Source: Endomicrobiales bacterium (lineage in GTDB: Bacteria; Elusimicrobiota; Endomicrobiia; Endomicrobiales; CAWCFT01). From it: a stretch of DNA of 64,000 nucleotides. The notes under the pieces are model-generated. The model worked only from the letters and a program-made list of their open reading frames with translations. It had not been told where the DNA came from and ran no database searches. A program made the position numbers and the translations under genes. Below are positions 1 to 64,000 of this stretch, piece after piece. The stretch spans positions 256,001 through 320,000 of the forward strand of contig CAWCFT010000001.1 in the NCBI GenBank assembly GCA_963794945.1, written 5' to 3'. Position 1 is the first letter of the stretch. Each line of letters starts with the position of its first letter.

Positions 1-478
1 TCGGGTTCTTGGGGCGTACACCCACCCTGTCAGGCGAGTATTCCATTCCATGAATAAAGAAGGGCCTGCCATCAACGAGGAGACGCCAGTGGCCGTTGGA
101 ATATTTTACTATGCACACCCTGCCGTGGCACGACCTTTGTATCTCGTATGGTTGTTCTTCGGGTTTTGTTGCTGTTGCAGTTGATTCAGATACGGTAGGT
201 TGTAGCGGCAACACTTCAGCCGGGGTCGAAACTTGGTTAGAAAAGGAATCAGTACTTGAGATAATTTGTGTATCGTTTATATGAACGGCAGGCTGCTGGG
301 ATGTGAATCCGTTTGATGTTGATACCACAACTGGAAGAGAAGCAGCGCCTGAAATATTCTGAGAATCGCTTACAGGTGCAGCGGGATTATCTGCTGCCGA
401 TTCCGGCTCTCTACCTGAAACTATTCCGCACGCGACCACAAGCGGCAGTATCAGAAACGGGATAAATCTTATTTTCAT
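1..478 (-). CDS. Secreted GH2/clan GH-A-like glycoside hydrolase paralogue, 5' part only (runs off the window edge)
   Basis: Not in the ORF track. My translation from ATG 478 reads MKIRFIPFLILPLVVACG (signal peptide), then an S/T/P-rich linker, then VKYSNGHWRLLVDGRPFFIHGMEYSPDRVG, which resembles LKYDNDSWQLTVDGKPYYIRGIAYMPNKVG in the upstream gene. ATGA overlap with that gene's stop. Confidence 0.8.
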   Translation of the reverse strand, partial: MKIRFIPFLILPLVVACGIVSGREPESAADNPAAPVSDSQNISGAASLPVVVSTSNGFTSQQPAVHINDTQIISSTDSFSNQVSTPAEVLPLQPTVSESTATATKPEEQPYEIQRSCHGRVCIVKYSNGHWRLLVDGRPFFIHGMEYSPDRVGVRPKNP

Positions 479-2448
479 TTATATTTTTCCCACAGCTTCA
501 TCAAGTCGAAATAGGCCGGCCTCAGCTGGCGCTCGAATGGGCTGTGTTTGCCATTGCCCTGAGAGGTTATGCCAAGCCACTCTTCGTAGCTCCAACCGTC
601 AAGGAACGGAGCGCCGAACTGCGGCACCGTATCGTGCTGGTATGGTTTAAGGTTCTTGTACATTTCACTTCTCTTGGCGTACCATTCCTTTTTTTGCCGC
701 TGGATCTTTAGCGGAAGGTCTGAATTCGCTTTCCACCACTCGTCTACCCATTCAAAAAGTATTCCGCCAAGGGCGTTACCGCTGCCTCGGCCCGCAAAAT
801 TGTCTTCGATATCAAGCCAGTTGCCTCTGAGATATTCAGCCTGCCCCTGCTCGGCTTTCTCCAGGCTCCAGTCTGGATGATAAGCGGAACACCCGTACTC
901 GGTTACCAGCACCGGCCTGTCGAAAACCCTCGCCACATCCCTCCACAGAGAGCCGAACCCCTGCGCGCCGCGGTAAGCATTTGCGCCGAAAACATCAAGT
1001 TCGGGAGCGTTCTTCGCACAAATGTCTAAAAACAGCGTGTCCCCGTTGCATATAGAGACCGGCCTTTTTTGAGGGTCAAGCGATTTTATAAGTTTTGCGG
1101 CCTCGTTTACGAACTTGTAGTACGCCTCAGGCTGTATCTTGGTGCGGCATCCTGACCCGCACGACTCGCCCTCTTTCCCGGGCTCCGCGTAATTATTCTC
1201 GTTGCCAAGCACCCACATGAGCACGTACGGCTCATCTTTATATTCCTCTACCATCTTGCGGACCTGCTCAAGCATGTTCTTTATATGCGTTGGATTCGTG
1301 TAATCAGTGCCGTTATACCAGTCGGCGCCGGAACCTATTGCGTACATGCCTATCGGGTCGCCTACAAGGTACATAAAACCAAAATTCTCATAGCCTTCTT
1401 TTAAAAGCTGTTTATTCAGGCCGATGTGGTCATAAAGCCTTATTGTATTGACGCCCATATCCTTCATTAACTTAAAATCGCCAACCGGTGGTTCGTCCTT
1501 ATCCTGCTTGTCGTTCCTGTTCTTATCTACCCAGCTGTCATATGCAGCATCGTTCTTGCCGTTCTTGTTCTCATCTGCATACATCCAATCCCGGTGAACG
1601 TTTAGCGTGTGGTTATCCGGGCTTAAACCAACCTTGTTCGGCATGTACGCTATCCCACGTATGTAATATGGTTTCCCGTCAACTGTAAGCTGCCAGCTGT
1701 CGTTATCGTACTTGAGAAGTTTTACTTTTCCCTCACCCACCACTTTTACAACCGTGCTTTTGGACATGTCAGCAGGCGGCTCCGCTACATCTTCCGGCTT
1801 GACGCTCATGATCCTGCCGGGGTTAACCGTAAAAATATCGTTTTTCAGGTCATCGTCGAATGAATTATCGATTATAACGGACGCGCCTTCAAGCTTCATA
1901 CCCAGATCGGGGTTCTGCCTGCAGAGGTAATTGACCTTGTCCATCGCCACCGAACCGATGTACCACGGTGTGCCCCAGTAAGTGATACCGTGCGACCGCG
2001 GAAAAAAAACCAATATATCATAATAAGCCTTTATAGCCTGTTTGATAAGCCCTGCTTTTTCCAGCGCCACTGCGGCGTTATAAAGTTTTGGCCCCGGGTC
2101 TTCCGCGACTTCAGCCCATTTATAGAAATTCGCCTGATAATCGTCTGTATCGGTGAAGTCCCATTGACTTCCTATTAGTTTTCCCGAATTCTTGAAATTT
2201 AAATAGGCCGGGTCCTTCAGCACTGATTTCGTGTTCGGGAATATACCTTCGCCTACTGCCTGCGCGAGCCCTGCGCCATCGGTTATAGCGTATTTGTAGT
2301 TTGTTGTGCCGGCTTTCAGGAACTTGCCGTACTTTTCATAGTCGACGATATCTTCGGTGCCTGGATCGGCAAGCTCGAATAAAGCGGCATTCGCGGAAAT
2401 GAACGGAAAAACGGCAAACATTAAAAAAACAAATAGTTTTTTATCCAT
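475..2448 (-). CDS. Secreted glycoside hydrolase, GH2/clan GH-A TIM barrel, with an uncharacterised N-terminal domain
   Basis: Signal peptide; MGVNTIRLY; WVLGNE (acid/base Glu); VTEYG (nucleophile Glu); FEWVDEWWK. Confidence 0.8.
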   Translation of the reverse strand: MDKKLFVFLMFAVFPFISANAALFELADPGTEDIVDYEKYGKFLKAGTTNYKYAITDGAGLAQAVGEGIFPNTKSVLKDPAYLNFKNSGKLIGSQWDFTDTDDYQANFYKWAEVAEDPGPKLYNAAVALEKAGLIKQAIKAYYDILVFFPRSHGITYWGTPWYIGSVAMDKVNYLCRQNPDLGMKLEGASVIIDNSFDDDLKNDIFTVNPGRIMSVKPEDVAEPPADMSKSTVVKVVGEGKVKLLKYDNDSWQLTVDGKPYYIRGIAYMPNKVGLSPDNHTLNVHRDWMYADENKNGKNDAAYDSWVDKNRNDKQDKDEPPVGDFKLMKDMGVNTIRLYDHIGLNKQLLKEGYENFGFMYLVGDPIGMYAIGSGADWYNGTDYTNPTHIKNMLEQVRKMVEEYKDEPYVLMWVLGNENNYAEPGKEGESCGSGCRTKIQPEAYYKFVNEAAKLIKSLDPQKRPVSICNGDTLFLDICAKNAPELDVFGANAYRGAQGFGSLWRDVARVFDRPVLVTEYGCSAYHPDWSLEKAEQGQAEYLRGNWLDIEDNFAGRGSGNALGGILFEWVDEWWKANSDLPLKIQRQKKEWYAKRSEMYKNLKPYQHDTVPQFGAPFLDGWSYEEWLGITSQGNGKHSPFERQLRPAYFDLMKLWEKYK

Positions 2449-2478
2449 GATCCTCTCTTATTTTAGCCTATAATATAA

Positions 2479-2732
2479 AAAAATCAAGCAACAAATATCA
2501 AAATTTAGACCGTTGAAAAAGTCATCAACGGTCTTGATTGCAATGATTATTAACCGCGATTACAGCGATTATAAGTTTTTAAATCACTGTAATCTTTGTT
2601 TTTAATCGCTGTAATCAGAGATTATTGGGGGTTTTTCAATAATCTCAAATTTTGTCTTTCGCCTTCGGCGCATTATTTAAAATAATCCGCTCAGGTGATA
2701 AAAATAAATTTGATTTTGGTTGTTTGATTTTT
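2479..2732. repeat. Heptamer-arm inverted-repeat element E1 (TCAAA type) containing a nested insert
   Basis: Arm AAAAATCAAGCAACAAATATCAAAATTT (2479-2506) is near-complementary to AAATTTGATTTTGGTTGTTTGATTTTT (2706-2732). Confidence 0.7.
2507..2646. mobile_element. MITE-like 140-bp insert
   Basis: Ends are AGACCGTTGAAAAA and (reverse complement) AGATTATTGAAAAA; flanked by direct repeat AAATTT (2501-2506, 2647-2652); internal inverted repeat GATTACAGCGATTA/TAATCGCTGTAATC. Confidence 0.5.
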
Positions 2733-2752
2733 GTATTACCTTTTATTGAACA

Positions 2753-2824
2753 TGGGTAGTGCAGGGTTTGAACCTGCGACCCTTCGCGTGTAAGGCGAAT
2801 GCTCTGCCGCTGAGCTAACTACCC
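2753..2824 (-). tRNA. tRNA-Val(TAC), CCA not encoded
   Basis: GGGTAGT/ACTACCC acceptor stem; anticodon arm TTCGC-CTTACAC-GCGAA; T loop GGTTCAAACC. Confidence 0.95.
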
Positions 2825-2868
2825 GATATGAAATATTCTTTGGATTATACTTTATTTGTAGCTGGAAA

Positions 2869-3828
2869 TCAATTTGAACCAGCGTTAACAGCCTTCGCTC
2901 TCTTCTTTCTGTTCTTTATCTTGTTGCTTATATGCTCGCTGAAATACCGGGAGAACATATGCGTGCCGGAGCTTGCGGCCACAAAGAACATGTCTTCAGT
3001 CTCTTCAGGGTTGAGCGCGGCGTTTATAGAATCCAATCCCGGGTTGCATATCGGGCCTGGCGGAAGGCCGAAGCATCTGTAAGTATTGTACGGAGAGTTT
3101 ACCTTTATGTCCTTGTAGCTCAGCCTGGGCTTGTGGCCTCCCAGCGCATATTGGACAGTAGCGCATGATTCCAGGTACCAGCCTTTTTTTAGCCTGTTGT
3201 AAAAAACCCCTGCGATCTTAGCCTTCTCTCTTTTTACCACAGCCTCTTTTTCGATTATAGAAGCCAGCGTCAATATCTTCTTTTCCCCCATCTTGAGCTC
3301 GTCGGCCCGTTCCTGCATTTTGGGAGTAAAGTTCTTGTCGAACTCTTTAAGCATTTTATCTATCACTACTTGTTCCGGCAGGTTCCTGTCGAAATAATAC
3401 GTGTCGGGGAACAGATGACCCTCGAGCTGTTTTTCCCTGACAATATTGAGAAAACGGTCCTTATTTACGATACCCTTGGCCGAAAGCGCATCGGCTACCT
3501 CAACCGCTGTGAACCCTTCAGGGATCGTTACCCTCTGGTACGCCCCCCTGCCGGCACTGATCATTCTTATTATTCCGAATATACTGGAACGGGCCGGAAT
3601 TAGGTAAGTCCCGGCCTTTAACTGCCTAGATTTGCCAAATACCTTTACAACGGCTCTGAACACAGTTCTTGAAGCAATGGCATTGGCGCTGTAAAGCGAT
3701 TCGGCTATCTGTTTCGCTGATGAATTTTCGTTAATTACTATGGTTGCTGGCTTAGAAGGCAGGCTTATCCACCACGAAATCAGCAGAGCGAACACTGCTA
3801 TAAATATCAATCCGATGATCTTTTTCAT
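2869..3828 (-). CDS. mltG: Endolytic murein transglycosylase MltG
   Basis: VTIPEG, LEGHLFPDTY, LASIIEKE, SPYNTY..GLPPGPICNPG; N-terminal TM helix. Confidence 0.95.
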   Translation of the reverse strand: MKKIIGLIFIAVFALLISWWISLPSKPATIVINENSSAKQIAESLYSANAIASRTVFRAVVKVFGKSRQLKAGTYLIPARSSIFGIIRMISAGRGAYQRVTIPEGFTAVEVADALSAKGIVNKDRFLNIVREKQLEGHLFPDTYYFDRNLPEQVVIDKMLKEFDKNFTPKMQERADELKMGEKKILTLASIIEKEAVVKREKAKIAGVFYNRLKKGWYLESCATVQYALGGHKPRLSYKDIKVNSPYNTYRCFGLPPGPICNPGLDSINAALNPEETEDMFFVAASSGTHMFSRYFSEHISNKIKNRKKRAKAVNAGSN

Positions 3829-4325
3829 TTATGTTTTAGCCAGAGGTCATTAAGTTCTTTATCGATTTTTTCTGTTTCGGGAGCGTCAAGTTTGCCATCA
3901 TCACAGGGTTGTTCGAGTTTATTTTCAGGCAATATCCTATTGATAAATTCTTCAACACCCATGAATCCTGCGCCAGTACCGCCTAAGAGACGCCTTATCC
4001 CCTTATCGTTTGTTACAACGACTATATCTGCTGGATTTTCCACATTCAAAACAAGCTCTTCGATGCGTGTGTCTGCGGTTTTTCCTTCACTGAAGAGCAC
4101 TTTAATCCCGTGATACAAAGTGGCCGAAGCGCTTGACGCCAGCATCGGCGCGCTCTCGGGGCCGTCAAAAACCACTGTGATATTTTTCCTTCCCTTTGAA
4201 CTACCAAGGAATTGCCGGAGCAGCTCCAGTAGGAAATTCCTCTGGTTCTGAAGAGGCCCTTTTGCGATCAGCCTGTCCGGGCCGGATTTGATTATATTGT
4301 AACCATCTAAAACGTAGTGAACCAT
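3825..4325 (-). CDS. NYN-domain (YacP/Rae1-like) ribonuclease
   Basis: VLDGYN, VVFDG, TAD..IE and VVTND PIN/NYN acidic motifs. Confidence 0.85.
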   Translation of the reverse strand: MVHYVLDGYNIIKSGPDRLIAKGPLQNQRNFLLELLRQFLGSSKGRKNITVVFDGPESAPMLASSASATLYHGIKVLFSEGKTADTRIEELVLNVENPADIVVVTNDKGIRRLLGGTGAGFMGVEEFINRILPENKLEQPCDDGKLDAPETEKIDKELNDLWLKHK

Positions 4326-4330
4326 TTTTT

Positions 4331-4750
4331 TCAGCCCTTTACTGAATCCAGGTAAGACTGCAGAATCAGCGCCGCCGCTACTTTATCACGCAGGCCTTTT
4401 CTTTTTTCGCGCGAGAAGTCCGCCTCTTCCTCAAGTATTCTGTTCGCCTGCAGGGTGGTAAGCCTCTCATCTATGAACTTTATATCTATATTGAACTTTT
4501 CCTGCAATTTATTAGCAAAAGACCTGACATCTTCCGTAAGCACTCCCGAAGAACCGTCCATATTGAGCGGGTCACCCACAACGATAAGCGAAATGTCCTG
4601 TTCTTTTATTATGCGCCCAAGCTCTACGAAAGTTTTTTCGTTCGATTCCCTGTTGATCACTGTGAGCGGGCAGGCGGTTATCCCCATGACGTCAGAAAGC
4701 GCGAGCCCGATCCTTCTGCTCCCGAAATCTACTCCTAACACCCTAGGCAT
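4331..4750 (-). CDS. ruvX: YqgF/RuvX family nuclease
   Basis: LGVDFGSRRIGLALSD, VVGDPLNMDG, DERLTT, AAALILQSYLD. Confidence 0.95.
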   Translation of the reverse strand: MPRVLGVDFGSRRIGLALSDVMGITACPLTVINRESNEKTFVELGRIIKEQDISLIVVGDPLNMDGSSGVLTEDVRSFANKLQEKFNIDIKFIDERLTTLQANRILEEEADFSREKRKGLRDKVAAALILQSYLDSVKG

Positions 4751-4766
4751 TTGATATTCCTTCTGG

Positions 4767-5499
4767 TTATTTCAGCCATACGTACTGTTTTAGAGGCTCG
4801 CTTGATCTTAATTGTTCAACGGTTACGAACTGGTAGCCGCGCTCCCTTAGCGATCTTATTATTGCCGGGAGAGCAGCTATAGTCGGAGACGCGGCCGGAG
4901 TGCATAAGAACGACACCGCCGTCACTCGCTTGCTCCAACACCCTTTTAATGATTATATCCGGGTTTTCTTCTTCGTGATCCTTAGGGAAAACAAACCAAA
5001 GCACCATTGCCTGCCCCATCGAATCAGCTATCATTTTCACTCTTTCGTTATACTGGCCGCCAGGCGGACGGTAAAAAAGGCATTTCTTGCCTGAGATATC
5101 TTCAATGACCGAGCGGGCCATGCCCAATTCTTTTTCTATCCCTTCATCTGAAAGTTTGGTAAGGTTCTTGTGCAGGAAACCGTGCACCTCAAGCTCATGG
5201 CCCGCCACTGAAAGCTCTTCGATAAGCTGCGGGTATTCCATCGCCATCCTTCCGACTATAAAAAATGTCGCATGTACTTTATTCTCGGCAAGCACATCGA
5301 TCAGTTTGTCGGTATAATAAGGGTGCGGGCCGTCATCGAAAGTTAGCGCTATCTTGTGAGGGTACCTTGGGTTTTGAAAAGCAAAATCCTGAACGAAGTC
5401 TTTTGAAGAAACAACTATGCTGCCGGTAAGAAGAAGTACAATGAATGCAACTATTATCTCGTAACGGTAAATTACGAGATGGAAATCGATTTTAAGCAT
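4767..5499 (-). CDS. Polysaccharide/peptidoglycan deacetylase (CE4); apparent +1 indel near 4888
   Basis: ALTFDDGP, ATFF, H..H, YRPPGG, VLMH. The alternative frame continues PTIAALPAIIRSLRERGYQFVTVEQL to a stop at 4767. Confidence 0.85.
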
Positions 5500-6035
5500 A
5501 TGTATTCGGCGCCTTTGGGATCGAGATTGCTCTGCATTATATCAATGCTTTTAACAGTGAAACTGCCAACCTTTCTGGGGCTCGGCACAAGCTGACGTTT
5601 TGTTATTGTGCCCACACCATGCTCCGCCCGGACCCTTCCGAGTGTAAGGTGAGGAGAGAAGGGCCTCGTTTCTTTTGCGATCCCAAGCCCAAGGCTCAAG
5701 AGTTTATCTTCTATAGCCTGCGCGAGTTTAGCAAGCGTTTCCCTTCCGCCATCGATGTCTACCCGAACAACCCTGGGGTGCGCGTCGTTAGGAAAATCAC
5801 CTGAAACTGAAAACGATACATCAAATGGCTTGAAGGGTTTCGTGCTCTCCTCTATCGCCTCCGTTATCTCTGCGACATAATCTTTCTGTACTTCACCGAG
5901 AAACTTCAGCGTTATATGAAGTTTATCTGCCGCTACCCATTTTACGCTTTCGATAGAATGTTTCAGGTGTTCCTGTATTTCCGTTATACCGGTTTTTAAT
6001 TCATCCGGGATATTTACCGCCACAAATAAACGCAT
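5472..6035 (-). CDS. thpR: RNA 2',3'-cyclic phosphodiesterase (2H family)
   Basis: MRLFVAV; HITLKFLG and PHLTLGR (two HxT motifs); adjacent to cinA. Confidence 0.93.
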   Translation of the reverse strand: MRLFVAVNIPDELKTGITEIQEHLKHSIESVKWVAADKLHITLKFLGEVQKDYVAEITEAIEESTKPFKPFDVSFSVSGDFPNDAHPRVVRVDIDGGRETLAKLAQAIEDKLLSLGLGIAKETRPFSPHLTLGRVRAEHGVGTITKRQLVPSPRKVGSFTVKSIDIMQSNLDPKGAEYICLKSISIS

Positions 6036-6053
6036 AAATTACCTCTTTAAATT

Positions 6054-6232
6054 TCAAAAATCAAATGTCAAATATCAAAATTAAGGTTAACAACTTAAAT
6101 AAAAACTAGAAGGTTATCTGCACTAGTTTTGTCTATCTTTGAATCTATTTTTTATTCTTAATTTGTCATTTTGATCTTTAATGTTTTCCGCCAAAGGCGG
6201 ATCTGCCTTTGGCATGAGATATTTGACTTTTT
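6054..6232. repeat. Heptamer-arm inverted-repeat element E2 (TCAAA type) with a GC palindrome insert
   Basis: Left arm TCAAAAA TCAAATG TCAAATA TCAAAAT; right arm TTTTGATCTTTAATG..ATATTTGACTTTTTG interrupted by TCCGCCAAAGGCGGATCTGCCTTTGGCA (6187-6214). Confidence 0.75.
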
Positions 6233-7506
6233 TGCCCCGCAAGAAGCACCCGGCGCAGTAAATCCAGTGCGTAGTTAGTGGCCCTTTCTCTAACTTCGGC
6301 CCGTGAACCCGGCCATTCGGAACGGTAGACTCTCGTCTCCTCCGGACCAGCCATCCCGATGAAGACAAGCCCGACGGGTTTCTCTGCGGTTCCGCCTGAC
6401 GGGCCGGCAACACCTGTTATGGAGACGGCGAAATCAGCGCCTGAGACTTTCTTTGCGCCCAGCGCCATCTCGGACGCCGTTTGTTCGCTCACGGCCCCGA
6501 AAGACTTTAATGTGTCTTCGCTCACCCCCAACTGCCTCATTTTCGACTTGTTGGAGTAAGTGACGAACCCTTCCTGGAAGTAGAATGAACTTCCCGGGAC
6601 TGATGTTAATTTCTGGGAAAGCAAACCACCAGTGCACGATTCGGCAACCACCAGGGTGCTCTTATTTTTCATGAGCAAACCGCCCGCAACGCTTTCCAGA
6701 GTGGCCTTGCCCTCGCCAAATATATTGTCGCCGAGGGCTTCATAGAACTCATTCTTTATGTTATGTATCATCTCGTCTACAAGCATCTCGTCTTTGCCTG
6801 AAACAGTGGCCTTTATGTCCAGCACCATCTGGTGCGCGAGGATCGTAAAAGACACGTCGCCGGAGTCAAGCCTGCGTTCGGCATCTATAATATGTTTTAT
6901 TTTTTCATCGGCCACAGATTCTCCGAGCCCGCAAACGTGCAGGGTAAATGATTTCTTTATAATGGTTTCGTACTTTTTCAGGTAAGGGAATACTTCCTTA
7001 TCGAACATGGACTGCATTTCCCGTGGCGGGCCCGGCAGCAGGAATATGTAAACGTTGGATGATTTATTTTCTTTGCCTTCTTTTTTTAGTACCAGAAGTT
7101 GACCCGGAGCAGTGCCCATAGGGTTCGGAAGTATCTTGGCCCCATCAATAACGTACGCCTGACGCTCGTTGTTCTTGGGCATATCTATGCCCCTCTTTAC
7201 GAACATCGCCGCTATCGCGCTAAGAGCCTCCCGGTTAAGCACAAGTTTTTTGCCGGCCACTTTCGCGACGGCTTCCCTTGTTATATCGTCAAATGTCGGC
7301 CCAAGGCCGCCGGTAATAATAATTACTGCGCTGCGTTTGATCGCGGTATCGAGAGCGCTTTCCATGTGTGCCGGGGTATCCCCGACCGTAACGATATACT
7401 CAAGCGATAACCCCAGCGTGCTGAGCCTCTCGCCGATGTAGCCCGCGTTCGTATTGAGTTTACCTTCAAGCAGTTCAGTGCCGACGCAAATCAGTTCTGT
7501 GTTCAT
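6178..7506 (-). CDS. cinA: Competence/damage-inducible protein CinA (MoCF-like domain plus NMN deamidase PncC domain)
   Basis: ICVGTELL, TGGLGPTFDDIT, LPGPPREM, AESCTGG, GAVSE, SITGVAGP; start moved to ATG 7506 behind a GAGG RBS. Confidence 0.95.
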   Translation of the reverse strand: MNTELICVGTELLEGKLNTNAGYIGERLSTLGLSLEYIVTVGDTPAHMESALDTAIKRSAVIIITGGLGPTFDDITREAVAKVAGKKLVLNREALSAIAAMFVKRGIDMPKNNERQAYVIDGAKILPNPMGTAPGQLLVLKKEGKENKSSNVYIFLLPGPPREMQSMFDKEVFPYLKKYETIIKKSFTLHVCGLGESVADEKIKHIIDAERRLDSGDVSFTILAHQMVLDIKATVSGKDEMLVDEMIHNIKNEFYEALGDNIFGEGKATLESVAGGLLMKNKSTLVVAESCTGGLLSQKLTSVPGSSFYFQEGFVTYSNKSKMRQLGVSEDTLKSFGAVSEQTASEMALGAKKVSGADFAVSITGVAGPSGGTAEKPVGLVFIGMAGPEETRVYRSEWPGSRAEVRERATNYALDLLRRVLLAGQKSQISHAKGRSAFGGKH

Positions 7507-7516
7507 GTTAACCTCT

Positions 7517-7655
7517 AGTCGTAAGCTATAAGCTGTAAGAAAAATCATAACAACAATTCATATGTCTTCTCTAAAAGCTTGTAGCTTATAGCCTGCAGCT
7601 GCCGTTTGTTTTGTCTTGCCTGCTTACAGCTTATAACTTATAGCGTACAGCTGCC
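7517..7655. repeat. Heptamer-arm inverted-repeat element E3 (TAAGCT type; one arm tandemly duplicated)
   Basis: GTAAGCTATAAGCTGTAAG versus GCTTGTAGCTTATAGCCTGCAGCTGCC and CTTACAGCTTATAACTTATAGCGTACAGCTGCC. Confidence 0.8.
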
Positions 7656-7656
7656 T

Positions 7657-7956
7657 TTAGTGGTAAAACCCTATTTTCTTTTCAGCCTCTGTCTGGACGT
7701 TCGCCTTGATCTCTCCGAACTTTGCTTCGTATTTCGCGATATTTTCTTTCAGCGCGGCTAAAAACCTTTTCGCGTGGGCCGGCGATGTTATCACCCGCGA
7801 CCTGACTTTCGCGCGCGGAGCCTGCGGCTGAATGAAAAGGAAATCCAGTATGAACTCGCTGTCAGAATGGGCGATCATGGCCAGGTTAGAGTATGAACCC
7901 TGGGCTGTCAGTTCATCGATCTCGATCTGTATCTCGGGTTTTTTAATTTCTTCCAT
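7657..7956 (-). CDS. DUF3467 family protein
   Basis: GSYSNLAMIAHSDSEFILDF, RVITSPAHAKRFL. Confidence 0.85.
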   Translation of the reverse strand: MEEIKKPEIQIEIDELTAQGSYSNLAMIAHSDSEFILDFLFIQPQAPRAKVRSRVITSPAHAKRFLAALKENIAKYEAKFGEIKANVQTEAEKKIGFYH

Positions 7957-7975
7957 GTTTTAACTCCTCCTAAGT

Positions 7976-8067
7976 TAAGTGATAATGGCTAAGGGTTAAG
8001 TAGTAAGCAAAACCTCAAAACTTTCAGGGTCTTATGCCGTTCACTTATCCCTTACCGCTTACCCCTT
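7976..8067. repeat. Heptamer-arm inverted-repeat element E4 (TAAGGG type)
   Basis: TAAGTGA TAATGGC TAAGGGT TAAGTAG TAAG ... CTTATCC CTTACCG CTTACCC CTT. Confidence 0.75.
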
Positions 8068-8068
8068 G

Positions 8069-9142
8069 CTATAATCCTATAGCTTTCAAAATTTCCTTTA
8101 TGTCCGCTTTTACAGCCTGCGGTTTCGCGGCGCAGGCAATGGCCCTGTCAGGGTCTTTGAGCCCGTGGCCGGTGAGTATACAGACAACCTGTATCTCTTT
8201 GGCGTTCGCTATATCTTTAAAATAACCCTTTCTCGCATACTTTATGAGCCCCGCGATAGACGCGGCCGAACCCGGCTCGCAGAACACGCCCTCAACCGCG
8301 GCGACCAGCTTGTAGGCTTCCAAAATATCGTCGTCCGATACCATGTCTATAACGCCGTGCGATTCATCCCTGGCGGCCTCTGCCTGTTTCCATGACGCCG
8401 GATTGCCTATGCGGATGGCGGTAGCGAGCGTCTCGGGCTTTTCTATTGGGTGGCCGCGGACAATAGGCGCTGAACCTTCAGCCTGGAAACCCATCATTTT
8501 AGGTAGCGGATACTTTTTACCGTCAAGTTTATTGTATTGCTTGTATCCCGCCCAGTAAGCCGTTATATTTCCGGCATTACCGACCGGCATGAACTGAAAA
8601 TCCGGCGCCTTGTCTAGGTCATCGCATATCTCGAAAGCTCCGCTCTTCTGGCCTTCTATGCGGAAAGGGTTGACCGAATTGACCAAAGTCAGCGGGTATT
8701 TTTCGCTAAGCTCCCTGACAAGTGTAAGCGCAACGTCAAAATTGCCGTCAACACTTAACACCTGCGCACCATGCATTACGGCCTGCGAAAGTTTGCCCAA
8801 AGCTATTTTGCCTTCCGGAATAAGCACCACGCACTTAAGGCCCGCCCGCGCGGAATAAGCTGCCGCATACGCCGAAGTATTACCGGTCGAAGCGCAAACA
8901 ACCGCTTTTGACCCGGCTTCCACGGCCTTTGAAACAGCCATCGTCATTCCGCGGTCTTTGAACGAGCCGGTCGGGTTAAGCCCTTCATATTTAAAAAATA
9001 TCTTTCCGGGAAAACCAATTTTACCGGCAAGGTTAACAGCGGGTATCAGCGGCGTGTTGCCCTCAAGAAGCGTTATGACCGGAGTCTTGTCCGTGACTGG
9101 CAGATATTTCCTGTAACGTTCAATAATTCCTTTGTATGCCAT
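8069..9142 (-). CDS. thrC: Threonine synthase
   Basis: EGNTPL, NPTGSFKDRG (PLP lysine), CASTGNT, PVGNAGN, LTGHGLKDP. Confidence 0.96.
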   Translation of the reverse strand: MAYKGIIERYRKYLPVTDKTPVITLLEGNTPLIPAVNLAGKIGFPGKIFFKYEGLNPTGSFKDRGMTMAVSKAVEAGSKAVVCASTGNTSAYAAAYSARAGLKCVVLIPEGKIALGKLSQAVMHGAQVLSVDGNFDVALTLVRELSEKYPLTLVNSVNPFRIEGQKSGAFEICDDLDKAPDFQFMPVGNAGNITAYWAGYKQYNKLDGKKYPLPKMMGFQAEGSAPIVRGHPIEKPETLATAIRIGNPASWKQAEAARDESHGVIDMVSDDDILEAYKLVAAVEGVFCEPGSAASIAGLIKYARKGYFKDIANAKEIQVVCILTGHGLKDPDRAIACAAKPQAVKADIKEILKAIGL

Positions 9143-9168
9143 GTGGTTTTCCTCTCTTTTCCAGTTTT

Positions 9169-9281
9169 ATCAAATATCAAAAATCAAATGTTAAAATTTC
9201 TGTGTCCGCCACAGCGAACGATTTAAATAACTCACTTAAAGTTGTGGATATATTTTTAATCTTTGATATTTGATATTTGAT
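9169..9281. repeat. Heptamer-arm inverted-repeat element E5 (TCAAA type)
   Basis: TCAAATA TCAAAAA TCAAATG TTAAAAT ... TCTTTGA TATTTGA TATTTGA; the arm encodes the last codons and stop of the upstream radical SAM gene. Confidence 0.8.
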
Positions 9282-10077
9282 CTTGCTCTACAACTATCCA
9301 CTGCGATTCTATGGGACAATAATCCTTCTCGCATGGCTGAGCAGCTTCGCAAAGCCTGAAATCCGGGTCGTCTATCCTTCCTACCGAACCGTTTGAATAC
9401 TGGCTGCACCTGTCAACTTTACCGTCGAAACGGATGACCGCGTAGTCCTTTCCCGCGCGGCACTGTTTGCCTTTTGGCGAAATATTCTGAAGCTGGTAGT
9501 TTATCTTATCATTACTCTTATAGGGGCTGATCTCTTCGATGATCTTCTTTTCTTTCTCCGAGTTGAGCGTAAACCCGTCGCCGCGCAAAGGCAGCGGTAT
9601 AAGGTTTATCTCCTGTTCCTTCAGCCTCGCGCTTCGCTCCGGCATTTCTTCTATCTGGGAAGGATGTGCGACATAATATATCTGTTTGTCCGAGAGATAA
9701 TCTCTCGCCTTCACGCACTTACCAAAGAAGACTTCAAAGTCCGAGAAGCTCGGATGAAATGTAGCCGATATCCTGAGCTCGCCAGGCTTGAAAAAAGGCG
9801 TTAATTCTTCAACGTCCCACGATAGGTTTGTGCAGATGTCGGGAACGTGCTTTTTAGCAAGCATCTTTATTAATTCATAGAACCGAGGATAAACCGAAGG
9901 CTCGCCGCCGGACACGAATATCCTGCAGCCGCCGTACATGTTATATATTCTATCCCAAACTTTTTCCCACTCAGCCGGCGAAAGTATCAAATCCTTTTCA
10001 GGATGGTCTTTCCATACGCCGCAATAGGGGCAAGCGTAATTACACCTGTGACAAAGATCCCAGCCAAAAGTCGTCAT
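9256..10077 (-). CDS. Radical SAM protein with a C-terminal Twitch/SPASM-like Cys cluster
   Basis: CNYACPYC, SGGEP, C-terminal CRAG..IRFDGKVDRC..C..C..C. Confidence 0.85.
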   Translation of the reverse strand: MTTFGWDLCHRCNYACPYCGVWKDHPEKDLILSPAEWEKVWDRIYNMYGGCRIFVSGGEPSVYPRFYELIKMLAKKHVPDICTNLSWDVEELTPFFKPGELRISATFHPSFSDFEVFFGKCVKARDYLSDKQIYYVAHPSQIEEMPERSARLKEQEINLIPLPLRGDGFTLNSEKEKKIIEEISPYKSNDKINYQLQNISPKGKQCRAGKDYAVIRFDGKVDRCSQYSNGSVGRIDDPDFRLCEAAQPCEKDYCPIESQWIVVEQDQISNIKD

Positions 10078-10114
10078 TGACGGTAAAAACTCCCACGCTA
10101 AATTTGTTCGTTTA

Positions 10115-10177
10115 TTTTAGCTATTTAGAGGGTGGAAGTCAAACTGCTTGACAGGGGCCGCATATATTCTGTAAAAT
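10115..10177. promoter_or_regulatory. Back-to-back divergent sigma70-type promoters
   Basis: Minus strand: TTGACT-17-TAAAAT (about 10142 to 10114). Plus strand: TTGACA(10148)-18-TAAAAT(10172). Confidence 0.55.
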
Positions 10178-10230
10178 GAACAACAATCTTAAAGAATTAA
10201 ATGTAGTTTTTTCGGAGAAATAATAATTTC

Positions 10231-11595
10231 ATGAAAGACATCACACGTAAATCCGTTTTCTTTTTCATATCGTTCCTGGCTGTCAGCGGTGTCGCTCTCA
10301 TCGGCAGCGGGTTGATCTTCAGCTCCGGCAAATCGGTCCATGCCAAGGAAGCTCCAGCCGTTATCCCACAATCAGTTTCTGTCTCAACCCAAACAGTTGT
10401 CGCCGTGCACCTCAAACCGAAATACGTAAGAGGCGTGCACCTAACATCATGGGTGGCGGGATCACAGAAACTACGCCAGCCGCTTGAAAAGCTTGTCGAA
10501 GAAACCGAGATAAATACGTTTGTTATAGATATCAAAGAGTACGAGGGCGAGGTCTACCTGCCGGGCTACAAAAAAGCCGACGAGTATAAATGTTTCACGA
10601 ACGCCATACCGGACGCTCAAAAATACATAGCCGAGCTTAAAAAGAAGAACATTTACCTCATCGCAAGAATAGTAACTTTCAAAGATAACCAACTGCCCAA
10701 AAGAAGGCCTGACCTCGCCGTTAAAGATGTGAACGGCGGCTTATGGAAAGACCGTGCCGGCCTCACCTGGCTGGACCCGTACAACAAAGAGAACTGGGAT
10801 TACAATATAGGCCTTGCCGAACACGCCGTAAAGATGGGCTTTGACGAGATACAGTTCGACTATGTCAGGTTCCCTTCAGACGGGAACATGAAAAATTGCC
10901 GGTATATCCAGCCTCACTCTTCCGTTACGGCTTCGGCAGCGATCGTTAACTTCCTCGAGGCAGCTCACAAGAGGCTAAAACCCCTCGGCGTCAACATAGG
11001 AATAGATGTTTTCGGGCTCACCACAACAGTAACTGGCGACATGGGCATAGGGCAGAAAATAGTGGAGATGACCAGGTGGGCGGACTTTGTGAGCCCAATG
11101 GTTTATCCCTCCCACTATGCCAAAGGCGAGTACGGAATACCCGACCCCAACAAAGCGCCGTATCACACGGTTTATCTCTCGCTCGAGAGTGCGAAAAGAA
11201 GGATACCTGTTTCAAAGATAAGGCCGTACCTGCAGGATTTTTCGCTAGGAGTTCACTATGGTTCGAAAGAGCTTCTTGAGCAGATACAAGCGTGCTACGA
11301 TAACGATGTAGCGGAATGGCTTTTGTGGAACCCTAGATGCGTTTACACTAGGCAGGCTTTTAAGTCGAAGGAATTTTCGGGGGTTTACGAAAAGAAACCG
11401 TTACCATCATATATACATCCAAGGAAGGCTCCTAACACAGTAGAGCTATCAACTGCTTCCGTTTTAGGAGTCGAAATATCATCGGCGGCGCTGAAAGACA
11501 CGCTAACCAAAGAATCAACTACAGCTTTTTTGGTTCCGCAGATACCGGCAGCAGATATCAAACCGTCAACTTCAACAACCGGCGCGGCCAAATAA
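10231..11595 (+). CDS. Putative glycoside hydrolase (DUF4015-like TIM barrel) with membrane anchor and S/T-rich tail
   Basis: VIDIKE, IARIVTFKD, GFDEIQFDYVRFP, SPMVYPSHY, RPYLQDF, WLLWNP. Confidence 0.85.
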   Translation: MKDITRKSVFFFISFLAVSGVALIGSGLIFSSGKSVHAKEAPAVIPQSVSVSTQTVVAVHLKPKYVRGVHLTSWVAGSQKLRQPLEKLVEETEINTFVIDIKEYEGEVYLPGYKKADEYKCFTNAIPDAQKYIAELKKKNIYLIARIVTFKDNQLPKRRPDLAVKDVNGGLWKDRAGLTWLDPYNKENWDYNIGLAEHAVKMGFDEIQFDYVRFPSDGNMKNCRYIQPHSSVTASAAIVNFLEAAHKRLKPLGVNIGIDVFGLTTTVTGDMGIGQKIVEMTRWADFVSPMVYPSHYAKGEYGIPDPNKAPYHTVYLSLESAKRRIPVSKIRPYLQDFSLGVHYGSKELLEQIQACYDNDVAEWLLWNPRCVYTRQAFKSKEFSGVYEKKPLPSYIHPRKAPNTVELSTASVLGVEISSAALKDTLTKESTTAFLVPQIPAADIKPSTSTTGAAK

Positions 11596-11603
11596 AGAGC
11601 TCA

Positions 11604-12149
11604 TCATTGCTTGACCAACAACACCTTTAGCAGCCCAATACTTTCAACTTTAAAACCTTTTGTACTTGCCAGTCCCAAAAAATCTTCAAAATCTTTGTCG
11701 GAAACATGCCCTTTAGGTTCGCTGAAATACAATTTTGCGCCTTTTTTCATGGCCGCGTATATTTCCGTGAGCAAACGGTCTTTATCAGGAACTTCGTGGG
11801 CCACGGCGAAAAGAAGCACGAAATCGAACGTACCGTCAAGGTCATGTATATTTAGCGAACTGGCTGTACACTGGCGCGGTTGGATCCTTCCCAACAACCC
11901 CGCTTTTAAAGCTCTTCTCGAAAGGCCGGACAGCATTTTTTCCTGCAGGTCAACGCAGACGACTTTTCCCGTTTCCCCTGTCATACGCGCCAGCGGCAGG
12001 CTGAAATAGCCCATGCCGCTGCCGATATCAAGTACGTTCATGCCTTCCCTTATATAAGGCTTGAACATTTTATCCGGATCGTTCAAAAACTTCCTTAACG
12101 GGCTAACAAGCCAGTAACCCAGCCACCAGGGACAAACGCGTTCGGCCAC
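11604..12149 (-). CDS. Class I SAM-dependent methyltransferase
   Basis: VLDIGSGMG, VDLQ..ML, FDFVL, HEVPD. Confidence 0.9.
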   Translation of the reverse strand: MAERVCPWWLGYWLVSPLRKFLNDPDKMFKPYIREGMNVLDIGSGMGYFSLPLARMTGETGKVVCVDLQEKMLSGLSRRALKAGLLGRIQPRQCTASSLNIHDLDGTFDFVLLFAVAHEVPDKDRLLTEIYAAMKKGAKLYFSEPKGHVSDKDFEDFLGLASTKGFKVESIGLLKVLLVKQ

Positions 12150-12176
12150 TTGAAACTCCTTATATATATGTATGAG

Positions 12177-12806
12177 CTATGCGGCCGGTGTTTGGTTCAT
12201 GGCCCTGATATGCCTGCGGATATACCAAAACGCACAGGCTAAAATGATGATACCTATCGCGGCATCGAACTTATGAAAATATACCCTGAGCGAATCCCAA
12301 TTCTCGCCCATTTTCACTCCTATCCAGGTGAGCAGAAGGCTCCATATATATGAACCGATAAAAGTGTAAGCTATGAAAGTTGACATCTTCATTTTAGAGA
12401 CGCCTGCCGGGAAAGCTATAAAAGTCCTTATTACTGGAAGCAGCCTCGCGGCAAATACAGTGATATTGCCCCAACGAGCGAACCAGCGGTCTGCCATGTC
12501 GAGGTCGTGGTGCGATATTAGGATGTATTTCCCATATTTTACTATCCATGCCCTGCCGCCCCACGCCCCTGCGTAATAGGCTACTATGGAACCCAGCACG
12601 CAGCCTATGGCGCCCATGAGCGCGACAAACCATATATTAAAGTGACCGGTAGCGACAAGGTACCCTGAAAACGGAAGAATAACTTCAGAGGGGAGCGGTA
12701 TACACGCGCTTTCTATGGCCATCAAGAGGGCAACGCCCGCGTAACCCATTGAATTGATAACACCTATAATGAACGCCGAAAGATAACCCAGACAATGCTC
12801 TACCAT
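12177..12806 (-). CDS. DedA family membrane protein
   Basis: ESACIPLPSEVILPFSG, ARLLPVIRTFIAFPAG. Confidence 0.93.
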   Translation of the reverse strand: MVEHCLGYLSAFIIGVINSMGYAGVALLMAIESACIPLPSEVILPFSGYLVATGHFNIWFVALMGAIGCVLGSIVAYYAGAWGGRAWIVKYGKYILISHHDLDMADRWFARWGNITVFAARLLPVIRTFIAFPAGVSKMKMSTFIAYTFIGSYIWSLLLTWIGVKMGENWDSLRVYFHKFDAAIGIIILACAFWYIRRHIRAMNQTPAA

Positions 12807-12849
12807 TGAAGCTCCTTTATAGCAAATTGCAATTTTGATAAGCTTTCAT

Positions 12850-12878
12850 ATTTTAATACAACCGTCCGTATTTGTCAA
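12850..12878 (-). promoter_or_regulatory. Sigma70 promoter for dedA
   Basis: TTGACA (12878-12873), 17-nt spacer, TAAAAT (12855-12850). Confidence 0.7.
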
Positions 12879-12880
12879 AT

Positions 12881-13257
12881 GGGTCGCTCGGGATTGATTT
12901 TTAAAAAGACGGCGGGTATCGCAACCCGCCTTGACTTTGGCGGCTCCAGTAAGCAAAAGTTGCCGCCAAAACACTTTTTATAAAATCAATCCGTCGCTCC
13001 GCGGGTGAGCAAACACAAATCCTTTATCAGTCAAGGATTCGTGTCTGACTACTACACTTAAGAGACTTTCTAAATGCCCTTGGCGTAGACACCCCCGAGT
13101 TCTGACTGAAAAAGAACGCTGGGGGTGCTCACCCACCGAGCGCGGATAAAGTTTTCAAAAATGCCTCATGGCCGCGACTTTACATGCACAAGCGGCCGTG
13201 TGGAGCGGAGGAAGTGTGGAACGCCCCGTCTTTTTAAAAACTTTATCTGCGCGACCT
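12881..13257. other. Two diverged inverted copies of a ~165-nt multi-hairpin unit (candidate ncRNA or non-autonomous element)
   Basis: Copy A 12881-13046 and copy B 13087-13257 share TTTTTAAAAAGACGG, GGGTGAGCA, TT[AT]TCAGTCA and GTGTCT. Their stems differ in sequence but still pair. Confidence 0.75.
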
Positions 13258-13284
13258 CTTTTTGAAAATTATTTCGAGCGCCAT

Positions 13285-13313
13285 TTGACAAATGAAAAAT
13301 AATTTCTTATAAT
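13285..13313 (+). promoter_or_regulatory. Consensus sigma70 promoter for the hydrogenase operon
   Basis: Perfect TTGACA(13285)-17-TATAAT(13308). Confidence 0.8.
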
Positions 13314-13594
13314 CTTCAAACAATTTATTTACCTGCTCCTTAAAACACTTAAAGAGTTTGATTTTGGGTTTGCGGTCCGCAGGCTTGGCAAGGTTTACAA
13401 AACCCTGCAAGTTCGAAGGATCGGGACTTTTTTGTTTACCCGGTACCCCGCATCAATATCGCGCGGGCCATAAAAGCAAGGCACACTCAGGCAATTACAC
13501 TCCTCAGAACACGCCTTGAAACATCCGAAGACAAAATTTTAGGCAGCATTTTTAACGGACTACTTGGGCCGTTTTTATTTTTGCACATAACACT

Positions 13595-15035
13595 ATGAAC
13601 ATGAAACTTCTTATCATACTCACGATCTTCGTTCCGGTCCTTGGCGCTTTCATACTGCCTCTGGTGGGTTCAATATCTGAACGCCTCAGGAATGTTTCGG
13701 CTCTTGTCTTTGTGCTTACCTCACTTATATGTTCCTTTATAATGATACCATCAGTACTTTCCGGTCAAATAACAACCATTACACTCACACTGCCCATGGG
13801 ATTTAACTTCGTCCTCACGGCCGACATGCTGGCGGTTTTTATGGCGATAGTCTCTTCGCTCATCGGATCTATTATCGTCCTCTACTCTTTTGACTATATA
13901 AGCCACTACGAAAACCGCAACGAATACTATTTAATGGTAGTGCTCTTCCTTGGCTCCATGATGGGCATAGTTTTTTCGGCTAACCTTATATTCCTCTATT
14001 TGTTCTGGGAAATAACAGCCATAGCGTCTTGGAGGCTTATCGGTTTCTTCAGGGAAAAGAACTATGTACTCAAGGCAGATAAATCGTTCCTTGTGACCGC
14101 CTTCGGCGCGTTCATGATGCTTCTTGGTTTTATACTTGTTTACCAGCAGACAGGCTCTTTCGACCTTGCAGCCATTAAGGCCGTAATGAAGGTAAGCCCC
14201 TTGAGCAGTTTGGCCGTTGGCCTGATACTCTTCGGCATACTGTCCAAGTCCGCCACGCTTCCTTTCCACACATGGCTGCCGGACGCAGGCGTAGCGCCTT
14301 CACCCGTTACCGCCCTTCTTCACGCGGCCGTGCTTGTCAAGATAGGTGTTTACGTTTATGCGAGGCTTTTCATCTGCACTTTCTCTATTAACCCCATATG
14401 GCATAACGTCGTACCCATAATCGCCGGCTCAAGCGCGCTTGTATCAGCCGGAGCTGCGCTCATTGAAACAGAACATAAAAAGAATTATCGCTTATTCGAC
14501 TGTAAGCCAGATAGGCTTCATATTCCTCGGCCTTTCAGTTGGCGGAGAAATAGGCGTTGCAGGCGGGCTCCTATACATATTAATGCATGGCATAGCCAAA
14601 GGCGGCCTTTTCCTTTGTGCGGGCATTGTTGAACAGAAGACGCACATTAAGGATATAACCAAACTCGGCGGGCTAATATATACCATGCCGGTCACTGCCG
14701 TATCTTTCCTGTTATGCGCTTTCTCTGTTATGGGCATTCCCCCTTTCGGCGGCTTCTGGAGCAAATATATGGTAATAACAGGAGCGGTCTCCGCAAGACA
14801 GTTCACTATAGCGTCTGTTTTCATCGTGGGCGCTTTTTTAACGCTTATATATCTTTTTAGATTGTTCATGATGGTCTTCCTGGGTGAAGAAAAAGCCTCC
14901 AACCCAAGGGAAGGTTCAGTAACGATGGTTTCAAGCGTGGCCGCACTGGCGTTCATATCGCTTTTAGCCGGCGTGTTCATAAACTATATTGCCGGCCCGG
15001 TGCAGTTGACAGTGAAACAGATGTTGGGAATATAA
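13595..15035 (+). CDS. Antiporter-like subunit 1 (MrpA/MrpD, NuoL/M/N family); apparent +1 indel near 14472
   Basis: FWEIT, KSATLPFHTWLPDAGVAPSPVTALLH, KRIIAYSTVSQIG, GIPPFGGFWSK, spread over two joined ORFs. Confidence 0.88.
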
Positions 15036-15128
15036 ACGGCAGCTGTAAGCTATAAGTTTTAAGATATAAGCAGGCAAAACTTTGATTAAAAGACTTTTCT
15101 TACAGCTTACAACTTAAAGCTTATAACT
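15036..15128. repeat. Heptamer-arm inverted-repeat element E6 (TAAGCT type)
   Basis: 15038-15076 matches the reverse complement of 7617-7655 at 35 of 39 nt; right arm CTTACAG CTTACAA CTTAAAG CTTATAA. Confidence 0.85.
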
Positions 15129-15151
15129 GGTTTTAACACTGGTATTAAACA

Positions 15152-16975
15152 ATGGACATATTACTATACCCAATCATTATTCCGACGATAACGGGCCTTT
15201 TGTGCCTGCTGGTGCCTAAGAACGTCAAAGGCGTCAAGGAAGCTCTTGTGCTTATAGGAGCGACCCTTAACCTGCTCCTCTGCGTTTTCCTTTTCGATAA
15301 AGAGCTTACGTTCCTTACTCCCTGGGGCGGGTTTGGTTTCGACTTTTCCTTAAGGCTATTTCACTTCAGCTCTTTCATAATGCTGGCAGCAGCAGGATTT
15401 ACGTTCCTTATAGTCCTTTACTCAACAGTGTTCATGTCCGGCAAAAAGTTCGCGAGCCAATTCTTCTCATATATGCTTATCTCGACCGCGATGGTCAATG
15501 GCGCCGTGCTTGCCGACAACCTTGTGGTCATGCTGTTTTTCTGGGAAGGCCTCTTAGGAACACTCTTCGGCCTCATAATACTTGGACGCAAGGAAGCCTA
15601 CAAGACAGCTATAAAAGCTTTCGTGATCGCCGGTATAACCGACCTCTGCATGATGCTGGGCATCGCGCTTACTTATCACATATCTGGAACTTTCGCAATA
15701 TCTAAGATATCAATCCCCCTTACACTCGGCGGGAGCTTTGCTTTCGTGCTTCTCATGATCGGCGCCATATCTAAAGCGGGCTCGATGCCTTTCCACAGCT
15801 GGATACCGGACGCGGCCGTAGACGCCCCGCTTCCCTTCATGGCATTTCTGCCTGCATCACTTGAAAAACTGTTGGGCATTTACTTGCTCGCGAGGATATC
15901 GCTTGATATGTTCCAGTTCACTGCGGGCTCGACCGTCAGCATGATAATGATGATAGTCGGTGCAACGACAATTCTACTCGCCGTAATGATGGCGCTTATA
16001 CAGAAAGATTTTAAACGGCTTCTATCATATCACGCAATAAGCCAGGTCGGCTACATGATCCTCGGCATAGGCACGGCGCTTCCCGTTGGCATTGTCGGTG
16101 GACTCTTCCATATGATAAACCACGCCATGTACAAGAGCTGCCTGTTCCTTACCGGAGGATCGGTTGAAAAACAGGCCGGCACAACTGACTTGAAACAGCT
16201 CGGCGGCATAGGCAGATATATGCCGGTGACATTTATATGCTTTATAATAGCGGCGGCCTCGATCTCCGGCGTCCCGCCTTTTAACGGATTTTTCTCAAAA
16301 GAGCTCGTCTATGACGGCGCGTTAGAACGCCACTGGATATTCTACGCGGCGGCTCTCCTGGGCTCGTTCCTGACGGCGGCGTCATTTTTGAAGCTCGGCC
16401 ACGCGGCCTTCCTTGGCCCCGTGAAAGAAGAGAACAAGAACGTAAAAGAAGCTCCCTGGCAGATGCTTATTCCTATGATAACAATAGCCGCTTTCTGCGT
16501 GTTGTTCGGAGTTTATAACTATCTTCCTTTAAACAAACTGATACAACCCATTCTCGGCGCTAGGCTTGAAGGCCACAATTTCGCCGGCTTCAATGTAAAC
16601 ATATTCCTTGTGCTCGGCACGCTTGTAGCTTTGACACTAGCGTTGATAAACCACCTTATAGGTGTAAAACGCTCTGGCTCCGGCCTTGGCGCTTCAGACC
16701 ACATTCATTATGCGCCGGTTCTTGGCGCCATTTATGACAAAGCGGAAAAACGTTGCTTCGATCCTTATGACTTAGGCCTGATGCTCGTTGCAGGAGTCGC
16801 AAAAACAGCATTCTTTGTTGACAGATCCATAGACTGGATATACGAAGGCTTTACGGTTACAACCGCATACGTTTCTTCATGGGCGGTAAAATCTTTGCGC
16901 GGTTCAAGCTATGCGATATTCATAGCCTGGTCGCTTGTAGGTGCGGCAACTGTAGTAGTGATACTTTTTCATTAG
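15152..16975 (+). CDS. Antiporter-like subunit 2 (NuoL/MrpA-like, long C-terminus)
   Basis: FFWEG, KAGSMPFHSWIPDA, KRLLSYHAISQVGY, GVPPFNGFFSK. Confidence 0.9.
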   Translation: MDILLYPIIIPTITGLLCLLVPKNVKGVKEALVLIGATLNLLLCVFLFDKELTFLTPWGGFGFDFSLRLFHFSSFIMLAAAGFTFLIVLYSTVFMSGKKFASQFFSYMLISTAMVNGAVLADNLVVMLFFWEGLLGTLFGLIILGRKEAYKTAIKAFVIAGITDLCMMLGIALTYHISGTFAISKISIPLTLGGSFAFVLLMIGAISKAGSMPFHSWIPDAAVDAPLPFMAFLPASLEKLLGIYLLARISLDMFQFTAGSTVSMIMMIVGATTILLAVMMALIQKDFKRLLSYHAISQVGYMILGIGTALPVGIVGGLFHMINHAMYKSCLFLTGGSVEKQAGTTDLKQLGGIGRYMPVTFICFIIAAASISGVPPFNGFFSKELVYDGALERHWIFYAAALLGSFLTAASFLKLGHAAFLGPVKEENKNVKEAPWQMLIPMITIAAFCVLFGVYNYLPLNKLIQPILGARLEGHNFAGFNVNIFLVLGTLVALTLALINHLIGVKRSGSGLGASDHIHYAPVLGAIYDKAEKRCFDPYDLGLMLVAGVAKTAFFVDRSIDWIYEGFTVTTAYVSSWAVKSLRGSSYAIFIAWSLVGAATVVVILFH

Positions 16976-16995
16976 TTTTATTTGTTTGTTCTATG

Positions 16996-17055
16996 AAATC
17001 AAATGTCAAATATCAAAGATCAAAATTTTGATTTTTAATTTTTAATTCTTGATTT
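16996..17055. repeat. Heptamer-arm inverted-repeat element E7 (TCAAA type, almost no spacer)
   Basis: TCAAATG TCAAATA TCAAAGA TCAAAAT TTTGA TTTTTAA TTTTTAA TTCTTGA. Confidence 0.75.
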
Positions 17056-17065
17056 GGAGGTTTTC

Positions 17066-18490
17066 TTGGCCTGGCTGTTCGTTTTTATTCCCATTCTAGC
17101 CGTAATGTTCCTCAACCTTCCCTTCGGGCAGGGTTTTAGGAAATTTGCGCTTCCGGCGTCCATAGCGCTTGCCGTCGCGCAGGTTTTTTTCATACTGGTG
17201 CCGCCGCAGTGCACGCTCGCGTTCGGCGCCTGCCCGCTTTGCCCTTTCATTTTCCGCTCGCTTGACCCGCTCGGCAAAATAATGATGCTCTCAATAGGCA
17301 TAGTAGCTTTCACCGCCATTATAACCGGCTGGCACCTGACCGAGTCCGAGAACAGGAAATTCGATTTCGCTAACCTCATAATATTGTCTATGGGCGGAAT
17401 GAACGGCATAATACTCTCCGGAGACCTCTTCACACTCTACGTTTTCCTTGAGGTTGTTTCGGTGGCGTCTTTCATACTCATATCTATGGACAAGAACAAG
17501 GCCTCGCTAGAAGGCGCTTTTAAATACATTATGCTTTCGGCTGTGGCGACTATTCTTATGCTTTCCTCAATAGCGCTCGTTGTAATGCTTACCGGCGGAA
17601 CGTCTTTTGAGAGCGCGGCCCTTGTCATGAAACAGGGTTTGCATATGCCTTTGGGAATACTCGCCGCTGGCCTTTTCCTTACAGGACTTCTTATCAAAGG
17701 CGGAGTTGTCCCGTTCCACGGCTGGCTTCCAGACGCGTATATGTCGGCACCGGCAGGTGTCTCTATATTCCTTGCAGGCATAGTAACCAAGACAAGCGGT
17801 ATTTATACAATAATTAAACTTACGTCGGCGGTCATAGGGTTCACCGGCCCGCTTCAGACAGTGCTTCTTGTTTTCGGCGCCCTTTCGGCAGTGGCAGGGG
17901 CGCTTGCGGCGCTTTCGCAAAAGAATTTCAAGAGGATGCTTGCGTATTCGAGCATCAGCCAGATGGGATATATCCTAATGGGAGTTGGAGCGGCAAACCC
18001 GATAGCGCTTGTGGGTGCGGCGTTCCATTTGTTCAACCATTCGATATTCAAGACCCAGCTTTTCGTTAACTCGGCTGCCGTAGAAAAGAGCACTGGCACT
18101 GTAGATATGGACAAGCTCGGCGGCCTCTCAGAAAAGATGCCTGTTACAGGAGCGACGTCGCTTGTGGCATTTCTTTCTACAGCCGGCATACCGCCTCTGG
18201 CCGGCTTCTGGAGCAAACTTCTCATAATAATCGGACTTTGGATGGCGGGATATAAGGTTTACGCGCTAATAGCAGTTCTCGTGAGCGTTGTCACACTTGC
18301 CTACCTGCTTTCGATGCAGAGACGGGTATTCTTCGGCAAGATATCATCCGAGCTTTCGCACATCAAGGAAGCCGGTATTGCACTGACACTACCCGCTGTA
18401 ATTCTTACTCTTATTACCATAGGCGCAGGCATATTCTTCCCGTTCGTGTTTGAAAAACTGATAATGCCGGTAAAAGCTCTATTAGGTTAA
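17066..18490 (+). CDS. Antiporter-like subunit 3 (MrpD/NuoN-like)
   Basis: LYVFLEV, EGAFKY, PFHGWLPDAY, KRMLAYSSISQMGY; TTG start at 17066 behind GGAGG. Confidence 0.9.
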   Translation: MAWLFVFIPILAVMFLNLPFGQGFRKFALPASIALAVAQVFFILVPPQCTLAFGACPLCPFIFRSLDPLGKIMMLSIGIVAFTAIITGWHLTESENRKFDFANLIILSMGGMNGIILSGDLFTLYVFLEVVSVASFILISMDKNKASLEGAFKYIMLSAVATILMLSSIALVVMLTGGTSFESAALVMKQGLHMPLGILAAGLFLTGLLIKGGVVPFHGWLPDAYMSAPAGVSIFLAGIVTKTSGIYTIIKLTSAVIGFTGPLQTVLLVFGALSAVAGALAALSQKNFKRMLAYSSISQMGYILMGVGAANPIALVGAAFHLFNHSIFKTQLFVNSAAVEKSTGTVDMDKLGGLSEKMPVTGATSLVAFLSTAGIPPLAGFWSKLLIIIGLWMAGYKVYALIAVLVSVVTLAYLLSMQRRVFFGKISSELSHIKEAGIALTLPAVILTLITIGAGIFFPFVFEKLIMPVKALLG

Positions 18491-18495
18491 CACCA

Positions 18496-18576
18496 ATTCA
18501 AGATTTAAGATTGGAAGATTAAAATATTTTTGGCCCAAGACAGTAATTTTAAATTTTTAATCTTTAATTTTTTAAT
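18496..18576. repeat. Heptamer-arm inverted-repeat element E8 (AAGATT type)
   Basis: TCAAGAT TTAAGAT TGGAAGAT TAAAAT ... ATTTTAA ATTTTTAA TCTTTAA TTTTTTAA. Confidence 0.6.
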
Positions 18577-18588
18577 GAGACTCTAACT

Positions 18589-19098
18589 ATGAACATGTAC
18601 ACGCTTGATATCATTCTTCTTATAGCTTTAACAGCTGCCGCAGTCTGGACCGTGCTTCGCGGAAGCCTGCTAAGGGCCGTAATAGCACTGGCGCTTACAA
18701 GCATCGTGCTAACAGCTATCATTTTCAGGCTCGGCTCACCCATAGCAGCCGTGTTCGAGCTCTCTGTGTGCGCGGGCCTTATAACCGTAGTATTTATGAG
18801 CACCATAAGCCTTACCAAACCGCTTACTCATATGGAAACACTTGAATATACAAAGAGCAGGATAAAAAGGTTCTGGCTGCTGCCGGTTATTATTATAATT
18901 GCCGGTTTGGGCCTTGTTTTCGTGACCATACCGTTCAACTTCAATATACCTGTAGCCGTAAGTACAGAAAGCTTCAGAAACGTGCTCTGGCAGGAAAGGC
19001 GCTTTGACCTTATAGGCCAGATACTTATAATACTCGCCGGAGTTTTCGGCGTTGTGGTTCTTTTTAAGCACCACTCAAAAGACGAACCCGAGGAATAG
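18589..19098 (+). CDS. NuoJ-like membrane subunit
   Basis: Five hydrophobic helices; AAVFELSVCAGLITV; position in the operon. Confidence 0.75.
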   Translation: MNMYTLDIILLIALTAAAVWTVLRGSLLRAVIALALTSIVLTAIIFRLGSPIAAVFELSVCAGLITVVFMSTISLTKPLTHMETLEYTKSRIKRFWLLPVIIIIAGLGLVFVTIPFNFNIPVAVSTESFRNVLWQERRFDLIGQILIILAGVFGVVVLFKHHSKDEPEE

Positions 19099-19103
19099 GA
19101 AAA

Positions 19104-19425
19104 ATGACTGCAGAACAACGCTCAACTATTAAGGCTATATATAGTATTTCTCCCACTGATATTCATTGCTGGGTTCTACTGCATTGTCACAACAAGGAAC
19201 CTCATCCGCGCCCTCTTGGGCCTTGAGATACTGACAAAAGCCGTCACTCTTATGCTTGCGCTTGCCGGATTCCTCACAGGCAAAACGGCTCTTTCGCAGG
19301 CGCTCATCATAACGCTGATAGTCGTCGAGGTTGTTGTTATAGCCATCGCGGCAGGCGTCGTGCTGAACATTTTCAAGCATTACAACTCGCTTGACACAAG
19401 AAACATCAGGACGCTGAAAGGATAA
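19104..19425 (+). CDS. NuoK/MrpC-like subunit; apparent +1 indel near 19113
   Basis: Frame reading GFYCIVTTRNLIRALLGLEIL..IVVEVVV; ATG 19104 is one base out of frame. Confidence 0.8.
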
Positions 19426-19431
19426 TCTACA

Positions 19432-19764
19432 ATGGCAAAATGGTTTTTACTTCCTCCAGTAACTTTTATAGTGGTGCTAGTTATAAACACCCTGCTTTCT
19501 AAGCTGTCAAAAGGCCTGGCTTACAAGGATGACAGCGTACCCGGTGGAAAATATAAATCTTACGCCTGCGGAGAGAACGTTGACTCCCCCAGGGTTCAGC
19601 CAGGCTATGAGCAGTTTTTCCCCTTCGCCTTCTTTTTTACTATAATGCATGTAGTGGCCCTTGTTATAGCCACAGCACCGGTGCATTCGTTGCGCGCGGC
19701 TTTAATTGCAGCACTATTCATAATGGCTGCCATAAGCGGACTTTTTATACTGTTTCGGAAGTAG
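19432..19764 (+). CDS. NuoA-like subunit
   Basis: KYKSYACGE loop, FFPFAFFF, three TM helices. Confidence 0.75.
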   Translation: MAKWFLLPPVTFIVVLVINTLLSKLSKGLAYKDDSVPGGKYKSYACGENVDSPRVQPGYEQFFPFAFFFTIMHVVALVIATAPVHSLRAALIAALFIMAAISGLFILFRK

Positions 19765-19773
19765 GATCAAGTT

Positions 19774-20238
19774 ATGATAAAACTAGCTGAAAAAATAGTC
19801 ACTTGGGCAAGGACAAAGTCCCCCTGGATAATACATTTTAACACCGGCGCCTGCAACGCCTGTGATATAGAGATTGTAGCCGCGCTCACGCCGCGTTACG
19901 ATGTTGAACGCTTCGGCGTGGTAATTAAAGGGACTCCTCGGCATGCTGACGTACTTATATGTTCCGGCCCCTTGACCAAACAGCAAAACGACAGGCTGGT
20001 AAGGATATATGAGCAGATGCCTGCTCCCAAGTTCGTTGTCGCGGTAGGCACATGCGCCTGCTCGGGTGGCGTGTTTCACGACTGCTATGGAGTACTCGGC
20101 GGTATAAATTCCGCTATACCAGTCTCGGCTTACATACCCGGATGCCCGGCGAGCCCAGAGGCAATAATAGACGGCGTAGTAAAGCTTCTTTCAAGCCTGG
20201 ATCCGAAAGATGAGAAACCGGCAGAGGTGCAAAAATGA
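19774..20238 (+). CDS. Group 4 [NiFe]-hydrogenase small subunit (NuoB-like)
   Basis: CNACDIE, PRHAD, GTCACSGG, IPGCP. Confidence 0.93.
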   Translation: MIKLAEKIVTWARTKSPWIIHFNTGACNACDIEIVAALTPRYDVERFGVVIKGTPRHADVLICSGPLTKQQNDRLVRIYEQMPAPKFVVAVGTCACSGGVFHDCYGVLGGINSAIPVSAYIPGCPASPEAIIDGVVKLLSSLDPKDEKPAEVQK

Positions 20239-20693
20239 ACGAGCAAGAAGTTCTACAAAAATTATACGGCAAATTCAGCTATCTTGACGGCAAGGGCAGA
20301 GTCGCCCGCGCAAGGCGCATATTCTGCGACGTCCCGAACGCGAATTTCAGGGAAGTAATTAACTACACAATAAATGAGCTCGGTTTTTCGATACTCACGA
20401 CAATGACAGGCGTTGACGACGGCGAGACTTTAGGTTTCATATACCATTTTGCTTCTTTCAACGGCATGATGCTAAACCTTAAGATAAGCGCGCCCAAAGA
20501 CAATCCTGTAATTAAAACAGTTACAGACCTTTTTCCCTCGGCTGAGATGTACGAGCGCGAAGTCATAGACCTGCTCGGCGCAAAAGTAGAAGGTTTAAAG
20601 CCCGGCAGGCGCTATCCGCTGCACGAGACATGGCCTGCAGGTGAACATCCTTTAAGAAAAGACTGGACATATAACAAACCGGCTGAAAAATAG
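20235..20693 (+). CDS. NuoC-like subunit
   Basis: TGVDDG, YEREVIDLLG, HPLRKD. Confidence 0.9.
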   Translation: MNEQEVLQKLYGKFSYLDGKGRVARARRIFCDVPNANFREVINYTINELGFSILTTMTGVDDGETLGFIYHFASFNGMMLNLKISAPKDNPVIKTVTDLFPSAEMYEREVIDLLGAKVEGLKPGRRYPLHETWPAGEHPLRKDWTYNKPAEK

Positions 20694-20745
20694 ACGCACG
20701 TTTGATGCCAAACCGTATTAAAAACGGTTCTGGAGGTAAAAAATT

Positions 20746-21960
20746 ATGGGTAAAGTAACTATTCCGATAGGCCCGCAGCATCCCGCTCTTAAAGAGCCGG
20801 AGAGTTTCGCGGTAACGCTTGACGGCGAAAAGATAGTAAGCATGGTAGCGAACCTCGGTTACAACCATCGCGGTGTTGAAAAGGCCTGCGAAGGCAGGAC
20901 ATATACTCAGGCGCTCTATCTTATAGAGCGCATCTGCGGCATCTGTTCACACACGCATTCCACATGTTTCATACAAGCCGTTGAAGAGATAGCGGCGCTT
21001 GAAGTGCCCAAAAGAGGGCTTTATATACGAACGATAATTGCTGAGCTCGAACGCATGCACAGCCACCTCCTTTGGCTCGGCGTCGCTGGCCACGAGATCG
21101 GGTTTGACACGCTGCTCATGTATTCCTGGCGCGACAGGGAAGCCGTCATGGACCTTCTTGCCCTTCTTACAGGCAACAGGGTGCATTACGGGATGAATGT
21201 CCTTGGCGGATCTAAGCGCGATATTTCCCCCGACCAGGCAAAAGAGATCCTTAGAGTAATGGACGTTCTTGAAGAACGCACGAAATACTATATACAGGTT
21301 GCCACTGAAGAAGTGACGCTTATAGAGCGCCTTTCCAAAGTAGGGACGCTGTCCCACGATGACGCTGTGAAACTCGGCGCCGTAGGGCCCACTAGCCGCG
21401 CGTCAAACGTTGACCGCGACACGCGTCGCGACGACCCTTACGCGGCTTACGCGGACGTAACTTTCAAGGTAATCACTGACAACCATAACGATGTCTACGG
21501 AAGAACGCTTGTCCGCGTGGGCGAACTTATGGAGTCTTACAACATAGTCCGCCAGCTAGTTAAGAACCTGCCCGAAGGCCCGATATCGGTCAAGGCACCC
21601 ATGAAGGTCGGCCCCGGCGAAGCCGTAAGCCGCTACGAAGCGCCCAGAGGCGAAGATGTACATTATGTCAAAGCTAACGGCACCAACAAGCCCGAGCGCG
21701 TGAAAGTGCGCGCCCCGACACTTGCCAACGTTCAGGCAGTGGCCAAGATGCTAGAGAACGGCTACCTTGCAGATATACCTATAGTTATTGCCGCCATCGA
21801 CCCGTGCTTCTCGTGCACCGACCGCACAACGTTCGCCATAAAGAACCCGGACGGCAAACTCACAGGATCCATAGACTGGAGAGCACTTCGCGATTACAGC
21901 ATAAAATGGCACAAGAACAACGGCATAGATTTTTCCAAGATGAGGTCTAAACTAAAATAA
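20746..21960 (+). CDS. Group 4 [NiFe]-hydrogenase large subunit
   Basis: GPQHP, GYNHRGVEK; L1 motif ERICGICSHTH; L2 motif DPCFSCTDR followed by a C-terminal extension. Confidence 0.95.
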   Translation: MGKVTIPIGPQHPALKEPESFAVTLDGEKIVSMVANLGYNHRGVEKACEGRTYTQALYLIERICGICSHTHSTCFIQAVEEIAALEVPKRGLYIRTIIAELERMHSHLLWLGVAGHEIGFDTLLMYSWRDREAVMDLLALLTGNRVHYGMNVLGGSKRDISPDQAKEILRVMDVLEERTKYYIQVATEEVTLIERLSKVGTLSHDDAVKLGAVGPTSRASNVDRDTRRDDPYAAYADVTFKVITDNHNDVYGRTLVRVGELMESYNIVRQLVKNLPEGPISVKAPMKVGPGEAVSRYEAPRGEDVHYVKANGTNKPERVKVRAPTLANVQAVAKMLENGYLADIPIVIAAIDPCFSCTDRTTFAIKNPDGKLTGSIDWRALRDYSIKWHKNNGIDFSKMRSKLK

Positions 21961-22898
21961 TGGCTAAAATAATGTTTTACATCCTGATATTTCCGGGTTT
22001 TCTTTTCCTCAGCCTCGCAGGCGTAGCGGTGGAATACATCGACAGGATACTTTACGCCCGCTTCCAGAACAGGCAGGGCCCCCCGTGGTTCCAGCCGGTG
22101 GCGGACTTTATAAAGCTGCTAGCGAAAGAAAGCATAATACCTGAAGAAGCTGAGCCGAAGCTTTTCTCGGCGCTGCCGGTAGTCGCGCTCGCCGCAGTTA
22201 TAACGGCTATATTCTATATTCCGATGTGGAAGTCGCAGGCGCTTTTCTCTTTTGAAGGAGACCTTGTGGTAGTTATATACCTTCTTACTTTGCCTACGAT
22301 CACGTTCTTCCTTGCTGGTTGGACCTCAACCTCACTTTATTCTATGATAGGCTCGGTAAGGACACTTACGCAGCTTTTTGCTTACGAAGTGCCTCTCTTC
22401 ATGGGAGTGCTTGCGCCAACTATACTTGCCGAGACATGGTCAATAACCGGCCTTTCCAAATATTACGGCCTCCACCCGTGGTACATATTGTTCAATATAC
22501 CGGGTTTCGTGGTCTCTCTTATAGCCATACAGGGCAAGCTTGAAAAGGTGCCCTTCGATATACCTGAAGCCGAGACTGAGATAGTCGGCGGCACGTTCAC
22601 CGAGTATTCCGGCCGCCTCCTCGCTTATTTCCGTATGGCGATAGATATAGAGATGGTAGTCTGCGCGTCATCTGCTTTCAGCCATATTTTTCCCCTACTT
22701 CATGGACATGAACCCATTCGCGGGCCTTACGTTATACCTTGTTAAAGTCCTCTGCATGATATTCCTTTTCGCGCTTATTCGCTCGCTTTTCGCGCGCTTA
22801 AGAATAGACCAGATGGTGAGTTCTGCTGGAAATACCTTGCCCCCTTAGCGCTTTTCCAGCTGGCTCTTAATTTTGTTCTTAAAGGCTTATTGAAATGA
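21960..22898 (+). CDS. NuoH-like membrane subunit; apparent indels near 22671 and 22820
   Basis: ARFQNRQGP, DFIKLLAKE, PFDIPEAETEIVGG..EYSG; shifted frames give RSLFARLRIDQ and CWKYLAPL to a TGA at 22896-22898. Confidence 0.88.
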
Positions 22899-23344
22899 TA
22901 AAACCAGGCGCGATGCTAAGAGAAGTACTGAACCATGTCTTAAGAAAACCGGCCACGGAGAACTATCCGTTCGTAAAACCGAGAAGTGCGATAAGTTCCG
23001 TGCCCAGATAAAATTCCTGCCGGAACGGTGTATAGGCTGTAAGTTCTGTATGAGGGACTGCCCTTCTGCCGCCATTACCATAAATAAAATAGCAGACAAA
23101 CAGTTCGAATGCGTTATCGATAACGCCAAATGCATATTACTGCGCCCAGTGTGTTCTTATATGCCCCAAGCAGGCGCTTGAGAGCACGAAATTCTTTGAA
23201 CTTGCCCAGCTTACAAAAGGGCCCCTAAAGGTGACCTATGCCGCAGAAAAGAAAGCCCCAACCGAAGAAAAAGCAGCCCCTCAAGCGTCAACAAACAGCA
23301 CCGAAGGTGCTGGACCTCAAAAAAGCGCTGAAAAACAGCCTTAA
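22895..23344 (+). CDS. NuoI-like 2x[4Fe-4S] ferredoxin subunit; apparent indels near 22980 and 23137
   Basis: Not in the ORF track. Joined frames read KPATENYPF, CIGCKFCMRDCP, CIYCAQCVLICPKQAL. Confidence 0.82.
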
Positions 23345-23783
23345 AGGCGCTAAAAATGTAGCCATACTCGGCGTTGGCTCTGAACTCAGGGGCGACGACA
23401 TAGCAGGTATGGTAGCGGCCGAAATAATCCTTAAAGCCAACCACAAAAATATCCATGTATTCCTGGGAGCTACCGCACCCGAGAACTTCACTGGCGAAAT
23501 AAAAAAGTGCAAACCCACACACCTTTTCATAATCGATGCCGCGGACACATCTTCAAAACCAGGAACCATAGACCTTATCGACCCGGATATTGTTGGTGGA
23601 GTATCTTTCTCTACGCACATGATGCCGCTCAAAATCATGGTAGACTACCTGCTTCAATCCATCAAATGCAAGGTCATGATAATCGGCATCCAACCAAAAG
23701 TATTGAAATTCGGTAGCGAACCTTCCAAAGAAGCGATAACCTCGGCGAAAGAAGTTGCTAAAACCATTCTAGAAATACTTTAA
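23307..23783 (+). CDS. hycI: Hydrogenase maturation protease (HycI-like)
   Basis: LGVGSELRGDDIAG, APENFTG, IIDAAD, STH, IGIQP; GTG 23307 is the likely start. Confidence 0.9.
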   Translation: MLDLKKALKNSLKGAKNVAILGVGSELRGDDIAGMVAAEIILKANHKNIHVFLGATAPENFTGEIKKCKPTHLFIIDAADTSSKPGTIDLIDPDIVGGVSFSTHMMPLKIMVDYLLQSIKCKVMIIGIQPKVLKFGSEPSKEAITSAKEVAKTILEIL

Positions 23784-23804
23784 GATTGCCTGACACCACT
23801 AAAA

Positions 23805-23846
23805 ATAAAACCGCCACACCCTACAACAGGCTCTGGCGGTTTTTAT
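23805..23846. terminator. Bidirectional intrinsic terminator
   Basis: ATAAAACCGCCA...TGGCGGTTTTTAT between convergent genes. Confidence 0.7.
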
Positions 23847-23868
23847 ATTAAATTCTTATTAAACTGCT

Positions 23869-24522
23869 TTATTTCTGAACGGCAACTTCAATCTGTCTCT
23901 GACCGCGCACCAATTCTAAACCCAGTATCAGACAACCGACCAAAAGTATGGTTATACCGCTTATCGCGACAGCAACAGACAGCATTGGCCCGAAGCCGTA
24001 TATAACAGCTCCAGCAAATACAAGTATCCCGCCAATTTTTGGAAATTCCTTTGAACGGATAAGAGCTATACAAAATAATATGATACCAATAAATATTGTA
24101 GCGCTTGCAGCCGTCTGGAACATGGCAACAAGAGTATTATTAATGATGATACGATCATCGAGAAGCGTCTTGAAATTTTGGTTTGAAGCTATTATAGGAT
24201 ATATGAATATCTCCCACGTGACTTTACACGCCTGAATGATGTACGCTATTTCCACAAATATATACCCTAGTAACCCCGTTATTCCCGCTTCTTTATAAAG
24301 CCTTGAATAAACTGCGGCAAAACCAAATATCATGAACAATACGCCAACATACGCGGTTACTGCTGTCCATATCCAGTTTGCGTTAAGCACCGCCAATGTG
24401 AAAGTGCGGCGTATCTCAGCTACCGGCAACAGCGTGGAGAAACAAATCGAATAGATAGTTAACAAAAGTGAACCTATGATAAGCGCTATGCCACCGATTT
24501 TTTGAAGCGTTGACAGTTTCAT
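23869..24522 (-). CDS. Hypothetical membrane protein, about 6 TM helices
   Basis: 217-aa hydrophobic ORF with AGGAGG RBS. Confidence 0.75.
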   Translation of the reverse strand: MKLSTLQKIGGIALIIGSLLLTIYSICFSTLLPVAEIRRTFTLAVLNANWIWTAVTAYVGVLFMIFGFAAVYSRLYKEAGITGLLGYIFVEIAYIIQACKVTWEIFIYPIIASNQNFKTLLDDRIIINNTLVAMFQTAASATIFIGIILFCIALIRSKEFPKIGGILVFAGAVIYGFGPMLSVAVAISGITILLVGCLILGLELVRGQRQIEVAVQK

Positions 24523-24551
24523 GTAACTGCCTCCTATAATTGTATGTTTTC

Positions 24552-24974
24552 TTATCTGCTAACATTAAAATCCTCTGACTTAAAATCGCAGTAATATCGG
24601 CCATTCTTAGCCGTAAACTTCAGCACGCAGTAGTCGGGATCTGTTACTCCTTTTGAATAGTACATTTCATCGCCGTTTTGCCATATCATCTTCTTAGATT
24701 TGATGTCGCGCAGGACTTTCATCCTGCCTATGAGCATTACACCTCTAAAAAACCTTTTATCGTAAAAATACACACAAGCCTTGCCATTTGCTTTATACTG
24801 GCCAACCCTCATTGAAGATGTATTGGTTGTAAAATATAGATTCTCAATGCCTTCCCTTTTTCTTGGAGGAAGCATCGCTTTAGTGTTGGGAAACCCCATT
24901 TTATCTACAGAACTGATTATCGACACGTTCGCATTATCGATGATGTTTCCTATGGTTTTTACCGGATCTCTCAT
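24552..24974 (-). CDS. Pyridoxamine 5'-phosphate oxidase-like FMN-binding protein
   Basis: SSVDKMGFPNTKAM, YFTTNTSS, DPDYCVLKF. Confidence 0.85.
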   Translation of the reverse strand: MRDPVKTIGNIIDNANVSIISSVDKMGFPNTKAMLPPRKREGIENLYFTTNTSSMRVGQYKANGKACVYFYDKRFFRGVMLIGRMKVLRDIKSKKMIWQNGDEMYYSKGVTDPDYCVLKFTAKNGRYYCDFKSEDFNVSR

Positions 24975-24985
24975 AATTTAACCTT

Positions 24986-25753
24986 CTATTTTACGCCCCA
25001 AAACCGCTGGAGCTGCACGAGAACACTTGTATCCGATAGTTTTTCCCTTGCATCCTTAAGCCAGACATGAATCTTGTAAGGCGCGGCGCTGCCGGACTTC
25101 TTGCCGGGCGTCGCGGGCTGCAGTACAAAAGGTATCTTGGGTGAAATCTCAGAAATTATCTTTATAGCCTTGCCTATCTCCTCATCTTTTGTTTTATCGG
25201 TAAGGACAAGCTTTACAAAGGCTTTGTCTTTTGCGGCCTTGAGAAATTCTTTGTGTTCTTGCCAGTACTCTGTTTTCGAAGCCGATGGGAGCTTAATATC
25301 CATGGAAACAACGTCTACCCATTTTTTTACCTGTTCATACGCTTCGGGAATTGTGCCGTTGGTTTCAAGATAGACGTCCAATTTAAGTTTCTTTATTTCC
25401 GGGAGGAGTTTAGTGAGAAAATTAGGGTAAAGGAGCGGCTCGCCTCCGGTAAGTGAAACTGTTTTAGGTATCGAGCCTTCTCCGCCTGAAAGGCGTTTTG
25501 AAGAAAATTCCTTTATCCTCGCTATTATTGTCTCTATGGAAAAATATTTTTGGTTCTCGTCAAGCGACTGGTTCTCCGGAGTGTCGCAGTAATCGCACCT
25601 CAGGTTGCAGCCCACGAAACGAACGAATATCTGCGGCTGGCCCGTGTATATGCCTTCTCCCTGGTATGAAGCGAATATCTCTGAAACAGGAGCTTTCAGG
25701 CTCACTTTCCCAACAGGCGATGTTTTTCTCTTTTGCTTTGATGTCTGTTTCAT
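24986..25753 (-). CDS. queE: 7-carboxy-7-deazaguanine synthase
   Basis: EIFASYQGEG, FVRFVGCNLRCDYCDT, TGGEP, LETNGT. Confidence 0.93.
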   Translation of the reverse strand: MKQTSKQKRKTSPVGKVSLKAPVSEIFASYQGEGIYTGQPQIFVRFVGCNLRCDYCDTPENQSLDENQKYFSIETIIARIKEFSSKRLSGGEGSIPKTVSLTGGEPLLYPNFLTKLLPEIKKLKLDVYLETNGTIPEAYEQVKKWVDVVSMDIKLPSASKTEYWQEHKEFLKAAKDKAFVKLVLTDKTKDEEIGKAIKIISEISPKIPFVLQPATPGKKSGSAAPYKIHVWLKDAREKLSDTSVLVQLQRFWGVK

Positions 25754-25774
25754 AGTTAACATTCTCCTTGTCTC

Positions 25775-25853
25775 AGTGGTAAGCGTTAAGTGGTAAGTGA
25801 AAGTCAAAGGATTTTAAAAATTGATTTATTACTTACCCCTTAGCCCTAACCAC
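25775..25853. repeat. Heptamer-arm inverted-repeat element E9 (TAAGGG/TAAGTGG type)
   Basis: GTGG TAAGCGT TAAGTGG TAAGTGA ... CTTACCC CTTAGCC CTAACCA; overlaps the queC stop codon. Confidence 0.7.
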
Positions 25854-26508
25854 GTATCCCTGCTTCTAAGAATCCTTTTGCCCTGAACCTGCAGGAATCG
25901 CAGACCCCGCAAGGGGCCCGACCGCCTGCGTAGCACGACCAGGTCATGTCGAAAGGCACACCGAGCTTAGTGCCCAGCCTTACAATCTCTGATTTATCCA
26001 GCCTTATAAGCGGCGCCTGCACCATTATTTTTGTGCCCAGCGCCTTTAAAAGCCTATTCCAGGCTATATAATAGTCCGGACGGCAATCCGGATAGCCTGA
26101 GTAATCAACGGCATTTGCTCCGATAAATATTGTCTCCGCGCCCAGGGTCTCGGCGTACGAAAGGGCAAATGAAAGAAAAACCGTGTTCCTGCCCGGCACA
26201 TACGTCGAAGGCAATGAACTTAAAATCGGCGCCCTGCCGGCATTATCCGGCAAGTTCTTATTGTCAGGTATCTTTTTATTGGTATCCGTAAGCGAACTTC
26301 CGCTCCAGGGAAGAGCTATTTTCACTGTTTGGTATTTGCATCCTGTCTTTTTAGCTATGCGTATGGCAGAATTTAACTCTTTCCTGTGCCTCTGGCCGTA
26401 ATCGAACAGAAGGCAGGCGCATTTGTATCCCTGCTTTAACGCGTAGTAAAGCACGGTGGATGAATCCAGGCCGCCTGAAAGAAGTACGACTGCTTTTTTA
26501 TTTTTCAT
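25846..26508 (-). CDS. queC: 7-cyano-7-deazaguanine synthase
   Basis: SGGLDS, YGQRH, YVPGRN, GYPDCR, TWSCY..CGVCDSC. Confidence 0.97.
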   Translation of the reverse strand: MKNKKAVVLLSGGLDSSTVLYYALKQGYKCACLLFDYGQRHRKELNSAIRIAKKTGCKYQTVKIALPWSGSSLTDTNKKIPDNKNLPDNAGRAPILSSLPSTYVPGRNTVFLSFALSYAETLGAETIFIGANAVDYSGYPDCRPDYYIAWNRLLKALGTKIMVQAPLIRLDKSEIVRLGTKLGVPFDMTWSCYAGGRAPCGVCDSCRFRAKGFLEAGIRG

Positions 26509-26538
26509 AGCTTATTTTGGCCACGATAATTCTCCAAA

Positions 26539-26907
26539 CTAGTTAGATACAGCCGCTGATGAGGTGTCACTTTCCCAAACTTCCACTTCAAACGTCTTAA
26601 CGCCTTTCGGCAGCTGCTTTGAAAGTTGTCTAAATATGTATTCAGCAATATTTTCCGCAGTCGGGTTAGTTTTATTGAACGGCGGGGTTTCATTCAGGTA
26701 GCTGTGGTCAAGCTTCGCTATAACCATATCGAGCAAATCCTTTATATCCGTAAAATCCATTGCCATGCCGGTCTTATCGAGCTTGTTCGAGACCAGCGAG
26801 GCTTTAATTTTCCAATTGTGCCCATGCAGTTTTTCACACTTGCCTTTATACCCTCTCAGCGCGTGAGCCGCCGAAAAACCTCTTATCACAGAAACTTTAT
26901 ACTTCAT
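26539..26907 (-). CDS. queD: 6-carboxytetrahydropterin synthase
   Basis: FSAAH, CEKLHGHNW, LDHSYLN, PTAENIA. Confidence 0.96.
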   Translation of the reverse strand: MKYKVSVIRGFSAAHALRGYKGKCEKLHGHNWKIKASLVSNKLDKTGMAMDFTDIKDLLDMVIAKLDHSYLNETPPFNKTNPTAENIAEYIFRQLSKQLPKGVKTFEVEVWESDTSSAAVSN

Positions 26908-27725
26908 AGTGCTACCTTCCTTACTGGTTTTATGTTTCGGCCAAGAAAACGGCAGGCTATCTCGGTAAATTTCTGCGGAATATCGCTTACGAAATACTGG
27001 TATCTGCCTTTCATCTTTGAATTGTTAGATAGATCCAGGGTGGCAAGCGTGTGTTTGACTTCCATTGCGGCGGTCTCGGCGGAATCTATAAGGCGTATGT
27101 GTTTTCCGGCCGCGGACTGGATGATATTTTTGATAAGCGGGTAATGTGTGCAGCCGAGGACTATCGTGTCTATCCCGTTTTTTAGCACCGGTTTGATATA
27201 TTCTTCTGCGACCTCTTTGGTTACTCTGTGACCAAGCCATCCTTCTTCCACTAGAGGCACGAAAAGCGGGCAGGCCTTGCCGAATACCTTTGCCTTTTTA
27301 TTAAGTCTCTTTATGGCTTTTGCGTAAGACGAACTGCGGATCGTGCCCTCGGTGCCCAGCACGGCTATTTTTCCGTTCCTGGTAACGGAAAGAGCTGCTT
27401 TTGCACCGGGTGCGATAACCTCTATTATTGGAACATTGAAATTTCTCTTCAATGAGGCCAGAGCCACCGCCGAGGCCGTGTTGCAGGCGATGACTATCAT
27501 CTTCACTTTCTTAGAAAGAAGAAAAGATGCTATATCCATGGAATACTTTGTCACCACTTCACTCGATTTTGAGCCATACGGCACGTGGGCCGTGTCCCCG
27601 AAATAAATTACGTTCTCGTTCGGAAGAACTTTGATGATCTCAGCCATGACCGTTAGCCCGCCGAGTCCCGAGTCGAACACACCTACAGGCAATTTTGAAG
27701 AGTTCAGTGCCTTACCTTTTTGCAT
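26904..27725 (-). CDS. murI: Glutamate racemase
   Basis: FDSGLGGLTV, IACNTAS, LGCTHYP. Confidence 0.97.
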   Translation of the reverse strand: MQKGKALNSSKLPVGVFDSGLGGLTVMAEIIKVLPNENVIYFGDTAHVPYGSKSSEVVTKYSMDIASFLLSKKVKMIVIACNTASAVALASLKRNFNVPIIEVIAPGAKAALSVTRNGKIAVLGTEGTIRSSSYAKAIKRLNKKAKVFGKACPLFVPLVEEGWLGHRVTKEVAEEYIKPVLKNGIDTIVLGCTHYPLIKNIIQSAAGKHIRLIDSAETAAMEVKHTLATLDLSNNSKMKGRYQYFVSDIPQKFTEIACRFLGRNIKPVRKVAL

Positions 27726-29361
27726 TCGCGCTCTCCTGCCTCAGATCATATTTTTTTATTCCTTCAAATATTGAATCCGCTATATATTCCTGGAATTTCT
27801 TTGTTCTTAACTTGGCCTCTTCGCCGTAGTTTGAAAGAAAGGCGCACTCAACCAGTACCGCCGGCATGGCAGCACCCCTGAGAACGAAGAAACCAGCCTG
27901 CTTGACCCCTCTGTTCTCGATCTTGAGCCTGTGCGACGCTTCAACAGCAATCATACTGCAAAGCTCTGAAGAATCGTTAATGAACTCGTTGACAGTCATG
28001 GACCATAGCAGTTCCTGTAGTTTTGCGCGTTTCTTGTTGGGACTGCCTTCAAGGCGAACGACCGAGTTTTCAAGCACGGCCGTGGCCGCGGCATCTGAAT
28101 CCGAGGCTGTTTCTGACAAGAAATATATCTCAAAACCGCTGACGTTCTTGTCCATATTTGCGTTACAGTGCACGGCTATGAACATATCGGCTTTGTGTTC
28201 GTTGGCGAAACTCGTGCGTTCTACAAGTGGTATAAACGTATCGTCCGTCCTGGTCAGAAGAACGTTGTACTGGCCATCTTCTTCGAACAATCTTTTAAGC
28301 TCAAATACTATGGCAAGGTTAATATCTTTTTCTTTGGTGCCGTTTTGTCCTATCGCCCCGGGATCATCGCCACCGTGTCCGGCATCCAGTATGAGAAGCT
28401 TTTTCTTTTTGGAGGTTTTTTTAGCAAGAGTACAAACACTTACCGAAGATGCCGAGACCTTAAAAAGCCCTGTCCCAGCCGACGGTGTTGTCGCACGTAT
28501 TTCCGCATCTGCAACTGCAGCCGTTGAAACGCCTGTTTCAATAAGTTCGCCGGAAGAAATAACTACTTCCAGCGGGGCGGTGTCCGATACCGATTTTTCT
28601 GCAACAACAGTTTTTGGAATAGACATGACAAGCTTTTTTGAAGCCTTGTCGTATTTACTTTCAATAGCCCCAGCACCAGAATCAAGCTTAATTATAATCT
28701 CGGCGCTCCTGCCGGCATTTCTGGTCTCGAACCCCTTTACTATACCGTCATTTATGTTAATTTTCTCTTCATTAAGTCTTCCCTTTATGACAGTGACCGA
28801 CATCTCACCCTTTTTGATTTGTTTGCAATTATACGAAAGGTCTTCGGTAAACTCGACAACGATCTGAGCGGAACACTGCGATGAATAGAAACGAGGTGGA
28901 TTGATATTGATCTTTCTCTCTATGGTAAGGAAACCTGAATTCGGGTTATACTGCGAGACTGCACCGGAAAAACCCGCGAAATCGTTGGATAGTACAAAAG
29001 AAGCTGGGATATATAACTCTCCCGAAACAAGCCGGGAAGGTATGCTCAAACGCTTTTTTTGCCCATCCAGCAACACCCTTGTGCTTTTGACATAAATATC
29101 AATGCGGCGGTTATTCATCAGCAGGGCCACTTTACCCGTAACAGGATGATATACGAGGCTTGAGCCGTAAGCCTGAGCGACATCCCTCACTGCGAAATAG
29201 TCGTCTCCGGAAAGATTGGCATAATGGATAGGTTTTTTTACCTCCCCATCAAATATCGCCTGCACCTTCTTTACGCTGCCTTGCCCAAACAAACCAACTT
29301 GACAAGGCACAGCGATCAGCACCAAGAAGAGCATCACTAATATATGCCTAAAATGTTTCAT
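27712..29361 (-). CDS. N-acetylmuramoyl-L-alanine amidase (Amidase_3)
   Basis: LDAGHGGDDPGA, EKDINL, HCNA, PAVLVECAFLSN; signal peptide. Confidence 0.93.
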   Translation of the reverse strand: MKHFRHILVMLFLVLIAVPCQVGLFGQGSVKKVQAIFDGEVKKPIHYANLSGDDYFAVRDVAQAYGSSLVYHPVTGKVALLMNNRRIDIYVKSTRVLLDGQKKRLSIPSRLVSGELYIPASFVLSNDFAGFSGAVSQYNPNSGFLTIERKININPPRFYSSQCSAQIVVEFTEDLSYNCKQIKKGEMSVTVIKGRLNEEKININDGIVKGFETRNAGRSAEIIIKLDSGAGAIESKYDKASKKLVMSIPKTVVAEKSVSDTAPLEVVISSGELIETGVSTAAVADAEIRATTPSAGTGLFKVSASSVSVCTLAKKTSKKKKLLILDAGHGGDDPGAIGQNGTKEKDINLAIVFELKRLFEEDGQYNVLLTRTDDTFIPLVERTSFANEHKADMFIAVHCNANMDKNVSGFEIYFLSETASDSDAAATAVLENSVVRLEGSPNKKRAKLQELLWSMTVNEFINDSSELCSMIAVEASHRLKIENRGVKQAGFFVLRGAAMPAVLVECAFLSNYGEEAKLRTKKFQEYIADSIFEGIKKYDLRQESANAKR

Positions 29362-29390
29362 TTTTGTTTTCTTATGTCTTTTTCAAATCA

Positions 29391-29420
29391 AGTTTGGCAA
29401 AGCCAATGCTTTGCCAAACT
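29391..29420 (-). terminator. Perfect 13-bp hairpin immediately 3' of tmRNA
   Basis: AGTTTGGCAAAGC-CAAT-GCTTTGCCAAACT. Confidence 0.6.
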
Positions 29421-29422
29421 TA

Positions 29423-29769
29423 TGGAGGTGGCCGGAATCGAACCGGCGTCCGAAAGCGTCTAGGCCAGGTTCCTACAGGCTTAACAGGAAATTGTTCTCG
29501 CCGCTAAGCTGCCTTCCTGCAGGACCGCTTAACAGCCAGCTCCGTTATAGTTTCATCAAGCAACGACGGAACAAGCCTTGCCTGACTAACCTGCTCTTGA
29601 CGTTCGCTCCCTTTAGCAGGTGTCAAAGGGCGGACGCTTACCGCAATTAAGCGGCGAGGGCTAATGTATTATTAGCTTTTATTGTTTGACCGATTTTTAG
29701 CCGAGCCTTCGGTCAACTCGGGCCTGCCACCTGTTCCTCGTTCACTCCCGTCGAGACCTGTTCACCCCC
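29423..29769 (-). ncRNA. ssrA: tmRNA, tag peptide (A)ANNTLALAA*
   Basis: 5' GGGGGTGAACAGGTCTCGAC; 3' GCCGGTTCGATTCCGGCCACCTCCA; tag ORF GCT AAT AAT ACA TTA GCC CTC GCC GCT TAA (29676-29647). Confidence 0.95.
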
Positions 29770-29992
29770 ACATGTCGCGTCCGCCCTGGCGGACTTATCT
29801 TCGCTACAGCTCAGATTGTTCCGGCTCGAATTGAATAAACAGCTCGCCGGAACGCTCCCGGAGGGAAACGCAGTTTCACTTCCGCGCTCAGGAAAGGAGC
29901 TGAACTCCTTTCCTTCACTGAACCCCTCCCATAGGATATACTATCTAACACAGCTGACAACGCGCGGCTGTCATCCCATCCTAATCAAAATC

Positions 29993-30445
29993 CTATTTTC
30001 GTCTATTACTAAAGAACTTTTGGATTATTGTACGGCACTTCGGCTCGAGCACTCCACCGGTGGCTTTGATATGATGATTGAACTTCTTGTTGCTTAAGAT
30101 ATTTATCACGAAGCCGCAGGCGCCGGATTTGGTGTCGTAGGCGCCGAAGACTAGTTCTGATATCCTGGCCCAGATAAGGGCACCGGCACACATAGGGCAC
30201 GGTTCGACGGTCACGTAAAGTTTACACCCGTCAAGGCGGTAGTTATTAAGTTTTTTCCCCGCGTTCCTGATCGCTACGATCTCTGCGTGGGCTGAAGGGT
30301 CATTTGAGGTAATGCTCTTGTTGTGTCCACGGGCTATTATCTTATCGTTAAGTGTAATTACTGCCCCTACCGGTACTTCTCCAAATTTTTGCGCCTTCTT
30401 CGCTTCTTTGATGGCTTCACTTAAAAAATATTCTTTTGTTTGCAT
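29993..30445 (-). CDS. tadA: tRNA adenosine(34) deaminase
   Basis: EVPVGAV, AHAE, NYRL, VTVEPCPMCAGA, NH, FF..RR. Confidence 0.95.
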   Translation of the reverse strand: MQTKEYFLSEAIKEAKKAQKFGEVPVGAVITLNDKIIARGHNKSITSNDPSAHAEIVAIRNAGKKLNNYRLDGCKLYVTVEPCPMCAGALIWARISELVFGAYDTKSGACGFVINILSNKKFNHHIKATGGVLEPKCRTIIQKFFSNRRK

Positions 30446-30747
30446 GAATTGAATGAACCTACAGTAAAACTTACTACAAAAACAAGCTGAAATAATAATA
30501 ATTATCGCTAAAAATACGCTCTAAAAGCAGCCTTTGGCACATTTAGTATTTATAAGATTATACTTAAAATTCTACAGGAAATCAATTTGGAAAGAGTGCA
30601 GATTGAATAATGAATTAGAAGATGCTTATAGATAAAATACTGTTTTTCCGCTAACGTCGTTTTATCGTCAACAAAAAGGCCCACGGTAAGCGCTAGCTTA
30701 CCCTGAGTCCATAAATTTCTCACTGATAGAATTCTGTTTGGTTAAGC

Positions 30748-30821
30748 TGGCTGCCCTGTCAGGATTTGAACCTGAAACGAACGCTCCAGAGGCGTTTGTG
30801 TTACCGTTACACCACAGGGCA
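30748..30821 (-). tRNA. tRNA-Gln(CTG), CCA encoded
   Basis: TGCCCTG/CAGGGCA acceptor stem; anticodon arm AACGC-CTCTGGA-GCGTT; GGTTCAAATCC. Confidence 0.95.
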
Positions 30822-30862
30822 ATTAGTCTAAAAACAACTGTAACAAATATTATTGAGACCGT

Positions 30863-31159
30863 TCAATTAACTTTAGGTTTCTCTTCAGCTTTATTTACTT
30901 CATCCGCGTAATTGAGCTGCAGATCGGATATCGTGTTCCCGATAAGCTTCTCTTCTTCTGCGGAAAGGTTGCCTTTTGTCTTATCGCGGATCATGACAAG
31001 CAACTCAATGGTTATATTTGCGTTGGCTACCTCTTTTTCAATTTTGCCACTCACAGGGTTAGGGACCTTGCCAAGTTGCTGCCAGGCCGCCGAAGCAAGC
31101 ATCATTACAAGACTTATAAAATGAGGGTTTAGATTCTTTTCATCCATTGTTTTCACCAT
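30863..31159 (-). CDS. DUF1844 family protein
   Basis: LGKVPNP, KTKGNLSAEE, LQLNY. Confidence 0.85.
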   Translation of the reverse strand: MVKTMDEKNLNPHFISLVMMLASAAWQQLGKVPNPVSGKIEKEVANANITIELLVMIRDKTKGNLSAEEEKLIGNTISDLQLNYADEVNKAEEKPKVN

Positions 31160-31185
31160 TTATGAATTTATACTTGATTTTACAA

Positions 31186-32661
31186 TTAAAAGTTATGCTT
31201 TAAGCACTCGTTTATGCGCTGAACTACCTTTTCCCTTCCCATTATCTCCATCATATGAAAAAGGCTGGGCCCGGTCGTTCTGCCCGAAACCGCAACCCTA
31301 ATGGGATGAAAAATCTGGCCTGGCTTTACACCCTTTTCTGCCGCGAGGTCTCTAGCATACTTTTCAAGGGCAGTAGATGAAAAATCCTGCTGGTTTTTCA
31401 ACCGCGCGGCGCTTTCTTCAAGTACCATCTTCGCGGTATCCGCCTTGAGGGTTTTCCCCAAGGCTTCTGCGGTATATTCTACACTATCATTGAAGAAAAA
31501 GTCAATAAGGCCCGGAACTTCTTTCAATAACTTGAACTTTTCATGCTCCATTTCTATCACTTTTCCGGCGAGATTTTTATCCCAGTTCTTTATCTTCTCT
31601 AAATTACCTGTATCTTCAGCCCATTTAAAGAATACTCCTCCGAGCGCGGCAGGATCTATCTTCCGCAAGTACTCACCGTTCATCCATTCGAGCTTCTTTG
31701 GGTCGAATACCGCAGGGTTCTTAGCGCAGCGCTCGATCGAGAATTTGGCTATCAGGTCGTTTATATCGAAGAGCTGCTGGCTGTCTTCTGTTGACCAGCC
31801 GAGCAAGGCAAGGTAATTTATCAGCGCCCCGGGAAGAAACCCTTCGTTCCTGTATTCAAGCACGGACGTGTGACCGTGCCTTTTCGAAAGCCGCGAACCA
31901 TCGGCACCAAGTATCATTGAGATGTGCGCAAAGACAGGGGTTTGCCAGCCTAACGCATTATAAATGTTAACCTGTTTGGGCGTGTTAGAAAGATGATCAT
32001 CGCCGCGGATAATATGGGATATTTTCATCCTGACATCATCTACAACTACCGCGAAATTGTACGTGGGCACACCGGATGCTTTCATGATAATAAAGTCATC
32101 AAGCATGTAGTTCTCGAATTCCACGCGACCGCGAATCGCGTCGTCGAAAACGGTCTTCCCGGTTTCCGGAACCTTAAGCCTCAGCACAGCTTTTCTGCCT
32201 TCAGCTTCGCACTGCTTTCTCTGTTCCGGGGTAAGCGACCTGCACTTGCCGTTATATTTGGGGACTTTTTTTTCTGCCTGTGCCGCTTTCCTCATCTCCT
32301 CGACTTCTTCGGGCGTGCAATAACACGGGTAGGCTTTGCCCTCACTTACAAGCTTATCCGCGAATTTTTTATATATACCTTCTTCCGCAGCCTTCATCTG
32401 GAAATATGGCGCGAACTCAGGATTTTCTTTGCCGGGACCTTCATCCCAGTCAAGGCCGAGCCATTTCATGCTTTCCAGTATCGCCCCGACAGATTCTTCG
32501 GTCGAACGCGCCTCGTCCGTGTCCTCTATGCGGAGGACGAAAGTGCCTTTGTTCTGCTTGGCAAATAACCAGTTATACAGGGCCGTCCTTGCCCCGCCTA
32601 TATGCAGGAAGCCTGTAGGCGATGGTGCGAACCGTACTCGAACTTTATTATCCGTACTCAT
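31186..32661 (-). CDS. gltX: Glutamate--tRNA ligase
   Basis: [31 protein letters not shown]. Confidence 0.97.
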
Positions 32662-32847
32662 GTATCTATCTCCCGGGATCTTATGCTTATCCGCATATCA
32701 ATGCCATTTTATAATTTTAGTTAAATTATGCGGCGGGTTATGTAATTCGACAGGTTTTAGGATGCTGAGAAAGGTTGACGTGGCTCTTTCTGATCGCTGA
32801 AAAACTGACGTGGGTTGTTCTGCCGCGGCTTATCACACACTGTTTAT

Positions 32848-34144
32848 TTAATTGAACTTAAAGCCTACACCCAGTATAGTTTGTGTGACTGAAAGAGCAA
32901 CAGTATCGTTTTCGCTCGCGTAGCTCCTGGAAAAATACGTGTAATCGGTGATGCTCCTCTGTTCTATGAACAAGGTGGTACTGTCGCCAACGTTAACCCT
33001 AACACCGATAATTGGTGAACGAAGCAGAAAACCCACGGTGAATTCGTCGAGCGAACCGCCACCCTCCTGCAGTATGTACGGAGAAGAAACACTGCCTAAC
33101 GACATACCGATACCAACACCAACATACGGCTGTATCATTTTATTTGTGAACCTGTAAAGCAGGTCCATGGATATTAGGTTAAAAACGCTCATTTTAAAAT
33201 AATCGCTGTTGGAATCATTGTAAGTAGAGGGACTGTTGCCGTACGTTACCGTTGCTACCTGCTTTGGCATGGTCGCTGAATAATATGAGCACTCCATGTC
33301 AAAACCCCAGTGCTTGCCGTAACCCACTATTCTTGCGCCTATAGGCGCGGTGCCGTCCATATTTACACCGCTAAAAGAATACTTAGTGTAGGTTCTGGAA
33401 ACTGAATAACTGCTACTGTTATTTGAAGCTTGCCAATATATATCCAGGTTAGACGACGGGATACCGCTATTATTATTGAATGTCAGGTCCATCTTGCCGC
33501 TGCCTCCACCTAATCCGGTGAAAAGGTCGACATACGTATCAAGTTTCGGGCCGCCGCGTCTGGTAGCGGGCTGTTTGTACATAGGCTGTTGTTCTTCCTG
33601 GACAGCCTGTTCCTGTTGGGGAGCCGGCTGCGAATGGGGGGGCGGTGGCGCAATCGAAACATCCGACCATATCTTTTTAATGCTTACCGATGCCGTGTTA
33701 AGCACCTCAGCCGTTTCTGTTTTTATAAGCCTCGCGTTAACTTCTACCATGCCGTCCTCAACATCAAGAAGAGTACCGCTGATGATAGCGTCAACACCCA
33801 ATATCTTTCCTATTTGTTTCGCTGTTTCGGCACTTACGGCTCCAGATGTTTCAAGATGCTGTTCCTGGATAAGGTTCTCAAGAAGCTCTCTTTCTATAAC
33901 CTGATATTTTTTAAGTTTTACTATACGCGTCGTAAGTCGCTCTGAAACTATCGAACCGCCTTCCGATTTGCGTTTGTCCAAGTAACTAAAAGGTAATATA
34001 GCTATCTTAGCCTGTCCAGTTGAAATCACGACGTTGCAAAGATCTTTAGCGAGATCATCGTATTCGTCCGCAAAAGCCGTGGCAGCAGAACCAGGTAAGG
34101 ATTATCCCGGACACGACAAGCAAGAATTTGGTGATTTTCTTCAT
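32848..34144 (-). CDS. CsgG/FlgO-like periplasmic domain, Pro/Gln linker and outer-membrane beta-barrel; apparent indel near 34095
   Basis: IAILPF, VIERELLE, AKQIGKILGVDAIISG; PYVGVGIG and C-terminal GVGFKFN. Signal peptide MKKITKFLLVV..ATAFA is recovered by a frame change. Confidence 0.7.
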
Positions 34145-34441
34145 ACACTCTCCGTTAATAATTTAAACTAAAACATTGCTGTATATTCTAGCAGTTTTGC
34201 GTTTCAGTTTCAAGGTATTTCGCAACGAAATTTTTCTTCGGCCTTTATAAAGTTCTAAACAAGCAAATTCACAGCAATTAACGGAGCCCAAGTTTATAAT
34301 GCTTGTAATACTATCCTAAAACAAAGCAAGGCTTTCACAATTAATTACACAGCTTCCTTAGACTACTCGCAAAATATATCATTTTTTTTAGCTGTATAAG
34401 GTAGGCGTAGGCTACATTATTCGATGGAGGATTTCTTCAAT

Positions 34442-34975
34442 TTACTGGTATGACAACACTGTTTTTGTCTTTTCTACTATTTCTGCGGCTATTTTGTCTG
34501 ATTTAGCTGTCGTTGAGTCTTTCTGGCCTTTATCCTGCGACAGATAGTCTCCAATTGCATTTAACAGCACAATTCTTTTTTGGACACTTTCGTCAGCAAA
34601 GACTCTTACGCTCCTGTCTTTGTTCTTGTCTTCGATGAAATTGACTATGATTATGGCGCCGTAACTGTTCGCCTTCATTCCTTTAAGACTAGCTCCGTAA
34701 GCGATTTTTACGTATTTCCCTTCATTCTTCAGTTCTTGGGCCACTTTAATAATCACAGGGTCGTTTGTCTTGGCCTTATTAGAAACTATCAGCACTCTGC
34801 TTGAGCGGTTGTTGCCTTCTGTTCCGGCCGCAGTATTGTGTCCGGCCGCGATCATAAGCAGGCAAACCAATAAAAAGCATACTTTGAATATGCCGTGCAT
34901 GGATCTAAAGTAGCCTGACATTGTTTTGTTCAAATTCATGTTCTCCGGGCTTTGTATTTTATGTTCGGCCTGCAT
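34442..34975 (-). CDS. Hypothetical exported protein (start uncertain)
   Basis: Hydrophobic signal-like segment followed by a small alpha/beta-like domain. Confidence 0.55.
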   Translation of the reverse strand: MQAEHKIQSPENMNLNKTMSGYFRSMHGIFKVCFLLVCLLMIAAGHNTAAGTEGNNRSSRVLIVSNKAKTNDPVIIKVAQELKNEGKYVKIAYGASLKGMKANSYGAIIIVNFIEDKNKDRSVRVFADESVQKRIVLLNAIGDYLSQDKGQKDSTTAKSDKIAAEIVEKTKTVLSYQ

Positions 34976-35004
34976 TTTTACTGCAGTTTATCTCATATCC
35001 CGCG

Positions 35005-35397
35005 TCACGGCCTCTGCGCTTCTATCACTTTTGAAGACACATGTATATCGCTTAAGGTTTTGCCCTGGCTAGTTTTGGCACCCTGAAGGGTTATGTCGGC
35101 TGTACCGCCTTCACTTACATTTGGGAACGAATACGTTAAACGGCACCTGTACTGGTCTACCCAGTAGACAGGGAAAGACAGGTTATTATCATCCGGCATT
35201 TTAAAATTCAGCTGAGGAGCAACTGTCGTATCCATCCGCACATTGAAAATGAACGTGAAGGTCGTTGGCGTTCCAGCTTGAATTGTATCCGGAGATGAAT
35301 AATAGCTTGTCAGCTCCATTGGCTGTGAGGCGAACACAGGCAACAACCCGGCCTTAAACATCAGTGACAGAATAATAACAAAATATTTGATTTTCAT
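35005..35397 (-). CDS. Hypothetical secreted beta-rich (Ig-like?) protein
   Basis: ATG 35397 behind GAGGTG; signal peptide ending VFA. Confidence 0.6.
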   Translation of the reverse strand: MKIKYFVIILSLMFKAGLLPVFASQPMELTSYYSSPDTIQAGTPTTFTFIFNVRMDTTVAPQLNFKMPDDNNLSFPVYWVDQYRCRLTYSFPNVSEGGTADITLQGAKTSQGKTLSDIHVSSKVIEAQRP

Positions 35398-35518
35398 AGA
35401 AATCACCTCAAAAAGCGCCTCTATGCAGCTATCATATTCTGTTATATTGTTTGTTTCAAGTAAATCGGCGCGATACACCGCAAACTGACATTTGTCAACT
35501 TTCAGCGGTTAAGATTTA

Positions 35519-36264
35519 TCAGGCTTGTATTTTTTCAAACATTAAACTCCCGATCGCAAGCAAAGCCAAAGCGAGGAAGGAAAGGATACAAAGATCCAGT
35601 CCGATACCGAACTTCCCGCCGTTTATCAGGACCGCCCGCATCCCGTCTATACCGTATGTCAGCGGGTCGATCCTGGTAATTATTTCCATAGCGGTCGGCA
35701 GCCCTGCAGCGGGAACAGCGCGCCCGAAAGAAAGAACACAGGCATAACAAGGAAGTTCATGATCAGTTGAAAACCCTGCATGTCTTCCATAGACGACGCG
35801 AGCGCCACACCCAGCGATGTAAACAACACCGCCACGAGCAGCACAAAAACAAAAGCCAGCGGCAGCAGCAACATGTTCTGAGGCCTGAAGCCTATCACCA
35901 GCGTCAAAAGGAACACTATCACGCCCTGTACCACGGCTACGGTGGCCCCGCCAAGCGTTTTGCCAAGCATGATCTCCAGCCTAGAAACCGGTGCCACCAT
36001 GGTCTCTTTGAGGAACCCGAACTGCCTGTCCCATATAAGGTCGATGCCTGAAAAAACCGCTGTAAAAAGCACGCTCATCATTATAATGCCGGGAGCCAGG
36101 AACTGTATGTAATTTCCTCTTCCAGCCTGTTTGTAGATGGAGCCGAAACCGAATCCCAGTGCGATAAGAAACAGCAAGGGTTGCCCCAATGATCCGATAA
36201 TACGCGACCTTGACCGCAAATATTTTTTCACCTGCCTAAGCCAGAGTATATATATGGTACTCAT
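35519..36264 (-). CDS. ABC-2 exporter permease; apparent -1 indel near 35703
   Basis: FLAPGI, DRQFGFLKE, FLSGALFP; shifted frame DPLTYGIDGMR to a stop at 35519. Confidence 0.88.
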
Positions 36265-37079
36265 CAGCGTCGCCTCCATATTTTTCTCATCTTTCTCATG
36301 CGGTCCATGCCCGATGCTTCCTGCTCGCGTATCACGCTGCCGGTTATAGCGAGGAACGCCTCTTCCAGCGACTTCGTTTTTGTCTTTTCCTTAAGTTCAG
36401 CAGCTGTTCCTACCGCGCTGATCTTTCCGTGGTCGATTATAGCTATACGGCCTGCCACTTTCTCGGCTTCTTCCATGTAATGGGTCGTAAAAAAGACCGT
36501 CATATTCTCTTTTGCATTAATATCTCTCAGGTAGTTCCACATATGGTTCCTCGTCTGCGGGTCAAGCCCCAGGGTGGGTTCGTCCAAGAACAATATTTTT
36601 GGGTGGTGGACTAGTCCCCTTGCTATCTCAAGCCGGCGTTTCATACCTCCCGAGAAGGTTTTGACAAAGTCTTTCCTGCGGTCCCAAAGCTCCACCATGC
36701 GCATCAGCTCTTCAATGCGGCGATTTCTTATATCGTATGGGACCTTGTAGAGGACTGCGTGGAATTCCATGTTCTCCATCGCCGTCATATCATCATCGAG
36801 GCTCGGGTCCTGAAATACTATCCCGAACGACCTTCTCACTGCGTCCTTGTCATGCATCGGATCATGCCCGTTTACGAGTATTTTTCCGGAACTCGGGTGC
36901 AAAAGAGTGGTGAGCATCTTTATGGTAGTAGTTTTTCCCGCGCCGTTGGGCCCGAGGAATGCGAATGTTTCACCTCTTTGAACTTGAAAGGAAATGTGAT
37001 CTACCGCTGTTAACCCGTCAAAGTTTTTTACCAGGTCGGAAACCGATATTATCGAATTATCTTCATTATTTTCAACCAT
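36264..37079 (-). CDS. ABC exporter ATP-binding protein (DrrA-like)
   Basis: GPNGAGKTT, FSGGMKRR, LFLDEPT, TTHYMEEA. Confidence 0.95.
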   Translation of the reverse strand: MVENNEDNSIISVSDLVKNFDGLTAVDHISFQVQRGETFAFLGPNGAGKTTTIKMLTTLLHPSSGKILVNGHDPMHDKDAVRRSFGIVFQDPSLDDDMTAMENMEFHAVLYKVPYDIRNRRIEELMRMVELWDRRKDFVKTFSGGMKRRLEIARGLVHHPKILFLDEPTLGLDPQTRNHMWNYLRDINAKENMTVFFTTHYMEEAEKVAGRIAIIDHGKISAVGTAAELKEKTKTKSLEEAFLAITGSVIREQEASGMDRMRKMRKIWRRR

Positions 37080-37109
37080 CAGCTAACTCCTATAATAGTT
37101 GTGTTGTTT

Positions 37110-38393
37110 TCAGCACTTAAGGTCATCATTCTGCGGGTCGTGTTTTACCTGTTCCATCGTATGCATGTCGAACTTGAGGCCAAGTAGTTCCTTGCCGTAA
37201 AGCGCCACAGTTCCGGCTATCCCTATGGTTATCACGCCGCCAATGGCGACGCACGGCACAGCCCCCAGCCACGCGGCCCCCATGCCGCTCTCGAACGCGC
37301 CCAGCTCGTTGGAAGCGCAGATAAATATAGAGCTCGCGGAAGCGATACGGCCTCTCATCTCATCAGGTGACAGAAGCCTTATTATCGAGCGCCTTATTAT
37401 TACGCTTACACCGTCGAAAGCGCCGCTGAAGAACAACGCCGCCATCGACAGCCAGAAGTTCTTTGAAAAAGCGAAAACCAATATGCACACGCCAAAACCC
37501 GAAACGGTAGCTATCAGGTTCCTTCCGGCTTTTCTGATAGGCGGATGCTTAGTGGCAAAAAGCATCGTCACCAGCGCACCCAGGGAAGAAGACGCGTTAA
37601 GCAGGCCCAGCCCTTTCGCGCCGACGTTGAGGATATCGGTCGCGTAGATAGGCAGAAGAGCCACGGCCCCGCCGAAAAAAACGGCGAACATGTCCAGGGA
37701 CATTGACGCCCATAACGCCTGTTTATTAAAAAGGTATCGCCATCCGATAAGGATACTTTTGAATACTGGTTCTCGCTTTTCGGGCATGGATTGCGTTTTG
37801 GGCGGTATAAGCACTGTACACAGCCATGAACATAAGAATAGCGCGCTGATTATAACATACGAAACAGCCGCGCCGAAATAGTCGAAGCTGAAGCCTATCA
37901 TCGCGGGGCCGATGACAGCGCAGCTGAGCCATGTGCTGCTTATCCAAGATGCCGCGTTGACCGTAAGGTGTTTTGGCACCACCTGCGCTTCAAAAGCCGT
38001 GTTTGCCGGGTCGGCGAACCCTCTGGCTATGCCGGCTATAAAGATCATCGAATAGAGGCCGATTATAGACACTGAACTGCTATTTCGTGATAATATGGCG
38101 AGAACAACGGCTGATACTACAGATACCGCTCTGGTTACAATAAGTATATTGCGCCGTTTGAAGTGGTCTGCAACATAACCGCCGAACGGGGATATCGAGA
38201 TCGCTGGTATAGCCTCTATTAGCCCCAGCCATCCCAGAGACAGGGCGGAATGAGTTATCTTGTATATCTGGAAACCTATCACAACCACCAATGCCCGCCC
38301 GGCCAAAGAGAAAAAACCCACCGATCCTATGAACAGGCGTATGTCAGATATCTTTAACGCGTCAGAAAAATTGTATTTTACATTCTCATTCAT
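37110..38393 (-). CDS. MFS transporter (EntS/H+ antiporter-like)
   Basis: About 12 TM helices; GYVADHFKRR; LDMFAVFFGG; PDEMRGR. Confidence 0.9.
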   Translation of the reverse strand: MNENVKYNFSDALKISDIRLFIGSVGFFSLAGRALVVVIGFQIYKITHSALSLGWLGLIEAIPAISISPFGGYVADHFKRRNILIVTRAVSVVSAVVLAILSRNSSSVSIIGLYSMIFIAGIARGFADPANTAFEAQVVPKHLTVNAASWISSTWLSCAVIGPAMIGFSFDYFGAAVSYVIISALFLCSWLCTVLIPPKTQSMPEKREPVFKSILIGWRYLFNKQALWASMSLDMFAVFFGGAVALLPIYATDILNVGAKGLGLLNASSSLGALVTMLFATKHPPIRKAGRNLIATVSGFGVCILVFAFSKNFWLSMAALFFSGAFDGVSVIIRRSIIRLLSPDEMRGRIASASSIFICASNELGAFESGMGAAWLGAVPCVAIGGVITIGIAGTVALYGKELLGLKFDMHTMEQVKHDPQNDDLKC

Positions 38394-38426
38394 TTTTTAC
38401 ATATTATAATCGCTGATTTTATGATA

Positions 38427-39791
38427 TCAGAACAATCCGCCAAAGGCCGCGGATATTTTCCAATCCTTGTCATCTATGCTATAAGTGTAACCCAAGCCCA
38501 GCGGCAAAGGGAACCGCCAGAACTGAAAGTTAAGATTGAATCCCACGCCTTCTTTGGCACCTTCCCGGCTGCTAACCTGCGGGTTGTCGAAAAAACACTC
38601 GGAATATTCGCAGAAGACTTCGCCGTTAAGCTGGCCGTGACTGTTCCGAAGCAGCGACCTATGGTACGCGGTATTGGCAGTCACTATCTTGTCGCCGCGG
38701 AATTCTCTGGCGTAAACACCAAGCAGGCCTGCGCTGCGGTCGGTCACGAAAAGCTGGCTGTCCGGCAAATTTACCCCGTAACCGGCTTTCATCGAGACCG
38801 ACCACCTGCTGCGGTCCGTATAATTTATAACGCGGCTGCCCGAAAGCGATATTTTACTAAATTCAGAGTCCGAACCGAAGGCCTTGATGGACCCATCTAG
38901 CGAGGTTTGGCAGCCGTAATCAACTGTTGTACACAATAGCGGTTTGAAATTCTCCTGCAGGTCAGCCATGCCGAGGCCGAAAAGCCTGCCGATGATAGCA
39001 GCGACATCTCTGCCCGGCCCAAACTTTCCATATTGCAGGCCAATATGCAAAACATTTATTCTACCCGTATCGTTCGGTGTTGAAACTGTACCATTGCTAT
39101 ACTGAACATCGTTGAAACTAACGCCCAAATTGCCCTTGAACCTCTCGGATAGCTGCCTGCTTGCGGAGAACCGCAATGTGGTCTCATCCTGATCATAGGA
39201 GTTGACTATCTGTCCATAATTCGCTAGGGTACCGATATTCTTCTCGGTGATTATCTGCGAATTATATGCCCCATCCTGATACTGATACTGAGTAAATGTA
39301 TTTCTCTCCAAAGCAGCGCTGAAAGTTACTTTATTGAATTGAGTTGAGAGTGAATAGCGCGACAGCGAATCCTGGAAACTGGCAAAAGCCGAAATGCGTT
39401 CGCCTTTTTTTAAAGCGTTCTGTTCTAAAATAGCGCCGCCGAAATACCTTTCTCCTCCGTTGCTGCCGAACATCGGCACTGGTAGAAGATACCAGCCGTC
39501 TCGTGCGTCAATAATTATTTTAGTGCCGCCCGTAATTTCATCCTTTTGTTCAGATATATCAAGTTTCTTGAAGATCCCCAGAGAATAAAGATTGGCCCTG
39601 CTTTTCGCGATCTTTGCCTCGTCAACCGCATCGCCCTCATGAAAAGCCAGATTCATTCGGATAATTGATTCGTCTATCCTGTTGCCGGTTATCTCTATCT
39701 TTGTAATGATGTTCCCGGAAGGCGCGCTATCTGCGAACCCCGTCCCGGCCGAGAACATGAAAAACAAGATTATTAAAATAGATCTCAGCAT
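38427..39791 (-). CDS. Omp85/BamA-TamA-like outer-membrane protein with one POTRA domain
   Basis: Signal peptide; IEITGNRID..NLYSLGIF (POTRA); GAILEQNAL; GVYAREFRGD (VRGY-like loop); C-terminal Phe. Confidence 0.7.
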   Translation of the reverse strand: MLRSILIILFFMFSAGTGFADSAPSGNIITKIEITGNRIDESIIRMNLAFHEGDAVDEAKIAKSRANLYSLGIFKKLDISEQKDEITGGTKIIIDARDGWYLLPVPMFGSNGGERYFGGAILEQNALKKGERISAFASFQDSLSRYSLSTQFNKVTFSAALERNTFTQYQYQDGAYNSQIITEKNIGTLANYGQIVNSYDQDETTLRFSASRQLSERFKGNLGVSFNDVQYSNGTVSTPNDTGRINVLHIGLQYGKFGPGRDVAAIIGRLFGLGMADLQENFKPLLCTTVDYGCQTSLDGSIKAFGSDSEFSKISLSGSRVINYTDRSRWSVSMKAGYGVNLPDSQLFVTDRSAGLLGVYAREFRGDKIVTANTAYHRSLLRNSHGQLNGEVFCEYSECFFDNPQVSSREGAKEGVGFNLNFQFWRFPLPLGLGYTYSIDDKDWKISAAFGGLF

Positions 39792-39806
39792 TATTTCACT
39801 TTATTG

Positions 39807-40529
39807 CTATTTCAGCATGGCCCTAACTTTCAACTCTTTCGGCATTTTTTCTATAGCATAGCGAAGTGCGGTCCTAGGCATAACCGCTTTGTTCCTCATC
39901 ACGTATTTGAAAACTTCATTCTGGTGAGCCTGGCTCGCGGCCTTTAGCATCCACCCGTATCCCTTTTGCACCATATCGTCCTGGTCCAAAAGCAGAATAT
40001 CGGCTATCTCGAAAATATCTTTGAGGAACTTGCCGTGCCGTGCGGGTATTATTAGAGATACCGCGGAAGCCCGGCGCACCCAGCGGTTCTTTGACAGAGC
40101 CCATTTCTTCATCCCGGACAGGAATTGCGGATACATTTCGACGAAAGCTCCTACCGTGTGGTTGCATAACGTATCGCAAGAGGCCCAGTTACCTATATAT
40201 GTGTTGACCCACTTGCGAAAAATTTCGTAATCTGCTGGCTCATAATCTTTTCTTAACCGGTATGCCCATTCGCAAGCGACAAATGATTCTTCCATATAAC
40301 CAAACCGCCACAAATATTCACACAAGGCAAACACTTCACCCTTTCTTCTTTCTTTTAGCGACTTAAAACATTCGGTGGCTATCTTGTACACAACCGCGCT
40401 CTTTACTCCATAATGTTTTACTTTTTCCTTAAAAAAATGTTGCGCACTCTGCCTTGTTCTTTCGTCCGAACTATTTATTAACTGCAGGCGAACAGCCTTA
40501 ATAACTGGATCCATGTTTACGCTCCGCAC
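39807..40529 (-). CDS. DNA alkylation repair protein (AlkD-like)
   Basis: NWASCD, NRWVRRAS, DMVQKGYGWMLK, RTALRYAIEK. Confidence 0.9.
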   Translation of the reverse strand: MRSVNMDPVIKAVRLQLINSSDERTRQSAQHFFKEKVKHYGVKSAVVYKIATECFKSLKERRKGEVFALCEYLWRFGYMEESFVACEWAYRLRKDYEPADYEIFRKWVNTYIGNWASCDTLCNHTVGAFVEMYPQFLSGMKKWALSKNRWVRRASAVSLIIPARHGKFLKDIFEIADILLLDQDDMVQKGYGWMLKAASQAHQNEVFKYVMRNKAVMPRTALRYAIEKMPKELKVRAMLK

Positions 40530-40574
40530 ATATATTTTTAATCAGATCTACTTTCTTTGCAGCGATGCCAGAAC

Positions 40575-41213
40575 TTAATTGCACTCATATAGAACTATTT
40601 TGGCGCTGTTGCCGAAGTTTTTCCAATCATTGGAGCCGCCGCCAGCCTTAAACCCCAACAATTCCACATAATACTTATTTCCACAGATGAACTTCTTTTC
40701 CTCTTTAATAACTTTATCGAATGTCTGGATTTTGCCGTCACTGTATTTTACTTCGATTGACGCGTTTGGCGTGTCTCCGGAACAGATATTCGAGACCTTG
40801 ATATAGATCGGGTCGTCCGCGATCTTAAAATATTTATTCTCATTTATCCACAAAGGCACAAGAATAAGTTTTGGCTCTTTTATGAGGCCCTTCGATATAA
40901 TTATATTGCCTGGCGTATCCGCCCCAGTTGCTTCGCTGTTCTGTGTTTCATTTTTCGCTTTTGAGCGAGAACCGCGCGATTGAGATATCAAGCTTATACT
41001 AGAAAGCAGTTCTTTTATACCGGCATTATATTCATTCGGCAGCAAGTCTATTAATCGGGTTCCTATGTTTGAAGGTGTGCTGGGATCATTTACGGCAGTG
41101 TTACTGCCCTTGTACAAAAAACCTCGCAGCGAAAAAAACATCAGAACCTCTATCAATATTACAGCTATCGAGAACTTAAGTAAATTTTTTAACATAATAA
41201 ATACTCCAGCCAA
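40575..41213 (-). CDS. Hypothetical protein with an N-terminal membrane anchor
   Basis: 212-aa AT-rich ORF; no recognised motif. Confidence 0.6.
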   Translation of the reverse strand: MAGVFIMLKNLLKFSIAVILIEVLMFFSLRGFLYKGSNTAVNDPSTPSNIGTRLIDLLPNEYNAGIKELLSSISLISQSRGSRSKAKNETQNSEATGADTPGNIIISKGLIKEPKLILVPLWINENKYFKIADDPIYIKVSNICSGDTPNASIEVKYSDGKIQTFDKVIKEEKKFICGNKYYVELLGFKAGGGSNDWKNFGNSAKIVLYECN

Positions 41214-41244
41214 AGCTTATGCATTGAGTTCGATCCTTAAAAAC

Positions 41245-41272
41245 AAACCACCCCGAAAATTCGGCGTGGTTT
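41245..41272 (-). terminator. Intrinsic terminator
   Basis: Minus strand AAACCACGCCGAA-TT-TTCGGGGTGGTTT followed by GTTTTT. Confidence 0.55.
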
Positions 41273-41400
41273 ATATTAATGCCATATGACACGGAAAACC
41301 TTATTATTCCGAGTACTAAGGGCATATAGTGTTATTATGCGTCACAACATTCACTTTACGAACGTATGGCACTTGTTATCGCGTGAATATATTCGCGATT

Positions 41401-41973
41401 TCAGTGAGCGGACGAGCTGTTTTTCAGGTCGGCAGCAAGCTGTTTGACAAGTGAGGATACAAGATATTCAAAGGCAGTCTGGACATCGGCTGCATCGTTG
41501 GTATCGGAGCCTACCCAGAGGACTTCTCCAGTTTCAACGCTTATCATCCGCACGGTCACACCAACCTCAGCCGATATAAAGCGCGGGTAACCCGCATCAT
41601 AAAAATTCTGCTGGGGCACTACCATGGGTATAGAACCGGTCACTATAGCATCTATCCCCAGGAGCTTGAACTGCGTGATGGTTTCCGGGTCCATTAGGTT
41701 GGTGAGCTGAAGATTGTGCTCCCTTAGCAGCGTGTCCATCTGTTCGCGTTCGATGATATTGAAACCGGTCATAAGCAGGTATTTCGCGAACAGCTCAGAA
41801 ACTATCGATCCGGAGTTCGGATAATTTGGAGAATCTTTGAAATCAATTACCGCTATTCTTTTAATCTTTGAAAAATCATAGTTCTGCTTCATTACGATCG
41901 TAGCTGTACTGCCGCAAGAAGATAGCATAATTCCCAAGAACACGAACAGTAACGGAAGGGTTATCTTTTTCAT
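41401..41973 (-). CDS. CsgG/HfaB-like lipoprotein
   Basis: Lipobox LSSC; RIAVIDF, IIEREQMD, LGIDAIVTGSI, VETGEVLW. Confidence 0.75.
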   Translation of the reverse strand: MKKITLPLLFVFLGIMLSSCGSTATIVMKQNYDFSKIKRIAVIDFKDSPNYPNSGSIVSELFAKYLLMTGFNIIEREQMDTLLREHNLQLTNLMDPETITQFKLLGIDAIVTGSIPMVVPQQNFYDAGYPRFISAEVGVTVRMISVETGEVLWVGSDTNDAADVQTAFEYLVSSLVKQLAADLKNSSSAH

Positions 41974-42536
41974 TGCAGTCCCTCCTGGAGCATCTCAACA
42001 TGATTTTTTGCCCGTTTTATGCTCTCTTTTACTGTAATGCCAAGGCTCCAGTGCATATTGGAAGGCATAGTTTTTTTGCTGTCGGCATACTTTAAATAAT
42101 TTTGCCAGGCTTCTAGGGCTTTTACTTTCATATCTCTTCCTATTTCCGGCTTTGAAGTGCCGAGAGCTTTTTTTTCGTATATCATGCCCATAAAATAGTA
42201 TGTCGCCGGATTTTCTTTATTTAGTTCAATTGATTTTAAAAATCCGTCAAGCGCACTGCTGAAATGCTCGTTGCGGAAATACACAAGCCCCAGACAGAAA
42301 TAGGCTTGCGACATATCCTGTTTTGGATTCTGCTCTATTATACGTTTTATAGCAGCTACCGCTTCATCATGCTTATCATGTTTGTCCAAGTCCATAGCCT
42401 GTCTCAGGGTTAACAGCGGTTTATTCTGTTCAGCCCGTACTGGTACCGACATTAAACATGATATTAAAATCATTAAAGATACTCTGATCAAATAATTATT
42501 CATTTTTACTCCTTCTAGCCTTCTATGGTTAGACAA
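41970..42536 (-). CDS. Secreted TPR protein
   Basis: AYFCLGLVY and TYYFMGMIY TPR helices; signal peptide; start probably near 42503. Confidence 0.75.
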   Translation of the reverse strand: MSNHRRLEGVKMNNYLIRVSLMILISCLMSVPVRAEQNKPLLTLRQAMDLDKHDKHDEAVAAIKRIIEQNPKQDMSQAYFCLGLVYFRNEHFSSALDGFLKSIELNKENPATYYFMGMIYEKKALGTSKPEIGRDMKVKALEAWQNYLKYADSKKTMPSNMHWSLGITVKESIKRAKNHVEMLQEGLQ

Positions 42537-43059
42537 ATCGTGGCTGCCGTTAGTTTCATTATGCCAAAATTACCGTTTTAAATCAAACAAATGCCGCTGC
42601 ATAATAAACTTTTATTGCAATACAAAACCCATCGGGCAGTTTGAATTTCTGAAGATGTTTAAGGGCTTCGTTTTTAAAATGCCGTAACCTTCTTCACCTT
42701 TGACGGTAAATATATGCTCGAGCAGCGCGCGTGTACCGTGAGAATACTGCGCGGCCCACTATTCCTCTTCACGCGCGTAGAAAAAATCTTTCCTCTTTTC
42801 TGTTAAGGCATGACATCGCCCCAGTCTGTATCGCTCTTACCCTATCTTCGAAGCTTTTTTCGTATTTCGGCCGCAGGCCTTGCGATCTCCGTGTTTTTAT
42901 TGTATAAAATTTACTGCTGTTCGGGCAAGGGTGTTCAATTATCGCATAAAATTTGCTAGAATCATTCAACGCCTTGCTCGGCTTACTTGTTTTGAGGCTT
43001 GAGATAAGGCGCTTTTTTATTCGCTTAACAAAATAAATTTCTTATTCAAAGGATGTTAG

Positions 43060-44676
43060 ATGATCAGCACCGAGAATGTCACGCTCTCATATGGAACTAG
43101 GATACTATTCGAAGACGTTACTATAAAATTCGACCCCGGCAACTGCTACGGCCTTATAGGGGCTAACGGGTCCGGGAAATCAACTTTTCTCAAGATACTG
43201 TCGGGCGAGATAGAGCCGACACATGGCACTGTGTCTATAACTCCGGGTGAGCGCATAGCCATCTTAAAGCAGGACCACTTCGAGTTCGACGAGTTCCCTG
43301 TGCTGGAGACAGTGATAATGGGGCACAAGAAACTTTATTCGGTCATGAAAGAACGTGAGGCGCTCTACGCGAAACCCGACTTTAACAACGACGACGGCAT
43401 GAAGGTTTCAAGCCTGGAAGAAGAATTCAATTATTTGAACGGCTGGGAAGCCGAACCGGAGGCCGCGAAGCTGCTCAATGGGCTGGACATAAAGGAAAAG
43501 CTTCATGCCCGAAAGATGAAGGAACTCTCTGGCGGCGAGAAAGTACGCGTTCTGCTTGCTCAGGCTCTTTTCGGCAACCCCGACATACTGCTGATGGACG
43601 AACCGACAAACAACTTGGACGTCGAGACCATAAACTGGCTTGAAGATTTCCTCTACGAGTTCAAGAATACCGTAATCACGGTGTCACATGACCGCCATTT
43701 TCTCGATAAGGTATGCACGCACATAGCCGACATAGATTACAATACGATACAGCTCTATTCCGGAAATTTCAGTTTTTGGCGCGAATCGAGCGAACTTGCC
43801 CTGCAGCAGAAAAAGGATTACAACAAAAAAATGGAGTCTAAAATAGAAGAGCTTAAAGAATTTGTCGCGCGTTTCAGCGCCAACGCTTCAAAAGCCAAGC
43901 AGGCAACATCGCGCAAGAACCTTATCGACAAAATAACCCTTGAGGACCTTAAACCTTCCACCCGCCGTTATCCTCACGTGATTTTCAAACCGACCAGGGA
44001 AGCCGGAAATGAGCTGCTGACAATAGATTCACTTAGCATAATTCAAGGCAGCGAGACATTGTTCAAGGAATTTTCCTGTATAATCAAAAAAGGCGAGAAA
44101 GTGGCGTTCGTAGGGAAGAACCGTCTGGCGGTCACGGCGCTGTTTAACGTCCTTATGGGTGAAGATAAGACCTCGGGAGGCGAGTTCAAGTGGGGTTCGA
44201 CAACCACACAGGCGTATTTCCCCAAGGAGCATGCCAAATACTTCACAAACGACATCAACCTTATAGAATGGCTAAGACAATTCTCAAAGGAAAAGGACGA
44301 GAGTTTTATAAGGGGTTTTCTCGGGAAAATGCTATTCTCGGGCGACGACACACAGAAAAAAGCGACCGTGCTTTCCGGAGGAGAAAAGGTCAGGTGCATG
44401 CTGTCAAAAATGATGCTCTCCGGCGCGAACGTACTTCTGTTCGATGAGCCAACTAACCATCTCGACCTCGAGTCCATAACAGCGCTAAACAACGGGCTGA
44501 TAGATTTCAAGGGAACTGTGCTCTTTACTTCGCATGACCACCAATTCGTACTGACCATAGCGAACCGAATAATAGAGCTCACTCCGAATGGATGTATAGA
44601 TAAATTGATGAATTACGATGAATACCTGGCTGACGAGAGGGTCAAACAGCAACGGGCTGAGTTATACGGGGATTGA
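43060..44676 (+). CDS. ABC-F ATPase (YbiT/YkpA-like)
   Basis: Two ABC domains (GANGSGKST, LSGGEK twice, DEPTN) and no TM helices. Confidence 0.93.
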   Translation: MISTENVTLSYGTRILFEDVTIKFDPGNCYGLIGANGSGKSTFLKILSGEIEPTHGTVSITPGERIAILKQDHFEFDEFPVLETVIMGHKKLYSVMKEREALYAKPDFNNDDGMKVSSLEEEFNYLNGWEAEPEAAKLLNGLDIKEKLHARKMKELSGGEKVRVLLAQALFGNPDILLMDEPTNNLDVETINWLEDFLYEFKNTVITVSHDRHFLDKVCTHIADIDYNTIQLYSGNFSFWRESSELALQQKKDYNKKMESKIEELKEFVARFSANASKAKQATSRKNLIDKITLEDLKPSTRRYPHVIFKPTREAGNELLTIDSLSIIQGSETLFKEFSCIIKKGEKVAFVGKNRLAVTALFNVLMGEDKTSGGEFKWGSTTTQAYFPKEHAKYFTNDINLIEWLRQFSKEKDESFIRGFLGKMLFSGDDTQKKATVLSGGEKVRCMLSKMMLSGANVLLFDEPTNHLDLESITALNNGLIDFKGTVLFTSHDHQFVLTIANRIIELTPNGCIDKLMNYDEYLADERVKQQRAELYGD

Positions 44677-44685
44677 CTTCAAGTT

Positions 44686-44961
44686 TTAAATATATTTTTT
44701 AAGCTTCTTAGATCTTATAAACTCCAGCTTCTCACTTCTGTTCCAGCTTTTTATTTCCGCCTCGCGCTTAAGCGCCGAACTCATGGTTTTGCGGACTTCC
44801 CAATAAACAAGCTTCTCAACACCGAATGCCCTCGTATATTTAGCGCCCTTGCCCGTACTATGCTCAAGCAGCCGTCTCTTCAAGTCATTTGTGATTCCTG
44901 TATAGAGGCACCCGTTTCCGCACTTGAGTATATAAACTGACCATTTCGTTGTTTTACGCAT
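44686..44961 (-). CDS. GIY-YIG nuclease (UPF0213/YhbQ-like)
   Basis: VYILKC..LYTGITNDL..R..H..GKGAKYTR, ALKREAEIK. Confidence 0.9.
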   Translation of the reverse strand: MRKTTKWSVYILKCGNGCLYTGITNDLKRRLLEHSTGKGAKYTRAFGVEKLVYWEVRKTMSSALKREAEIKSWNRSEKLEFIRSKKLKKYI

Positions 44962-44984
44962 AGTTGTATCTAAATTATACAAAA

Positions 44985-45020
44985 ATAAAAACCGTCGATT
45001 AATAATCGGCGGTTTTATTT
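44985..45020. terminator. Intrinsic terminator downstream of the cold-shock gene
   Basis: AAAACCGTCGATTA / TAATCGGCGGTTTT. Confidence 0.65.
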
Positions 45021-45040
45021 TAATCTCAGAAAGGGGTTGG

Positions 45041-45244
45041 TTATACCTTCTTGATATTAGCTGCTTTTGGTCCTTTGTCGGACTGCTCGATGTCGAACTC
45101 GACAACGTCACCTTCCGCCAAAGTTTTAAATCCATCAGATGCTATTGCTGAAAAATGTGCGAACACATCTTTGCTGCCGTCATCGTTGGAAATAAAGCCA
45201 AAACCTTTTGCGTCATTGAACCATTTAACTTTACCACGTGCCAT
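45041..45244 (-). CDS. Cold-shock protein (CspA family)
   Basis: [32 protein letters not shown]. Confidence 0.96.
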
Positions 45245-45393
45245 TACTAACTCACCTTCTTTTTTCTTATCCCGCTTTCGCGGGATGATTATTCCAAGCA
45301 TCGTAAAACGAGGCTTGCCCATCTAATATAGCATATATATAGCATTTTGTAACATTTATTTAAAATATTTTTCGGCCGGGGTATTAAACCCTC

Positions 45394-46200
45394 TCACGCA
45401 GCTTGTTTCGGTTCAGCATAAAGATAGTTATCTTTGATCGTCACCGCGTAGCCTACGCCTTCAAGCAGCGCCTTGACTTCATGTTCTGTATTATGCGTTT
45501 CCATAATTATGAACGGCCTGAACCTGAGCAAAGTGCCTTTAGCACCTTCGAGTATCTTAATCTCGGCTCCCTCAGTGTCTATCTTTATGAGGTCTACGGA
45601 TTTCAACCCGAGCTCTTCAACGACTTTATCCATTACAGCCGTTCTTACGGTGACGAACTCGCCCTTCTGGGCTACCATCGAGTGCCCGCCAGTTGAAAGC
45701 TCGTCTATATACAGCTTCATCTCGCCGCTCTCATTCCACAAACCCATATTTATAGCCTTGACGCCTGCCAATGAGTTTAATTCTATATTTCTGGTCAGCC
45801 TCTTGAAATTCACAGGGAAGGGCTCGAACGCAACCACCGAGGCCTTTTTCTCTAAGGCGGATTTCACGCTAAAAGACCCTATCTGAGCCCCAACATCCAG
45901 CACTACCGCTCCTTCTTTCAATGGGAACCACCCGTAGATGTCGTCCGCATAAATCTCCTTTATGTGAATGAAGATATCAAAATATGTGCACACCATACGC
46001 GCACCGTTCGGCAAACGCACCATAAGCTCTTTTTGGAATGCCCTCATTTTGTTGAGCCTGTCAATGGCTTTCGCATGGTCCCTGCCCAGAACGAGGTACA
46101 AAGTATAATAAGTGAAAAGATAGGCTAACCTGAGCAGAAGGTTCCCCTTAACTTTAAGCTGGAACGCAAAATGCCGCTTAACCGGTTCTGGTATAAACAT
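45394..46200 (-). CDS. FkbM family methyltransferase
   Basis: VLDVGAQIG, AFEP, LIKIDTEGAE. Confidence 0.9.
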   Translation of the reverse strand: MFIPEPVKRHFAFQLKVKGNLLLRLAYLFTYYTLYLVLGRDHAKAIDRLNKMRAFQKELMVRLPNGARMVCTYFDIFIHIKEIYADDIYGWFPLKEGAVVLDVGAQIGSFSVKSALEKKASVVAFEPFPVNFKRLTRNIELNSLAGVKAINMGLWNESGEMKLYIDELSTGGHSMVAQKGEFVTVRTAVMDKVVEELGLKSVDLIKIDTEGAEIKILEGAKGTLLRFRPFIIMETHNTEHEVKALLEGVGYAVTIKDNYLYAEPKQAA

Positions 46201-46241
46201 GATCTGATTTTCTCCTTGTTCCTTTTTTCTAAAGCACCCTG

Positions 46242-47243
46242 TCATTGGTTCTTTAATTTTTTGTTGAAGCCCTCGGCTGTCTTGAACAGGCCCGGTGTTA
46301 TGTACGCTCCCGCGGTCAGCGACGCCAGCCTTAATATGTGTTTAGCCTCTACGGCCATTGATTTCCTTTTAAGCAGTTCGCCTATCATTCTTCTGGCGCT
46401 TGTTCGGTCACCGCGGCGCAGGTATATTGCGCAAAGCGCCTGGTAAGCGTTGTAAGAATTATTGTCAATATAATCGGCCATGCCCGGTCCAACAGCAAGT
46501 ATGCGTTCCCTATTATTAGAAATAAAAACCGCCGCGTAATCGATGTACCCAATCCACAATTTTTCCTGGTGTGTCGCAGTTATGGATGACGCGTGCCTGC
46601 GCCAGAAACCCAGCGGCTTTTCGATGAACCCGAACCTGCCTTCAAACGCGAGGTTCATGTAGGTAGGGTAATCCACGAGGAACAGAGATGGTATCTGCTG
46701 GAATCCGCCTATATTCACCAGAGCGCTTTTTTTTACCATCACGCTCGGAGCAAACACCGGGTCTTCCCCCATTAAGAACGCCTTCAATGACATCCCTTTC
46801 GGGTCGTTTAGCCTTATTTCATCAGGGTAAGGGTTATTAATTTCGGACTCTGTGCCTTCAACAACCTCTATCATCCGCCCATGTACCAGGACCGCGTCCC
46901 GCGTGCTTTCAAAAGACCTTAGCTGTTCTTCCAGTCTTTGCTCCGGCCAGTAATCATCCCCTTCTATTACAGTAACAAAATCGCCCTGCGACATGGCGAG
47001 GGCCTGGTTATGTAATTCTCCAAGCCTGCCAGGCCCGTAGTTGGCCAAGTGATCTATAACGGTTATTCTCGGATCATTTCTGGCGTACGCCGCAATTATC
47101 TCTTTAGTGCGGTCAGTGGAAGCATCGTTGACTATTATCATCTCCCAGTTCCGAAAGCTCTGTTTCAGAACAGACTCGATGCATTGGGCGATATATTTTT
47201 CGTGATTATACGTTGGGGCGATGATCGAGACTTCCGGCTTCAT
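46242..47243 (-). CDS. Glycosyltransferase family 2
   Basis: VSIIAPTYN, VNDASTD, EGDD. Confidence 0.92.
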   Translation of the reverse strand: MKPEVSIIAPTYNHEKYIAQCIESVLKQSFRNWEMIIVNDASTDRTKEIIAAYARNDPRITVIDHLANYGPGRLGELHNQALAMSQGDFVTVIEGDDYWPEQRLEEQLRSFESTRDAVLVHGRMIEVVEGTESEINNPYPDEIRLNDPKGMSLKAFLMGEDPVFAPSVMVKKSALVNIGGFQQIPSLFLVDYPTYMNLAFEGRFGFIEKPLGFWRRHASSITATHQEKLWIGYIDYAAVFISNNRERILAVGPGMADYIDNNSYNAYQALCAIYLRRGDRTSARRMIGELLKRKSMAVEAKHILRLASLTAGAYITPGLFKTAEGFNKKLKNQ

Positions 47244-47260
47244 AATAATTGACTCCGCTG

Positions 47261-48823
47261 CTACTGGTGCATCTTATCGAATTCTTTGACTGCCTTTAAG
47301 CAGCTGGAAACTTCTTCTAGGCCCAGGATACCAGAGACCGCCATAAAAACCGCAGTCCCCGCGGCGAACCCGAGAATTATGCCGACGGCATTAAACACAA
47401 GCGCGTGTGCGGTAACATGGTGTATGTACCAGCCGTAAATCAATATCAGCGCGGCGCCGGCCGCTGCCGCTGCCGGCACTATCTTTAACAATCCGTTTAA
47501 AATATATTTCCATCCCAGAATGATGTTTCTTTTGTTGAGCAGCACGCTCAGTATAACACACGATACTGCCTGAACCAATGAAGTTGAAAGTGCTATACCA
47601 GCGGCTGGAGGCCTGATCAATCGTATAAAAAGAAAATTCAACACGATGTTTAAGATAATGCTAAATAACGCCACTTTCAAGAACGCCGCGGTATCACGCA
47701 TGGCGAGTATGGCCCGATACAATATTAGCGCCACCGTAAAGAATAATATCTGGAAGCTGTAGCAGACGAATATGTTTGAGGTAAGAAGGGTCGCTGTGTG
47801 GGTGAACGCGCCTCTTTCGAACAACAGCGATATTACGGGCTCGGCGAGTATTACCGCCATTACGGTCAACGGGATGAAAATGAACGCCGACATGCGTACG
47901 CTTTTAGATATCGATTCGCTCATCTCAACAAGCTTGTTCTCAGCGGCCTGCTTGGAAAAATAAGGGAATATGGCAATGGATATTGAGCCGGAGAATATTA
48001 TCAGCGGTACCTGAACAAGCTTATCCGCGTAACCGAGGGCCGCGAGGCTGCCTACTTCAAGAAAAGACGCCATCACCCGGTCAACGAGCATGTTGACCTG
48101 TGATGACAATACTGCAAGCAGAAGCATGGCGGCCCCTGCGAATATCTCTTTGAGAGCCGGCGAATTGCGTTCTAAAGAAGCGGCGTAACGGTAGCCTTTC
48201 GCGTAAGCAAATACAACCAGCGCCGCGAACTGGAACGCGACACCAGCGGCAAGGCCTGCAGCAAGAGAGTATACTCCAAGGCTCCTGGCAGTCAAAAGCA
48301 GAAAAGCCATGGTGGAGACAGTTACCGACACCTGAAGAAGCGCCGGCCATTTAAAACTCTCGTAACTATTTAGAAGCGCACTGAATATCCCTGCAAGACT
48401 GCTGAACACGACTGTTACGGAAACAGCACGAAGTATGTTAGATGCCAGGTGAGCTGTCTCCGGAGAGAACCCATGGAAACACAGGCGTATTAAAAGTGGT
48501 GCAAAAATGAAGAAGAATGCTGAGATGGCTGACGTTAAAAGAAGCACATAGTTGACCACGATCGACACGGTCATGAGCGAAGTGGCCTGTTCTTGCTCCC
48601 TGTATTTGACGAAGACGGGGATGAAAGCTGCTATAAAAGTTGATATTAATATGTTGGTCAACAGGTTTGGCAGGGTTATCGCGGCGTAGTAGGCGTCCAT
48701 CTGCCTGCTGACGCCGAAATATGAAGCAACAAGCATCTCTTTTAAGAGGCTAAGCGAGTGTCCAAAAATGCTGATCGTTATAAGTACGATAGAAGCGCGT
48801 GCAATCTTACGGTTTACGCTCAC
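47261..48823 (-). CDS. murJ: MurJ/MviN-type lipid-linked precursor flippase
   Basis: YFGVS..DAYYAA, FIPVF, VDR..AS, YADKLVQVP, LFERGAF. Confidence 0.85.
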   Translation of the reverse strand: MSVNRKIARASIVLITISIFGHSLSLLKEMLVASYFGVSRQMDAYYAAITLPNLLTNILISTFIAAFIPVFVKYREQEQATSLMTVSIVVNYVLLLTSAISAFFFIFAPLLIRLCFHGFSPETAHLASNILRAVSVTVVFSSLAGIFSALLNSYESFKWPALLQVSVTVSTMAFLLLTARSLGVYSLAAGLAAGVAFQFAALVVFAYAKGYRYAASLERNSPALKEIFAGAAMLLLAVLSSQVNMLVDRVMASFLEVGSLAALGYADKLVQVPLIIFSGSISIAIFPYFSKQAAENKLVEMSESISKSVRMSAFIFIPLTVMAVILAEPVISLLFERGAFTHTATLLTSNIFVCYSFQILFFTVALILYRAILAMRDTAAFLKVALFSIILNIVLNFLFIRLIRPPAAGIALSTSLVQAVSCVILSVLLNKRNIILGWKYILNGLLKIVPAAAAAGAALILIYGWYIHHVTAHALVFNAVGIILGFAAGTAVFMAVSGILGLEEVSSCLKAVKEFDKMHQ

Positions 48824-48945
48824 TTGCCTGCCTCGTTGCTGTCTCTGTCATGGTCTTATAGAAGGGTGTCACGGAAAATTGCAGTCTGTGAATCAATTGA
48901 TTTTACTAAATAAATCAATGCTTTTCAACGAGACAGGGTGCGTTC

Positions 48946-50436
48946 TTAACTTCTTGGAACGGCCGGTGTTTTGCGAAGTATATTCATAACGAACTGTACG
49001 GCATCTATAATATATTTCTCTATGAAAAACCCAAAATATCTGCTCTTCCAGCGCCAGCGGAACACGGGGTCAATCAGCGCATAGAACCATTTCCTCAAAA
49101 AGAAATCATCGGGTTTCTTGAAGAATCGGCGTAGGATGTAAAGTGACACCGCGGATGCGTACCTGCTATATTTTCTCGGTAGCCAGGGATTTTTGTATGC
49201 GTAGAGGTCCATACTGCTCCACTCCTCAAGCGAGGCCGGCGGCTTGAACCCGTATTTTACTGCACGTCCATACAGATCGCTACCCGGGTATGGCGTGTAG
49301 GTAAATATATAGGCATCGGTAACGCAGCTGGCACCGGAAGAAAACATACGGTCAAGCAGGGATATAGTAGCATCGAACTCTTTTTTCGGATCCTGGCCGG
49401 GAAGCCCTATCATGAGCGAGACCCAGAGGTTGAACTGGTGTTTGGAGGCGAGCTGGAAAAGTTTGAACGTGTCTTCAACGGTGTTCTTCTTTTTAATAAG
49501 ATCAAGCACGGACTGGTCGCCTGATTCCGCGCCTATGAGCAGTTCCCGGAAACCCGCCCTTCGCATAAGTTCCCACTCATTATCGCTGTAGGTAAGCAGT
49601 GCATCCACTCGCGCGTTGACACCGAAGAATATCACTCTTATACCTCGCTCAGTAAGCAGCCCGCATATCTTTAAGACTCGGTTCTTATCAACGAAAAAAT
49701 TGCTGTCCCTTAAGAGTATTGATTGAACGCCGTATTTATTTACTATAGAAGCTATCTCGTCAACGGTCCTCTCGGCGCTCAGGGCCACCCACTGCCTCCG
49801 GCAAAACACCGTTTCCGCGCAGAACCCGCACTCAAAAGGACAACCTTGAGAAGAATAATATGCCAGGAACCGGCCCCACTTAGGGTCAAAGTTTGTGTAA
49901 CGGCCGCTGTCAATCATATCCCATGGCAGCGCAGGGAACTCGTCGAGCTTCTGAAATTTGCGCGGCGGGTTGTCTTTAAGCTCTCCATCTTTTTTAAACG
50001 AAATGCCTTCTATACTTTCGAGCGGCAGCTTGTTTGCCAGGGCTTCAACAACTTCCCTGAAAGCCGACTCTCCCTGGCCTTTTATAACAATGTCGACACT
50101 GGGATCGCTCAAGGTCTCAACGGGCAGTATGGAAGGGTGATACCCTCCCCAAATTATAGGCGTGTCCGGAGACAGGCTTTTAACCAGCCTGGCTATCTTG
50201 AGGCCTTCCCTTATCTGGAACCCCGTCATGGCGGTTATTCCGACGCAAAGCGCGCCGTCCCTAACATTCCCCGTTATCTTCTCTATAAAATCACTGTCTA
50301 CGGTAGCGTTTACCATAACAACCTGGTAACGGTTTCTATCCAGCACCCTCGAGATCGCTAGGAGATTTAGCGGGAGAGATTTCTTCGCGTTCGGCACCGG
50401 AGTCGGATAAAAAAGTATTACTTTGCCATTCGGCAT
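48946..50436 (-). CDS. Cobalamin-binding radical SAM enzyme (class B methyltransferase-like)
   Basis: WGGYHPS, GQGE, SQGCPFECGFC, DSNF, GAESG, TPYPGS. Confidence 0.9.
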   Translation of the reverse strand: MPNGKVILFYPTPVPNAKKSLPLNLLAISRVLDRNRYQVVMVNATVDSDFIEKITGNVRDGALCVGITAMTGFQIREGLKIARLVKSLSPDTPIIWGGYHPSILPVETLSDPSVDIVIKGQGESAFREVVEALANKLPLESIEGISFKKDGELKDNPPRKFQKLDEFPALPWDMIDSGRYTNFDPKWGRFLAYYSSQGCPFECGFCAETVFCRRQWVALSAERTVDEIASIVNKYGVQSILLRDSNFFVDKNRVLKICGLLTERGIRVIFFGVNARVDALLTYSDNEWELMRRAGFRELLIGAESGDQSVLDLIKKKNTVEDTFKLFQLASKHQFNLWVSLMIGLPGQDPKKEFDATISLLDRMFSSGASCVTDAYIFTYTPYPGSDLYGRAVKYGFKPPASLEEWSSMDLYAYKNPWLPRKYSRYASAVSLYILRRFFKKPDDFFLRKWFYALIDPVFRWRWKSRYFGFFIEKYIIDAVQFVMNILRKTPAVPRS

Positions 50437-50582
50437 TTAGTTACCTCGAATAATACAGCTAAAGCGATACGACATTTTAGCGAAATCGGCACCTTTAGGC
50501 AAGTACAGCGGGCCTGATCTGTCCGAAAGAACCGTCAAAAAATGGTATAATAAATGCAACGCAACATCCTAAGGAGAATTAC

Positions 50583-52246
50583 ATTTTTCTTCCAACAACA
50601 AAACAGGAACTAGATAAACTCGGCTGGGACAGGCCAGATATTATCCTTGTCACGGGCGACGCCTATATAGACAGCCCGCATGTGGGCGTTTCAGTTATAG
50701 GCAAATATCTTTCGGCTAAAGGGTTCAACGTTGCGGTGATCGGCCAGCCGTCAATAGACAGTGATTCCGATATCGCGCGGTTAGGAGAACCTAAACTTTT
50801 CTGGGGAGTTACCGCAGGCTGCATTGACTCTATGGTGGCTAACCACACCGCGCTTAAGAAATGGCGCAAACAAGACGACTACACCCCTGGCGGTGTCAAC
50901 AAAAGGCCCGACCACGCCTGCGTTGCGTATACAAACCTCATCAGGCGATACTTCAAGAACACTCAACCTATAGTACTTGGCGGCCTTGAAGCGAGCCTAA
51001 GGCGTATAGCTCACTACGATTACTGGGATAATTCTGTAAAACGTTCTATACTGTTTGACGCGAAAGCCGACGTGATAGCTTACGGCATGGCTGAGAGGAC
51101 TGTTTTTGAACTTGCTTCAGCGATAAAAGAAGGCAGGGATTGGAAACAACTTTGCGGTATATGTTACGCCGCTGACAAGCCTGAGGAAAACCTTGCAAAA
51201 CTTCCATCTTTCGAAGAAGTGAAAGACGACAAAAGAAAGTTCTTGCAGATGTTCAACATCTTTTACAAGGACTGCGACGACGCCTCAAAAGGCTTTGTGC
51301 AGAAACACGGCGACAAGTTCCTTATACACAACCCGCCTTTGCCTCCGCCATCTCCGAAAGAGCTCGACGAGGTCTACGAACTCGATTTTGAACGCGACGC
51401 CCACCCTTACTACAAAACAGGCGAAATACGAGCGCTGGAAACTATCAGACAGTCTATCACATCCCACAGGGGGTGTTACGGCCAGTGCAGTTTTTGTTCG
51501 ATAGCACCTCACCAGGGAAGAAGGGTAGTATCAAGGAGCACGGCATCGATACTAAGAGAAGCGGAAAAAATATCGCAGCTGCCAGGCTTTAACGGCATAA
51601 TTTATGACGTGGGCGGGCCGACGGCGAATATGTACGCCTCGGAATGCCTCAAAGGCGGTGTCCCTTGCAAGCACAGAAGTTGTCTTGTCCGCAACCATGC
51701 GACAAATTGAGGTTCGGCCACAAAACTCAGATAAAGCTGCTGGCTGATATCTTGAAGATACCGAAAGTTAAAAAGGTATTTATTTCGACGGGGGTGCGCT
51801 ACGACATGGTTGTGGCGGATAAAACTTCCGGCAGGGACTATTTAAAACAGCTAGTGAAATACCACGTTTCTGGACAGATAAAAATAGCGCCGGAACATTA
51901 CGACAACGAAGTCCTTGCGCTTATGAACAAACCTTCAATAAAACCGCTTATGAGATTTAAAACTCTTTTTGATGAAGTATGCCGTGAAGAAGGAAAGCGC
52001 TATTTCCTGACATATTACCTTATCGCGGCCCACCCCGGTTGCACAACAGCTCACATGTTCAGGCTTAAAGATTTTCTGCGCGGAGGGATAAAGGCACTAC
52101 CGGAACAGGTACAGATATTCACTCCCACGCCTTCAACGCTCTCGACAGCCATGTTCTGGTGCGAAACCGACCCGTCAGGCAGGAAAATATTCGTTGAGAA
52201 ATCAACTTATGAAAAGCAGAGACAGAAAGACATTATAAGAAGATGA
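50583..52246 (+). CDS. ygiQ: YgiQ/UPF0313 radical SAM protein; start ambiguous, apparent indel near 51690
   Basis: FLPTT, VTGDAYIDSP, EASLRRIAHYDYW, HRGCYGQCSFC, GGPTANMY, AAHPG, QVQIFTPTP. Confidence 0.88.
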
Positions 52247-52264
52247 TCGGGCTTTAAATATTTT

Positions 52265-54478
52265 TCATCTCCCGTGCCACCCTCCGCCGCTCCTACCGCC
52301 ACCCCAACCGCCGCCAGTTCCACCGCCTCTCCAGCTGCCACCCTCATGCCCTCCCCAGTTGCCGCCAGTTCCACCACCAGACCAACCGCTTGTATTTTCT
52401 TTAAAACTACTATATCGGGATTCACCCTGTTCGTGAGCAACAGCCTGCCTGTTTAAACTGCTCTGTTCACTGCTGATCGGAGCTTTTGACGGCACACTTA
52501 AATTCTCCCATCGGCACGCTGCTGCTTTGTTTGTAAACATGGCCGTTTGGCGTACCATAAATACGTTGACTGGAGCCAACTGACCTTGTCCCTACCAATC
52601 CAGCTTTAAACACGTTATGTACTGCCTGTTGGTGCCCGACTACCATAATACCTGTCCTTGAATTGTATGCCCTTCCGAAATGGCTCATGTCGGAATAAAA
52701 CCGATGGGCTCCTTCACGATAAAAGGACCTGTTGTAACCATTGAAACCGGTGCTTAACTCCCACGGGTGGAATCTGTAGTGAAAATCGTGCCTCCAACCA
52801 TAAAACGGTCCCCAATAAGGGAAAGGAGGATAATACCACCATGGCCCAAAACCCCAGCCAAAACCAAAACTGAAGCTCCAGCCGTACCAGGGTGTCCAGC
52901 AAAGCTCCGAACCATAGCCATATGTATCCATGGGACAATACCACACAGAACTGCCTACATATGATGGGTACGCATAACCTGTACCGTAAACGACTGTTCC
53001 ATCATTGCTTACGACCGTACCATAATATCCCGGGGTATAGCCAACATAAACCGACTGTGCGTCCGAATTATAAACCTTTACATAAGTAACGTAATGCAGC
53101 GGAGATTTTACCGGTATCGAATAAATAACCGCCGGAACAAAATCAGCCACGACCCAGGGGCCGTTCACATCTTTAGCCTTATACCATACCCCGTTATAGA
53201 CCGCATACCAGTTATTCTCGTCTACCTTTATTACCGGTATTGAACAGTTAAATACATAAGAAAGCCCGGTGCCTTCAATAGGCCTGAGCTGCGGAGTGCC
53301 GTCTATTTCAAGCGTCATTTTTGTTGTTACCCGGTCAACTTTTGTAGTGGAAGGAATACTGTTCGCTATTATCGCTTCCTGCGCTTGATGAGTACCTGAA
53401 ACAGACGCTTTTACGTTCTCTTTCTGGGTTTTATCAGGAATTTTCGCGAAGTCATCCGGGATCTTGTTAGAAGGCACATATACCCAGGACCCGGTTTCCG
53501 AAGGCGATTTAAACCATCTGCCTGATATCAGAACATATATGTTCTGATCTTCAGTATCCCTGAATATGTTGGCTGATGTATTTGAAACATACAACAGCTT
53601 GGTCCCTTCGATAGGCACGTAATTAGGTTCCCCATCGGTAACCATGAGTTCTGCAGGCGTCTTAGATATAAAAATCAAGGGAGTAAGTTTCAAAAGAGTC
53701 GGTTTATTGCCTGCCTGATCGGCTTCCCCTTCCAGAAGGTCAACTCCCTCCGGCTTTTCGAGCGCCGCTATGTCCGATGGTGTATTTTGGGATATTGTCC
53801 ACACCCCGTTAATGTCCGATGCGGTCATGTAACCGTCAAATACATGCAGATAATATTTCCCTGTTTTGTCTTTAATAAGAAAAACCCGGGTATTAAGTAC
53901 CCTCGAGAGGCTCGTGCCTTTTATGGGTGTGTAGGCTGGCTCTCCATCAATATTAACAAGCACTGCCGGCTTATTTGAGAATATTATCTTTGGAGGAGTA
54001 TTGTTCAGCGCGTAAGACTCTCCTTTTTCCTGTTCCTCAAGTATTGCGAGATTTGCCTCAAGCCTGTCAAGGGACATGCCTTTCATCTGAAGCGGGCAGC
54101 CTGGCGCAATATATTCAAATAACTTTGTTCCTGTTCGGGCAGTGAAGGGAATTTTACGCTGTCTATCTGTAGCTTGTCAAACTTAACAAGTCTTTTGTCC
54201 TTATCTACTATAGTATTGAAAGTAAAACTCGCGACGCCGTACGAGATCTTTTTCTCGTCAGTGGAGCTATTCGCACCAATAGCGCAATGAACGTGAAGTA
54301 TATAACCGTCCCAGCTGTCTATTTGGGGCTGGTACACTTTAAAGGCAACGCCCTGCGCGTTAATTGTCAAAGGCCATTGGTCATCAGTTTGCGCGGGAAC
54401 ATCTTGAGCTGTCGCGCAGATAAAAGATTGCGCCGCTAACGCAACAATACATAATCCTGACATTATCAATCTTTTCAT
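52265..54478 (-). CDS. Large secreted protein with aromatic/Gly-rich tail; apparent indels near 54090 and 52500
   Basis: Three overlapping ORFs (54083-54478, 52467-54086, 52265-52579) join into signal peptide, YQPQIDSWDG domain, repeated GEP.Y.PI.GT.L modules, W/Y/G-rich segment and GGW tail. Confidence 0.7.
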
Positions 54479-54508
54479 AGATGCGCCCCTTTTAAAGCAA
54501 AAAGAATA

Positions 54509-54627
54509 GTGAAACTCCGCCGGCAGGAGCTGGCGGCTTCTTTTACTACGCCAACAACCTGCGTCTCGCCTTTGGCGGCCGCCGATTCATTCCCAAGCAT
54601 AAGCTTTGGGGTTAAACATGGCGGGCC
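54509..54627. mobile_element. Two-hairpin mini-element resembling fused IS200/IS605 ends
   Basis: GAAACT-CCGCCGGC-AGGA-GCTGGCGG and CCGCCGATTCAT-TCCCAAGC-ATAA-GCTTTGGGG..GGCGG; no ORF. Confidence 0.4.
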
Positions 54628-54649
54628 AAATTCTTCGAATATATTATAT

Positions 54650-55920
54650 CACTTCTGTCCGGTTAAAAAGCGAACGCCATTGTTAGTTGGCGGTCTGTGT
54701 TTTTGATTTTAGGCAGCAATCGATCATTCAAATTAAGTAAGTCAATGAGATTGAGGCGTTCAAGAAGCGTTTCCTGAATGACTTTGTGCAGGTAGAACAG
54801 TGAATATTTATATTTTGACTGATATTTGATGTAAGACAGAAGCAAGTAGTAGCACATGGCAATCCAGATCTGCGTAAGCACAGCGTTCTTTGAAGTGCCA
54901 AAGAATGTTTTGATTTTAAGGTTCTGCTTGATCCACTTGAAAAAGACTTCAACTTGCCAGCGGGCTTTATAGATACCAGCAATAGTAGAAGCGGCAAGCT
55001 TGAAGTTGTTGGTAATAAAAACAAGCAGTTTATCGGTTTGCTTGTCATAGTAACGGATCAAGCGCAGTTCTTTGGGATAATCCTGCTTCTGATAAAAGCC
55101 GTTCAAGGCGATAATTTCATCTGAAATTACGCTGTTTTTTGATGATTCAGGATGCTGTCCGGAAACAGTGTAATTGATGTTGTCTTTGGCTCTGGTAACG
55201 AAGAAAGCGCCTACTGTGTCTATTGAATTAAACCAGGCAAAGTCTATATAGCCCTTGTCCATGCAGTAGATGCTGTCCGGCACAATGTCAAAAGAAGAAC
55301 GGGCAACGGTTATTTCGTGCTTTTTGGCATCTGTGACAACCATGAACGTGGGTATCTGCCCGGCATGGTCTAACTGGCAATGCAGTTTTATAGCCCCTTT
55401 GGTAGTGCGGAATTTTGCCCATGAAAACATTGACAGGCACAAGTCAATGACTGTGGCGTCAAAAATGAACAATGGGTTTTTAAACTTGAATTTGTGTGTA
55501 GGGGTTATATTCTTACAGCGTTCAAGCAAGGCATAAAACAACCCTTCATATATGCGGTAGTCGCGTTTCTGGTTGGCATCGGCAAGAGTAGAACGGCGCA
55601 CAATGGCAAGGCCGACATGGTAGAGCTTTCCGGCTTGCGCCAGAAAAGCATTAACAATATCACGCAAGCTGTCCTTGCCGCTGATTTGGGCATAAAGCAT
55701 GACTGTTAGTTGTTTCCAGCAATTGAAGGTTTTGACGTATCTGTCCCCGAAATGACGAGAAACGAGGTTTTCAAAACGATGTCTCGGAATAAACGTTTGC
55801 AATTGGTTCATGATAGTGTTATAATGCATCTTATCAATCCTCCGTCAGTAGATTTGTTCCTTTGCAGAAACATTCTACCTGATCGGGGGATTTTATTCAA
55901 ATTTTAACCGGACAGGTCTG
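54650..55920 (-). mobile_element. IS4-family insertion sequence, 1271 bp
   Basis: Terminal inverted repeats CACTTCTGTCCGGTTAAAA / CAGACCTGTCCGGTTAAAA (16 of 19) enclosing one transposase. Confidence 0.9.
54663..55829 (-). CDS. IS4-family DDE transposase (DUF4372 plus DDE_Tnp_1)
   Basis: DSLRDI, RSTLADAN, FDATVI, DKGY, YKARWQVEVFFKWIKQNL (YREK motif). Confidence 0.95.
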   Translation of the reverse strand: MHYNTIMNQLQTFIPRHRFENLVSRHFGDRYVKTFNCWKQLTVMLYAQISGKDSLRDIVNAFLAQAGKLYHVGLAIVRRSTLADANQKRDYRIYEGLFYALLERCKNITPTHKFKFKNPLFIFDATVIDLCLSMFSWAKFRTTKGAIKLHCQLDHAGQIPTFMVVTDAKKHEITVARSSFDIVPDSIYCMDKGYIDFAWFNSIDTVGAFFVTRAKDNINYTVSGQHPESSKNSVISDEIIALNGFYQKQDYPKELRLIRYYDKQTDKLLVFITNNFKLAASTIAGIYKARWQVEVFFKWIKQNLKIKTFFGTSKNAVLTQIWIAMCYYLLLSYIKYQSKYKYSLFYLHKVIQETLLERLNLIDLLNLNDRLLPKIKNTDRQLTMAFAF

Positions 55921-55994
55921 ATAAATTTATATATCTGAACGTTCTTACTGTGCACGAGCTATGAGCGCTTATATTAAAAAATAATGCTTTCTGC

Positions 55995-56023
55995 TTGACA
56001 TGTGAATCAATTTGTTATAAAAT
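55995..56023 (+). promoter_or_regulatory. Sigma70 promoter for zapB-zapA-6S
   Basis: TTGACA-17-TAAAAT. Confidence 0.7.
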
Positions 56024-56030
56024 TTAATCG

Positions 56031-56258
56031 ATGGAAAGATTGGACATACTAGAAAAAAAAGTTCATCAGGCGGCTGAACAGCTGTCGAAACTGCGTCAAG
56101 AAAGTATTAAGATGCGCAGCGAGATCCAATTCCTTGAGGAAGAGAACAAAAAAGCTAAACTTCTTCTTCAAGATGGGACAAAGTGGCAGGAGCAAAAGAA
56201 GGCTGTCACTACTCGCATAGAAAAGATAATTAAGAAATTAAGCGCTTTGGGCGCATAA
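56031..56258 (+). CDS. Coiled-coil ZapB-like cell division protein
   Basis: LEKKVHQAAE..LEEEN..W..RI; directly upstream of zapA. Confidence 0.7.
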   Translation: MERLDILEKKVHQAAEQLSKLRQESIKMRSEIQFLEEENKKAKLLLQDGTKWQEQKKAVTTRIEKIIKKLSALGA

Positions 56259-56270
56259 CGGGTTACATAA

Positions 56271-56555
56271 ATGAACAAGATCACAGTGAATATTCTGGGG
56301 CGAACATATGACGTGCAGGCATCACCTGGTGATGAACTGCTTATTTATTCTCTGGCGGAATACGTAGAACAGAAGATTAACGAAGTGCAACGTGACACCG
56401 GCATGGTAGACACGCAGAAATTGGCGATTTTGGTCGCTTTGAATATCGCGGATGAGTATTTTCGCCTTAAGAATTCACGCGAAAATGTTTCGGTAAACCT
56501 GGATAAAAAAGCAGAAGAAATGATCAAGACCCTTGACCGGGCGTTGACTGCTTGA
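56271..56555 (+). CDS. zapA: Cell division protein ZapA
   Basis: VNILGRTY, LAEYVEQKI, LVALNIADE. Confidence 0.92.
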   Translation: MNKITVNILGRTYDVQASPGDELLIYSLAEYVEQKINEVQRDTGMVDTQKLAILVALNIADEYFRLKNSRENVSVNLDKKAEEMIKTLDRALTA

Positions 56556-56569
56556 CATATCCCGTTCTT

Positions 56570-56721
56570 ATCCCTGCGGTGTTGGTGAAGATTATCTGAT
56601 TTAAGCCGACAAGTTCCTTTTCGGGAGCGATAAAAGATCCGGCGGCATCGTGCCGCCAGTCTTCGCACCCACTTAATTAACTGGGACTTAAATCGATAGT
56701 CAGCACGGCACTCGCGGGGAT
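56570..56721 (+). ncRNA. ssrS: 6S RNA
   Basis: Rod fold: ATCCCTGCG pairs with CGCGGGGAT; ATTATCTGATTTAAG pairs with CTTAAATCGATAGT; central bubble; canonical position after zapA. Confidence 0.8.
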
Positions 56722-56730
56722 TTATTATAT

Positions 56731-58047
56731 ATGGAGACCACGGATCTCTTCGGGACAAAGAAAGTAAAACCTGAGAATATACCGCTTGCGCTTAGAATGA
56801 CGCCCTCCTCACTGGATGAGGTTATGGGGCAGGAAGATATACTGGGCGAAGGCAAACTTTTGAGAAGGTCCATAGAGACCGACCGGTTGAGTTCGGTCAT
56901 TTTCTACGGCCCATCGGGCGCTGGCAAGAGCGCTGTGGCTCGGATAATCGCCAAGACCACAGGCTCGCATTTCGAAGAAACGAACGCAGTGCTCATAGGC
57001 ATAGCGGACATAAGAAAGATACTCGAGCAGGCAAAACTACGCTTAACCGCTTCATCAAAAAAGACAATCCTCCTTCTTGACGAGATCCACCACTTCAATA
57101 AAACCCAGCAGGACGCGCTTCTTCCAGATGTCGAGAAAGGCAACATAACCCTTATTGGCATCACTACCGAAAACCCATATTTCTATGTCAACGCGGCCCT
57201 GCTTTCCAGATCCATTCTTTTTGAGTTCAAGAAACTGGATTGCGCACAACTCTCAAAGATAATCGATACGGCGCTCGCAGATAAAGATAAAGGCTTCGGT
57301 AGCCTTAGTGTAAATATCGAACCCGACGCGAGGAAACACCTTATCCTCAACTCAAACGGCGACGCGAGACGGCTTCTTAACGCGCTCGAAATAGGAGTAC
57401 TGTCTTCTAAGCCCGGTACTGACGGAACTATCAATTTCGATCTGCGGACAGCTGAAGGTTCGCTCCAGAAAAAATACATCTCATACGATAAATCCGGCGA
57501 CGAACATTACGACCACATATCCGCTTTCATTAAATCAATGAGAGGCTCTGACCCTGATGCGGCGCTTTACTGGATGTCCAAGATGCTTGTGGCCGGCGAA
57601 GACCCGTTGTTCATCGCCAGGCGCGTTATCATCTGCGCGTCCGAAGATGTCGGCAACGCAGACCCCATGGCGCTGGTGGTGGCGGCATCGGCGCTCCAGT
57701 CGATAGAGTTCGTTGGCCTGCCGGAAGGCAAGATACCGCTCGCGCAGGCAGTTGTTTACGTTGCTACCGCGCCGAAATCCAATGCGTCTTACATGGCGCT
57801 TAATAGTTCCGAACAGGAAGTAATGAAAGGTAGGAGCAGGCAGGTGCCAAACCATCTTAAAGACGCTACTATGGACGGCGAGGGCAAACGAGGCCATGGA
57901 GTGGGGTACAAGTACCCGCACGATTATCCAGGGCATTTCGTAGAACAGGAATACTGGCCCGACAAAAAGGTTTTCTATGTGCCGGGCAGCGAGGGTTATG
58001 AGACCGAGATCGCCAAAAGACTTGCGGGCTGGAGAAAGAAAAGCTAG
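56731..58047 (+). CDS. rarA: Replication-associated recombination protein A
   Basis: PLALRM, GPSGAGKS, DEIHHFNK, TTENP, SAFIKSMRGSDPDAA, EDVGNADP, YKYPHD. Confidence 0.96.
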   Translation: METTDLFGTKKVKPENIPLALRMTPSSLDEVMGQEDILGEGKLLRRSIETDRLSSVIFYGPSGAGKSAVARIIAKTTGSHFEETNAVLIGIADIRKILEQAKLRLTASSKKTILLLDEIHHFNKTQQDALLPDVEKGNITLIGITTENPYFYVNAALLSRSILFEFKKLDCAQLSKIIDTALADKDKGFGSLSVNIEPDARKHLILNSNGDARRLLNALEIGVLSSKPGTDGTINFDLRTAEGSLQKKYISYDKSGDEHYDHISAFIKSMRGSDPDAALYWMSKMLVAGEDPLFIARRVIICASEDVGNADPMALVVAASALQSIEFVGLPEGKIPLAQAVVYVATAPKSNASYMALNSSEQEVMKGRSRQVPNHLKDATMDGEGKRGHGVGYKYPHDYPGHFVEQEYWPDKKVFYVPGSEGYETEIAKRLAGWRKKS

Positions 58048-58606
58048 GCTCCGCGATCAGATGAAGAAAAAAAGGGACAGCATATCGGCCGCTTCCCGTG
58101 AGATCAAAAGCCGGAGTATAGCTTCGGAGGTAAGGAAGCTTGGGGTTTACACCAAGGCCAGGACCATAATGCTGTATATGAACATTGGTTCCGAAGTTGC
58201 GACCAAAGAGATGATAGAGATGGCTTTAAAGGACGGCAAGAAGGTTCTTATTCCATTTTTAGGGAAAACAAAAAAGAATATCAGGGCTGCGAAGATAGTG
58301 TCATTAGAAAAGGGACTAGTAAAAGGTGCGTTCGGGATAATGGAACCCGAACCGCGCTTATGCAGGGCGGTCCCAGAAGAAAACGTCGATATGGTAGTTG
58401 TCCCCGCGGTTGCCTATGATCTTTCCTGCCGCAGGATCGGATACGGCGGCGGTTATTACGACAGGTGGCTTAAGAAGGTTCCGGAAAAAGCCCGCGTCGG
58501 CGTAGCATATGATACGCAGGTCGTAAAAGAGATACCAGATTGCAGAGGCGATGTAAAGTTAAATATGATAGTTACTGAAACGAGAGTCATAAAGCGCAAA
58601 GCTTAA
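57998..58606 (+). CDS. 5-formyltetrahydrofolate cyclo-ligase (start uncertain)
   Basis: EVAT, FGIMEP, VVPAVAYD..RIGYGGGYYDR, IVTE. Confidence 0.92.
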   Translation: MRPRSPKDLRAGERKARLRDQMKKKRDSISAASREIKSRSIASEVRKLGVYTKARTIMLYMNIGSEVATKEMIEMALKDGKKVLIPFLGKTKKNIRAAKIVSLEKGLVKGAFGIMEPEPRLCRAVPEENVDMVVVPAVAYDLSCRRIGYGGGYYDRWLKKVPEKARVGVAYDTQVVKEIPDCRGDVKLNMIVTETRVIKRKA

Positions 58607-58677
58607 AAACCAACCGTTTGCACACGTGAAGTGAGGACGGGAAAAATGAAGTCTTTAAATCCAGAAAGGAGCAATAA

Positions 58678-60231
58678 ATGGACATTTACGTACAGGCCGG
58701 ATTAGCTCTGTTATGCGTTGTAGCAGGCTATGTTATTAGGTTCGTATACGCTAGAACGCAGGCAAGATCAGCAGAACAAACAGCTGAAAGGATATTAAGT
58801 GAAGCCAAAATAATGGCTGAAGCAAAAAAGAAGGAAGGTCTACTTGAAGTAAAAGAGCAGATGGAAAAAGAAAGGCGCGAGTTCGAGAAAGAGACTAGAG
58901 AGCGCCGCCAGGAAACTCAAAATATTGAAAGAAGGCTCAACCAGCGTGATGAGAACCTGGATAAAAAGCTGGAGCTTGCTGAGAAAAAAGAACGTGAACT
59001 TCAGCAGCGTGAAAAGAACCTGGTTGCAAAGGAACAAGGCCTCGAAGAACACGAAAAGGAACTTGTGAAGGCGCGAGAGGAACAGAAAAGGGTTCTCGAA
59101 AGGCTTTCAGGCATGTCCAGCGAAGAAGCAAAAAAGATGCTTATGCAGACACTGGAAGAAGAGGCGAGAAGAGATGCGGCAATGCTTTACAAAAGGATAG
59201 AAACGGAAACCCGGGAGACGGCTGATAAAAAGTCTAAAGAGATACTTTCAATAGCGATACAGAAGGTCGCGGCGGAACACACAACTGACATAACCACGTC
59301 GTCCGTTCCAATAACGAATGACGAAGTGAAAGGCAGGGTTATAGGCAGGGAAGGAAGGAACATCAGGGCCTTCGAACAGGCTACAGGCGTGGACCTCATA
59401 ATTGACGATACACCTGAAGCTATAACAATATCTGCTTTTGATGGTGTTAGACGCCAGATAGCGAAAATAGCGCTTGAAAGGCTGATAAGCGACGGACGCA
59501 TACATCCGGCCAGGATCGAAGAAGTAGTTGAGAAAGTCAAGAAAGAAATGGAAAATACGATAAAGGAAGCCGGTGAACAGGCTGCGCTTGAAGCGGGCGT
59601 GCCGGGGTTAAATCCGGAGATACTAAGGCTCCTAGGAAAATTGAAATATAGGACTTCATATGGACAGAACCAGCTCCAGCACACGCTTGAGGTCACCTGG
59701 CTTGCTGGTGCCATAGCAGGCGAGCTCGGGTTGGACGTGGCATTTTGTAAAAGAGCGGGCCTGCTGCATGATATTGGAAAAGCCGTAGACCATGAAGTCG
59801 AAGGTTCGCACCACCAGATATCGGCGGACCTCGCAAAGAAATACAACGAATCACCCAAGATGATCAATGCCATTATTTCGCATCATGAAGGTATAGAAGA
59901 ACCTAAGAGCCCTGAAGCGTTCGTGGTCGCGGCAGCAGACGCGATATCGGCCGCGCGGCCGGGCGCAAGACGCGAGTCGATTGAACACTATTTGAAGCGC
60001 CTCGAAAAACTTGAGAAACTCGCCACCTCGTTCCGCGGGGTGACCTCCGCTTACGCGATACAGGCTGGAAGAGAGATCAGGATACTCGTTGAGCCGGAAG
60101 ACATTGACGATAAGGGAGCGCAGATACTCGCTCACGACATAGCCAAGAAAGTCGAGCAGGAGCTTGAATACCCCGGACAGATAAAGATCACTGTCATAAG
60201 GGAGATTAGGGCTCAGGAAACCGCTAAATAA
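58678..60231 (+). CDS. rny: Ribonuclease Y
   Basis: TM helix, coiled coil, KH motif [15 protein letters not shown] motif [20 protein letters not shown]. Confidence 0.98.
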
Positions 60232-60324
60232 GGCAGTTGTCAGCAGTCAGATATCAGCTATCAGCAAAGACTCAAGATCAATGTTTTTGTTTTAGCTGAA
60301 GACTGAAAGCTGTAAGCTGAAAAC
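60232..60324. repeat. Heptamer-arm inverted-repeat element E10 (TCAGCT type)
   Basis: GGCAGTTG TCAGCAG TCAGATA TCAGCTA TCAGC ... GCTGAAG ACTGAAA GCTGTAA GCTGAAA. Confidence 0.75.
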
Positions 60325-60329
60325 TTAAA

Positions 60330-61100
60330 ATGAAGATACTATTCATCAGCGATATCGTAGGACAACCGGGCAGGGAAGTCCTTGCTTCCCGGCTCCCAGC
60401 TTTGAGGGAGAAAGAGAACCCCGACTTCATAATAGCCAACGGAGAGAACGCTGCAGGAGGAAAAGGCATAACCGTAAGCATAGTTAATGACCTTACTGGC
60501 CTGGGCATAGATGTAATTACACTCGGGAACCATACATTCGACAGGAAAGAAGCGGAAAGCGCGCTCAGCATGGAAAATGTTATAAGGCCCGCGAACTATC
60601 CTCCGATGGCGCCGGGCACGGGTTGGGGCGTTTTTACTGCAAAGAGCGGCGTAAAGATAGCTGTTATAAACCTCATAGGGCGAGTGTACATGCCTCTCAC
60701 CGATTGTCCGTTCAGAACAGGCAGCGCTATTGTAGACAAGGCCATGAAAGAAACAAAGAACATAATCGTTGATTTTCACGCAGAAATAACTTCAGAAAAG
60801 CAGGCCATGGGTTGGTATCTGGACGGCAAAGTCTCGGCTGTGCTCGGCACCCATACACACGTACCGACCGCTGATGAGAAAATCCTGCCCATGGGTACAG
60901 CCTATGTATCTGATTGCGGGCTTACCGGCCCAGCGGAAGGCGTTATAGGCATGGACAAAGAGCTGGTCTTGAAAAAGTTCCTCACTGCCATTCCTCAGCA
61001 TTTCGAAGTTGCAAAAGGCAAATCCATAATGCAGGGCTGCGTTGTTGAAATAGACAAGACTTCAGGGAAGAGCCTGAGCATTAAAAGGTTCAGCGTATAG
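60330..61100 (+). CDS. ymdB: YmdB family metallophosphoesterase
   Basis: DIVG..GR, NGENAAGG, TLGNH, DFHAEITSEK, GTHTHV; follows rny. Confidence 0.93.
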   Translation: MKILFISDIVGQPGREVLASRLPALREKENPDFIIANGENAAGGKGITVSIVNDLTGLGIDVITLGNHTFDRKEAESALSMENVIRPANYPPMAPGTGWGVFTAKSGVKIAVINLIGRVYMPLTDCPFRTGSAIVDKAMKETKNIIVDFHAEITSEKQAMGWYLDGKVSAVLGTHTHVPTADEKILPMGTAYVSDCGLTGPAEGVIGMDKELVLKKFLTAIPQHFEVAKGKSIMQGCVVEIDKTSGKSLSIKRFSV

Positions 61101-61103
61101 CAT

Positions 61104-62334
61104 ATGGAACAAGCATCCGGTAGAAAGGTTTATACTGTTTCTGAACTCAACCGCGAGATAAAAACGGTACTTGAAGACGTTTACCCGGATATCTGGGTAG
61201 AGGGAGAAATATCCTGCCTTAAAACGTACTCGTCCGGGCACACGTACTTTTACCTAAAAGACGGAGAGTCTCAGATATCAGCAGTTATCTTCCAGGGAAT
61301 GGGAAAAGCTATAAAATTCAAATTTGAAGAGGGCCTCAAGATAATCGCACGCGGGCGTGTTACGGCATACCCGAAAAGAGGAGACTACCAGATTATAGTA
61401 AGCCATGCAGAACCAGCTGGGGCTGGGGCGCTGCAAGCTCGCTTTTGAACAGCTCAAAAATAAGCTTCAGGATGAAGGGCTGTTCGATGAAGCAAGAAAG
61501 AAACATATACCAATGCTTGTGCAGCGTTTAGGGATAGTGACCTCTCCCGACGGCGCAGCGCTTAGAGACATTTTAACTGTCATCAACAGAAGATATTCGA
61601 ATATTGAGATATTGATCTATCCCGTACGCGTCCAAGGCGACGAAGCAAAATATGAGATAGCGGAGGCGATAGAATATTTGAATTCGAACTACCCTGGCCT
61701 TGACGCTTTGCTTGTCGGCAGGGGTGGCGGTTCTTATCAGGATCTCTGGGCTTTCAATGAGGAGACCGTTGCGAGAGCCATATACAAGTCCAAGATACCG
61801 GTTATATCCTGCGTTGGACATGAAGTTGATTTTACCATAGCGGACTTCGTAGCAGATATGCGGGCGCCGACACCGTCCGCGGCGGCCGAACTGGTCGTAA
61901 GCAATAAAAGCGAACTGCTAGACACTATAGAAATGAATCGAATCAGATTGGAAAACACTATACATTCGAGTATTGAGAACTTTGAACAACATTTAAGACA
62001 TCTGGCAGAATCAAAAGTGCTGGGAAAACCTGTCGGAATATTCGAGTTCAGGATGCGCCAGCTTGACGAAATCAATGAATCGCTCCACAATGCTGCTGCA
62101 AACCTGCTTGAAACCGCAGGTTCCGATCTGAGCCATGTTGCCGAAAAACTTAACCTTATATCTCCGCTGAGTGTCTTGGCTAGAGGGTATTCTATATGTG
62201 TTAAGACCGGAGAAGCAACTGTTCTGAAAGACGGTTCCCGTCTTAAGATAGGGGATCCCGTAAGCGTTAGGCTTCACAAAGGCTCGTTCGAAGGCACAGT
62301 AAACAAAGTGAGCCAAACGGAGTTAAACAGATGA
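61104..62334 (+). CDS. xseA: Exodeoxyribonuclease VII large subunit; apparent +1 indel near 61436
   Basis: WVEGEIS, SGHTYFYLKD, GRGGGS, VGHEVD, APTPSAAAE, LARGYSI. Confidence 0.93.
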
Positions 62335-62572
62335 AAAAAGCGATAACATTTGAGGCCGCTGTAAAAAGGCTCGAAGAAATAGTCGAAAAGATGGAGAACG
62401 GTGACGCCGAGCTGGAAAAGTCGCTCGAGATGTTCGAAGAAGGTATAAAACTGGTAAAATTTTGTTCAGCCAAACTTGAAGAAGCAAAAAAGAAAGTAGA
62501 AATACTTGTCAAAGACGGCAAGACAATGAAGCCCGAACCTTTCAAGGACAAATTTAGCAACGGCTCAAAAGA

Positions 62573-62576
<4 letters not shown>
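62331..62576 (+). CDS. xseB: Exodeoxyribonuclease VII small subunit
   Basis: FEAAVKRLEEIV, LEKSLEMFEEG. Confidence 0.94.
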
Positions 62577-63473
<897 letters not shown>

Positions 63474-63505
63474 TATACGAACGTTTTGTGCGCAGAGGAG
63501 CTTAA

Positions 63506-64000
63506 ATGTCAATACTCGAAAAAATCAACAGGCCGCAGGACCTAAGGATCATAAAAAAGGAGCTCCTTCCTGAACTAGCCGGTGAGATAAGGAATGAGAT
63601 AATACAGAACGGTCTCGCAAAACGGGGGGCATATAGCTTCGAGCCTGGGCACCGTTGAACTTGCTATCGCTCTGCATTATGTATTCGAAGCTCCTGAAGA
63701 TAAAATTATATGGGATGTCGGCCATCAGGCTTACACTCACAAAATAATAACCGGCCGCAGGGACAGGTTTTCGACTCTTAGGATGCATGAGGGAATAAGC
63801 GGTTTTCCTAGAAGAGAAGAATCCGAGTACGATGCTTTTGGGGTCGGACACTCATCCACCGCTATTTCAGCCGGGCTCGGTTTCGCGAGGCGCGAGACAT
63901 CCAGAAAAAGAGCAACAAGGTAGTCGCCGTGATAGGCGATGGCTCTATGACAGGAGGGCTGGCTTTCGAAGGACTCCAGAACGCCGGCCATATCGGCACT
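63506..64000 (+). CDS. dxs: 1-deoxy-D-xylulose-5-phosphate synthase, 5' part; apparent indels near 63608 and 63890
   Basis: [45 protein letters not shown]. Confidence 0.92.

Follow-up and report, generated by a model that had tools for sequence, protein, structure and literature searches.

Two diverged members of a dispersed family of structured repeats of the Elusimicrobia lie back to back upstream of a hydrogenase operon

The window analysed here is a stretch of 64,000 nucleotides from the genome of an Endomicrobiales bacterium (assembly GCA_963794945.1, contig CAWCFT010000001.1, positions 256,001 to 320,000 of the forward strand), a member of the Elusimicrobia, a phylum known almost wholly through metagenomes. 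A VTT/DedA-family gene and an operon specifying Mrp-type antiporter subunits, followed by group-4 [NiFe]-hydrogenase subunits and a HycI protease (first ATG at 13595), diverge from an intergenic region that holds two structured units, A (12882-13049, plus strand) and B (13085-13256, minus strand), with common modules in mirror orientation (Table 1). Each side has its own outward sigma-70-type promoter. On the left, the −35 box starts at a distance of 3 nt from the 5′ terminus of A; on the right, copy B and the −35 box are separated by an additional, partial 5′ arm belonging to a further copy. The mirror symmetry extends outwards into a perfect 13-nt inverted repeat (12870-12882/13281-13293, detected with a repeat finder) that contains the −35 boxes of both promoters. 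Since A and B are upstream of both flanking promoters, they lie outside the corresponding transcripts, and the position of B upstream of its promoter rules out a riboswitch or leader of the hydrogenase operon. The operon has a long leader, ~275 nt from the consensus promoter to the initial ATG (13314-13594), in which Rfam found nothing at E ≤ 10. Its first gene is apparently split into two ORFs in overlapping frames (13595-14632 and 14439-15035), which match the first and second halves, respectively, of one Proton_antipo_M domain; the cause could be a frameshift, an error in sequencing, or a programmed shift.

Table 1. Features of the A/B locus and RNA genes found elsewhere in the window
Feature	Position	Strand	Remarks
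tRNA	2753-2824	-	Rfam, gathering threshold
VTT/DedA-family gene	12177-12806	-	served by the left promoter
Leftward sigma-70-type promoter	12850-12878	-	TTGACA-17-TAAAAT, 11/12; serves the VTT/DedA-family gene
Copy A, core	12882-13009	+	family 'forward' orientation; covariance model 144.7 bits; closing stem with invariant 2×2 internal loop, hairpin 2 (12911-12930), linker CTTGACTTTG, hairpin 3, tail CGTCGCTCC
Copy A, 3′ hairpin module	13010-13049	+	genome-specific; variable stem, conserved loop TTATCAGTCA, preceded by GGGTGAGCA
Central spacer between A and B	13050-13084		35 nt
Copy B, 3′ hairpin module	13085-13127	-	loop TTTTTCAGTCA; preceded by GGGTGAGCA on the minus strand
Copy B, core	13128-13256	-	diverged subtype, hairpin-2 loop CCACAC; covariance model 91.5 bits
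Extra partial 5′ arm of a further copy	13257-13280	-	CGCTCG and 5′ strand of stem
Rightward sigma-70-type promoter	13285-13313	+	TTGACA-17-TATAAT, consensus, 12/12; serves the Mrp/hydrogenase operon
tmRNA	29420-29769	-	Rfam, gathering threshold
tRNA	30751-30821	-	Rfam, gathering threshold
6S RNA	56568-56724	+	Rfam, gathering threshold

A sequence-only reading of this region had proposed a pair of inverted ~165-nt units with fixed loops and compensatory stem changes. Alignment of A (plus strand) with the reverse complement of B bore this out, including the invariant blocks TTTTTAAAAAGACGG and GGGTGAGCA: the stems of the two copies differ in sequence with complementarity kept, the closing stems were recovered by the repeat finder (A, 12891-12907/12976-12992; B, 13140-13161/13231-13252), and the inner hairpins and the final hairpin are carried by both. 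The similarity of A and B is far beyond chance; a covariance model of eight copies of this genome, in whose seed both were included, gave them the scores shown in Table 1 (E 1.9e-20, whole genome). The length of ~165 nt holds for this genome, but the family-wide core measures only ~128 nt and the final hairpin is an added 3′ module, present in eight of the nine copies of the genome and not seen in other genera. As the sequence-only reading had held, the pair is no recent duplication: A represents the common subtype, and its core is nearer to a copy on contig C2 (88% identity) than to B, while the sole blastn match of B in its own genome is B itself (E ≤ 1e-3).

No known RNA family was found at these units. 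The Rfam 15 check suggested by the sequence-only reading returned no match to the elements at E ≤ 10 (positions 12000-14500) or at gathering thresholds (whole window), and none at E ≤ 1 in five related loci holding other subtypes. Blastn gave no match to the element in plasmids and phages, and seven pattern matches in viral contigs were unsupported by the covariance model. A pattern scan of one genome per species yielded one confirmed relative, in the metagenome-assembled genome Elusimicrobia bacterium RIFOXYA2_FULL_47_53, and a Salinivirgaceae match that the model did not support. In those parts of the literature reached by a full-text search, we found no description of such an element in Elusimicrobia, nor any of the non-coding repertoire of the phylum. 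Two specific candidates were discarded. The motif CTGATGAG, present in some 3′ hairpins on the outward strand, resembled a hammerhead core, but it sits in a hairpin loop and varies to CTGATAAG and CTGAAAAAG, and there was no match to an Rfam ribozyme. A TnpB/IscB guide RNA came into consideration through the many copies that lie directly 3′ of ORFs of 400-500 aa, but these ORFs encode unrelated housekeeping enzymes.

A and B belong, as two diverged members, to a dispersed and so far undescribed family of structured repeats in the phylum Elusimicrobia. An nhmmer profile found nine copies in their own genome (G000; E ≤ 1.5e-15) plus one weak partial match; eight of these nine were also recovered by model R1 of the 128-nt core, at 91-145 bits, and blastn with A detected homologous stretches on six other contigs (best identity, 88%). 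The search of related genomes with a covariance model, which the sequence-only reading had recommended, returned many further copies. The element was present in five of the 104 genomes of the order, G000 included, and in 12 of the 151 sampled across the phylum, all of them metagenome bins; copy counts obtained with the model are lower bounds, strict filters having been used above 40 genomes. Laxer filters gave 1, 9, 3 and 10 copies in four other families of the order. Family f19, which belongs to another class, carries the element in six of 11 sampled genomes, and blastn with one 2.4-kb locus produced 14-41 matches per genome in five of its genomes, all except 3-6 per genome falling on the 121-nt element. 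Core length is 121-133 nt almost throughout, the exceptions being a few copies that internal insertions extend to 140-186 nt.

The shared core, of ~125 nt, is a three-way junction: two inner hairpins branch from a long closing stem, which is formed by an imperfect terminal inverted repeat of about 20-25 bp. RNAalifold predicted the identical three-way junction from either strand of eight copies (−45.4 and −46.7 kcal/mol), with compensatory changes in 24 of 42 and 21 of 40 pairs. The strong covariation of the stems, with loops and linkers fixed, had been read from A and B alone and held in an alignment (A7) of 92 model matches (88-89 distinct rows). Paired cells made up 87.9%, versus 64.4% after shuffling and 41.7-54.2% when partners were slid; double-sided changes occurred in 35 of 36 pairs, versus a shuffle mean of 30.0 and 17-21 with slid partners. 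The covariation score was 0.527, versus 0.159 in shuffled alignments (0/500 reached the observed value) and 0.07-0.11 with slid partners; the alignment was fitted to the model, which favours structure, and the copies are related, so that the shuffle statistics overstate independence. The slid controls and the independent RNAalifold result argue that the effect is real. Unpaired positions that are fixed include both sides of a 2×2 internal loop in the closing stem (TC/TC in forward orientation), an ACG junction, and CTCC and AAGTC at the ends of the hairpin-3 loop; the element ends, CGCTCGG and CCTCGCT, are also conserved. An outer helix, GUCGC/GCGAU, considered for the f19 subtype showed no covariation by eye and was dropped. 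Pairing is nearly all Watson-Crick, with 49 G-U and 46 A-C among ~2,950 cells (each <2%). The sequence-only reading had taken the balance of G-U and A-C pairs as weakly favouring an outward reading of each unit, but this fails family-wide: the counts were 10 versus 26 in the first 30 copies and 49 versus 46 in 88 distinct copies, which makes the measure unusable as a test of strand.

Among 91 copies whose flanking genes were called by our own ORF scans, the upstream gene was in sense in 65 and in antisense in 17, with nine copies at contig ends; 50 of the 91 lay in sense between two co-directional genes. A sense stop codon was found within 12 nt of the 5′ end of the element in 42 of 87 copies (sense ORFs of at least 60 codons); the mirror test, made at the opposite end, gave 3 of 88. 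The neighbours are unrelated housekeeping genes (those for an accC-type carboxylase, RNase E/G, phosphoglucomutase, GMP synthase and IMPDH, rnf genes and others). The operon named in the sequence-only reading was correctly labelled, but the element is not specific to that locus. In family f19, the usual layout is a stop codon, 0-3 nt, the element, and then, in most copies, a start codon 9-38 nt on, often preceded by a Shine-Dalgarno-like motif; judging by this layout, the f19 copies must be transcribed in sense within operons.

A different placement was found in the order to which the window belongs. In 11 of its 31 copies, the −35 box of an outward promoter (at least 10/12) lies 0-8 nt from the 5′ end of the element, and B is a twelfth case by way of its extra partial arm. 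The control frequencies were 0/56 in other lineages, 0/30 at the 3′ end, and 123/47,892 (0.26%) in background windows. Genes with such an abutting promoter include rplM in two families (genomes G000 and G008), those for an H+-pyrophosphatase, a ClpB-like ATPase and an isocitrate/isopropylmalate dehydrogenase, and the VTT gene and the hydrogenase operon of the present locus. As read from the sequences, both subtypes show this abutment, and the promoter is therefore not a subtype-specific extension. Four promoter-abutting copies of this genome sit between divergent genes, where there is no upstream transcription to be stopped. At another copy of the genome (locus L014, 1640-2080, on contig C2, to the right of copy c2), the abutting outward promoter TTTACA-17-TAGAAT is followed by >400 nt in which no ORF reaches 90 aa; this stretch may hold a small gene or a further non-coding RNA.

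Several traits are those of a repeat that multiplies. In family f19, copies are repeated in tandem with a ~141-nt period and some contigs break off within a copy; full copies joined to partial arms occur at B and at loci L077, L052 and L085. Genomes of the same genus differ at rnf-operon junctions: G107 carries a copy between the genes for an Rnf-Nqr membrane subunit and an RnfB-type protein, a junction that in G122 and G126 lacks the element and contains an ORF of 139 aa. The junction after the RnfB-type gene, in turn, holds a copy in G126 and an element-free spacer of 130 nt in G107. These differences are gain or loss as judged from the sequences compared. The element is small and non-coding, has terminal inverted repeats, is dispersed in many copies and shows insertion polymorphism between related genomes, the features by which MITEs are recognised. 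The flanks of 52 f19 copies were A-rich, with no consistent direct repeat that would mark a target-site duplication, and no parent insertion sequence with matching ends was found, the IS200-like element of the genome having unrelated end hairpins. We know of no autonomous parent element or transposase for this repeat family. An empty-site comparison for the A/B locus, made through relatives of the VTT protein, was abandoned, the two closest loci differing in gene order and not being empty sites; the co-directional gene upstream in these loci is what we take to be an undecaprenyl-diphosphatase-like gene. According to the covariance model, the element is absent from the 40 loci scanned out of 80 metagenome loci encoding VTT-protein relatives. 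Other observations point to retention. Sites are shared across genera or families upstream of rplM (G000 and G008) and at the L069/L087 locus (G107 and G114), which suggests that copies are retained over long periods, possibly through a host function. By eye, the f19 copies are alike across three genera, and in blastn one G107 copy matches them at ~70-96%, a closeness that looks more like purifying selection than neutral decay. The strong sense bias and the fixed −35 register, too, exceed what selfish spread alone explains.

On balance, we lean slightly towards regarding the family as a new structured repeat of the MITE/ERIC kind that acts in cis; a family of small-RNA genes seems less likely. 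The element would be a non-autonomous mobile or duplicative DNA element that multiplies, forms arrays and partial or nested copies, and preserves its capacity to form hairpins. Most copies would ride passively in the transcripts of their neighbours, usually in sense after the stop codon, and would therefore act only in cis. In the second setting, found in the window's order, the same end of the element abuts the −35 box of a strong, outward-firing promoter. The A/B locus shows this setting twice over, its two copies lying back to back where the promoters of the VTT/DedA gene and of the Mrp-[NiFe]-hydrogenase operon diverge. A copy read towards the promoter would present a GC-rich hairpin and a U-tract, stopping stray transcription ~30 nt before the −35 box, and would also bring an A+T-rich tract to positions of about −50 to −63. 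Together, A and B may then form an insulator against stray or antisense transcription, or an upstream module, and would not be small-RNA genes. These roles as terminator, insulator or upstream module are what we infer from the arrangement, and that of terminator leaves the copies between divergent genes unexplained. The tandem G-A loop of the outward strand and the stabler fold of that strand would suit a functional RNA or single-stranded DNA, which counts against a plain mobile repeat.

The sequence-only reading had offered the units as a candidate new structured element, and the structure and the lack of a known family have stood up; a reading of them as a pair of small-RNA genes is not supported. 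Such RNAs would be transcribed independently, read outwards (A from the minus strand, B from the plus strand), would end at hairpin 2 and its U-tract, and would act in trans or bind a protein. Several features of the outward strand are in keeping with this. On the minus strand of copy A, hairpin 2 followed by GTCTTTTT was flagged as resembling an intrinsic terminator, and on the plus strand of copy B a hairpin at 13202-13227 is followed by GTCTTTTT at 13228-13235, as read by eye; this terminator-like site is present in the window's subtype and absent from the f19-subtype folds. The outward strand also folds more stably, in 81 of 88 copies overall and in 28 of the 30 from the order (there by a mean of 6.8 kcal/mol); much of this is attributed, on our reading of the energy rules, to the invariant internal loop, which on that strand is a tandem G-A, and CGAG/CGAG recurs in several 3′ hairpins. 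Further, the spacer always lies on the side where an outward promoter would sit. However, no sigma-70-like promoter was detected in the 35-nt A/B centre or the inner hairpins, and a scan of 28 copies for the sigma-70-type consensus revealed none at a consistent distance on the outward strand: five were flagged, 3-182 nt from the core, and only that of locus L015 (TTGCCA-16-TATAAT, 15 nt upstream of the outward core) was both good (11/12) and close. Because of this lack of an inner promoter and of a consistently spaced outward one, the small-RNA gene pair is unsupported. In addition, the f19 copies are wedged between a stop codon and the next start codon, with no room for an antisense promoter; termination at the U-tract would drop the 3′ strand of the closing stem, yet this stem covaries; and neither strand is enriched in G-U pairs. 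Of four sequencing runs assessed for the stretch, two DNA-type ones gave short contigs only and two metatranscriptomes gave nothing, a result that has no bearing on whether it is expressed. We regard independently transcribed small RNAs as quite improbable.

It is also rather unlikely that the element works at the DNA level, as folded single-stranded DNA or a cruciform that would serve as an attC-like or REP/Y1-like site of recombination or transposition, or as the site of a structure-specific protein. The near-pure Watson-Crick pairing, with G-U and A-C equally low, is what pairing in DNA would give, and the divergent strong promoters flanking A and B could favour extrusion through negative supercoiling. 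Integron attC sites, such as the ~125-nt repeats of Vibrio cholerae, keep structure more than sequence, lie after stop codons and are uniformly oriented; the Elusimicrobia element resembles them in all these respects, in length (121-133 nt) and in the stronger fold of the non-coding strand. It differs from attC in that it forms no cassette arrays, its neighbours are core housekeeping genes and not cassettes, its copies are dispersed, and its ends (CGCTCGG and CCTCGCT) are not R-box-like, no ends of the RYYYAAC/GTTRRRY type having been seen in the sequences read. A link to Y1/HUH transposases, which the sequence-only reading had thought worth checking, was not borne out: no copy adjoins such a gene, the nearest in this genome being ~7.5 kb away, and Y1_Tnp genes occur in 5/5 element-bearing genomes of the order but also in 26/99 without the element. 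Orientation, moreover, follows transcription, and it is not set by the direction of replication, since A and B are oppositely oriented at a single locus. Chance resemblance or a simple local inverted duplication, which the adjacent, mirrored units and the perfect inverted repeat in their outer flanks might bring to mind, has a negligible probability: chance is excluded by the covariation controls, and homologues of the units exist on the six other contigs and in 11 other sampled genomes of the phylum, the C2 copy being nearer to A than B is. It is doubtful, finally, that the element is a module retained by its hosts at gene boundaries across the phylum, either as a three-way junction bound by a protein or as the substrate of a structure-specific DNA enzyme. 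In the former case, the invariant tandem G-A/U-C loop would be the protein recognition site on the junction, polycistronic mRNAs would be processed or stabilised directly after stop codons, and in one order the module would have been co-opted, at a fixed register, as the upstream module of strong promoters; in the latter, the family would represent a new kind of single-strand-based mobile element.

The preferred reading, that of a MITE/ERIC-like repeat acting in cis, can be set beside described repeats. MITEs are reported to provide promoters, terminator-like hairpins and sites for RNase III/E, and to insert into one another (PMC10969869). ERIC (RU-1; ~127 bp; PMC10969869, PMC2759123) is like our element in its ~125-bp size, its imperfect terminal inverted repeat and its long stem; ERIC and similar MITEs number in the tens to hundreds and occupy transcribed intergenic sequence and gene 3′ ends, as here, and their copy number differs between related genomes, as does that of the Elusimicrobia element. 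The likeness is one of features: the Elusimicrobia element is a three-way junction with two covarying inner hairpins, not one long hairpin. Its copies, conserved phylum-wide, are strongly biased towards the sense orientation, sit immediately 3′ of stop codons and showed no TA-type target duplication. The Correia elements of Neisseria (CREE) are similar in being small inverted repeats located just upstream of genes, with sigma-70-type promoters and hairpin transcripts (PMC10969869). The promoter is, however, inside the Correia element, whereas in the Elusimicrobia element the −35 and −10 boxes are outside the conserved unit, and the copies after stop codons have no such boxes. REP/BIME sequences with their Y1-type RAYT protein are likewise structured extragenic repeats that follow genes, often as inverted pairs, and have been proposed to act in termination, mRNA stability and supercoiling (PMC3733652 and PMC2817692). 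REPs are single palindromes of 20-40 nt with a GTAG or CGTC tag, whereas the Elusimicrobia element is branched and ~125 nt long; a tagged palindrome, hundreds of copies and a linked RAYT gene were not found for it. The SPRITE, BOX and RUP repeats of Streptococcus pneumoniae also have terminator-like hairpins, cluster, and insert into one another (PMC10969869), which may be compared with the partial and nested copies seen here; they belong to another phylum and have another architecture, and are likened to our element by description only.

Structured intergenic repeats are thus a known kind of element, present here in up to tens of copies per genome; what is new is a branched fold conserved phylum-wide and two unusually precise placements, after stop codons and at a fixed register to the −35 box. 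If the family is a mobile repeat, it would offer a tool for strain typing, would explain assembly breaks in these genomes, and would be a case of repeats that shape the promoters of core genes (those of rplM, the H+-pyrophosphatase and the hydrogenase operon). Should it belong to the host, it would represent a new kind of signal, in RNA or DNA, that acts in cis at the boundaries of genes. In neither case does it warrant annotation as a regulator dedicated to the hydrogenase operon.

Some minor observations were made on other loci. In the arrays of genome G114 (L067, 1003-1621; L086, 3-405; L082 and L084), a conserved 20-nt linker, TAAGGTGAAAGGCATTAAAG, lies between copies; several of these contigs end within copies, and the arrays may truly be longer. 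At L077 (~1170-1360, G107) and L052 (~1470-1660, G130), which look like orthologous loci in two genera, a full copy lies inside the 5′ and 3′ arms of another subtype, replacing the inner hairpins of the outer one; the enclosed copies could be nested insertions or products of recombination. Outside the window, genome G000 has three identical IS200-like copies of ~547 bp (C2:132520-132882, C8:42970-43332 and C11:110065-110427), unrelated to the repeat family. Their end hairpins have a common core, GCAGTCTTGCTGC, with CCCCGCAGTCTTGCTGCGGGG at one end and CCGCGCAGTCTTGCTGCGCGG at the other, and because their 154-aa transposase ORFs are intact, this element may be active. In genome G008, three loci (L024, L033 and L037) have a common module ~20-90 nt downstream of the core, composed of CTGCGATG, a short hairpin, and then AAACCTGAACC...GGTTCAGGTTTT, the last part of which resembles a forward-strand terminator; judging from these three sequences, the module would be genus-specific and akin to the 3′ hairpin of the window's genome.
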